Assembly: GCF_050920415.1 (NCBI RefSeq)
Contig: NZ_CP169309.1
Origin: Escherichia coli
Lineage (GTDB): Bacteria; Pseudomonadota; Gammaproteobacteria; Enterobacterales; Enterobacteriaceae
Direction: 5' to 3' (one strand)
Length of the DNA: 64,000 nt
In this document: positions 1-64,000 of the stretch, in pieces
Numbering within the stretch: the stretch's first letter is position 1
How the letters are laid out: each line of letters begins with the position of its first letter
Made by a program: the position numbers and the translations under genes
Notes under the pieces: model-generated
The model's database searches: none
Told to the model about the DNA's origin: nothing
The model's input: the letters and a program-made list of their open reading frames with translations, nothing else

Positions 1-1
1 G

Positions 2-1339
2 GGGGCACTGAAAGCCGCAGGTGGACTGTGGTTTGGCTGGAGTGGCGAAACAGGAAATGAGGATCAGCCACTAAAAAAGGTGAAAAAGGGTAACATTACG
101 TGGGCCTCTTTTAACCTCAGCGAACAGGATCTTGACGAATACTACAACCAATTCTCCAATGCCGTTCTCTGGCCTGCTTTTCATTATCGGCTCGATCTGG
201 TGCAATTTCAGCGTCCTGCCTGGGATGGCTACCTACGCGTAAATGCAATGCTGGCAGATAAATTATTGCCGCTCCTGCAAGACGATGACATTATCTGGAT
301 CCACGATTATCACCTGTTGCCCTTTGCGCATGAATTACGCAAAAGAGGGGTGAATAATCGCATTGGTTTCTTTTTGCATATTCCATTCCCGACGCCGGAA
401 ATCTTCAACGCGCTGCCGACATATGACACCTTGCTTGAACAGCTTTGTGATTATGATTTGCTGGGTTTCCAGACAGAAAACGATCGTCTGGCGTTCCTGG
501 ATTGCCTTTCTAACCTGACCCGTGTCACGACGCGTAGCGCAAAAAGCCATACGGCCTGCGGCAAAGCGTTTCGAACAGAAGTTTACCCGATCGGCATTGA
601 ACCGAAAGAAATAGCGAAACAGGCTGCCGGACCACTGCCGCCAAAACTGGCGCAACTCAAAGCGGAACTGAAAAACGTACAGAACATCTTTTCTGTTGAA
701 CGACTGGATTATTCCAAAGGTCTGCCGGAGCGTTTTCTCGCCTATGAAGCGTTACTGGAAAAATATCCGCAACATCACGGTAAAATTCGTTATACCCAGA
801 TCGCGCCAACGTCGCGTGGTGATGTGCAAGCCTATCAGGATATTCGTCATCAGCTCGAAAATGAAGCCGGACGAATTAATGGTAAATATGGGCAATTAGG
901 CTGGACGCCGCTTTATTATTTGAATCAGCATTTTGACCGTAAATTACTGATGAAAATATTCCGCTACTCTGACGTGGGCTTAGTGACGCCACTGCGTGAC
1001 GGGATGAACCTGGTGGCAAAAGAGTATGTTGCCGCTCAGGATCCGGCCAACCCGGGCGTACTTGTTCTTTCGCAATTTGCGGGAGCGGCAAACGAGTTAA
1101 CGTCGGCGTTAATTGTTAATCCCTACGATCGTGACGAAGTTGCAGCTGCGCTGGATCGTGCATTGACTATGTCGCTGGCGGAACGTATTTCCCGTCATGC
1201 AGAAATGCTGGACGTTATCGTGAAAAACGATATTAACCACTGGCAGGAGTGCTTCATTAGCGACCTAAAGCAGATAGTTCCGCGAAGCGCGGAAAGCCAG
1301 CAGCGCGATAAAGTTGCTACCTTTCCTAAGCTTGCGTAA
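2..1339 (+). CDS. otsA: Trehalose-6-phosphate synthase OtsA, 5' end lies outside the window
   Basis: Open frame from window start; translation matches the E. coli OtsA C-terminal ~445 aa (GGLWFGWSGETGNEDQPLKKVKKGNITWASFNL...); stop at 1337-1339. Confidence 0.93.
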   Translation, partial: GALKAAGGLWFGWSGETGNEDQPLKKVKKGNITWASFNLSEQDLDEYYNQFSNAVLWPAFHYRLDLVQFQRPAWDGYLRVNAMLADKLLPLLQDDDIIWIHDYHLLPFAHELRKRGVNNRIGFFLHIPFPTPEIFNALPTYDTLLEQLCDYDLLGFQTENDRLAFLDCLSNLTRVTTRSAKSHTACGKAFRTEVYPIGIEPKEIAKQAAGPLPPKLAQLKAELKNVQNIFSVERLDYSKGLPERFLAYEALLEKYPQHHGKIRYTQIAPTSRGDVQAYQDIRHQLENEAGRINGKYGQLGWTPLYYLNQHFDRKLLMKIFRYSDVGLVTPLRDGMNLVAKEYVAAQDPANPGVLVLSQFAGAANELTSALIVNPYDRDEVAAALDRALTMSLAERISRHAEMLDVIVKNDINHWQECFISDLKQIVPRSAESQQRDKVATFPKLA

Positions 1340-1345
1340 GTGCGG

Positions 1346-1774
1346 TTAATCTCCCGTAAGTGGAACTAACAGCACATCGACCTCACTTGAGGCAATCACT
1401 CTTTTCGCCGAGCAGGATGCTCGCGAAAAGAAACTGTGATTGTGATTACCGCAAATCACCAAATCGAAATGATGTTTGCGACAAACCTCCAGAATATGTT
1501 CGCTTAACTCACCGTAGGCAATAAACGTCTCGTCAACGGGATACCCCGCATCCTGAATTAACTTATCAAGAAAGCTTTGCGTTTCTTCCTGCATCACGCT
1601 GCGTAAATCTTCAAGCATCGGCGCGGCTAATTGATTGTACATTTCCGGGTCGGAAGCGAGAGTAATTAAACTGATGTGTCCCTTTACTGGCCTGGTGATA
1701 GATACCGCTTTTGCTAGCAGTTGCTGACTTTCCGGTGTAACCGCAACGGCGACAAGAATATTGCTATAGCTCAT
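1346..1774 (-). CDS. uspC: Universal stress protein C
   Basis: 142-aa ORF, MSYSNILVAVAVTPESQQLLAKAV..., Usp fold; position between otsA and flhDC as in E. coli. Confidence 0.9.
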   Translation of the reverse strand: MSYSNILVAVAVTPESQQLLAKAVSITRPVKGHISLITLASDPEMYNQLAAPMLEDLRSVMQEETQSFLDKLIQDAGYPVDETFIAYGELSEHILEVCRKHHFDLVICGNHNHSFFSRASCSAKRVIASSEVDVLLVPLTGD

Positions 1775-2555
1775 AACCTGTTCCTTATTCTGTGAACTTC
1801 AGGTGACATTAAAGCTTTACTCCTAATGGAGAATCGACGCAATCCCAACTCAGTCAAACAGGTAAATATTAGTGTGATTATTAGTAAATACAATTAATCA
1901 ATGACGCCCAGCAATCATATAATTTCAATTGTTATTATAAGGAAAAAATGTACTAATTCCCCTTATTAAACAAATGGGTAATATATATAAAACATTTTGT
2001 TAACATTAAGTGGGTTGTTGCCTGTCTTTGCCTTAAATCAGTTTATTGTGTTGTAAGTGCCTGTTTGTAAATAGATTAACTGATTTTGCATTTGACCAAT
2101 TATTTATAGCAGATGATTATTTACGGTGAGTTATTTTAACTGTGCGAAACATCTCATTTCGATTATTACGGTTTCACTTTTGCTTACCATCGGTGTGAAA
2201 AACTTTTTAACAGATTGAAATACACCCAAAACAAAAGTATGACTTATACATTTATGTTAAGTAATTGAGTATTTTATGTGATCTGCATCACACATTATTG
2301 AAAATCGCAGTACCCCTCCGTTGTATGTGCGTGTAGTGACGAGTACAGTTGCGTCGATTTAGGAAAAATCTTAGATAAGTGTAAAGTACCCCCTCTATTT
2401 GTAAGGACCTATTAAACCCAATAAGGTGGGGCTGTTTTATTGCAGCTTATCGCAACTATTCTAATGCTAATTACTTTTTACCGGGGCTTCCCGGCGACAT
2501 CACGGGGTGCGGTGATACCGCATAAAAATAAAGTTGGTTATTCTGGGTGGGAATA
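1775..2555. promoter_or_regulatory. Long AT-rich flhDC class I promoter / leader region
   Basis: About 780 bp non-coding AT-rich sequence directly upstream of flhD; known heavily regulated region in E. coli; no IS-like ORF present. Confidence 0.7.
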
Positions 2556-2906
2556 ATGCATACCTCCGAGTTGCTGAAACACATTTATGACATCAACTTG
2601 TCATATTTACTACTTGCACAGCGTCTGATTGTTCAGGACAAAGCGTCCGCAATGTTTCGTCTCGGCATAAATGAAGAAATGGCGACAACGTTAGCGGCAC
2701 TGACTCTTCCGCAAATGGTTAAGCTGGCAGAAACCAATCAACTGGTTTGTCACTTTCGTTTTGACAGCCACCAGACGATTACTCAGTTGACGCAAGATTC
2801 CCGCGTTGACGATCTCCAGCAAATTCATACCGGCATCATGCTCTCAACACGCTTGCTGAATGATGTTAATCAGCCTGAAGAAGCGCTGCGCAAGAAAAGG
2901 GCGTGA
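2556..2906 (+). CDS. flhD: Flagellar master regulator FlhD
   Basis: Translation [24 protein letters not shown]... (116 aa from this ATG); the ORF track start at 2547 is 3 codons upstream. Confidence 0.93.
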
Positions 2907-2908
2907 TC

Positions 2909-3487
2909 ATGAGTGAAAAAAGCATTGTTCAGGAAGCGCGGGATATTCAGCTGGCAATGGAATTGATCACACTGGGCGCTCGTTTGCAGATGCTGGAAAG
3001 CGAAACACAGTTAAGTCGCGGACGCCTGATAAAACTCTATAAAGAACTGCGCGGAAGCCCACCGCCGAAAGGCATGCTGCCATTCTCAACCGACTGGTTT
3101 ATGACCTGGGAACAAAACGTTCATGCTTCGATGTTCTGTAACGCATGGCAGTTTTTACTGAAAACCGGCTTGTGTAATGGCGTCGATGCGGTAATCAAAG
3201 CCTACCGTTTATACCTTGAACAGTGCCCGCAAGCAGAAGAAGGACCGCTACTGGCATTAACCCGTGCCTGGACATTGGTACGGTTTGTTGAAAGTGGATT
3301 ACTGCAACTTTCCAGCTGCAACTGCTGCAGCGGCAATTTTATTACCCACGCTCACCAGCCTGTTGGCAGCTTTGCCTGCAGCTTATGTCAGCCGCCATCC
3401 CGGGCAGTAAAAAGACGTAAACTTTCCCAGAATCCTGCCGATATTATCCCACAACTGCTGGATGAACAGAGAGTACAGGCTGTTTAA
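2909..3487 (+). CDS. flhC: Flagellar master regulator FlhC
   Basis: [27 protein letters not shown]..., 192 aa, Cys-rich zinc site; overlaps flhD stop. Confidence 0.93.
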
Positions 3488-3512
3488 CTGATACGGTGTG
3501 GCGAAACATTCC

Positions 3513-3550
3513 AGCAGCGGTAACGACGTACCGCTGCTTTTTTTGCCTCA
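3513..3550 (+). terminator. Rho-independent terminator after flhC
   Basis: Inverted repeat AGCAGCGGTA...TACCGCTGCT followed by a T7 run. Confidence 0.6.
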
Positions 3551-3612
3551 ATCGCGCGTTAACGTCTGACGACTGAACATCCTGTCATGGTCAACAGTGG
3601 AAGGATGATGTC

Positions 3613-4496
3613 GTGCTTATCTTATTAGGTTACCTGGTTGTTCTCGGTACAGTTTTCGGCGGTTATCTGATGACCGGTGGAAGCCTTGGAGCACTCTATC
3701 AACCCGCTGAACTGGTGATTATTGCCGGTGCAGGGATTGGGTCGTTTATCGTCGGCAATAATGGCAAAGCGATTAAAGGCACGCTGAAGGCGCTGCCGTT
3801 ACTATTTCGTCGCTCCAAATATACCAAAGCAATGTATATGGATCTGCTGGCTCTGCTTTATCGGTTGATGGCGAAATCGCGGCAGATGGGGATGTTTTCG
3901 CTGGAACGCGATATTGAAAATCCCCGTGAGAGCGAGATCTTCGCCAGCTACCCACGCATCCTTGCGGATAGCGTCATGCTTGATTTTATCGTCGATTATC
4001 TGCGCCTGATTATCAGCGGTCACATGAATACCTTCGAAATTGAAGCCCTGATGGATGAAGAGATTGAGACGCACGAAAGCGAAGCAGAAGTCCCGGCGAA
4101 CAGTCTGGCATTGGTCGGGGACTCACTTCCGGCGTTTGGTATTGTCGCGGCTGTGATGGGGGTCGTTCACGCGTTAGGTTCAGCCGATCGTCCTGCCGCC
4201 GAGCTGGGGGCGCTTATCGCACATGCGATGGTGGGGACTTTCCTCGGTATTTTATTGGCTTACGGATTTATTTCCCCATTAGCGAGTGTTTTACGTCAGA
4301 AAAGCGCCGAAACCAGCAAAATGATGCAATGCGTCAAAGTCACACTGCTTTCTAATCTGAACGGTTACGCACCGCCTATCGCCGTTGAGTTTGGTCGCAA
4401 AACGCTCTATTCCAGCGAACGTCCGTCGTTTATTGAACTGGAAGAGCATGTGCGTGCGGTGAAAAATCCGCAACAACAGACGACAACCGAGGAAGC

Positions 4497-4500
<4 letters not shown>
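3613..4500 (+). CDS. motA: Flagellar motor stator protein MotA
   Basis: 295 aa, four TM segments, [20 protein letters not shown]... Confidence 0.95.
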
Positions 4501-7392
<2,892 letters not shown>

Positions 7393-7412
7393 ATGAGTAA
7401 AAAGGTAACAAT

Positions 7413-7916
7413 ATGACCGGTATGACGAATGTAACAAAGCTGGCCAGCGAGCCGTCAGGCCAGGAATTTCTGGTATTTACCCTTGGTGATGAAGAGTACG
7501 GTATTGATATTCTGAAAGTGCAGGAGATCCGTGGCTATGATCAGGTAACACGGATTGCGAACACGCCAGCGTTTATCAAAGGCGTCACGAATCTGCGCGG
7601 TGTTATTGTGCCGATTGTCGACTTACGAATTAAGTTCAGCCAGGTGGATGTGGACTATAACGACAACACGGTAGTTATCGTCCTGAATCTCGGACAGCGG
7701 GTGGTCGGCATCGTGGTTGACGGCGTCTCAGATGTGCTTTCATTGACGGCGGAGCAAATTCGTCCGGCACCGGAATTTGCCGTGACGCTTTCAACAGAAT
7801 ATCTCACTGGACTGGGCGCACTGGGTGACCGCATGTTGATTCTGGTGAACATCGAAAAACTGCTGAACAGTGAAGAGATGGCGCTGTTAGATAGCGCGGC
7901 GTCAGAAGTGGCGTAA
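7413..7916 (+). CDS. cheW: Chemotaxis coupling protein CheW
   Basis: 167 aa, [42 protein letters not shown]... Confidence 0.95.
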
Positions 7917-7948
7917 TTATCCCGATTTCCTCAATTGCAATGAACCCG

Positions 7949-7978
7949 ATGATCTGCGCATCGGGTTTTTTATGTCAA
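7949..7978 (+). terminator. Rho-independent terminator ending the motAB-cheAW operon
   Basis: AACCCGATG...ATCGGGTT hairpin followed by TTTTTTAT. Confidence 0.65.
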
Positions 7979-8060
7979 TTTTGCGGTGGATGGCATCATT
8001 AATAAAGTTTCCCTCCTTCTTGCCGATAACGAGATCAACTTGTTTTCAGGAAGGTGCCTT

Positions 8061-9722
8061 ATGATTAACCGTATCCGCGTAGTCACGCTGTTGGTAATGG
8101 TGCTGGGGGTATTCGCACTGTTACAACTTATTTCCGGCAGTCTGTTTTTTTCCTCCCTTCACCATAGCCAGAAGAGCTTTGTGGTTTCCAATCAATTACG
8201 GGAACAGCAGGGCGAGCTGACGTCAACCTGGGATTTAATGCTGCAAACGCGCATTAACCTGAGTCGATCAGCGGTGCGGATGATGATGGATTCCTCCAAT
8301 CAACAAAGTAACGCCAAAGTTGAATTGCTTGATAGCGCCAGGAAAACATTGGCCCAGGCCGCGACTCATTATAAAAAATTCAAAAGCATGGCACCGTTAC
8401 CTGAAATGGTCGCTACCAGTCGTAATATTGATGAAAAATATAAAAACTATCACACAGCGTTAACTGAACTGATTGATTATCTTGATTATGGCAATACTGG
8501 AGCTTATTTCGCTCAGCCAACCCAGGGAATGCAAAATGCAATGGGCGAAGCGTTTGCTCAGTACGCCCTCAGCAGTGAAAAACTGTATCGCGATATCGTC
8601 ACTGACAACGCAGATGATTATCGATTTGCCCAGTGGCAACTGGCGGTTATCGCGCTGGTGGTGGTAATGATTCTGCTGGTGGCGTGGTACGGCATTCGCC
8701 GTATGTTGCTTACACCCCTGGCAAAAATTATTGCTCATATTCGCGAAATCGCCGGTGGTAACCTGGCGAATACCCTGACCATTGATGGGCGCAGTGAAAT
8801 GGGCGATCTGGCGCAGAGCGTCTCACATATGCAACGCTCTTTGACTGACACCGTCACTCATGTGCGCGAAGGCTCTGATGCCATCTATGCTGGCACCCGT
8901 GAAATTGCGGCGGGCAATACCGATCTTTCTTCCCGTACTGAACAGCAAGCATCCGCGCTGGAAGAAACTGCCGCCAGCATGGAGCAACTCACCGCGACGG
9001 TGAAGCAAAATGCCGATAACGCCCGCCAGGCCTCGCAACTGGCGCAAAGTGCCTCCGACACCGCCCAGCATGGCGGCAAAGTAGTGGATGGCGTAGTGAA
9101 AACGATGCATGAGATCGCCGATAGTTCGAAGAAAATTGCCGACATTATCAGCGTTATCGACGGTATTGCCTTCCAGACTAATATCCTCGCGCTGAATGCC
9201 GCGGTTGAAGCCGCGCGAGCGGGTGAACAAGGCCGTGGTTTTGCCGTGGTGGCGGGCGAAGTGCGTAATCTTGCCAGTCGCAGCGCCCAGGCGGCAAAAG
9301 AGATCAAAGCCCTCATTGAAGACTCCGTCTCGCGCGTTGATACCGGTTCGGTGCTGGTCGAAAGCGCCGGGGAAACAATGAACAATATCGTCAATGCTGT
9401 CACTCGCGTGACTGACATTATGGGCGAGATTGCATCGGCATCGGATGAACAGAGCCGTGGCATCGATCAAGTCGCATTGGCGGTTTCGGAAATGGATCGC
9501 GTCACGCAACAGAACGCATCGCTGGTGCAGGAATCAGCTGCCGCCGCCGCTGCGCTGGAAGAACAGGCCAGTCGTTTAACGCAAGCGGTTTCCGCGTTCC
9601 GTCTGGCAGCCAGCCCACTCACCAATAAACCGCAAACACCATCCCGTCCTGCCAGTGAGCAACCACTGGCACAGCCACGACTGCGAATTGCAGAACAAGA
9701 TCCAAACTGGGAAACATTTTGA
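8061..9722 (+). CDS. tar: Methyl-accepting chemotaxis protein II (aspartate/maltose sensor) Tar
   Basis: [23 protein letters not shown]..., 553 aa; HAMP and MCP signalling domain; C-terminal NWETF pentapeptide. Confidence 0.92.
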
Positions 9723-9767
9723 CGAGTATTGACTAACGCGGTCATTGCCGCCTGATGGGGAGCGTTG

Positions 9768-11369
9768 ATGTTTAATCGTATTCGAATTTCGACCACGCTG
9801 TTTTTAATTTTGATTCTCTGCGGGATCTTGCAGATTGGCAGTAACGGCATGTCTTTTTGGGCATTTCGCGATGATTTGCAACGATTGAATCAGGTCGAGC
9901 AGAGCAATCAGCAACGTGCGGCATTAGCGCAAACTCGGGCGGTGATGTTACAGGCCAGCACCGCGCTGAATAAAGCGGGCACTCTGACGGCGCTTAGCTA
10001 TCCGGCAGAGGACATTAAAACGTTGATGACGACGGCGCGCGCCAGTCTGACGCAATCCTCTACGTTATTTAAAAGTTTTATGGCGATGACTGCGGGCAAC
10101 GAGCACGTCAGGGCGTTGCAAAAAGAGACGGAGAAAAGTTTTGCCCGTTGGCACAACGATCTCGAACATCAGGCGACCTGGCTTGAAAGTAATCAACTTT
10201 CGGATTTCCTCACTGCGCCGGTGCAGGAATCACAGAATGCGTTTGACGTTAACTTTGAGGCCTGGCAGCAGGAGATCAACCATGTGCTGGAAGCCGCCAG
10301 TGCGCAAAGCCAGCGTAACTATCAGATTTCGGCGCTAGTGTTTATCAGCATGATTATTGTTGCAGCGCTCTACATCAGCAGTGCGCTGTGGTGGACGCGC
10401 AAGATGATTGTTCAACCACTGGCCATTATCGGTAGCCATTTTGACAGCATTGCTGCGGGTAATCTGGCGCGTCCGATTGCGGTGTATGGTCGCAATGAGA
10501 TCACCGCCATTTTTGCCAGCCTGAAGACCATGCAGCAGGCTTTACGTGGGACGGTGAGTGATGTGCGTAAGGGAAGCCAGGAGATGCACATTGGTATCGC
10601 GGAGATTGTCGCAGGCAATAACGATCTCTCAAGTCGTACCGAACAGCAGGCGGCATCGCTGGCACAAACGGCCGCCAGTATGGAGCAATTAACCGCCACG
10701 GTAGGGCAAAACGCCGATAACGCACGACAGGCGTCGGAACTGGCAAAAAATGCCGCAACAACGGCGCAGTCGGGCGGTGTTCAGGTCAGTACCATGACTC
10801 ACACCATGCAGGAGATCGCCACCAGCTCGCAAAAAATTGGCGACATTATTAGCGTTATCGACGGCATTGCTTTCCAGACCAATATTCTGGCCCTGAATGC
10901 GGCAGTGGAAGCGGCTCGCGCCGGAGAGCAGGGGCGTGGTTTTGCGGTAGTGGCAGGTGAAGTGCGCAATCTTGCCAGCCGTAGCGCCCAGGCAGCAAAA
11001 GAGATCAAAGGGCTGATCGAAGAGTCAGTCAATCGTGTCCAGCAGGGTTCGAAACTGGTGAATAACGCCGCCGGGACCATGACCGATATTGTCAGTTCGG
11101 TGACCCGCGTGAACGACATTATGGGAGAAATTGCCTCGGCGTCGGAAGAACAACGGCGGGGAATTGAGCAGGTTGCACAGGCTGTCAGCCAGATGGATCA
11201 GGTGACTCAGCAGAACGCCTCCCTGGTAGAAGAAGCGGCGGTGGCAACGGAACAACTGGCGAACCAGGCTGACCATCTTTCGTCGCGTGTGGCGGTATTT
11301 ACCCTTGAAGAACATGAAGTAGCACGACATGAGTCGGCGCAGTTACAGATTGCGCCAGTGGTATCCTGA
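9768..11369 (+). CDS. tap: Methyl-accepting chemotaxis protein IV (dipeptide sensor) Tap
   Basis: MFNRIRISTTLFLILILCGILQIG..., 533 aa; paralog of Tar with the same MCP signalling core. Confidence 0.92.
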   Translation: MFNRIRISTTLFLILILCGILQIGSNGMSFWAFRDDLQRLNQVEQSNQQRAALAQTRAVMLQASTALNKAGTLTALSYPAEDIKTLMTTARASLTQSSTLFKSFMAMTAGNEHVRALQKETEKSFARWHNDLEHQATWLESNQLSDFLTAPVQESQNAFDVNFEAWQQEINHVLEAASAQSQRNYQISALVFISMIIVAALYISSALWWTRKMIVQPLAIIGSHFDSIAAGNLARPIAVYGRNEITAIFASLKTMQQALRGTVSDVRKGSQEMHIGIAEIVAGNNDLSSRTEQQAASLAQTAASMEQLTATVGQNADNARQASELAKNAATTAQSGGVQVSTMTHTMQEIATSSQKIGDIISVIDGIAFQTNILALNAAVEAARAGEQGRGFAVVAGEVRNLASRSAQAAKEIKGLIEESVNRVQQGSKLVNNAAGTMTDIVSSVTRVNDIMGEIASASEEQRRGIEQVAQAVSQMDQVTQQNASLVEEAAVATEQLANQADHLSSRVAVFTLEEHEVARHESAQLQIAPVVS

Positions 11370-11387
11370 AGTGATTGAGAAGGCGCT

Positions 11388-12248
11388 ATGACTTCATCTC
11401 TGCCCTGTGGGCAAACGTCTTTATTGTTACAGATGACCGAGCACCTGGCGCTTTCCGACGCGCATTTTCGGCGGATAAGTCAATTGATCTATCAACGAGC
11501 CGGGATCGTCCTGGCCGACCATAAACGCGACATGGTTTACAACCGACTGGTTCGTCGTTTGCGTTCGCTGGGACTGACGGATTTCGGCCATTACTTGAAC
11601 TTGCTGGAATCTAATCAGCACAGCGGTGAGTGGCAGGCATTTATCAATTCGCTGACCACGAATCTGACAGCATTTTTCCGTGAGGCACACCATTTTCCTC
11701 TGCTCGCGGATCATGCCCGGCGTCGTTCTGGCGAGTATCGTGTATGGAGCGCGGCGGCTTCGACCGGCGAAGAACCGTACAGCATTGCGATGACACTGGC
11801 TGACACATTGGGCACCGCGCCCGGACGCTGGAAAGTGTTTGCCAGCGACATTGACACCGAAGTGCTGGAAAAAGCCAGAAGCGGTATTTATCGCCATGAA
11901 GAGTTGAAAAACCTGACGCCGCAGCAACTGCAGCGGTACTTCATGCGGGGGACGGGACCGCATGAAGGATTGGTGCGTGTGCGTCAGGAGCTGGCGAACT
12001 ATGTTGATTTTGCCCCGCTGAATTTACTGGCGAAACAATACACCGTGCCGGGGCCGTTTGATGCAATCTTCTGTCGTAACGTCATGATCTACTTCGATCA
12101 AACTACCCAGCAGGAGATTTTGCGTCGCTTTGTTCCGCTCCTTAAACCCGACGGATTGCTGTTTGCGGGTCACTCTGAAAACTTTAGCCACCTTGAGCGC
12201 CGCTTCACGCTGCGTGGTCAGACGGTGTATGCGCTAAGTAAGGATTAA
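11388..12248 (+). CDS. cheR: Chemotaxis methyltransferase CheR
   Basis: 286 aa; SAM-dependent MTase motifs; [29 protein letters not shown]... Confidence 0.95.
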
Positions 12249-12250
12249 CG

Positions 12251-13704
<1,454 letters not shown>

Positions 13705-13714
13705 GGATGCGACT

Positions 13715-14359
13715 ATGATGCAACCATCAATCAAACCTGCTGACGAGCATTCAGCTGGCGATATCATTGCGCGCATCGGCAGCCTGACGCGTATGTTGCG
13801 CGACAGTTTGCGCGAGCTGGGGCTGGATCAGGCAATTGCCGAAGCGGCGGAAGCCATCCCCGATGCCCGCGATCGTTTGTACTATGTTGTGCAGATGACT
13901 GCCCAGGCTGCAGAGCGGGCGCTGAACAGTGTTGAAGCGTCACAACCACATCAGGATCAAATGGAGAAATCAGCAAAAGCATTAACCCAACGTTGGGATG
14001 ACTGGTTTGCCGATCCGATTGACCTTACCGATGCCCGTGAACTGGTGACAGATACGCGGCAATTTCTGGCAGATGTCCCCGCGCATACCAGCTTTACTAA
14101 CGCGCAACTACTGGAAATCATGATGGCGCAGGATTTTCAGGACCTCACTGGACAGGTCATTAAGCGGATGATGGATGTCATTCAGGAGATCGAACGTCAA
14201 TTGCTGATGGTGCTGTTGGAAAACATCCCGGAACAGGAGTCGCGTCCAAAACGTGAAAACCAGAGTTTGCTTAATGGACCTCAGGTTGATACCAGCAAAG
14301 CCGGTGTGGTAGCCAGTCAGGATCAGGTGGACGATTTGTTGGATAGTCTTGGATTTTGA
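13715..14359 (+). CDS. cheZ: CheY-P phosphatase CheZ
   Basis: [24 protein letters not shown]..., 214 aa from this ATG; the ORF track start is 10 codons upstream. Confidence 0.93.
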
Positions 14360-14367
14360 TTTGTATT

Positions 14368-14425
14368 GCCTGATGTGGCGTAACCGCGTCATATCAGGCG
14401 ATGACGCCGCATCCGACAAACGCAC
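14368..14425. repeat. REP-like imperfect palindromic element between cheZ and flhB
   Basis: GCCTGATGTGGCG...CGTCATATCAGGCGATGACGCCGCATCCGACA resembles E. coli REP/PU units. Confidence 0.5.
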
Positions 14426-14546
14426 ACCATGCTTGATGTGTGCAGCAAAAGCCCTAAATCCCCCCTGTTTTGCCCCTTACTCAGACCATTGAACGCTTTG
14501 CGCTCTGGCATCATTCACGCTTAATACTCTTTCCAGGATTGGCGAC

Positions 14547-15695
14547 GTGTCTGACGAGAGCGACGACAAAACAGAAGCCCCCACACCCCACCGACTTGAA
14601 AAAGCGCGGGAGGAGGGGCAGATCCCGCGTTCCCGTGAACTGACCTCACTGCTGATTTTGTTGGTGGGCGTCTGTGTTATCTGGTTTGGCGGTGTGTCGC
14701 TGGCCCGTCGATTGTCGGGCATGCTCTCCGCTGGGCTGCATTTTGATCACAGTATTATCAATGACCCGAATCTGATCCTCGGGCAGATTATTCTGCTGAT
14801 CAGAGAAGCCATGTTGGCGCTGCTGCCGCTGATTAGCGGCGTGGTGCTGGTGGCGCTCATTTCTCCGGTCATGCTGGGAGGGCTGGTATTTAGCGGAAAA
14901 TCCTTGCAGCCGAAGTTTTCCAAACTCAACCCGCTACCGGGGATTAAACGGATGTTCTCGGCACAGACTGGCGCGGAGTTGCTTAAAGCGATTTTGAAAA
15001 CCATCCTGGTTGGCAGCGTGACGGGGTTTTATCTCTGGCATCACTGGCCGCAGATGATGCGCTTAATGGCTGAGTCTCCGATTACCGCCATGGGTAATGC
15101 GATGGATCTGGTAGGGCTATGCGCGCTGCTGGTGGTACTTGGTGTTATTCCGATGGTGGGATTTGACGTCTTTTTCCAAATCTTCAGCCACCTGAAAAAG
15201 CTGCGAATGTCGCGGCAGGATATTCGTGATGAGTTCAAACAAAGCGAAGGCGATCCTCATGTTAAAGGGCGGATCCGTCAGATGCAGCGAGCTGCCGCGC
15301 GGCGTCGGATGATGGCCGATGTGCCGAAAGCGGATGTCATTGTCAATAACCCGACCCACTATTCGGTAGCGTTGCAGTATGACGAAAACAAAATGAGCGC
15401 ACCGAAAGTGGTCGCTAAAGGTGCAGGGCTGGTCGCACTGCGCATTCGTGAAATTGGCGCTGAAAATAACGTCCCGACGCTTGAAGCGCCGCCGCTGGCG
15501 CGAGCTCTGTATCGACATGCGGAGATCGGTCAACAAATCCCAGGCCAACTGTACGCCGCGGTGGCGGAGGTGCTGGCCTGGGTCTGGCAACTGAAACGCT
15601 GGCGTCTGGCTGGCGGACAGCGCCCTGTTCAACCTACTCATCTTCCGGTGCCGGAAGCCCTGGATTTTATTAACGAGAAACCGACCCATGAGTAA
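14547..15695 (+). CDS. flhB: Flagellar export apparatus protein FlhB
   Basis: GTG start; 382 aa; NPTH autocleavage motif present (VNNPTHYSVAL). Confidence 0.95.
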   Translation: MSDESDDKTEAPTPHRLEKAREEGQIPRSRELTSLLILLVGVCVIWFGGVSLARRLSGMLSAGLHFDHSIINDPNLILGQIILLIREAMLALLPLISGVVLVALISPVMLGGLVFSGKSLQPKFSKLNPLPGIKRMFSAQTGAELLKAILKTILVGSVTGFYLWHHWPQMMRLMAESPITAMGNAMDLVGLCALLVVLGVIPMVGFDVFFQIFSHLKKLRMSRQDIRDEFKQSEGDPHVKGRIRQMQRAAARRRMMADVPKADVIVNNPTHYSVALQYDENKMSAPKVVAKGAGLVALRIREIGAENNVPTLEAPPLARALYRHAEIGQQIPGQLYAAVAEVLAWVWQLKRWRLAGGQRPVQPTHLPVPEALDFINEKPTHE

Positions 15696-17766
15696 TCTGG
15701 CCGCGATGCTGCGCCTGCCCGCAAACCTGAAATCGACACAATGGCAGATCCTTGCCGGACCGATTTTGATCCTGTTGATCTTGTCGATGATGGTGCTGCC
15801 ACTGCCCGCATTCATACTCGACCTGCTGTTCACCTTCAATATTGCCTTGTCGATCATGGTGTTGCTGGTCGCGATGTTTACCCAGCGCACGCTCGAGTTT
15901 GCTGCGTTTCCGACCATTCTGTTGTTTACCACCCTGTTACGTCTGGCACTTAACGTGGCTTCAACCCGTATCATTTTGATGGAAGGGCATACTGGCGCGG
16001 CGGCGGCAGGGAAGGTGGTCGAAGCGTTCGGTCACTTCCTCGTTGGTGGCAATTTCGCTATCGGTATCGTGGTGTTCGTCATTCTCGTGATCATCAACTT
16101 TATGGTTATTACCAAAGGTGCCGGGCGTATCGCAGAAGTAGGCGCGCGCTTTGTTCTCGATGGTATGCCAGGAAAGCAGATGGCGATTGATGCCGACCTT
16201 AACGCCGGATTGATTGGTGAAGATGAGGCGAAAAAACGCCGCAGTGAAGTCACTCAGGAAGCCGATTTTTACGGCTCAATGGACGGGGCAAGTAAGTTTG
16301 TTCGCGGCGATGCCATCGCCGGGATCCTCATCATGGTCATTAACGTTGTCGGCGGATTGCTGGTCGGTGTGCTGCAACATGGCATGAGCATGGGACATGC
16401 GGCGGAAAGTTATACGCTATTGACCATTGGTGACGGTCTGGTAGCACAAATTCCGGCGCTGGTGATTTCTACCGCCGCGGGGGTTATCGTTACGCGCGTC
16501 AGCACTGATCAGGATGTTGGCGAACAGATGGTGAATCAGCTTTTCAGTAACCCGAGCGTTATGTTGTTAAGCGCCGCCGTGCTCGGTTTACTCGGCCTGG
16601 TGCCTGGAATGCCGAACCTGGTATTTTTGCTGTTCACTGCCGGATTGCTGGGGCTGGCCTGGTGGATCCGCGGACGCGAACAAAAAGCGCCTGCCGAACC
16701 AAAACCGGTAAAAATGGCAGAGAATAATGCCGTTGTCGAAGCAACGTGGAACGATGTTCAACTGGAAGATTCTCTGGGAATGGAAGTGGGTTATCGACTG
16801 ATCCCGATGGTCGATTTTCAGCAGGATGGTGAACTACTGGGTCGTATTCGCAGTATTCGCAAGAAATTTGCTCAGGAAATGGGCTTTCTGCCGCCGGTAG
16901 TACACATTCGCGACAATATGGATCTGCAACCTGCCCGCTACCGTATTTTGATGAAAGGCGTGGAGATAGGCAGTGGTGATGCATATCCGGGGCGCTGGTT
17001 GGCAATAAACCCAGGTACCGCAGCTGGAACGTTACCTGGAGAGGCGACCGTCGATCCGGCATTTGGTCTGAATGCTATCTGGATTGAAAGTGCGCTAAAA
17101 GAACAGGCGCAGATTCAAGGGTATACCGTGGTTGAGGCCAGCACGGTGGTGGCTACGCATCTTAACCACCTCATAAGCCAGCATGCCGCAGAGCTGTTTG
17201 GTCGTCAGGAGGCGCAACAGCTGCTGGATCGTGTCGCTCAGGAGATGCCAAAGCTGACGGAAGATCTCGTTCCTGGCGTCGTCACGCTCACCACACTGCA
17301 TAAAGTGCTGCAAAATCTCCTCGATGAAAAAGTCCCGATTCGCGATATGCGCACTATTCTCGAAACGCTGGCGGAACATGCGCCCATCCAAAGCGATCCA
17401 CATGAATTAACCGCCGTCGTGCGCGTGGCGTTAGGACGGGCTATAACCCAGCAGTGGTTTCCTGGCAAAGATGAAGTCCATGTTATTGGCCTCGATACAC
17501 CGCTGGAACGTTTGTTACTACAGGCCTTGCAGGGTGGGGGCGGACTGGAGCCTGGGCTGGCGGATCGTTTACTGGCACAAACTCAGGAAGCGCTATCCCG
17601 TCAGGAGATGCTGGGTGCGCCGCCAGTATTATTGGTGAACCACGCGCTGCGACCATTATTGTCTCGCTTCCTGCGTCGCAGCCTGCCGCAGTTAGTGGTG
17701 CTGTCGAATCTGGAACTATCAGATAACCGACATATCCGTATGACGGCGACGATTGGCGGCAAATAA
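15688..17766 (+). CDS. flhA: Flagellar export apparatus protein FlhA
   Basis: 692 aa, MSNLAAMLRLPANLKSTQWQILAGPILILLIL...; 8-nt overlap with flhB. Confidence 0.96.
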   Translation: MSNLAAMLRLPANLKSTQWQILAGPILILLILSMMVLPLPAFILDLLFTFNIALSIMVLLVAMFTQRTLEFAAFPTILLFTTLLRLALNVASTRIILMEGHTGAAAAGKVVEAFGHFLVGGNFAIGIVVFVILVIINFMVITKGAGRIAEVGARFVLDGMPGKQMAIDADLNAGLIGEDEAKKRRSEVTQEADFYGSMDGASKFVRGDAIAGILIMVINVVGGLLVGVLQHGMSMGHAAESYTLLTIGDGLVAQIPALVISTAAGVIVTRVSTDQDVGEQMVNQLFSNPSVMLLSAAVLGLLGLVPGMPNLVFLLFTAGLLGLAWWIRGREQKAPAEPKPVKMAENNAVVEATWNDVQLEDSLGMEVGYRLIPMVDFQQDGELLGRIRSIRKKFAQEMGFLPPVVHIRDNMDLQPARYRILMKGVEIGSGDAYPGRWLAINPGTAAGTLPGEATVDPAFGLNAIWIESALKEQAQIQGYTVVEASTVVATHLNHLISQHAAELFGRQEAQQLLDRVAQEMPKLTEDLVPGVVTLTTLHKVLQNLLDEKVPIRDMRTILETLAEHAPIQSDPHELTAVVRVALGRAITQQWFPGKDEVHVIGLDTPLERLLLQALQGGGGLEPGLADRLLAQTQEALSRQEMLGAPPVLLVNHALRPLLSRFLRRSLPQLVVLSNLELSDNRHIRMTATIGGK

Positions 17767-18158
17767 TGAGAGCCTTATTAGCAATATTATTGTTTCCGCT
17801 GCTGGCGCAAGCCGCCGGGGAGGGGATGTGGCAGGCGAGCAGTGTGGGCGTTACGTTGAATCACCGTGGTGAATCGATGTCGTCAGCGCCTCTTTCTTCG
17901 CGACAACCTGCATCAGGATTGATGACGCTGGTTGCGTGGCGTTATCAGCTTATCGGCCCAACTCCCGTAGGGCTGCGGGTTCGCTTGTGTTCACAATCTC
18001 GTTGTGTCGAATTAGAGGGGCAGAGCGGAACCACCGTGGCCTTTTCCGGTATACCGGCGGCAGAACCGTTGCGATTTATCTGGGAAGTGCCTGGCGGCGG
18101 GCGGTTAATTCCGCCGCTAAAAGTACAACGTAATGAAGTGATTGTGAATTATCGCTGA
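17766..18158 (+). CDS. flhE: Flagellar protein FlhE
   Basis: 130 aa with signal peptide MRALLAILLFPLLAQAAGEG. Confidence 0.93.
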   Translation: MRALLAILLFPLLAQAAGEGMWQASSVGVTLNHRGESMSSAPLSSRQPASGLMTLVAWRYQLIGPTPVGLRVRLCSQSRCVELEGQSGTTVAFSGIPAAEPLRFIWEVPGGGRLIPPLKVQRNEVIVNYR

Positions 18159-18278
18159 AGGACAAATAAAAATTACGCGCTCGCGGCATGTTTAATAACT
18201 CAGTGAAAAAGGCTCGATGTTTTATTGCAATTATTTATCAGGAATAGCTTGCAACAAAACATGCCAAAAATATGTGAA

Positions 18279-18788
18279 TTATCCTCTTGTCAAAGGGCTT
18301 GGATAAAAATCTTCAGAGTTACGGTATAACTGCAACTGGCGAGTTCGCGTATTGGTCTGTATGATCATACATGAGAGCCATTCTGATTCAGAATAAGGGT
18401 CACTTAAATCCTGAACGTCTTCATTTGAAAGGATTAATTCACATTCTTTGTCCCTAAAATCCAGCCAGGCTCGTTGTGATTTTTTAAGCAAGTTAAGTTG
18501 TTCGGTATCAGGTTTTTTGGCACCTGTGCGTGGTACTTGTTCTATATAACGATAAGCTTCACCATAAGCTTTATTTAATTGCGCATCGACGAGATTGTAT
18601 TCTTGTCGCAGGCATGATTTGATCACGTTAATGTCAGTATCATCATCTGAATTTTTTTGCCAACAATCTTTGATGGCTGAAATGTCATGGTCATTGACTA
18701 TAACCGTATCTTCTGCGTAAGCCTGGCAAGAGATAATGCCTAATGTTAATACAAGAAATTTAAACACTGCGGTATTCCTTAAATTCAA
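18279..18788 (-). CDS. yecT: Secreted DUF1311/LprI-like protein (YecT-like)
   Basis: 169 aa, signal peptide, KSQRAWLDFRDKECEL motif; position between flhE and argS as in E. coli K-12; the gene name is assigned from position and memory. Confidence 0.7.
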   Translation of the reverse strand: MNLRNTAVFKFLVLTLGIISCQAYAEDTVIVNDHDISAIKDCWQKNSDDDTDINVIKSCLRQEYNLVDAQLNKAYGEAYRYIEQVPRTGAKKPDTEQLNLLKKSQRAWLDFRDKECELILSNEDVQDLSDPYSESEWLSCMIIQTNTRTRQLQLYRNSEDFYPSPLTRG

Positions 18789-18888
18789 CCGTTATCGTTT
18801 CCCTGGGGCCGGATATTACGCTTCTGGCCTCTTATCCAACAGTGAGAAAACAGTGGCATGTCCATTTTCAGAATACATTTAGATGGCA

Positions 18889-18925
18889 ATAAAAAAGCCT
18901 GATCAGGTAACCCTGATCAGGCTTC
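18889..18925 (-). terminator. Rho-independent terminator downstream of argS
   Basis: GCCTGATCAGG-gtta-CCTGATCAGGC hairpin followed by a T-run on the minus strand. Confidence 0.7.
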
Positions 18926-18943
18926 ACTCTCACGAAAAATCGA

Positions 18944-20677
18944 TTACATACGCTCTACTGTCTCAATACCCAGCGTATCCAGGCCCAGCTTCAGCGTCTT
19001 CGCCGTCAGTTGTGCCAGTTTCAGACGACTGTTACGCACTTCTTCGTTTTCTGCGCTGAGGATCGGGCAGTGCTCGTAGAAGCCAGAGAACAGACCGGCC
19101 AGATCGTACAGGTAAGCACACATCACGTGCGGCGTGCCTTCACGGGCAACCACAGTGAGGGTTTCTTCAAACTGCAGCAGGCGAGCTGCCAGTTGCGCTT
19201 CACGATCTTCACGGATGATTACCGGAGCTGCAGCCAGTTGCTCTTCGTCAATTTCTGCTTTACGGAACACGGACAATACACGCGTGTAAGCATACTGCAT
19301 GTATGGCGCGGTATTACCCTCAAACGCCAGCATGTTGTCCCAGTCGAAGATGTAGTCAGTGGTACGGTTTTTGGAGAGATCTGCGTATTTAACCGCACCA
19401 ATACCAACCGCATTAGCCAGTTTTTCCAGCTCATCGGCTGGCATATCCGGGTTCTTCTCTGCCACCAGACGGCGTGCGCGTTCCAGGGCTTCATCCAGCA
19501 GATCGGCCAGTTTCACCGTACCGCCAGCACGCGTTTTGAACGGTTTGCCGTCTTTGCCCAGCATCATGCCGAACATATGGTGTTCCAGCGGTACGGATTC
19601 CGGCACATAGCCTGCTTTACGGACGATCGCCCACGCCTGCATCAGGTGTTGATGCTGACGGGAGTCGATGTAATACAGCACGCGATCGGCATGCAATGTT
19701 TCATAACGATATTTCGCACAGGCGATATCAGTGGTGGTGTAGAGATAGCCACCATCTTTCTTCTGAATGATCACGCCCATCGGTTCGCCTTCCTTGTTTT
19801 TGAACTCATCAAGGAATACGACGGTTGCGCCTTCGCTTTCTACAGCCAGACCTTTGGCTTTGAGATCAGCCACGATACCCGGCAGCATCGGGTTGTACAG
19901 GCTTTCGCCCATCACGTCATCACGAGTCAGCGTCACGTTCAGACGATCGTAGGTGATCTGGTTCTGCGTCATGGTGATGTCGACCAGTTTGCGCCACATC
20001 TCACGGAAGTATTCGTCACCGCTTTGCAGTTTTACCACGTAGTTACGTGCACGCTCAGCGAACGCTTCATCTTCATCGTAATGCTTTTTCGCATCGCGGT
20101 AGAAACCTTCAAGATCAGCCAGCTCCATTTCACCGGCATTTTCCTGCTGCTGCTTTTCCAGCCATGCAATCAGCATACCGAACTGAGTGCCCCAGTCGCC
20201 GACGTGGTTTGCGCGAATCACTTTGTGACCGAGGAACTCCAGAGTACGCACTGTTGCGTCGCCAATAATGGTAGAGCGCAGGTGACCGACGTGCATCTCT
20301 TTCGCCACGTTTGGCGCAGAGTAGTCAACTACAATGGTCTGTTTTTCTGGCGTAGCAACACCGAGACGATCGGACGCCAGCGCCTGCTGAACATGTTCAG
20401 CCAGGAATGCCGGATCAAGGAAAATGTTGATAAAGCCTGGTCCGGCGATCTCAACCTTGCTGGCGATACCGTTAAGATCCAGATGAGTCAGCACCTGCTC
20501 TGCTAATTGTCGCGGTGCCATACCCAGTTTTTTAGCAACTGCCATCATGCCGTTAGCCTGATAGTCGCCGAACTGAACTTTTGCTGACTGACGAACCTGC
20601 GGTTCGCAATCCGCAGGCGCGCCTGCCGCAATCATGGCCTGACGGACTTTTTCTGAGAGAAGAGCCTGAATATTCAC
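18944..20677 (-). CDS. argS: Arginyl-tRNA synthetase
   Basis: 577 aa, [43 protein letters not shown]...; class I HVGH motif. Confidence 0.97.
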
Positions 20678-20892
20678 CGGAATACCTTACATTGATGAAG
20701 CGAGCAAAAATTGCCCGCACCAGTTAAAGAAATTAGGGCGGGAGTATACTGCAAATGGCTGTTTTCGTCAGCAACGTGCGCGTGGCGTATTGCCGTTTTC
20801 ACCATTGCATCAGAAGCGGCGTGAAATCAGCGGTTGGTTGGCGCAGGGCAACAGGGTAAATTAACGCTTTTACTGAAAGACGAAGAGTGATT

Positions 20893-21459
20893 ATGGCGAA
20901 CTGGCAATCTATCGACGAGCTGCAGGATATTGCATTGGATTTACCGCGATTTACCCACGCATTAGATGAACTTTCTCGCCGTCTTGGGCTGGATATCACT
21001 CCGCTGACTGCCGATCACATTTCTTTGCGTTGCCATCAAAACGTTACCGCTGAACGCTGGCGTCATGGGTTTGAACAGTGCGGCGAGCTTTTGTCAGAAA
21101 ATATGATCAAGGGCAGGCCGATTTGTCTGTTTAAATTGCATGAACCGGTACAGGTGGCTCACTGGCAGTTTTCAATTGTAGAGCTACCGTGGCCTGGGGA
21201 AAAACGTTACCCGCACGAAGGTTGGGAACATATTGAAATCGTTCTGCCAGGTGATCCTGAAACGTTGAATGCCCGTGCGCTGGCATTGCTTTCTGATAAA
21301 GGACTCAGCCTTCCGGGGATCTCGGTTAAAACCAGTTCGCCAAAAGGTGAGCATGAGCGATTACCGAATCCGACGCTGGCGGTCACCGATGGCAAAACGA
21401 CCATTAAATTTCATCCGTGGTCCATTGAAGAGATCGTTGCCAGCGAGCAGTCGGCGTAA
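20893..21459 (+). CDS. yecM: YecM (VOC-fold protein of unknown function)
   Basis: MANWQSIDELQDIALDLPRFTHALDELSRRLGL..., 188 aa. Confidence 0.88.
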   Translation: MANWQSIDELQDIALDLPRFTHALDELSRRLGLDITPLTADHISLRCHQNVTAERWRHGFEQCGELLSENMIKGRPICLFKLHEPVQVAHWQFSIVELPWPGEKRYPHEGWEHIEIVLPGDPETLNARALALLSDKGLSLPGISVKTSSPKGEHERLPNPTLAVTDGKTTIKFHPWSIEEIVASEQSA

Positions 21460-21463
21460 TTAA

Positions 21464-22219
<756 letters not shown>

Positions 22220-22264
22220 TTTTTACCGTTGCATCATGTCGCCCAATATGATGCTTGCTCGTAC

Positions 22265-22298
22265 CAGGCCCCTGCAATTTCAACAGGGGCCTTTTTTT
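22265..22298 (+). terminator. Rho-independent terminator after cutC
   Basis: AGGCCCCTG...CAGGGGCCT hairpin followed by TTTTTTTAT. Confidence 0.7.
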
Positions 22299-22604
22299 AT
22301 CCCCGAAAAGTATAAAAAACGAACGATTTCTGTGATCAGTTGAGCGCGTGACAGTGCGCATAGCGTTGTGCTAAAAATTTTTATATATTCATATTAATTA
22401 TGTAATTTAAATTACTAAAACTGACAAATATATATTCTAAATAACAACTGGGTTATTCCTTAGCAATTAATGATTACATTGTAATAAATCATATTCTTTA
22501 TCGATTATTTCAGGCAGTGTTGTGCCGAATTATGCAAGCGGTCAATTCGTTGTATATTTAATTATACAATGTTTTCGGTGTTCTGGAATTAATTAGAGGA
22601 ATCT

Positions 22605-23705
22605 ATGCGAGGGAAAAAACGCATTGGGTTATTATTTTTGCTGATAACGGTTGTGGTTGGTGGCGGCGGGTTATTACTGGCGCAAAAAGCCTTACATAAA
22701 ACGTCGGATACCGCATTTTGCCTTTCCTGCCACTCGATGAGTAAACCTTTTGAGGAATATCAGGGAACTGTCCACTTTTCTAACCAGAAAGGGATACGTG
22801 CGGAATGTGCCGATTGCCATATTCCAAAGTCAGGGGCGGATTATTTATTTGCTAAATTAAAAGCTTCTAAAGATATTTATCATGAATTTGTTAGTGGCAA
22901 AATAGACAGTGACGATAAGTTCGAAGCGCATCGTCAGGAAATGGCCGAAACAGTATGGAAAGAATTAAAAGCAACTGATTCTGCAACGTGTCGTAGTTGC
23001 CATTCTTTTGATGCCATGGATATTGCCTCGCAAAGTGAATCTGCGCAGAAAATGCATAACAAAGCGCAAAAGGACGGCGAAACCTGTATCGATTGTCATA
23101 AAGGCATTGCCCATTTTCCACCACAAATAAAAATGGATGACAACGCGGCGCATGAGCTGGAAAGTCAGGCCGCTACTTCAGTTACCAATGGCGCACATAT
23201 TTATCCTTTCAAAACTTCTCGCATAGGCGAGCTGGCTACCGTGAATCCTGGTACCGATCTCACCGTCGTTGATGCCAGTGGCAAACAGCCGATCGTTCTG
23301 TTGCAGGGTTATCAAATGCAGGGCAGTGAAAACACGCTCTACCTGGCGGCAGGTCAACGGCTGGCGCTAGCCACATTAAGTGAAGAAGGTATCAAGGCGT
23401 TAACGGTAAACGGGGAATGGCAGGCTGACGAATACGGCAATCAATGGCGTCAGGCGTCTTTACAGGGTGTGCTTACCGATCCCGCATTAGCGGACCGTAA
23501 ACCGCTATGGCAATACGCTGAAAAACTTGACGATACCTATTGCGCTGGTTGCCATGCCCCTATTGCCTCCGACCATTACACCGTCAATGCATGGCCGTCC
23601 ATTGCCAAAGGAATGGGTGCGCGAACCAGCATGAGCGAAAACGAACTGGACATTTTGACGCGGTACTTCCAGTACAACGCCAAAGATATTACCGAGAAAC
23701 AGTGA
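22605..23705 (+). CDS. torY: Membrane-anchored multiheme c-type cytochrome TorY (NapC/NirT family)
   Basis: 366 aa; multiple CxxCH haem motifs (CLSCH, CADCH, CRSCH, CIDCH, CAGCH). Confidence 0.92.
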
Positions 23706-23729
23706 TCCTCGTTGATCAGGGAGGAAGTT

Positions 23730-26159
23730 ATGACATTAACAAGACGTGAATTTATTAAACACAGCGGTATTGCCGCTGGGGCGCTGGTGGTGACATCGGC
23801 TGCACCGTTACCTGCATGGGCAGAAGAGAAGGGCGGCAAAATCCTCACCGCAGGCCGTTGGGGAGCGATGAACGTAGAAGTGAAGGACGGCAAGATTGTT
23901 TCTTCGACAGGCGCGCTGGCGAAAACCATACCGAACTCCTTACAGTCTACGGCGGCTGATCAGGTACATACAACGGCGCGTATTCAGCATCCGATGGTGA
24001 GAAAAAGCTATCTCGATAATCCACTACAACCGGCGAAAGGTCGTGGCGAAGATACTTATGTACAGGTGAGCTGGGAACAAGCATTAAAACTTATTCATGA
24101 TCAACACGATCGCATTCGCAAAGCTAACGGACCATCGGCCATTTTTGCCGGATCTTACGGCTGGCGCTCTTCTGGCGTGTTACATAAAGCGCAAACCTTA
24201 CTGCAACGTTATATGAATCTTGCGGGCGGTTATTCAGGGCATAGCGGCGATTATTCAACCGGGGCGGCACAGGTGATCATGCCGCATGTGGTGGGTTCCG
24301 TGGAGGTGTATGAACAGCAGACCTCCTGGCCGCTGATTCTGGAAAACAGCCAGGTTGTGGTGCTGTGGGGGATGAACCCGCTGAATACCTTAAAAATTGC
24401 CTGGAGCAGTACCGATGAGCAAGGGCTGGAATACTTCCATCAGCTGAAAAAATCTGGCAAACCAGTGATTGCCATTGATCCTATCCGCTCCGAAACCATC
24501 GAATTCTTTGGCAATAATGCCACCTGGATCGCGCCGAATATGGGCACCGACGTGGCACTGATGTTAGGGATTGCACATACCCTGATGACACTAGGCAAAC
24601 ACGATAAAGTGTTCCTTGAAAAATACACCACCGGGTATCCGCAGTTTGAAGAGTATCTGACAGGTAAGAGCGATAAAACGCCGAAGAGCGCGGCCTGGGC
24701 GGCGGAAATTACTGGCGTAGCGGAAGCGCAGATAGTCAAACTCGCTGAACTGATGGCGGCAAATCGCACAATGCTGATGGCAGGCTGGGGAATTCAGCGC
24801 CAGCAATATGGTGAACAGAAACACTGGATGCTGGTGACGCTGGCGGCGATGTTAGGGCAGATTGGTACACCGGGCGGCGGGTTTGGTTTCTCTTATCATT
24901 ACTCAAACGGTGGCAACCCGACGCGTGTTGGCGGAGTGCTGCCGGAAATGTCTGCGGCGATTGCCGGACAGGCCAGCGAGGCCGCTGATGATGGCGGAAT
25001 GACGGCGATTCCTGTTGCCCGTATCGTCGATGCGCTGGAAAATCCTGGCGGCAAATATCAGCATAACGGTAAAGAACAAACGTATCCGAATATCAAAATG
25101 ATCTGGTGGGCGGGTGGCGGTAACTTTACCCATCACCAGGATACTAATCGTCTGATTAAAGCATGGCAGAAACCGGAGATGATCGTCGTTTCTGAATGCT
25201 ACTGGACCGCAGCTGCTAAACATGCAGATATCGTATTACCGATCACCACATCGTTTGAGCGCAATGACTTGACGATGACCGGTGATTACAGCAACCAGCA
25301 TATTGTACCGATGAAGCAGGCTGTCGCTGCGCAATTTGAAGCGCGTAACGATTTTGATGTGTTTGCCGATCTTGCTGAATTACTCAAACCTGGCGGAAAA
25401 GAGATCTATACCGAAGGTAGAGATGAAATGGCGTGGCTGAAATTTTTCTATGATGCCGCTCAGAAAGGTGCGCGTGCGCAACGCGTGACTATGCCGATGT
25501 TTAATGCTTTCTGGCAGCAAAATAAACTGATCGAAATGCGCCGCAGCGAGAAGAACGAACAGTACGTTCGTTATGCTGATTTCCGCGCCGATCCGGTGAA
25601 AAATGCGCTGGGTACGCCAAGCGGCAAAATTGAGATTTACTCCAAAACGCTGGAAAAATTTGGCTATAAGGATTGCCCGGCACACCCAACCTGGCTTGCG
25701 CCTGATGAGTGGAAAGGTTCCGCCGACGAGAAGCAGTTGCAGCTTCTGACCGCACATCCGGCACACCGTTTACACAGTCAGCTTAACTATGCGGAACTGC
25801 GTAAAAAATATGCGGTTGCCGATCGTGAACCGATCACTATTCACACCGAAGATGCTGCTCGCTTTGGTATTGCGAATGGCGATCTGGTGCGTGTCTGGAA
25901 CAAACGTGGTCAGATTCTGACAGGCGCGGTGGTGACTGACGGGATCAAAAAAGGCGTGGTATGCGTGCATGAAGGTGCATGGCCAGATCTGGAAAATGGC
26001 TTGTGTAAAAACGGCAGTGCGAACGTGTTAACGGCGGATATCCCCAGCTCTCAGCTGGCAAATGCCTGTGCCGGTAACTCTGCGCTGGTGTATATCGAAA
26101 AATATACGGGCAATGCACCGAAGTTAACGGCGTTTGATCAGCCAGCTGTTCAGGCATAA
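23730..26159 (+). CDS. torZ: TMAO/biotin-sulfoxide reductase catalytic subunit TorZ (molybdopterin oxidoreductase)
   Basis: Twin-arginine signal [31 protein letters not shown]; about 809 aa from this ATG. Confidence 0.92.
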
Positions 26160-26168
26160 GACGTGAAA

Positions 26169-26188
26169 AGCGCCCGGAAACGGGCGCT
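26169..26188 (+). terminator. Hairpin after torZ
   Basis: GCGCCCG-gaaa-CGGGCGC stem-loop immediately after the torZ stop; no strong T-run. Confidence 0.4.
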
Positions 26189-26210
26189 GAGGTTATGCAA
26201 ACGTAAAACT

Positions 26211-26312
26211 GCCTGATGCGCTATGCTTATCAGACCTACATAGTCCCTGCAACATATTGAATTAAAAAGGCTTTGTAGGCCGGATAAGGCGTTCACGCCG
26301 CATCCGGCAGTA
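26211..26312. repeat. REP (repetitive extragenic palindrome) elements
   Basis: Canonical REP units GCCTGATGCGCTATGCTTATCAGACC and GCCGGATAAGGCGTTCACGCCGCATCCGGCA. Confidence 0.8.
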
Positions 26313-26323
26313 ATACCAGACCT

Positions 26324-28471
<2,148 letters not shown>

Positions 28472-28523
28472 ACAAACTCCCTTTAAAATGGCCGATGGCA
28501 CCTGTCTATGATAGGTGGCAAAT

Positions 28524-29264
28524 TCAGAAAAGAGAAGATTGCTGTGGAATAGCCGGAACTGCTCCGATCTCTGGAAGTGTTTTACGTAAGCCTTCCCACA
28601 GGGTATGTACCAGTTCCGGTGCCTGGGCAATATCTGGCGTATGTAAAAAAAGATAAGGCGTAGTGGTCTGATGCCACTGCGCTAATTTTTGTAACCAAAC
28701 CTGAAACAACTCTCGGTTTTGCGTCATATCATCACTACCGATAAAACGGATCAGCGGATTTGTCGCCGTCAGCACAGCATGTACGGGAACTTTAGGTTTT
28801 TTCCGTTGAGCGTCGCGAATAGCTTCACTGTGTGGGCGTGCTGCATGAACCGGGCGGCTGTCTAAAATCACCCGATTAACGCCGCGCTGATGTAAACCGC
28901 GATTAAGTGTTTGTTCCTCTTCCCCTTTGGCGAAAAACTGTGGATGGCGGACTTCCACACCATAATTAAACTCGCCGGGAAGAGAGTCGAGAAAATGCCA
29001 AAGCGCAGGCAGATCCCGTGGGCCAAATGTGGCAGGCAGTTGCAGCCAGTATTGCCCAATGCGCGGCGCTAACGGTGACAAGCGAGTCAAAAATTCAGTT
29101 ACTAAATCATCGCAATGCCGTAATGCTGCCTGATGCGAAATGGTCGCCGGAAACTTAAAACAGAAGCGAAAATTATCTGTGGTCTGCTCACGCCAGCGCA
29201 GGACAACCTCGGATTTCGGCAGGGCGTAAAGCGTGGTGTTGCCCTCCACACAGTTAACATGACG
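28524..29264 (-). pseudogene. yecE: yecE (DUF72 family) lacking its 5' end, interrupted by the prophage insertion
   Basis: Frame matches E. coli YecE from ...RH-NCVEGNTTLYALPK to the C-terminus; the expected N-terminus (MIYIGLPQWSHPKW...) is absent and the upstream in-frame sequence has no start codon and runs into phage DNA. Confidence 0.7.
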
Positions 29265-29275
29265 GGTATTAAAGG

Positions 29276-30589
29276 CTAACTTACTGATTTTAATAGGCCT
29301 CTTGTGTCACTTTGGTGACTATGGGACATCATTGGGACATAATCTGCCAGCTTCTGATTCAGCATGGCGATCTGTTCTGCATTGCTGTCAGTCATCCATG
29401 CTCCGTATACATTGAACACCATCTGGGCACTTGCATGGCCCATCTGGCTGGCAATGAAGCTTGGATTTGCTCCGGCAGATAATGACCAGCACGCATAAGT
29501 GTGTCGTGACTGGTATGCCTTTCGATGCCTGATGCCTGCATGCTTAATGGCTGTTTCCCATGAGTCGCCAATGGAATCTACTTTGTAGATAAAACCTACC
29601 TGTTTGCTTTTTCTAACCACCTGGGGGTTAAATACGAAAGTACATTCATGATTCACTGAACGTCCATATTCACGTAGTTGAACCTTGATGTGGTGCTGCT
29701 TACCCAGTCTTGTCATTTCAGCCTGATTTTTCAGGACACTGATAGCGGGCTGGATAAGATGCACAACCCTGTTTGTACTTGCCTCAGTTTTAGGTAGAGT
29801 GAACTCGCCGAGTTTCGTATAATTACGCCTGATAGTAATTGTTCCTGCTTTCAGATCGATATCTTCCCATGCCAGGGAGACCAGTTCACCGTGACGCATT
29901 CCTGTGTACACAGCCAATGACCACAGGTTTTTCGTCTGCTGATGTCGGCAGGCATCTATCAGGCGAATAAATTCGTCACGAGTTAGCGGATCTGGTTCTG
30001 CCCTGGCTCTTTTAAGAGGCTTAATTCCCTCGAAGGGATTTGCTTCTAAGTAACCGTGATCTGCAGCAAACTGAAACATTCCAGCGATTGTCGTCATGTA
30101 ATAATTTACAGTAACGACGCTCCGTCCTTTTAGTGCTGCTTTGTTTTTCGTTGAATTCTGATACCCGGTCAGCAAATCTTTCCTGATATACAGCAATTCC
30201 TCTTTGGTTACCGATGACACCAGTCTGCTGCCTCCAATTTTCGGAACCATCGTTCTTGCAACGGATTCATAGCGATTGAATGCATTTGCAGAGATTTCCA
30301 TTCGTTTCAGATCCAGCCACTTTTCTTCAAGTTCTTTCACCGTAATTTCTTTTTTACTTACCCCAAAAGCCTGAAGGTTAGGGGAGTCAGGGAACTGTGC
30401 AGCATAATCAAAGCTTCCTGTGCGGATGGCAAAACATACCGATGTCCGCAGTTCCCCGGCGATCTTCCTGTTCTTGGCAGTGTCAGGGACACCAAGATTT
30501 TCCCTGACACGTTTACCTTTAAAATTAAACCAGATGCGTAATGTGCCGCCGTGGTTTTCGACGCCTGTTGGATATTTGACTTTATCCAT
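29276..30589 (-). CDS. int: Phage integrase (tyrosine recombinase)
   Basis: 437 aa; arm-binding N-terminus (GTLRIWFNFKGKRVRE) and C-terminal catalytic region; GGAGG RBS 6 nt upstream. Confidence 0.9.
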   Translation of the reverse strand: MDKVKYPTGVENHGGTLRIWFNFKGKRVRENLGVPDTAKNRKIAGELRTSVCFAIRTGSFDYAAQFPDSPNLQAFGVSKKEITVKELEEKWLDLKRMEISANAFNRYESVARTMVPKIGGSRLVSSVTKEELLYIRKDLLTGYQNSTKNKAALKGRSVVTVNYYMTTIAGMFQFAADHGYLEANPFEGIKPLKRARAEPDPLTRDEFIRLIDACRHQQTKNLWSLAVYTGMRHGELVSLAWEDIDLKAGTITIRRNYTKLGEFTLPKTEASTNRVVHLIQPAISVLKNQAEMTRLGKQHHIKVQLREYGRSVNHECTFVFNPQVVRKSKQVGFIYKVDSIGDSWETAIKHAGIRHRKAYQSRHTYACWSLSAGANPSFIASQMGHASAQMVFNVYGAWMTDSNAEQIAMLNQKLADYVPMMSHSHQSDTRGLLKSVS

Positions 30590-30644
30590 CGATACCTCCA
30601 GACGCCCAAGAGCGATACGAGCTTACATATTTCATGATATTAAA

Positions 30645-38517: not shown

Positions 38518-39412
38518 TCTTCTGCTCGATTTTGGACATCCGGTTGCTTATTACCCTGGGCTCGTTAAATACATGGGAAGTCCGCACGCTGTTATTTTCT
38601 TTGGTCAGATTTTTTACTGGCAGGATAAAGCACATGCAGCGGAAGGCGTACATAAAACGCGTGAAGAGATACAACACGAAACCGGACTTACATTTGAACA
38701 ACAGGCTGTAGCGCGTAAGCATCTTGTGTCCAGAGGCATTTTGGTTGAAACCAACAAGCGTCTTGAGCACAAAATGTTCTACCGTATAGATTGTGAGCGC
38801 CTTAATGAAATTATCAATGAAAACAATCAGTTTTCCCGAAATGGGGAAACCCGTTTTCGGGAAACTGTAAAACCCAATTTCGCGGAGGAGGGAAAGCCTT
38901 CACCGCGGACACGGGAAACCCCTCGCCGCGGAGAAGGGAAAACCAATTTCGATCTTACAGAGAATACAACAGAGATTACTTCAGAGAATACTACAGAGAG
39001 TAAAAACACTATTGGCGCATCCGCTGACGCGTCTGCACCAGCACGTTCTGCCCGACAGGAATATTCACCGGAATTTGAACAGGCCTGGCAGGAATATCCC
39101 AAACGTGCTGGTGGTAATTCCAAGTCAGCAGCCTTCAAAGCCTGGAAAGCCCGTATCAGGGAGGGAATAAAACCGGAGACCATGCTTGATGGTGTGAAGC
39201 GGTATGCCGCCTGGGTACGTGCTACAGGAAATACCGGCACACAGTTCGTGAAGCAGGCTGCGACGTTCTTTGGACCCGATCGTCACTTCGAAGATTACTG
39301 GCAACAGCCAGCCGCTCCCGGAGGTGGGCGACAGCGACAGGTCGATGTCCTGGCTGGCCTGGGAGCCATGTCTGACAAATTCGGTAAATCCAGTGACAAA
39401 CTGACATTCTGA
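38498..39412 (+). CDS. Putative replication initiation protein (O-like)
   Basis: 304 aa, directly upstream of the DnaC-like and DnaB-like genes; acidic and Gly/Arg-rich linker; called mainly by position. Confidence 0.5.
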   Translation: MAMRPSDLLLDFGHPVAYYPGLVKYMGSPHAVIFFGQIFYWQDKAHAAEGVHKTREEIQHETGLTFEQQAVARKHLVSRGILVETNKRLEHKMFYRIDCERLNEIINENNQFSRNGETRFRETVKPNFAEEGKPSPRTRETPRRGEGKTNFDLTENTTEITSENTTESKNTIGASADASAPARSARQEYSPEFEQAWQEYPKRAGGNSKSAAFKAWKARIREGIKPETMLDGVKRYAAWVRATGNTGTQFVKQAATFFGPDRHFEDYWQQPAAPGGGRQRQVDVLAGLGAMSDKFGKSSDKLTF

Positions 39413-39413
39413 G

Positions 39414-40301
39414 GTGACAGCGATGATGACGATTAACCAACGTGAGAAACAAACAAGACTACAGGCGCGAATGGATGAGTTACGGGCAGAGATTGCATTT
39501 GCTCAGAATGGCGAAAAGCCATGGCCTTACCGCGCCTGCCGGGAATCTGAAGGGGTTGGATGCTGCGAAAAACACGGTAAATATCGTACGCATATACTGG
39601 TGTGGGATGATCGGCAGGGGGGCGCTGTCTCAAAAATTTCCCGCTGTCCGGAGTGTCTGGTGGATGAAATGGATGTGACACATCGGACTCTGGTTGCAAT
39701 GAAAGCTGATGTGCTGATTGAGAATGCTGGTGTTGCCTGTAGGTTTCGCGACTGTGAGTTTGAAAACTATCAGGAGATTAACTCTGATGCAGCCAGAAAT
39801 CTTGCTGCCTGCCGCCGCTATGCAGAGAGCTGGGAGGATGTTCTGGCTAACGGTACCAGTCTTGTTCTGACAGGCAGTTGTGGTACCGGAAAAAATCATC
39901 TGGCTGTGGCTATGGCAAAACACATCATCCGTAACCATCTGGCCAGTGTGGAGATTACTGATGTGATGCGCCTTACCCGTGCTGTGAAAAACTGCTGGCG
40001 GAATGACAGCGAAAAAACAGCGGATGAAGTTATTGAGCATTATGCGTCATTGGATTTGCTGATCATCGACGAAGTCGGCGTTCAGTTTGGCAGCGCGGCT
40101 GAAATGGCTATTTTGCAGGAAATTATCAATGCCCGGTACGAAAGCATCCTGCCCACCATCCTGATCAGCAACCTTTCACCGGAAGAGTTGTGGGCGTTCA
40201 TCAGCCCCCGCATTGCCGACAGGATCACAGACGGGGGACGCAACTGGTTGTCGTTTAACTGGCCCAGCTATCGTGCGCATATTGGAGGTGTGGCTGCATG
40301 A
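39414..40301 (+). CDS. DnaC/IstB-like AAA+ helicase loader
   Basis: Walker A GSCGTGKNHLAVA and Walker B LLIIDEVG. Confidence 0.8.
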   Translation: MTAMMTINQREKQTRLQARMDELRAEIAFAQNGEKPWPYRACRESEGVGCCEKHGKYRTHILVWDDRQGGAVSKISRCPECLVDEMDVTHRTLVAMKADVLIENAGVACRFRDCEFENYQEINSDAARNLAACRRYAESWEDVLANGTSLVLTGSCGTGKNHLAVAMAKHIIRNHLASVEITDVMRLTRAVKNCWRNDSEKTADEVIEHYASLDLLIIDEVGVQFGSAAEMAILQEIINARYESILPTILISNLSPEELWAFISPRIADRITDGGRNWLSFNWPSYRAHIGGVAA

Positions 40302-41689
40302 CCACTCCAGTATGGCGTAACGATGATCTGGAAGGCGCTGTCATTGGCGCGTTTTTTCTGCGTGGGGCAGATCATGAAGTGATGGATATTCTGGCCACAC
40401 TGCCAGCGGACGTTTTTTCTGTACGAGCGTATAGGGATATCTACACAGGCATCTGCCGACAGGCTCGTGTTTCAGGTGTGATTGATCCTGTGCTGCTGTG
40501 TAATGAAATGCCGGAACTTGCTCCGGTGATTACTGATACCGGGCGTAAAACCTGGGTGAAGTCTTCACTGGAGCACTATGTTGCAGCGTTGCGGCGCAAT
40601 GCTGCATTGCGTGATGCAGAAAAAACACTGAATGAGGCGCTGCAGAAATTACGTGATGCGCATACCTGTGAAGCAGCTGAAGATGTCCTGAAGGATGCGC
40701 AGAACATGATGGCTTCATTGTCGACGGAAAAGGGCATTATTCAGCCGATACATATTGATGATGTGCTTCCGGAGGTGGTTGAGCGTGTTGAATGCCGGAA
40801 TCAGGGACTGGAGAAATCCAGAACGTTGATGACCGGTATTGAGGAGCTGGACGCAAAGACAGGTGGCATGGAGCCCGGCGACCTGGTGTTCATTGCGGCT
40901 CGTCCGTCAATGGGCAAAACCGAACTGGCGCTGGATATCATCGACAAGGTGACTGAGCAGGGGCATGGTGTTCTTCTGTTCACAATGGAAATGGCGAACA
41001 TCCAGATTGGTGAACGCATGGTATCTGCGGCTGGAGGAATGCCGGTATCACGCCTGAAATCTGTCACTCACTTTGAAGATGAAGACTGGGCGCGTTTCTC
41101 ACAAGGGGTGGGACGGATGACCGGTCGCAATATCTGGATGGTGGACCAGGCGAATCTGACCATTGATGAGATATGCGCAACAACGAAACACCACCTGATT
41201 AAACATCCGGAAACGGCGCTGGTGGTGGTTGATTATCTCGGGCTGATAAAAACCCGGAGCACGGGGCGTCATGACCTTGCCGTGGGTGAAATCTCAAAGG
41301 GGCTTAAAGGCCTGGCAAAATCCGGTGGTTTTCCGTTGATTGCGCTGAGCCAGCTCTCCCGCGGTGTGGAGTCCAGGCCCAATAAACGCCCCATGAACTC
41401 AGACCTGAAAAATTCCGGAGAAATAGAGGCGGATGCAGACATCATTCTGATGCTTTACAGGGATGAAGTGTACAACCCGGATACGCAGGCCAGGGGCATC
41501 GCAGAAATCAATATCACGAAACAACGTAACGGTTCTCTGGGGACAATTTACCGGCGTTTTTATAACGGACATTTTCTGCCTGTAGACCAGGAAAGCGCAC
41601 AGGTTCTTTCCACCCCAATGCAGCCGCCTCAGCCGCGCAGATACAGCAATAAACGAACCGACAGTAGTAAGATGGAGCGTTTCTTTTGA
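40298..41689 (+). CDS. DnaB-family replicative helicase
   Basis: 463 aa; Walker A ARPSMGKTELALD; DnaB C-terminal RecA-like domain (LIALSQLSRGVESR). Confidence 0.85.
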   Translation: MTTPVWRNDDLEGAVIGAFFLRGADHEVMDILATLPADVFSVRAYRDIYTGICRQARVSGVIDPVLLCNEMPELAPVITDTGRKTWVKSSLEHYVAALRRNAALRDAEKTLNEALQKLRDAHTCEAAEDVLKDAQNMMASLSTEKGIIQPIHIDDVLPEVVERVECRNQGLEKSRTLMTGIEELDAKTGGMEPGDLVFIAARPSMGKTELALDIIDKVTEQGHGVLLFTMEMANIQIGERMVSAAGGMPVSRLKSVTHFEDEDWARFSQGVGRMTGRNIWMVDQANLTIDEICATTKHHLIKHPETALVVVDYLGLIKTRSTGRHDLAVGEISKGLKGLAKSGGFPLIALSQLSRGVESRPNKRPMNSDLKNSGEIEADADIILMLYRDEVYNPDTQARGIAEINITKQRNGSLGTIYRRFYNGHFLPVDQESAQVLSTPMQPPQPRRYSNKRTDSSKMERFF

Positions 41690-41943
41690 ACAACCAGACA
41701 ATGACTTTTACCCCTGAACAATTACGCAAACAGGCGCAGGAAATGCTGCGACAGGCGGAACAACTGGAAAAATCAGGCGTAACAAAAGATGCCATTCGTC
41801 GGGATATGGTACCCGCGCTCAGAGAACTGATGCAGGCAAAACACCGCGCACAAAAAGCGGTGGATGAGCTGGTGGATTGTGTGGCAGAGCTGGAAACAAA
41901 AGTTGGAAAATTTGAAAAACTGGTGCAGGAGGTACTGCGCTGA
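41686..41943 (+). CDS. Hypothetical coiled-coil protein (85 aa)
   Basis: ORF between the helicase and Q genes, overlapping both ends. Confidence 0.5.
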
Positions 41944-42308
41944 TGCGTGATATTCAGATGGTTCTTGAGCGTTGGGGGGCGTGGGTGGCAAATAACCACG
42001 AAGATGTTACCTGGTCGTCGATTGCTGCGGGATTCAAAGGACTGATTCCGTCAAAGGTTAAGTCACGTCCGCAATGTTGTGACGATGACGCGATGATCAT
42101 TTGTGGTTGCATGGCTCGTCTGAAAAAGAACAACCGTGACTTGCATGATCTGCTCGTGGATTATTACGTTGGGGGAATGACTTTTATGGCGCTTGCAAGG
42201 AAACATGGACGTTCAGATTGCTGGGTTGGTCGTTTGTTGCAAAAAGCAGAGGGGATCGTGGCTGGTATGTTAATGATGTTGGATGTCAAACTAGAGATGG
42301 AATATTAA
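41943..42308 (+). CDS. Late-gene antiterminator Q (QuuD/phage-82-like family)
   Basis: 121 aa, [34 protein letters not shown]...[16 protein letters not shown]; resembles E. coli DLP12 QuuD as recalled. Confidence 0.75.
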
Positions 42309-42475
42309 TTTAATTCTCATAGAATTCTTTTCTTTATGAGGGGCGAATAATGCCCCTAAACTAGAATATTATAGCTGCCTCATTATCTGGGCAGCATTAG
42401 GTTGTTGAGTGGTTTTCGCTATTAAAGCAATCATTCAAAAGGTATAAAATATGAAGCTGGGTTCTATATTAACGC

Positions 42476-43663
42476 TTACTCCATGCTAAGTGAATCCTGA
42501 TAGCGCTTAAATGCCTCCGCGAAAGCTAGAGCAGCATCAGCATTTGATACCATGTATTCTTCTGTAATGCCTGTTTGGGACTGGAAATATAACTTTCCAT
42601 AAATGCAAATTGGGATTTGATAGTTATCTTTAAATCGTCGGTCTGGTGAGCCATCTTTATTTGTTTTTGCCCATGTATGCCCAGCTATGCTGGCATCACT
42701 CGGAACACCATCCTCTTCATGGAACCCTTGATGCTGCGCATTAATTTGTAATTCCCGTAAGTCAATCAGAGCAAATGCCCCATCGGGGCGAGGAATTACA
42801 GCAATACCCGGATAAAGCAATATATCGTCGCCATTGACATTTTCAAATCGCATTGCTCTTCCAGTAAAACGAATTAGATCTGTTGAAGCGAAATCAAATA
42901 CGACTGGATGACGATCAACTGCTCGTGTAGCTAACGTCCTTTCTGCAAACTGATCTATAGCTTTATCTGCGGTAATATCCCATTTTTTGATACTTGATTT
43001 TAAAATATCGAAAGCACGAATCATTGCTGCATAAGCCCGCTGTGAGGAATCGCTGGTTTCGAAATTAATGACGATTTTAGTGTTATCTTCCCAGGATACA
43101 AGACGAGATACTTCTGCTTGTATTTGTGGTAGCGTTGCTTCAAGTTCTGCAATGCGACGTTTATAAAACCATCGAAACAGGCTTGATTTACGTCGAGCCA
43201 ATTCACTCTTTTGTCTTGATTCTTCTGCAAGAGCCTCTTGTAAGTCAGATGCTATTTCCGCTCTTTGTTCTCGTGCTTTAACGATCAAGTCTCGTAAAGG
43301 TAAAAGAGATGTACTTGTCAAGGCCTCTACTGAGGCACTGGAGATTTCATTCATGCCTGTTTGTGGCATGTACATTTTTGCGTTTGATGGGGTGTTGTCT
43401 GAAATTAACTCGGGTGCATCAATATGAGATTCTACAGACGACGGATTTAGCTGAATGGTTGTGGATGGTTTGTCTTTGTATGGTAAACGAGGGGATGTAT
43501 ACGATAAACCAGATCCTGGTAACCCTAGAGTTGCTTTAATTCCTTTTTGGTTAACATTAACTGTGGCTCCGGGGACACCAAAACTTGCGCTTACCCCATG
43601 TTTACCGATGTTAAGGCGTACTCCGGGGAAAATGGTAAAAGTTTGTCTGAAGCGAAGAGACAT
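42476..43663 (-). CDS. Reverse-strand moron: 395-aa protein with DUF4236-like N-terminus, central coiled coil and unknown C-terminal domain
   Basis: N-terminus MSLRFRQTFTIFPGVRLNIGKHGVSASFGVPGATVNVNQKGIKATLGLPGSGLSYT matches the DUF4236 pattern; AGGGA RBS; oriented against late transcription; AT-rich flanks. Confidence 0.75.
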   Translation of the reverse strand: MSLRFRQTFTIFPGVRLNIGKHGVSASFGVPGATVNVNQKGIKATLGLPGSGLSYTSPRLPYKDKPSTTIQLNPSSVESHIDAPELISDNTPSNAKMYMPQTGMNEISSASVEALTSTSLLPLRDLIVKAREQRAEIASDLQEALAEESRQKSELARRKSSLFRWFYKRRIAELEATLPQIQAEVSRLVSWEDNTKIVINFETSDSSQRAYAAMIRAFDILKSSIKKWDITADKAIDQFAERTLATRAVDRHPVVFDFASTDLIRFTGRAMRFENVNGDDILLYPGIAVIPRPDGAFALIDLRELQINAQHQGFHEEDGVPSDASIAGHTWAKTNKDGSPDRRFKDNYQIPICIYGKLYFQSQTGITEEYMVSNADAALAFAEAFKRYQDSLSME

Positions 43664-43696
43664 AAGATAATCCCTGTGTAGTAATGTCTAAAGTTA

Positions 43697-43717
43697 CATT
43701 CCATACTGGAATGTAAT
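43697..43717. promoter_or_regulatory. Perfect 9-3-9 palindrome upstream of the moron gene (candidate operator)
   Basis: TACATTCCA-tac-TGGAATGTA located 34 nt upstream of the start codon at 43663. Confidence 0.45.
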
Positions 43718-43855
43718 ACTGCGATGAGACACGAGGCTCATTAAGGATTTTGGCATTTTGCTGACATAAATTCTATAAAAATTATGGTGATAAACGTTTT
43801 ACAATCGTAAAAAAACAAATATGCTGTTAAGAGTGGTACTACGCCACACAGCTTA

Positions 43856-43881
43856 AACCCGCCGATGAGCGGGTTTTTTTG
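43856..43881 (+). terminator. Rho-independent terminator
   Basis: ACCCGC-cgatga-GCGGGT followed by TTTTTTT. Confidence 0.65.
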
Positions 43882-44037
43882 TGCACAGAAAACCCCCAGC
43901 TAGGCTGGGGGTTCCGGAAAGCTTTCAGCTTTGAGCCAGTTATTAAAACCCCTTTTGATTTGTTAAAACACCTTGCGGTCTGGCAACTTCTTAACTCACT
44001 TATTGTTTCCACCCATGTTTTTGGATACCTGCTGTAG

Positions 44038-44074
44038 CTGTCAGATTAGCGCGATAATCTGACAGCTTTTTTTT
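44038..44074 (+). terminator. Strong rho-independent terminator
   Basis: 11-bp stem CTGTCAGATTA...TAATCTGACAG followed by T8. Confidence 0.75.
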
Positions 44075-44363
44075 ACAACGAATCCTTCTGATCTGCTTTT
44101 GCGGGGCTTTTTTGTATCCGCTCCATGCCCGGCGTATAAGCGGAGGTTGGTCAGTTTTCTAAAAATTGAAATACCTCACAATTCAGCCAGTTAATGGTTG
44201 TTTGTCTGGCGAAGAGTTTGTAAATAAAAAAACGCATGGTGAATCCCCCTAAGCGGCGGGGCGAATCAGCAGTCAGTTCTGGGATAATCGCGGGTTCGTA
44301 TGCTGATGCCGGACTCACCGGGAGGCACCCGGCACCATGCATCATGGTCATCCCCTTGTATGA

Positions 44364-44389
44364 TACCCCTCTCCGGAGGGGTATTTTTT
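44364..44389 (+). terminator. Rho-independent terminator
   Basis: TACCCCTC-tccg-GAGGGGTA followed by TTTTTT. Confidence 0.7.
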
Positions 44390-44822
44390 GGATAAAAAAG
44401 CCCGCGCTGGGAGGCACGGGCGGCAAGGAATAAAACGTGAAGAAATTTTCACAGGCGCATAATAATCCGATGTTGCCAGATTTTGCAACTGCATCATCTG
44501 GTTATTATGTGAGCTGGAAAATCAGATTCTGTATGGACTGAAGCCATGCTGTTATTCAGGGCCAAAGAACGGACTTTTTCTTCCGCCTTTCAGGTAACGA
44601 TTAATGAGAAAAAGACTGAAATGCCCCCTCGGGGAGGAGGATAGTAGAAAAAAGAACCCGCCAGCAAAAATATTGGGGGGATGAACAGCTTTCGCTACTC
44701 TGGTTGCTGGCGGGTATAGCTCCTCATGAATAAGAATGTCGCGGTATTTTTTAATGGAAATGAGAATCATTGTCAACTGATTGCGTGTGTTGTCTTCATA
44801 CATGACTGGTAAAGGTGATTCA

Positions 44823-44853
44823 GGCCATCAGAGTTTTGCTGATGGCCTTTTTT
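44823..44853 (+). terminator. Terminator immediately upstream of the holin start (candidate tR'-like late terminator)
   Basis: GGCCATCAG-agttttg-CTGATGGCC followed by TTTTTT; lies inside the extended holin ORF of the ORF track. Confidence 0.6.
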
Positions 44854-44886
44854 CTTTCCGGTAGCACAGGTCTGTCGGGGCGGGAT

Positions 44887-45102
44887 ATGTATCAGATGGA
44901 AAAAATATCAACAGGCATTGCCTACGGCACCTCCGCAGGCAGTGCTGGCTACTGGTTTTTACAGTGGCTTGATCAGGTCAGCCCGTCACAGTGGGCTGCG
45001 ATTGGTGTACTGGGAAGTCTGGTTCTGGGCTTTCTGACTTATCTGACGAATCTGTACTTCAAAATCAGAGAAGACAGAAGAAAGGCTGCGAGAGGAGAGT
45101 AA
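44887..45102 (+). CDS. Holin (EssD/phage-21 S-like, class II)
   Basis: [71 protein letters not shown], 71 aa, closely resembles DLP12 EssD as recalled. Confidence 0.85.
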
Positions 45103-45106
45103 TATA

Positions 45107-45457
45107 ATGGTCCAAAACTATGAAATGATTGTGAAAGGGATCCGCAATTTTGAGAATAAAGTTACGGTAACTTTAGCATTACAGGACAAAGAACGCTTTG
45201 ACGGTGAAATTTTTGACCTGGACATCTCGCTGGACCGTGTTGAAGGTGCCGCGCTGGAGTTTTATGAGGCAGTAGCCAGAAGGAGCATCAGACAGGTCTT
45301 CCTGGATGTTGCTGCCGGGTTATGTGAAGGGGATGAGCAGTCGCCGGAAAAGCGCCCCGTAATTTTAGAGGCGCAGAATGTGTGGATAACCTACAAAGGA
45401 AAGCTACCAGGAAGAATTACTGGTTCTCTGAAGACTCCTCCGGAATCACAACCTTAA
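45107..45457 (+). CDS. Hypothetical protein (116 aa) inserted between holin and endolysin
   Basis: ORF MVQNYEMIVKGIRNFENKVTV... with no TM segment or signal peptide. Confidence 0.5.
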   Translation: MVQNYEMIVKGIRNFENKVTVTLALQDKERFDGEIFDLDISLDRVEGAALEFYEAVARRSIRQVFLDVAAGLCEGDEQSPEKRPVILEAQNVWITYKGKLPGRITGSLKTPPESQP

Positions 45458-45520
45458 GTCACTGACCGGAACAGATAAACCTGTCCGTGGGCAGAAACCG
45501 ATAAATCCTGATAAATATCC

Positions 45521-46054
45521 ATGAACGCAAAAATCAGATACGGCCTGTCGGCTGCCGTTCTGGCACTGATTGCCGTCGGTGCTCCCGCGCCTGATATTCT
45601 CGACCAGTTTCTGGATGAAAAAGAAGGTAACCACACAACGGCATACCGCGATGGTTCCGGCATCTGGACCATCTGTCGGGGTGCCACGATGGTGGATGGA
45701 AAACCCGTTTTTCCCGGTATGAAACTGTCGAAGGAAAAATGCGACCAGGTTAACGCCATTGAACGTGATAAGGCGCTGGCATGGGTGGAGCGCAATATTA
45801 AAGTACCACTGACCGAACCACAGAAAGCGGGTATAGCGTCATTTTGTCCCTATAACATTGGCCCCGGTAAGTGTTTCCCGTCGACGTTTTATAAGCGGCT
45901 GAATGCCGGTGATCGTAAGGGTGCATGCGAGGCGATTCGCTGGTGGATAAAAGATGGTGGGCGCGATTGCCGCATACGTTCAAATAACTGCTATGGACAG
46001 GTTATTCGTCGTGACCAGGAAAGCGCATTAGCCTGTTGGGGGATAGATCAGTGA
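45521..46054 (+). CDS. SAR-endolysin (lysozyme with N-terminal signal-anchor-release domain)
   Basis: 177 aa; hydrophobic N-terminus [18 protein letters not shown] followed by a lysozyme-like domain. Confidence 0.8.
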
Positions 46055-46515
46055 GCAGAGTCGCCGCGATTATTTATGCTCTGGTTATCTGCATCATCGT
46101 CTGCCTGTCGTGGGCGGTCAATCATTACCGTGATAACGCCATCGCCTACAAAGAACAGCGTGATAAAAAAGTCAGTGAGCTGAAGCAGGCGATCGCCACC
46201 ATCGCTGACATGCAGCAGCGTCAGCGTGATGTTGCTGCGCTCGATGCAAAGTACTCGAGAGAATTAGCCAATGCGAAAGCTGAAAATGAAACTCTGCGCG
46301 CTGATGTTGCCGCTGGTCGTCGTCGGTTGCACATCAAAGCAGTCTGTCAGTCAGTGCGTGAAGCCACCACCGCCTCCGGCGTGGATAATGCAACCAGCCC
46401 CCGACTGGCAGACACCGCTGAACGGGATTATTTCACCCTCAGAGAGCGGCTGATGACGATGCAGATGCAACTGGAAGGGGCACAGGAGTATATCCGCACT
46501 CAGTGCATTAAGTAG
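46051..46515 (+). CDS. Spanin inner-membrane subunit Rz (i-spanin)
   Basis: GTG start overlapping the endolysin stop; N-terminal TM then coiled coil. Confidence 0.75.
46271..46453 (+). CDS. Spanin outer-membrane lipoprotein Rz1 (o-spanin), embedded in the +1 frame of Rz
   Basis: Lipobox LVVVGC followed by a proline-rich segment PPPPPAW; entirely nested in Rz. Confidence 0.75.
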
Positions 46516-46557
46516 CCTTTTTATCGTGGTAAACATTTCGCAGGGTATGAGGTATTT

Positions 46558-46908
46558 ATGCCATCACGAATCCCACGCGCCTGCCGTAAGCGTGGATGTG
46601 CAGGTACAACCACAGACAGTTCTGGTTACTGCGATAAACATCGTGGCGAAGGATGGGTACAGCATCAACGCGGACTGAGCCGCCACCAGCGTGGCTATGG
46701 CTCGAAATGGGATGCCATACGTGCGCGCATACTGAAGCGTGATAATCATCTGTGTCAGAACTGCCTGCGCAATGGGAGAGCCGTTGAAGCCAGAACTGTG
46801 GACCACATCATTCCGAAAGCTCATGGTGGCACGGATGCAGACAGTAACCTGCAGAGTCTGTGCTGGCCCTGTCATAAAGCAAAAACAGCGCGCGAACGCA
46901 TCAATTGA
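46558..46908 (+). CDS. HNH endonuclease (terminase-associated)
   Basis: 116 aa; Cys-rich; HNH motif DHIIPKAHGGTDADSNLQSLCWPCH. Confidence 0.8.
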   Translation: MPSRIPRACRKRGCAGTTTDSSGYCDKHRGEGWVQHQRGLSRHQRGYGSKWDAIRARILKRDNHLCQNCLRNGRAVEARTVDHIIPKAHGGTDADSNLQSLCWPCHKAKTARERIN

Positions 46909-47056
46909 TAACAGTTCCCATCTGTAGGGGAGGGGCGGGTCAAATCTCTGCAACCCTGGCTGCTCAGTACCGCCGCCTGACCCTTCCTCACATCGCCGCA
47001 GGTTCGAAAACTTTTTTTTGGAAATGTGAACAAACGATTGATAGGTAAGACCGATT

Positions 47057-47539
47057 ATGTCAGGACCTCCGAAAACCCCGCCACGCCTGCATTTGATACG
47101 AGGCAACCCCTCAAAGCGTCCCGTTAAAGACCACAAAAAAACCGCTAAAAAGGATGAAAAAGGTCTTCCTAAAATTCCGCAGCATTTAGGGGCTCAGGGG
47201 AAGTACTGGTTCAGGCGAATGGCGGAAGAGCTGAATGCGGAAGGGATCATTTCTCAGCTTGATGCACGTGCGCTCGAGTTGCTGGTGGAAGCCTACACCG
47301 AATATCGGCATCACTGCGAAACACTCGATGTTGAGGGGTATACTTACCGCACGGAAACGCAGAGCGGTGATGTACTGATTAAGGCGCACCCCGCGGCGGC
47401 AATGAAAGCGGATGCCTGGAAGCGGATCCGGGCAATGCTTGCAGAGTTTGGTATGTCACCGGCAAGCCGGGCTAAAGTAAATATCGCCGGACCGGATGAT
47501 GTTGATCCGCTGGCGGAGCTTTTAAAAGCGAGAGACTGA
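47057..47539 (+). CDS. Terminase small subunit
   Basis: 160 aa, directly upstream of and overlapping the large terminase; basic N-terminus. Confidence 0.75.
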   Translation: MSGPPKTPPRLHLIRGNPSKRPVKDHKKTAKKDEKGLPKIPQHLGAQGKYWFRRMAEELNAEGIISQLDARALELLVEAYTEYRHHCETLDVEGYTYRTETQSGDVLIKAHPAAAMKADAWKRIRAMLAEFGMSPASRAKVNIAGPDDVDPLAELLKARD

Positions 47540-49296
47540 TGGCAAAAGTGGCTGACGGGATCCGCTACGCCGAACGTGTTGTTGCAGGAGAAATTGTTGC
47601 TGGCGAATTTGTCCGCCTGGCCTGCCAGCGTTTTCTTGATGATCTGAAGTACGGCGAAGAGCGGGGGATTTATTTCAGTGAACCCCGTGCGCAGCACATC
47701 CTGAATTTCTACAAATTTGTGCCTCATGTAAAAGGGGCGCTGGCAGGCCAGCCCATTGAGTTGATGGACTGGCATGTATTTATCCTCATTAATATTTTTG
47801 GTTTTGTCATTCCGCTGGTCAATGAAGAGACCGGGGAAGTTGTCATGCGCAGCGATGGCAGCGGACGTCCGGTGATGGTGCGCCGGTTCCGGACGGCGTA
47901 CAACGAAGTCGCCCGTAAAAACGCAAAATCAACTCTGTCATCGGGTATCGGCCTGTATATGACGGGGGCAGATGGTGAAGGCGGAGCTGAGGTGTATTCA
48001 GCCGCAACCACGCGTGACCAGGCCAGAATCGTGTTTGAAGACGCCAAAAATATGGTCAGAAAAGCCCGGTCGACACTCGGGCGGTTGTTTGATTTCAACA
48101 AGCTGGCGATTTACCAGGAGCAGAGCGCATCAAAATTTGAACCGCTTTCTTCGGATGCAAACAACCTGGATGGTCTGAACATTCACTGCGCCATTATTGA
48201 TGAGCTGCATGCACATAAAACCCGTGACGTGTGGGACGTTCTGGAAACGGCAACCGGTGCTCGTCTGCAGTCCCTTTTATTTGGTATCACCACGGCAGGG
48301 TTTAACAAGGAAGGGATTTGTTACGAGCAGCGTGATTACGCCATCAAGGTATTGCGTGGCTATAACAGCGACGTGGAGGGCGCGGTAAAAGACGACTCCT
48401 ACTTTGCGATTATTTACACCCTCGATGAGGGAGATGATCCGTTTGATGAAACGGTCTGGCAGAAAGCGAATCCCGGCCTGGGCATCTGTAAACGCTGGGA
48501 TGATCTGCGTCGCTTGGCGAAAAAAGCGAAAGAACAGGTCTCTGCTCGGGTGAATTTTTTTACCAAACACATGAATGTGTGGGTAACAGCAGAGTCTGCC
48601 TGGATGGACATGATTAAGTGGGAGAAGTGCGAATACATTGCCCCACGACATGAGCTGAAAACGTATCCCATGTGGGTCGGCGTTGACCTTGCTCATAAGA
48701 TTGATATCTGTGCGGCGGCAAAACTCTGGCGAACGGATAACGGGCATGTTCATGCCGATTTTAAATTCTGGCTTCCGGAAGGACGGCTGGAACGATGCTC
48801 GCGGCAGCAGGCAGAACTTTACCGGAAGTGGGCGGAGATGGATAAGCTGATTCTGACGGATGGTGATGTTATCGATCATGCTCAGATAAAAAGTGACTTA
48901 CTGGAATGGATTGGTGGTGAAAACCTCAGGGAACTGGGATTTGACCCGTGGAGCGCGATGCAGTTCAGCCTGGCACTGGCTGAAGAAGGGATACCGCTGG
49001 TGGAGGTTCCGCAGACGGTTCGCAATCTGTCAGAGGCCATGAAGGAAACGGAATCACTGGTCTATGCCGGGCGTTTCCATCACAGCAATCATCCGGTCAT
49101 GAACTGGATGATGTCTAACGTTACGGTAAAACCGGACAAAAACGACAATATCTTCCCGAATAAATCCACGCTGGAAGCCAAAATCGACGGTCCTGTTGCG
49201 ATGTTTACAGCAATGAGCCGGATGCTGGTCAATGGCGGTGAACCGGAGCCGGATCTGTCTGAGCATCTGGTCAGCGTTGGTATCCGCTCGCTTTAA
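47539..49296 (+). CDS. Terminase large subunit
   Basis: 585 aa; ATPase N-terminus and nuclease C-terminus arrangement. Confidence 0.85.
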
Positions 49297-49307
49297 CCGA
49301 GGTCATT

Positions 49308-49490
49308 ATGTTTCTGATAATTCTCACGCCACTGGTGGGCGTGCTGGGGGCGCTTTTGCTGTCGTATGGCACATGGCTGATTTATCCCCCGGCAGGTTTT
49401 GTTGTTGCCGGGGGGCTGTGCCTGTGCTGGTCGTGGCTGGTTGCGCGTTATCTCGATCGTGGTCACCGGGTCGCCTCCGGAGGTGAGTAA
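49308..49490 (+). CDS. Small hydrophobic protein (60 aa)
   Basis: Two predicted TM helices; tightly packed between the terminase and portal genes. Confidence 0.35.
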
Positions 49491-50731
49491 TGTTTTTCCA
49501 GGGGCTTTTTCAACGTAAAAATAATACCCCCGTCACAACGCCCGGGATGCTTGCGGAAGAACTTGGGTTGTCATACGACACCTATACCGGAAAGCGGATC
49601 AGCAGTCAGCGGGCCATGCGGCTGACGGCGGTGTATTCCTGCGTCAGGGTGCTGGCGGAGTCTGTTGGTATGCTGCCCTGCAGCCTCTACAAAATCACCG
49701 GCACTCTTAAAACACGGGCAGTGGATGAACGACTGCATAAGCTGATTTCGGCAAAACCCAATGGCTACATGACACCGCAGGAATTCTGGGAGCTGGTTAT
49801 CGTCTGCCTGTGTCTGCGGGGTAATTTTTACGCTTACAAGGTGAAGGCGCTGGGAGAAGTGGTGGAGCTTCTTCCTATAGATCCGGGATGTGTGGAGCCG
49901 AAGCTGAACTGTCAGTGGCAGCCGGTTTATCAGGTGACATTTCCGGATGGTTCTGTGGATGTGCTGACTCAGGATGAAATCTGGCATGTGCGTACTCTGA
50001 CGCTGGACGGACTGGTCGGGCTGAATCCCATTGCGTATGCGCGTGAGGCCATTTCACTGGCAGCGGCAACCGAGGAGCACGGTGCCAGGTTGTTTGGCAA
50101 CGGTGCAGTGACATCCGGTGTGTTGCGTACGGATCAACAACTTTCTGATCAGGCTTATGCGCGTATCAAAAAGGATTTTGAGGAACGGCATGTCGGGCTG
50201 GGAAATTCTCATCGTCCGATGATTCTGGAAATGGGGCTGGACTGGAAAACGGTGGCACTGAATGCCGAGGACAGCCAGTTCCTGGAAACCCGCAAGTTTC
50301 AGCTGGAAGAAATCTGTCGCCTGTTCCGCGTGCCGCTGCATATGGTGCAGAACACCGATCGCGCCACCTTCAACAATATTGAAGAGCTGGGGCTTGGTTT
50401 CATTAACTATTCCCTTGTGCCGTATCTGACCCGTATTGAGCAACGGATCAATACAGGGCTGGTCAGGGAGAGCAAGCAGGGGAAGTTTTACGCCAAATTT
50501 AATGCCGGAGCATTGTTGCGTGGCGACATGAAATCCCGCTTTGAAGCGTATGCCACGGGGATCAACTGGGGGATTTATTCCCCTAATGACTGCCGTGATC
50601 TGGAAGATATGAATCCCAGACCGGGTGGTGATGTGTATCTGACACCGATGAACATGACCACCAGTCCCTCTGCTGGCGATGACAACGGTAAGAAAAAGGA
50701 GAGTGGAGATGCAGACAAAACAGCGTCTTGA
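49490..50731 (+). CDS. Portal protein (HK97-family)
   Basis: 413 aa; position after the terminase. Confidence 0.8.
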   Translation: MFFQGLFQRKNNTPVTTPGMLAEELGLSYDTYTGKRISSQRAMRLTAVYSCVRVLAESVGMLPCSLYKITGTLKTRAVDERLHKLISAKPNGYMTPQEFWELVIVCLCLRGNFYAYKVKALGEVVELLPIDPGCVEPKLNCQWQPVYQVTFPDGSVDVLTQDEIWHVRTLTLDGLVGLNPIAYAREAISLAAATEEHGARLFGNGAVTSGVLRTDQQLSDQAYARIKKDFEERHVGLGNSHRPMILEMGLDWKTVALNAEDSQFLETRKFQLEEICRLFRVPLHMVQNTDRATFNNIEELGLGFINYSLVPYLTRIEQRINTGLVRESKQGKFYAKFNAGALLRGDMKSRFEAYATGINWGIYSPNDCRDLEDMNPRPGGDVYLTPMNMTTSPSAGDDNGKKKESGDADKTAS

Positions 50732-51359
50732 TATACCGCTGAACCTGAAATCCGTCAGTGATTCCGGGGAATTTGAAGGTTACGGTTCTGTTTTTGGTGT
50801 TAAGGACAGCCACGATGATGTGGTGGTCCCCGGTGCCTTTACCACAACACTCCAGAAATGGAGCGAAAAAAAGGCGCTGCCTGCGTTGCTCTGGCAGCAC
50901 CGCATGGATGAGCCCATCGGTGTGTACACCGAAATGAAAGAAGATGATGTCGGGCTTTATGTCAGGGGGCGATTACTCGTTGATGATGATCCCCTGGCAA
51001 AACGTGCACATGCCCATATGAAGGCCGGTTCTTTAACCGGCCTTTCTATTGGCTACATCCTGAAAGACTGGGAGTACGACCGTGAAAAAGGGGTATTCCT
51101 GCTGAAAGAGATCGACTTGTGGGAGGTCAGTCTGGTGACGTTTCCTTCCAATGATGAGGCACGCATCAGCGATGTGAAAAATGCGCTGGCGCGTGGGGAG
51201 ATCCCTGATCAGAAAATTATTGAGCGAGTCCTGCGCGATGTTGGACTCTCGCGAACCCAGGCCAAAGCATTCATGGCCGGGGGATATGGCGCTTTATCCC
51301 TGCGTGATGCTGAGGATGTGGATGCCGCACTGAATGCACTGAAAAATCTTAAATTTTAA
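50709..51359 (+). CDS. Prohead maturation protease (HK97-family)
   Basis: MQTKQRLDIPLNLKSVSDSGEFEGYGSVFGVKDSHDDVVVPGAF...; AGGAG RBS; overlaps the portal 3' end. Confidence 0.8.
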   Translation: MQTKQRLDIPLNLKSVSDSGEFEGYGSVFGVKDSHDDVVVPGAFTTTLQKWSEKKALPALLWQHRMDEPIGVYTEMKEDDVGLYVRGRLLVDDDPLAKRAHAHMKAGSLTGLSIGYILKDWEYDREKGVFLLKEIDLWEVSLVTFPSNDEARISDVKNALARGEIPDQKIIERVLRDVGLSRTQAKAFMAGGYGALSLRDAEDVDAALNALKNLKF

Positions 51360-51373
51360 CCAGGAGAAAAATA

Positions 51374-52597
51374 ATGGCTGACATTAAAGATGTGGAGCAG
51401 GTCGCGCAGGAGCTGCAGCAGAAGTTTGACGATTTTAAGGCAAAAAACGACAAGCGCATTGACGCGATCGAACAGGAAAAAGGCAAGCTGGCCGAACAGG
51501 TGGAAAGCCTGAACGGGCAAATCAGCGAGCTGGAGAACCTGAAAAGCGACCTGGAAAAAGAGCTGGCAGACATCAAGCGTCCGGCAGGCGGCACGCAAAA
51601 TAAAGTTGCCAGTGAACACAAAGAAGCGTTTATCGGATTTATGCGCAAGGGGCGTGAAGACGGCCTGCGTGAGCTGGAGCGTAAGGCGCTGCAGGTGGGC
51701 AATGATGAAGATGGCGGTTATGCCATTCCGGAAGAACTGGATCGCACCATTCTGACGCTACTGAAAGATGAGGTGGTGATGCGCCAGGAAGCCACTGTGA
51801 TCACCCTCGGGGGCTCGGATTATAAAAAACTGGTGAATCTGGGCGGCACAACGTCCGGATGGGTGGGGGAAACGGATGCACGTCCGGAAACCGCCACCTC
51901 AAAACTGGGGCTGATTGAACCCTTTATGGGGGAAATCTACGGCAACCCGCAGGCCACCCAGAAAATGCTCGATGACGCTTTCTTCAATGTGGAAGACTGG
52001 ATCAACAGTGAGCTGGCGCTGGAATTTGCCGAACAGGAAGAAATTGCCTTTACCAGTGGCGACGGCAGCAAAAAACCAAAAGGTTTTCTGGCTTATGAGT
52101 CCACCGATGAAGATGACAAGACCCGTGCGTTTGGCAAACTTCAGCACATCGCTTCCGGTGCGGCTTCTGGCGTGACTGCCGATGCGATCATTAAACTGAT
52201 TTACACCCTGCGCAAGGCGCATCGCAGCGGCGCGAAGTTCATGATGAATAACAGCAGCCTGTTTGCCATTCGCCTGCTGAAGGATAACGACGGAAATTAT
52301 CTGTGGCGTCCGGGCATTGAGCTGGGTCAGCCTTCTTCACTGGCGGGGTATGGCATCGTTGAGAATGAGCAGATGCCGGATATTGCTGCCGATGCAAAAG
52401 CTATTGCGTTTGGTAACTTCAAACGCGGCTATACCATCGTTGATCGTATCGGCACCCGCATCCTGCGCGATCCTTACACCAACAAACCGTTTGTGGGCTT
52501 TTATACAACCAAACGAACCGGCGGTATGCTGGTGGATTCTCAGGCGATTAAGCTGATGAAGATCGGTGCTGCAACCCGCCAGAAAGCCGCTGCGTAA
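51374..52597 (+). CDS. Major capsid protein (HK97-fold)
   Basis: 407 aa; N-terminal coiled-coil scaffold-like delta domain followed by the capsid domain. Confidence 0.8.
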   Translation: MADIKDVEQVAQELQQKFDDFKAKNDKRIDAIEQEKGKLAEQVESLNGQISELENLKSDLEKELADIKRPAGGTQNKVASEHKEAFIGFMRKGREDGLRELERKALQVGNDEDGGYAIPEELDRTILTLLKDEVVMRQEATVITLGGSDYKKLVNLGGTTSGWVGETDARPETATSKLGLIEPFMGEIYGNPQATQKMLDDAFFNVEDWINSELALEFAEQEEIAFTSGDGSKKPKGFLAYESTDEDDKTRAFGKLQHIASGAASGVTADAIIKLIYTLRKAHRSGAKFMMNNSSLFAIRLLKDNDGNYLWRPGIELGQPSSLAGYGIVENEQMPDIAADAKAIAFGNFKRGYTIVDRIGTRILRDPYTNKPFVGFYTTKRTGGMLVDSQAIKLMKIGAATRQKAAA

Positions 52598-52641
52598 TGC
52601 AGTTTTTTATGCCCGCACAGTGTTGCGGGCAGGAGTTTCTG

Positions 52642-52959
52642 ATGGCAGCAATAGTGGAAAAACTCAGGGCGCAGTGCCGTATTGATACAGATGATGCAAC
52701 TGATGATGAGTTACTGATGCTGTATTTCCGGGCTGCCTGCCGCAAGGCAGAAAATTTTATCAACCGTAAGCTTTATGAGGAGATGGTGCCGGAAGGTGAT
52801 CCTGAAGGGGTGCTTATAGCTGATGATGTTTTGTTGGCGCTCATGTTGCTGGTCGGACACTGGTACGAAAACCGGGAAAATTCCTCAGATGTCAGCAAGG
52901 CACCAGTCCCGTTTGGTTTTTCTTCTCTGCTGGAGCCTTATCGTTTTATTCCTTTGTAG
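52642..52959 (+). CDS. Head-tail connector / DNA-packaging protein (gp6-like)
   Basis: MAAIVEKLRAQCRIDTDDATDDELLMLYFRAA...; CAGGAG RBS. Confidence 0.6.
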   Translation: MAAIVEKLRAQCRIDTDDATDDELLMLYFRAACRKAENFINRKLYEEMVPEGDPEGVLIADDVLLALMLLVGHWYENRENSSDVSKAPVPFGFSSLLEPYRFIPL

Positions 52960-52967
52960 GAGGAACC

Positions 52968-53306
52968 ATGCAGGCGGGCAGATTACGTGATCGCGTAACT
53001 ATTCTGAATGTCACCACCGCCCGCTCTCCGTCAGGGCATCCGGTGGAGACGGTGACGGAGGGAGCTACCGTATGGGCAGAAGTTAAGGGTATCAGCGGGA
53101 GGGAGAGAATATCAGGAGGTGCAGAAACCGCTCAGGCTACGGTCAGAGTCTGGATGAGATTCCGACGCGATGTGACGGCAGCTTCACGTCTGAAAGTGCT
53201 GACCGGTGCATTCAAAGGAGCCATTCTTGGTATAGAAGGGCCACCAATACCGGATGCACGCACCACCCGGCTTGAAATACTCTGCAGCCTGAAGGGGAAT
53301 GTGTGA
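52968..53306 (+). CDS. Head closure / head-tail adaptor protein
   Basis: 112 aa ORF in the conserved head-tail joining position. Confidence 0.55.
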   Translation: MQAGRLRDRVTILNVTTARSPSGHPVETVTEGATVWAEVKGISGRERISGGAETAQATVRVWMRFRRDVTAASRLKVLTGAFKGAILGIEGPPIPDARTTRLEILCSLKGNV

Positions 53307-53752
53307 TGGATTTCAGTCTTGATTTTTCCGGCCTGGCGGATATTGCACGGGATCTGGAGACGCTCAGCAGGGCAGAAAACAATAAGGTTCTGCGCGATGC
53401 CACCCGTGCCGGTGCTGAAATTATGCGGGATGCAGTTGTTGAACGTGCGCCGGAGCGAACCGGGAAACTGAAGAAAAATGTGGTTGTTCTCACGCAGCGT
53501 TCAAAGCGTCGGGGGGAAATTATCTCGGGTGTCCACATTCGCGGACGGAACCTGCGAACCGGAAACAGTGATAACAGCATGAAAGCCAGCGATCCCCGAA
53601 ATGCGTTTTACTGGCGCTTTGTGGAGCTGGGAACGATAAACATGCCCGCGCATCCATTCATTCGCCCGGCTTTCGATACGACAGAGGAGCTGGTGGCGCA
53701 GGTTGCCATACAGCGAATGAATCAGGCTATTGATGAGGTCTTAAGTAAATGA
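53303..53752 (+). CDS. Tail component (HK97 gp10-like)
   Basis: 149 aa; overlapping gene in the conserved position. Confidence 0.55.
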   Translation: MMDFSLDFSGLADIARDLETLSRAENNKVLRDATRAGAEIMRDAVVERAPERTGKLKKNVVVLTQRSKRRGEIISGVHIRGRNLRTGNSDNSMKASDPRNAFYWRFVELGTINMPAHPFIRPAFDTTEELVAQVAIQRMNQAIDEVLSK

Positions 53753-54093
53753 GGGAAGCCACACTGTATTCCCTGCTGTCTCAGTTGGCCGGAGGACAGG
53801 TTTATCCTTATGTGGTCCCGCTGACGGAGGGAAAGCCTGCGGTATCTCCGCCGTGGCTGGTGTTTTCTGTGGTGTCTGACACGGCGTCTGATGTGCTTGA
53901 TGGTCAGGCTGAATCCAGAATTACCGTGCAGATCGATGTCTGGGCAACAGTACCTGATGACGCAGATGATATCCGTGAGCAGGCGCTTGATGCGGTAAGG
54001 CAACTTGCACCCTCCGTTATTTCTAAAACTCAGGGTTATGATCCTGATTCCCGTCTGAGCAGAGCCACGCTTGAATTTCAGGTAATAGCCTGA
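53749..54093 (+). CDS. Tail completion protein
   Basis: 114 aa; conserved position before the major tail protein. Confidence 0.5.
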   Translation: MREATLYSLLSQLAGGQVYPYVVPLTEGKPAVSPPWLVFSVVSDTASDVLDGQAESRITVQIDVWATVPDDADDIREQALDAVRQLAPSVISKTQGYDPDSRLSRATLEFQVIA

Positions 54094-54111
54094 GGTCGTT
54101 AATGATTTTAC

Positions 54112-54140
54112 CCACCCGCCGCTGGCGGGTTTTTTTATTT
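54112..54140 (+). terminator. Terminator/attenuator upstream of the major tail protein gene
   Basis: ACCCGCC-gctg-GCGGGT followed by TTTTTTTATTTT. Confidence 0.6.
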
Positions 54141-54153
54141 TCAGGAGACGAGT

Positions 54154-54858
54154 ATGTCCTCTAATTTTGAGCGTTCGCAACTGACGAAAATTATGATTTC
54201 GTCTGCACCGGTAACAGCAGAAACCCTGGATTCTGCCAGCTATCTTGGCCTGAGCTGTACAATCAAAGAGGTGCAGTTTACCGCAGGACAAAAGCAGGAT
54301 ATTGATGTCACCACGCTGTGTTCTGTTGAGCAGGAAAATATTAACGGTCTTGGTGCCGCGTCAGAGATTTCCATGTCAGGCAACTTTTACCTCAATGCTG
54401 CCCAGAACGCGTTGCGCAGTGCCTATGACAATGACACCACGTATGGCTTTAAAGTTATTTTTCCGTCAGGAAACGGATTTACCTTTATGGCAGAGGTGCG
54501 TCAGCATACCTGGTCTGCAGGAACCAATGGTGTTGTGGCTGCAACGTTTTCCCTGCGCCTGAAAGGTAAACCTGTGCTGACGACAGAGCCGCTGAAAGTG
54601 AAGGTCGATTTAAACAGCACGCTGCAGGTTTCTGCCGGAGCGAAACTCGAAATGGTGGTTGAGGCTGCCGGTGGTGTGCCGCCTTATTCTTATGTCTGGA
54701 AGAAAGGTAGTTCTCCTGTTTCCGGACAGACGGCGGCAACGTTCAGTAAGGCATTGGCAGTATCCGGTGATGCGGGCGCATATACCTGCGAGATTTCTGA
54801 TTCAGCAAGCCCGGTTAACAAAGTGACCTCCACTTCCTGCACTGTAACCGTCAGTTAA
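54154..54858 (+). CDS. Major tail protein with C-terminal Ig-like domain
   Basis: 234 aa; C-terminal Ig-like segment (VSAGAKLEMVVEAAGGVPPYSYVWKKGSSPVSGQTAATFSK). Confidence 0.75.
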   Translation: MSSNFERSQLTKIMISSAPVTAETLDSASYLGLSCTIKEVQFTAGQKQDIDVTTLCSVEQENINGLGAASEISMSGNFYLNAAQNALRSAYDNDTTYGFKVIFPSGNGFTFMAEVRQHTWSAGTNGVVAATFSLRLKGKPVLTTEPLKVKVDLNSTLQVSAGAKLEMVVEAAGGVPPYSYVWKKGSSPVSGQTAATFSKALAVSGDAGAYTCEISDSASPVNKVTSTSCTVTVS

Positions 54859-55244
54859 TGAGGATGGGTGTGATGACTAAAAATATCCGTAATCTGGCTC
54901 TGGCAACGATGTCGGGGTTTCGCCATAAAACTGTTGATGTGCCTGAATGGGAAGGGGCAACGGTTGTATTACGGGAACCTTCTGCAGAAGCCTGGTTGCG
55001 CTGGCAGGAGATCGTTAAAGCAAAAGATGATGAGACACCGTTATCCGTTGCGGAGCGCGCCCGCCGAAATCTGGAGGCAGATGTTGAACTGTTCATTGAT
55101 GTTCTGTGTGATACCGGACTGCAACCTGTATTTTCAGAGGATGATCGTGAACAGGTGATTGCCGTGTATGGCCCGGTGCATGCGCGGCTTCTTCGGCAGT
55201 CTCTGGAACTGATCAGTGATGCCGGCGAGGTTAAAAAAAAGTAG
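54858..55244 (+). CDS. Tail assembly chaperone (G-like)
   Basis: 128 aa immediately upstream of the tape measure region; ends at a slippery A-run. Confidence 0.75.
   Translation: MRMGVMTKNIRNLALATMSGFRHKTVDVPEWEGATVVLREPSAEAWLRWQEIVKAKDDETPLSVAERARRNLEADVELFIDVLCDTGLQPVFSEDDREQVIAVYGPVHARLLRQSLELISDAGEVKKK
55235..55241 (+). other. Programmed -1 ribosomal frameshift slippery site
   Basis: A AAA AAG heptamer within an 8-A run 1 codon before the G stop; downstream ORF is in the -1 frame. Confidence 0.7.
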
Positions 55245-55255
55245 CGCTTCCGGGG

Positions 55256-55546
55256 ATGCGTTTTCTGATGATGCTGGCACTCAGGATGGGGCGCACATTG
55301 TCAGAGTTACGCCGGGAAATGTCCGCATCAGAAATCATGATGTGGGCAGAATTTGACAGGTTCAGCCCGCTGGGGGACGAACGGGCTGATATCCGGGCTG
55401 CCCAGATTGTTTCAGCTGTTTACGGTGCGCAGGGTGTCAAAGTACCACTGAATGATGCGCTTCTTCAGTGGGAGCATGAATCAGAAGAAAATAAATGCGA
55501 TGATCCATTTATTGGATTAGAGGTTGCTCTAATGTCTTCACTATAA
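55256..55546 (+). CDS. T-domain of the frameshifted tail assembly chaperone (GT-like extension)
   Basis: ORF in the -1 frame relative to G, no independent RBS. Confidence 0.65.
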   Translation: MRFLMMLALRMGRTLSELRREMSASEIMMWAEFDRFSPLGDERADIRAAQIVSAVYGAQGVKVPLNDALLQWEHESEENKCDDPFIGLEVALMSSL

Positions 55547-55604
55547 GATAATTTTTTAATCGTTTTGAAATTGAATGCTTTACTCAAAGTCAGGAGGATT
55601 AATC

Positions 55605-55946
55605 ATGAGAAAATCAGTGGTGACATTAGCTTGTTTGTTTTTTATTAGTGCATGTAAGCCATCAGATAATTATGTTATTTCTTTAGGGGAAAACTTAGTT
55701 AAAGATAAGCTTATTGATCCTGATAGTGCAAAATTTAATTCTTTTTTTCATAAGTCAGGTGATTTATATGGTTATGTTTGTGGTGATGTTAATTCAAAAA
55801 ACACGTTTGGTGGATATACAGGGAAAAAGCCATATTTTGTTTATTTGGAAGTTGTGGATGGAAAAGTTAAGAGTCATGGGACTGTAACAATTGTTAATGA
55901 TCATGATCCAAGCAGTATGGAAAAATATAAGTTGTTTTGCCAATAA
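55605..55946 (+). CDS. Low-GC lipoprotein moron (113 aa)
   Basis: GGAGG RBS; signal peptide with lipobox MRKSVVTLACLFFISAC; strong AT bias relative to flanking tail genes. Confidence 0.7.
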   Translation: MRKSVVTLACLFFISACKPSDNYVISLGENLVKDKLIDPDSAKFNSFFHKSGDLYGYVCGDVNSKNTFGGYTGKKPYFVYLEVVDGKVKSHGTVTIVNDHDPSSMEKYKLFCQ

Positions 55947-55955
55947 TTATCATCT

Positions 55956-55983
55956 TAAAAAACCGCAGAAGCGGTTTTTTTAT
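55956..55983 (+). terminator. Rho-independent terminator after the lipoprotein moron
   Basis: AACCGC-agaa-GCGGTT followed by TTTTTTT. Confidence 0.7.
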
Positions 55984-55995
55984 GGGGTAAAGTAA

Positions 55996-58900
55996 ATGGC
56001 GACATTACGTGAGCTGATTATTAAAATCTCGGCAAATTCCCGGTCATTCCAGTCAGAGATCTCCCGGGCTTCGCGTATGGGGCAGGATTACTACCGTACC
56101 ATGCAGAACGGAGGCCGGCAGTCCGCTGCTGCATCCCGTGAAATGCGGCGTGCACTGGCAGAAGTGACGGATCAGATAAATACAGCTAAATCTTCGGCAC
56201 TGAATATGGCGGGGGCATTTGCCGGGGCTTTTGCTACCGGTCATCTTATTTCTCTCGCCGATGAGTGGAATTCAGTAAATGCCCGTCTGAAGCAGGCCTC
56301 ACAGTCCACTGATGATTTTCAGGTATCACAACGTGAATTAATGGCAATCAGCCAGAGAACGGGAACGGCGTTTTCTGATAACGCCAGCCTTTTTGCCCGC
56401 TCTGCAGCTTCCATGCGGGAGTATGGCTACAGTTCTGAGGAGGTACTGAAAGTCACCGAGGCTATCTCCACGGGCCTGAAATTATCCGGTGCCAGTGCAG
56501 CAGAAGCCAGTTCGGTGATCACGCAGTTCAGTCAGGCACTGGCGCAGGGAGTGCTGCGCGGTGAAGAATTTAACTCTGTGAATGAGAACGGCGATCGTGT
56601 TATTCGTGCGCTGGCTGCGGGAATGGGTGTTGCCCGTAAGGATCTGAAGGCCATGGCGGATAACGGAAAGTTGACCGCCGATAAGGTTGTTCCTGCACTG
56701 ATTAGTCAGCTTGGGGCGTTGCGTGATGAATATGCAGCAATGCCTGATACGGTTTCATCCTCTGCAACCAAAGTTGAAAACGCCTTTATGGCCTGGGTTG
56801 GTGGTGCGAACGAAGCAAGCGGAGTGACGAAGACGCTCTCCGGTGTGCTGAATGGTATTGCAGGCAATATTGACACTGTGGCAACCGCTGCCGGTGCTCT
56901 GGTTGCCGTCGGGGTAGCCCGATATTTTGGCAATATGGCATCTTCTGCTGGATCTGCAACTGCCGGATTAATTACTGCAGCCAGAAACGAAGTAGCTCTT
57001 GCGGAAGCGCAGCTCCGGGGGACGCAGATAGCAACCGCCAGGGCGCGTGCGGCGGTTTATCGTGCGCAACAGGCGGTCGCGGCTACCCGTGGTACTGAAA
57101 GACAGGCAGCCGCAGAAGCGAAACTGGCTGCTGCCCAGGCATCACTTACCCGTAATATTGCGGCCAGAACAGCAGCACAGACAACGCTGAATACTGTCAC
57201 GTCAGTGGGGAGTCGTTTATTAAGTGGTGCGCTGGGGCTGGTTGGTGGTGTGCCGGGACTCGTCATGCTGGGGGCGACGGCCTGGTACACGATGTATCAG
57301 AATCAGGAGCAGGCCAGAGAATCTGCACGCCAGTATGCCGCAACAATCGACGAAATTCGCCAGAAAACGTCGGCAATGTCGCTTCCTGAAGCGTCAGATA
57401 ATGAGGAAAAGACGCGGCAGGCACTGGAGGAACAAAATCGCCTGATTAACGAACAGGAAGGAAAAATTCGCGGACTGAAAAATCAAATTGCTGATTATCA
57501 ACGTTGGCTTGATGAAAGTTCGCAGAGTGGTTCTGGTGCTGAAATCATCCTTAAAGGGCTTGCAGAAGCAACAAATCAACTGGCAGTTGAACAGTCCCGT
57601 CTCACACAAATGCAGGGCAAAGCGCAATCCATTCAGGATGTGCTTGCCGGGCTGGAGGAGCGACGAGTGGCGTTGATCCGTCAACAGGCAGCGGAACAAA
57701 ACAAAGCGTATCAGTCCCTGTTGATCATGAATGGGAAGCATACCGAGTTTAATCGCCTTCTCGGGCTTGGTAATGAATTACTTCAGCAGCGACAGGGGCT
57801 GGTGAATGTACCGTTACGGCTACCACAGGCAACTCTGGATGATAAACAGCAGACCGCACTGAATAACAGCAAGCGCGAACTGGCTCTGTCCCGCCTTAAG
57901 GGGGAAGCGCGTGAGCGTGCCCGACTGGGCTATGCTGCGGATGATCTCGGCTTTGTGGGAGAGGCGTATCGGACAGCCAGACAGAATTATATCAATAACT
58001 CACTGGATGCCTGGCGAAATAACCAGGCAAATAAACCCAAAGCGCATAAAAAGACCGAAGCGGAAAAAACAGAAGATATTTATAAACGGCTGATTAAACA
58101 GCAAAAAGAACAGATAGCACTGGCAGGGCAGAATACTGAACTGGCTAAGATGAAATATCAGGTCAGTCAGGGCGAATTATCAACCCTGTCAGAAGCGCAG
58201 AAAAAAACGCTTTTGCAGAATGCAGCACTCATCGACCAGAAAAAGATTCGTGAGCAGCTTGCCGCGTATGAAAGCAGTCTGGCGGACAGTAATGCCAGTG
58301 CCCGGGCATCTGACGACGCGCAGTTGCTGGGATATGGTGAAGGCTCACGGATGCGTGAACGACTCCAGGAAATGTGGAGTATCCGGCATGAGTTTGAGCA
58401 GAAAAATAACGAGCTGCTGAGACAGTATCAGGCCGGAGAAATTGAAGAAGCCCTGTGGAAACAGGAGAAAGAACTGAATAAAAAATATCTGGAAGAGCGT
58501 CTCAGCGATCAGCAGGATTATTATGCAAAGGCCGATGCTTTACGTAATAACTGGAATGCCGGACTCCAGGAGGGACTGACCAACTGGGCAGACAGTGCCA
58601 CCGATTATGCTTCACAGGCGGCAGATGCTGTTGTTTCCACGATGGACGGGCTGGTATCAAATATTTCCGATGCACTGGCCGGGAATGTTGTGGAGTGGAG
58701 GAACTGGGGGAGTTCAGTTCTCCGGGAAGTTTCAAAAATTCTGATGAATGCGGCCATTGTTAACGGACTGAAGTCACTCTCCGGTGCCGGAGGGTGGCTT
58801 GGTACGGTCGGCGGATGGATTTCGGGGGCGGTGGCAAACGCAAAAGGTGGTGTTTACACATCGGCAAATCTGAGTGCTTACAGTAACACTATTGTGGATA

Positions 58901-59196
58901 CACCGACGTATTTTGCTTTTGCGAAAGGTGCCGGGCTGATGGGCGAGGCCGGGCCTGAAGCTATCATGCCACTGACACGGGCAGCGGACGGCTCTCTTGG
59001 GGTCAGGGCCATTGGCAATGTGAATGGTGGCGGTGGATTTGTTTATTCTCCCGTGTATCACATTAGCATTCAGAATCAAGGGAGCAATGGCGAGATAGAT
59101 ACGCGCTCAGCCAGGGGACTGGTGGATCTGATCGACAGCAGGGTTGTGTCAATTATGCAGTCATCGCGTCGGGATGGAGGATTATACAGTGCCTGA
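55996..59196 (+). CDS. Tail tape measure protein
   Basis: 1066 aa, alpha-helical, Ala/Gln-rich repeats; conserved position. Confidence 0.9.
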   Translation: MATLRELIIKISANSRSFQSEISRASRMGQDYYRTMQNGGRQSAAASREMRRALAEVTDQINTAKSSALNMAGAFAGAFATGHLISLADEWNSVNARLKQASQSTDDFQVSQRELMAISQRTGTAFSDNASLFARSAASMREYGYSSEEVLKVTEAISTGLKLSGASAAEASSVITQFSQALAQGVLRGEEFNSVNENGDRVIRALAAGMGVARKDLKAMADNGKLTADKVVPALISQLGALRDEYAAMPDTVSSSATKVENAFMAWVGGANEASGVTKTLSGVLNGIAGNIDTVATAAGALVAVGVARYFGNMASSAGSATAGLITAARNEVALAEAQLRGTQIATARARAAVYRAQQAVAATRGTERQAAAEAKLAAAQASLTRNIAARTAAQTTLNTVTSVGSRLLSGALGLVGGVPGLVMLGATAWYTMYQNQEQARESARQYAATIDEIRQKTSAMSLPEASDNEEKTRQALEEQNRLINEQEGKIRGLKNQIADYQRWLDESSQSGSGAEIILKGLAEATNQLAVEQSRLTQMQGKAQSIQDVLAGLEERRVALIRQQAAEQNKAYQSLLIMNGKHTEFNRLLGLGNELLQQRQGLVNVPLRLPQATLDDKQQTALNNSKRELALSRLKGEARERARLGYAADDLGFVGEAYRTARQNYINNSLDAWRNNQANKPKAHKKTEAEKTEDIYKRLIKQQKEQIALAGQNTELAKMKYQVSQGELSTLSEAQKKTLLQNAALIDQKKIREQLAAYESSLADSNASARASDDAQLLGYGEGSRMRERLQEMWSIRHEFEQKNNELLRQYQAGEIEEALWKQEKELNKKYLEERLSDQQDYYAKADALRNNWNAGLQEGLTNWADSATDYASQAADAVVSTMDGLVSNISDALAGNVVEWRNWGSSVLREVSKILMNAAIVNGLKSLSGAGGWLGTVGGWISGAVANAKGGVYTSANLSAYSNTIVDTPTYFAFAKGAGLMGEAGPEAIMPLTRAADGSLGVRAIGNVNGGGGFVYSPVYHISIQNQGSNGEIDTRSARGLVDLIDSRVVSIMQSSRRDGGLYSA

Positions 59197-59530
59197 GCCT
59201 GAAGTTTTTAACTGGATCCCCCGTGAGGGGATGGAGACGACACGAAAGCCATCAGTTATTACGGTAAAGTTTGGTGACGGATATGAACAGCGACGGGCTG
59301 GTGGGCTGAATGCGGATCTGAAAACGTTTAAACCGGTATTTCGTGTCACAGATGAATACTCCCGTGCCGCGCTGGACAGTTTTTTATCCCGTCATGCCGG
59401 GATTCGTGCTTTTTTGTGGCGCCCGCCAAAACACAACAGGACTGTCCGGGTTGTCTGCAGGGAGTGGAGCATTTCGGATAATGCCATGTATACCGATTTT
59501 AACTGTACCTTTGAAGAGGTCACTCACTGA
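59174..59530 (+). CDS. Minor tail protein M (lambda gpM-like)
   Basis: ...ITVKFGDGYEQRRAGGLNADLKTF...FLWRPP... similar to lambda M; alternative GTG start at 59189. Confidence 0.8.
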   Translation: MEDYTVPEPEVFNWIPREGMETTRKPSVITVKFGDGYEQRRAGGLNADLKTFKPVFRVTDEYSRAALDSFLSRHAGIRAFLWRPPKHNRTVRVVCREWSISDNAMYTDFNCTFEEVTH

Positions 59531-60228
59531 TGCAGGATATACAGCAGGAAACACTCAATGAGTGCACTAAAACGGAGCAATCCGCGCTGGTCGTGCTCTG
59601 GGAAATTGATCTGACAGAGGTCGGCGGAGATCGTTACTTTTTCTGCAATGAGCAGAACGAAAAAGGTGAACCAGTCACCTGGCAGGGGCGGCAGTATCAG
59701 GCCTATCCCATTCAGGGAAGTGGATTTGAGATGAACGGCAAAGGAGCCAGTGCAAGGCCAACGCTGAAAGTCTCTAATCTGCACGGCATGGTCACCGGGA
59801 TGGCGGAAGACCTGCAGAGTCTGGTCGGCGGAACGGTGGTCCGGCGTAAGGTTTACGCCCGTTTTCTGGATGCGGTGAACTTCGTCAACGGAAACAGTGA
59901 CGCCGATCCGGAGCAGGAGGTGATCAGCCGCTGGCGCATCGAGCAGTGCAGCGAACTGAGCGCGGTGAGTGCCTCCTTTGTACTGTCCACGCCGACGGAA
60001 ACGGATGGCGCTGTTTTTCCGGGACGTATCATGCTGGCCAACACCTGCACCTGGACCTATCGCGGTGATGAGTGCGGTTATCACGGTCCGGCAGTCGCGG
60101 ATGAATATGACCAGCTGACGTCCGATACCACGAAAGATAAATGCAGCAAATGCCTGAGTGGCTGTAAGTTTCGCAATAACGTCGGCAACTTTGGCGGCTT
60201 CCTTTCCATTAACAAACTTTCGCAGTAA
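59530..60228 (+). CDS. Minor tail protein L (lambda gpL-like)
   Basis: 232 aa, MQDIQQETLNECT...CSKCLSGCKFRNNVGNFGGFLSINKLSQ, near-identical to lambda L as recalled. Confidence 0.9.
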   Translation: MQDIQQETLNECTKTEQSALVVLWEIDLTEVGGDRYFFCNEQNEKGEPVTWQGRQYQAYPIQGSGFEMNGKGASARPTLKVSNLHGMVTGMAEDLQSLVGGTVVRRKVYARFLDAVNFVNGNSDADPEQEVISRWRIEQCSELSAVSASFVLSTPTETDGAVFPGRIMLANTCTWTYRGDECGYHGPAVADEYDQLTSDTTKDKCSKCLSGCKFRNNVGNFGGFLSINKLSQ

Positions 60229-60232
60229 ACCC

Positions 60233-60976
60233 ATGACAGAAACAGAATCAGCGATTCTGGCGCACGCCCGGCGATGTGCGCCAGCGGAGTCGTGCGGCTT
60301 CGTGGTGAGAGCGCCGGAGGGGGAAAGATATTTTCCCTGCATGAATATTTCCGGTGAGCCGGAGGGTTATTTCCGGATGTCGCCGGAAGACTGGCTGCAG
60401 GCAGAGATGCAGGGTGAGATTGTGGCGCTGGTCCACAGCCACCCCGGTGGTCTGCCCTGGCTGAGTGAGGCCGACCGGCGGCTGCAGGTGCAGAGTGATT
60501 TGCCGTGGTGGCTGGTCTGCCTGGGCGTGATTCACAAGTTCCGCTGTGTGCCGTATCTCACCGGGCGGCGCTTTGAGCACGGAGTGACGGACTGTTACAC
60601 GCTGTTCCGGGACGCTTACCATCTGGCGGGAATTGAGATGCCGGATTTTCATCGCGAGGATGACTGGTGGCGTCACGGTCAGAATCTCTATCTTGACAAT
60701 ATGGAGGCAACGGGTTTTTACCGTGTCGCACTGACAGAGGCGCAGCCGGGCGACGTGCTGCTGTGCAGCTTTGGTTCATCGGTGCCGAATCATGCTGCCA
60801 TTTACTGTGGCGACGGCGAGCTGCTGCACCATATTCCTGAACAACTGAGTAAACGAGAGAGGTACACCGACAAATGGCAGCGACGCACACACTCCCTCTG
60901 GCGTCACCGGGCATGGCACGCATCTGCCTTTACGGGGATTTGCAACGATTTGGCCGCCGCATCGACCTTCGTGTGA
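60233..60976 (+). CDS. Tail protein K (lambda gpK-like; JAB/MPN plus NlpC/P60 domains)
   Basis: MTETESAILAHARRCAPAESCGFVV...HSHPGG...; near-identical to lambda K as recalled. Confidence 0.9.
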   Translation: MTETESAILAHARRCAPAESCGFVVRAPEGERYFPCMNISGEPEGYFRMSPEDWLQAEMQGEIVALVHSHPGGLPWLSEADRRLQVQSDLPWWLVCLGVIHKFRCVPYLTGRRFEHGVTDCYTLFRDAYHLAGIEMPDFHREDDWWRHGQNLYLDNMEATGFYRVALTEAQPGDVLLCSFGSSVPNHAAIYCGDGELLHHIPEQLSKRERYTDKWQRRTHSLWRHRAWHASAFTGICNDLAAASTFV

Positions 60977-61521
60977 AAACGGGGGCTGAAGCCATCCGGG
61001 CGCTGGCCACACAGCTCCCGGCGTTTCGTCAGAAACTGAGCGATGGCTGGTATCAGATACGGATTGCCGGGCGTGATACAGGTGAAAACGAATTATCAGC
61101 CCGTCTGAATGAGCCGCTGGAAAATGGTGCCGTGATCCACATCGTACCGCGTCTGGCGGGTGCTAAAAGTGGCGGTATTTTTCAGGCAGTGCTGGGGGCG
61201 GCGTTGATTGCGGTTGCATGGTGGAACCCTGTGGGCTGGCTGGGGGCCGCGGCTGTATCGGGTATGTATGCGGCAGGGGCCAGTATGATCCTGGGCGGTG
61301 TTGCACAGATGCTGGCCCCCAAACCCAGAACCCCCCGAACACAGACAACGGATAACGGTAAGCAGAACACCTATTTCTCCTCACTGGATAACATGGTTGC
61401 CCAGGGCAATGTTCTGCCTGTTCTGTACGGTGAAATGCGCGTGGGGTCACGCGTGGTTTCTCAGGAGATCAGCACGGCAGACGAAGGGGACGGTGGTCAG
61501 GTTGTGGTGATTGGTCGCTGA
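60874..61521 (+). CDS. Tail assembly protein I (lambda gpI-like)
   Basis: MAATHTLPLASPGMARICLYGDLQRFGRRIDLRVKTGAEAIRALATQ...; overlaps the K 3' end as in lambda. Confidence 0.9.
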   Translation: MAATHTLPLASPGMARICLYGDLQRFGRRIDLRVKTGAEAIRALATQLPAFRQKLSDGWYQIRIAGRDTGENELSARLNEPLENGAVIHIVPRLAGAKSGGIFQAVLGAALIAVAWWNPVGWLGAAAVSGMYAAGASMILGGVAQMLAPKPRTPRTQTTDNGKQNTYFSSLDNMVAQGNVLPVLYGEMRVGSRVVSQEISTADEGDGGQVVVIGR

Positions 61522-61578
61522 TGCAAAATGTTTTATGTGAAACCGCCTGCGGGCGGTTTTATCGTTTATGGAGCGTGA

Positions 61579-64000
<2,422 letters not shown>

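Follow-up and report, generated by a model that had tools for sequence, protein, structure and literature searches.

Between the tail assembly chaperone genes and the tape-measure gene of a prophage in Escherichia coli lies a small AT-rich gene, which an earlier note on this DNA had taken to be a separately acquired lipoprotein gene, raising the question as to whether it is a functional gene, how it came to occupy this position and what it might contribute to the phage or its lysogen. The window, that is, the whole stretch of 64,000 nt that was analysed, is a segment of E. coli chromosome with a prophage that has an HK97-type head and a lambda-type tail and is located between mlrA and btsS. 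Both this type of locus and the concept of the moron are already textbook matter, and a member of the same protein family in phage ES18 has been flagged before as a possible moron. The family as a whole has about 2,000 clusters that lack both functional annotation and a Pfam entry, and it recurs in the accessory slots of temperate siphoviruses and P2-like phages.

The gene sits between the G and G-T chaperone genes on its left and the tape-measure gene on its right (Table 1). A slippery run of eight A residues (55233-55240) precedes the stop codon of G (55242-55244), the T open reading frame is in the -1 frame relative to G as read from the sequence, and homologous neighbours of T match the Pfam family Phage_tail_T. 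The tape-measure gene starts with ATG here and with GTG in the empty site described below, and its product is 57% identical to its HK97 counterpart. By PGAP annotation the prophage also carries a Q antiterminator gene.

Table 1. Features of the tail-operon slot and of the lipoprotein gene, in coordinates of the window.
Feature	Position	Strand	Remarks
Tail assembly chaperone G	54858..55244	+	ORF list; PGAP 'phage tail assembly chaperone' in identical locus L003
Tail assembly protein T, downstream part of the G-T frameshift product	55256..55546	+	PGAP start 55268
AT-rich replacement of the last 24 T codons (...WEHESEENKCDDPFIGLEVALMSSL)	55475..55546	+	Left cassette end; GC 0.319
Weak sigma-70-like promoter candidate	55524..55552	+	TTGCTC-17 nt-GATAAT; 8/12 matches, our own looser scan
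Ribosome-binding site	55592..55597	+	AGGAGG, 7 nt 5' of ATG 55605; read from sequence
Lipoprotein gene	55605..55946	+	113 aa (MRKSVV...KLFCQ); stop TAA 55944-55946; ORF list
Signal peptide	55605-55652	+	Residues 1-16, predicted
Lipid-attachment Cys17 codon	55653-55655	+	Predicted from lipobox
Terminator-like hairpin and T-run	55957..55981	+	Stem AAAAAACCGC/GCGGTTTTTT, loop AGAA, dG -11.3 kcal/mol
Tail tape-measure protein gene	55996..59196	+	1066 aa; right-hand slot anchor

The open reading frame counted from its first ATG extends from 55575 to 55946 (123 aa), and the earlier note had set the left end of the gene at 55575. That start adds ten codons and has no ribosome-binding site, and we place the start at the ATG at 55605, where the claim that the 113-aa reading frame has a ribosome-binding site of its own is borne out; PGAP annotation of a genome that is identical over the region (locus L003) has the same 113-aa coding sequence (WP_071605788.1, 'hypothetical protein'). 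With a GC content of 0.304 and a GC3 of 0.193, compared with 0.50 for the window, 0.52 for the tape-measure gene and about 0.52 for the flanks, the gene is indeed much more AT-rich than the tail genes beside it, and only 0.57% of 342-nt segments across the 64 kb have a GC content as low. Comparison with an allele of 93% identity gives 16.5 synonymous and 6.5 non-synonymous changes, a dN/dS of 0.083, and with four further pairs the five comparisons range from 0.05 to 0.16; because these ratios are low, we conclude that this is a real gene under purifying selection. A low-GC donor phage was considered as the source of the composition and rejected: the closest homologues checked for composition, which are 45-62% identical, have flanks with a GC content of about 0.51-0.56 as well, and the AT-richness thus looks like a property of the gene itself. 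An Rfam scan of positions 54000-57000 gave just a chance-level match to isrK (18 bits, against a threshold of 50).

Is the gene a regular part of this tail operon? We surveyed 5426 complete E. coli genomes, of which 876 contain the T/tape-measure junction. The lipoprotein gene is present in 17 of the 876 (17 of 5426 overall) and absent from about 98% of the prophages sharing the junction, as would be expected of the separate acquisition proposed in the earlier note. The E. coli copies represent two alleles, with identities of at least 99% and of 93%. In a spread sample of 60 records the gene was found in two, the site was empty in 56, one had a partial match and one a different cargo; an empty junction spans about 298 nt, against 701 nt when occupied. 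In strain 33F4 the slot holds a different 113-aa membrane protein with a zinc ribbon. In two respects, its absence at the same place in close relatives and a composition unlike that of its neighbours, the gene conforms to the moron as defined for HK97 and HK022.

The borders of the insert show how it was exchanged. In alignment with an empty site, similarity ends inside T and returns at the tape-measure start codon, and the low-GC tract (about 55475-55995) likewise reaches beyond the lipoprotein open reading frame to include the last 24 codons of T, whose GC3 is 0.125 and whose GC content (Table 1) compares with 0.539 in the rest of T. The T codons upstream of this variable end are near-identical across empty, alternative-cargo and present alleles. 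The C-terminus of T that follows them (here ...DDPFIGLEVALMSSL) is homologous yet different, with the empty site, 33F4 and HK97 each having their own version. Since similarity stops inside T, where the AT-rich tract begins, this is a cassette exchange and no clean insertion: of the view that the gene was acquired separately and inserted between the chaperone genes and the tape-measure gene, the acquisition and the location stand, and the simple insertion does not. The cassette entered by recombination between two conserved anchors, the 'DPF.GLE.AL' end of T on the left and the start of the tape-measure gene on the right. The AT-rich C-terminus of T, a particular version of the hairpin and the spacer preceding the tape-measure gene all came in with it.

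The hairpin requires some qualification, as the gene had been credited with a strong terminator of its own. A hairpin with a T-run is present (AAAAAACCGC-AGAA-GCGGTTTTTTT), with four G-C pairs in its stem, too few for us to call it strong. An equivalent hairpin and T-run lie just 5' of the tape-measure gene in the empty site (AACCGC-TTCG-GCGGTTTTTTTT), unchanged in the alternative-cargo site of 33F4, and also in HK97, where the hairpin is annotated as a putative terminator. Among ten other occupied sites that were folded, nine have both hairpin and T-run and one (L033) has the hairpin without the T-run. Its presence in empty sites shows that the hairpin belongs to the slot and is not private to the lipoprotein gene, the present allele having its own version of loop and spacer. 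A consensus terminator scanner missed it, probably because A/T pairs in the stem use up the T-run.

How such a gene would be expressed can be sketched from its position. In lambdoid late transcription, Q-modified RNA polymerase reads through terminators of this type, and late expression from the tail operon is expected; the gene would be translated from the late transcript, with terminators read through owing to the Q antiterminator of the prophage. Transcription in the lysogen, driven by a weak promoter belonging to the gene itself, may occur as well. A promoter tool scan found no sigma-70 site upstream on the + strand, and the candidate listed in Table 1, which comes from a looser scan, falls under the threshold of that tool. 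At the equivalent place three homologous loci (L006, L014 and L016) have GTGACA and TAGCAT or TAGGAT at a spacing of 17 or 18 nt (9/12 matches), and a promoter-like site precedes the gene in 55 of 78 homologous loci, compared with 20% of random segments, an enrichment that AT-richness inflates. Alignment of these regions across homologues gave no clearly conserved block.

The 113-aa product (MRKSVVTLACLFFISAC|KPSDNY...KLFCQ) is predicted to be a preprolipoprotein of the outer membrane. The earlier call of a signal peptide with a lipobox (FISAC) agrees with a PROSITE-type rule, applied as a regular expression, that demands K or R within residues 1-7, an uncharged stretch and a lipobox [LVI][ASTVI][GAS]C with its Cys at 15-35: the protein has R2 and K3, the hydrophobic stretch TLACLFFI and the box I-S-A-C ending in Cys17, and the controls behaved as expected, with Lpp021 positive and HK97 gp15 negative. 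The residue at +2 is Lys, with no Asp, as outer-membrane sorting demands, and in the printed N-termini of 93 phage-borne members of the family it is mostly K and in none of them D. The mature protein would have 97 aa (10.8 kDa) and two further cysteines, Cys59 and Cys112.

An AlphaFold2 model (mean pLDDT 90) has a helix at 21-33, four antiparallel strands within 43-96 and a second helix at 102-112. The arrangement of helix and four-stranded sheet may be of the cystatin/NTF2-like kind, though the likeness is generic, and Cys59 and Cys112 probably form a disulfide. The tether, K-P-S, is just 3-4 residues long, so that the 10.8-kDa domain should lie close to the outer membrane on its periplasmic side. 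When 102 members are aligned, the near-invariant columns are D38, P39, S41, A42, F44, C59, G60, N63, K65, N66, G69, Y71, G73 and C112. By the strand register of the model, D38, P39, S41, A42, F44, N63, K65, N66, G69, Y71 and G73 appear to cluster at one pole, which consists of the linker from helix to strand 1 and the hairpin of strands 2-3 and is likely, as a prediction, to be the binding surface.

An exhaustive search at E <= 0.001 places the protein in a family of 1986 clusters (at 50% identity), and it has the family motifs DPxSAxF and CGxVNAKNxxGGYxG and the C-terminal Cys. It matches PHROG 2320 with E = 2e-33 over residues 1-113; this PHROG is of unknown function, as are all PHROG families matched with E <= 0.1. 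There was no Pfam match for the single sequence even at E <= 10, nor for the 102 aligned members, no match for the lipoprotein in NCBIfam or PADLOC, and none in the PDB in sequence searches with either the single sequence or the profile. Lambda Bor and the other families of Pfam, NCBIfam and PADLOC are rejected as relatives at the level of profile matches. When 29 long members were compared with Pfam, the fused domains were only zinc-ribbon, SPOR and, weakly, SH3. Our literature search found no experiment on any family member.

Homologues 42-86% identical occupy the same slot between T and the tape-measure gene in Citrobacter, in other assemblies and in metagenomic and viral contigs, those of 86% and 59% identity among them, and they stand before three different types of tail-tip module. 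In 80 viral contigs the majority of family genes lie directly upstream of the tape-measure gene, and in a distant group the order is major tail protein, PHROG 791, lipoprotein and tape-measure protein. Other positions are between the tape-measure gene and M, between K and I (as in Fraca), beside the integrase gene at the prophage end and beside a CI-like repressor gene; in the P2-like phages SEN4 and SEN5 the gene lies between ogr/D and the integrase gene. Where family genes occupy tail-operon slots they share the orientation of the tail genes beside them. A lipobox is encoded by every one of the 93 family genes from phage or prophage loci, and each of these genes has a lower GC content than its flanks (mean difference 0.109). 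Such conservation of position could reflect mere recombination anchors and not function.

Both ES18 gp20, annotated as a 'possible moron', and SEN5_30 match the family profile; LMessi also has a homologue, and others are found in temperate phages of Pseudomonas, Klebsiella and Acinetobacter and in Mycobacterium abscessus prophages, the family domain reaching the actinobacteriophages of Mycobacterium and Gordonia. Judged by record names and hosts, 38 of 38 deposited phage records with a homologue are of temperate phages or prophages. ES18 gp20 (72.8 bits against the family profile) resembles the present protein in being a lipoprotein whose gene comes immediately before that for the tape-measure protein and has an annotated terminator after it. 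It differs in having 151 aa, 50 of which form an insert behind the lipobox, with about 41% identity over the core, and it belongs with another tail module in a gap that also holds the morons gp18 and gp19.

The closest parallel in genome anatomy is gene 15 of HK97, and the present gene is likewise an accessory cassette of moron type, at the corresponding place in the tail operon. The HK97 gene 15 region shows the same order of T 3' end, ribosome-binding site, small AT-rich open reading frame, hairpin with T-run and tape-measure start, and gene 15 too is absent from close relatives and codes for a small envelope protein. The term moron was coined for the element in this slot, and its product gp15 has been proven to act in superinfection exclusion: made from the prophage and located in the inner membrane, it keeps the genomes of HK97 and HK75 from entering the cell, an effect that depends on the tail of the incoming phage (PMC3594210). 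The two proteins are nonetheless unrelated in sequence (0.7 bits against the family profile): gp15 is YebO-like, in the inner membrane and without a lipobox, whereas the present product is predicted to be a lipoprotein of the outer membrane whose folded domain faces the periplasm. In HK022 the T/tape-measure slot is empty, and gp20 in its K/I slot resembles gp15 by eye (no score); thus two unrelated families of small envelope proteins share both the T/tape-measure and the K/I slots. By positional analogy with gp15, superinfection exclusion in the broader sense is a plausible role for the lipoprotein.

We also compared how the lipoprotein alleles vary with the receptor-binding domain and with the tape-measure protein. 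Within the K/I subgroup, mature lipoproteins 94-100% identical are found alongside J C-terminal domains (the last 250 aa) that are 19-68% identical, and co-variation with the lipoprotein is confined to its direct neighbours K and I; this Fraca-type allele has no match among the complete E. coli genomes. In one pair (L024 and L025) the lipoproteins are 100% identical, the J C-termini 30% and the tape-measure proteins 45%. In the E. coli carriers, the J C-termini that accompany the identical allele are 86-95% alike, and the one found with the 94.7% allele is 57-66% identical. In about 90 loci no family member adjoins the J C-terminus or fibre genes. Because the alleles are matched neither to the receptor-binding domain nor to the tape-measure protein, these data argue against a plug of the Cor or Llp kind and against a tape-measure-specific block, and they point to a conserved target. 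This also sets the present alleles apart from gp15, whose exclusion follows the tail region of the incoming phage, and, as co-variation is lacking, nothing here indicates an exclusion specific to particular phages such as gp15, Ltp or Cor exert. A tape-measure-specific target in the style of gp15 or Ltp is weakened in particular by L024 and L025.

Ltp of the Streptococcus phage TP-J34 is a prophage lipoprotein that reportedly blocks DNA entry with the tape-measure protein as its target. Its host is Gram-positive, its gene lies between the integrase and repressor genes and its fold is unrelated to that of the present protein, which differs also in showing no co-variation with the tape-measure protein.

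With these observations together we tentatively favour, with some reservations, an outer-membrane-anchored protective envelope factor; the leading candidate for its role is a receptor-type-independent form of superinfection exclusion, in which it would act through its conserved pole. The lipoprotein would protect the lysogen or the infected cell at its envelope; exclusion would take effect near the outer membrane, after adsorption, and would be directed at something conserved, be it a component of the host envelope or a part of incoming tails that does not vary, and not at the receptor type of the phage itself. Co-variation yields a prediction here, in that exclusion, if it occurs, should be independent of receptor type, and a single cloning-and-plating experiment could give a function to thousands of hypothetical proteins.

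A lysogenic-conversion factor unrelated to phage entry seems to us rather unlikely, though much of the same evidence bears on it. The protein would then be a periplasmic binding or inhibitor module resembling an immunity protein or enzyme inhibitor. It would shield the envelope from some conserved attack from outside, for instance by colicins, by host factors or by toxins of the lysozyme or amidase type, or else modulate a host envelope enzyme. The strong conservation of the polar pole across very distant hosts is in keeping with this, as are the independence of the alleles from the receptor-binding domain and the tape-measure protein, the location of the most conserved motif (by the model) in the hairpin of strands 2 and 3, a place topologically equivalent to that of the inhibitory cystatin loop, the fusion of some members to the peptidoglycan-binding SPOR domain or to SH3, and the spread of the family into P2-like myoviruses and actinobacteriophages. 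More generally, some 2,000 clusters that include Mycobacterium and Gordonia phages, together with SPOR and zinc-ribbon fusions, fit a generic periplasmic function in which phages are not necessarily involved. However, the Pfam, NCBIfam and PDB searches gave no sequence match to known inhibitor or immunity families, the fold similarity is generic, and the repeated linkage to tail operons would go unexplained unless the slots are simply convenient points of insertion.

A more specific proposal, which we regard as distinctly unlikely, is that the family constitutes a new class of outer-membrane-anchored periplasmic inhibitor of a conserved envelope-acting enzyme that affords broad, receptor-independent protection. 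Its invariant pole, made up of the DPxSAxF linker and the NAKNxxGGY hairpin, recalls the cystatin inhibitory wedge in topology and would block the enzyme, which might be the tail-tip cell-wall or peptidoglycan hydrolase of incoming phages (compare T4 Spackle) or the toxin of a competitor.

The earlier note had likened the protein to Cor and Llp, superinfection-exclusion lipoproteins that block the phage's own receptor. Cor (of phi80, N15 and HK022) and Llp (of T5) are, like the product described here, small phage lipoproteins predicted or known to lie in the inner leaflet of the outer membrane, and they too are encoded by accessory genes of siphophages; the present family is far more widely conserved. 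The T5 llp gene adjoins the receptor-binding gene, and Llp differs from our protein in this position of its gene. For Cor there is also a sequence comparison: HK022 Cor scores 7.3 bits against the family profile with no BLASTP match, and its gene lies downstream of J, unlike the present gene between T and the tape-measure gene. Homology to Lpp021 of mEp021 is likewise rejected (4.2 bits); Lpp021 has 72 aa and is encoded on the opposite strand beyond J. It is one of two unrelated mEpimmI lipoproteins, with Lpp010, that exclude phages when expressed from a plasmid and that are encoded, as is ours, within the structural gene cluster of temperate coliphages (PMC11893012).

A plug of this type, inactivating the outer-membrane receptor of J from the periplasmic face, is accordingly improbable in our estimation, and the analogy did not hold up: besides the lack of homology to HK022 Cor or mEp021 Lpp021, the gene never adjoins a receptor-binding gene, J does not co-vary with it (most plainly in the K/I subgroup), and close homologues stand before all three tail-tip module types. 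The family is also present in the P2-like SEN4 and SEN5, and P2-like phages are generally held to use LPS and not an outer-membrane protein as receptor. What speaks for a plug is the small size of the predicted outer-membrane lipoprotein, whose very short tether would hold its domain at the periplasmic face, the association of the two E. coli alleles with two different J C-terminal types, and the precedents of T5 Llp, Cor and the two mEpimmI lipoproteins (PMC11893012).

Quite improbable too is a helper of the lytic cycle, made from the late transcript only and altering the envelope of the dying cell, for example by sparing progeny from debris. The co-orientation with the late tail operon seen here and in the tail-operon slots among the 93 loci, the strong ribosome-binding site and the failure to find a convincing promoter are what it would predict; yet members also lie beside repressor and integrase genes at prophage ends, positions typical of genes expressed in the lysogen, the family is found only in temperate phages among the 38 deposited records, and about 98% of phages with the same tail do without the gene. 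Finally, that this is a decaying or functionless hitch-hiker in AT-rich junk DNA, as its rarity in E. coli (17/5426 genomes) might suggest, is most improbable, being contradicted by the dN/dS values of all five comparisons, by an intact reading frame with lipobox and motifs kept across hundreds of loci and by the confident structure model.

The slot between tail gene T and the tape-measure gene, occupied in the window by the 113-aa predicted lipoprotein gene, holds different cargo in E. coli 33F4 (locus L004), where the 113-aa product has an N-terminal membrane segment and a zinc ribbon. The C-terminal tail of this product (LQEARRKAGLL) is similar to the end of HK022 gp20 (LEEARKKAGL), the product of a moron located between tail genes K and I. 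HK022 gp20 in turn resembles, by eye, HK97 gp15, the superinfection-exclusion moron of the T/tape-measure slot, with a membrane helix followed by a RANxQVE motif, and the gp20 reading frame is also present in the K/I gap of HK97, interrupted by a stop codon and with an annotated terminator downstream. The likeness of gp20 to gp15, together with this broken frame, suggests that gp15-like genes move among the slots that the lipoprotein family also uses.

The exchanges extend into the upstream gene. The last 24 residues of T (window 55475-55546) are swapped along with the cargo, and because of this the C-terminus of the G-T fusion is swapped as well; four versions of the T C-terminus were found, surrounding a conserved core (DPF.GLE.AL). 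On the other side of the slot, a terminator-like hairpin with a T-run lies 15-25 nt 5′ of the tape-measure start, and it is present also in phages with nothing in the slot. Earlier morons may have left it behind as a relic, or alternatively it may act as a functional barrier against stray transcription into the distal tail genes in lysogens.

Coordinates of cargo, hairpins, paired family members and prophage features
Feature	Location	Remark
Alternative cargo, 113 aa	L004 1705-2046	E. coli 33F4; T/tape-measure slot
HK022 gp20	L110 5749-5973	K/I moron
HK97 K/I gap	L100 1013-1335	
Terminator-like hairpin and T-run	window 55957-55995; L001 3155-3195; L004 2050-2095	
Paired lipoprotein-family members	L067 4749-5228 and 5998-6402; L095 688-1119 and 1204-1542	also L072
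Prophage	window ~29450-64000	integrated between mlrA and btsS
Integrase gene	window, about 29.4-30.7 kb	
Further low-GC stretches	window 1631-2543, 18101-18783, 22151-22783, 31541-34803, 42261-42663	342-nt windows with GC < 0.38

Two distinct lipoprotein-family members co-occur in some phages, ∼0.1-0.8 kb apart. The domain is also found in Mycobacterium abscessus prophages (MW584201 and other phage records), near the prophage end and annotated as 'membrane protein', and in Gordonia phage Sidious, annotated as 'lipoprotein' (BFVD A0A515MI67); it therefore spans the diderm/mycolate envelope divide.

Between the tail-completion and major tail protein genes (window 54076-54135), the intergenic gap gives an Rfam hit to isrK that stays below the threshold (18 bits, with 50 required; E = 0.83) and is probably due to chance. 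Ordinary chromosomal genes, running from mglA to yohO, fill the first 29 kb of the window. The low-GC stretches at 31.5-34.8 kb lie within the prophage early region, between the integrase and repressor genes.
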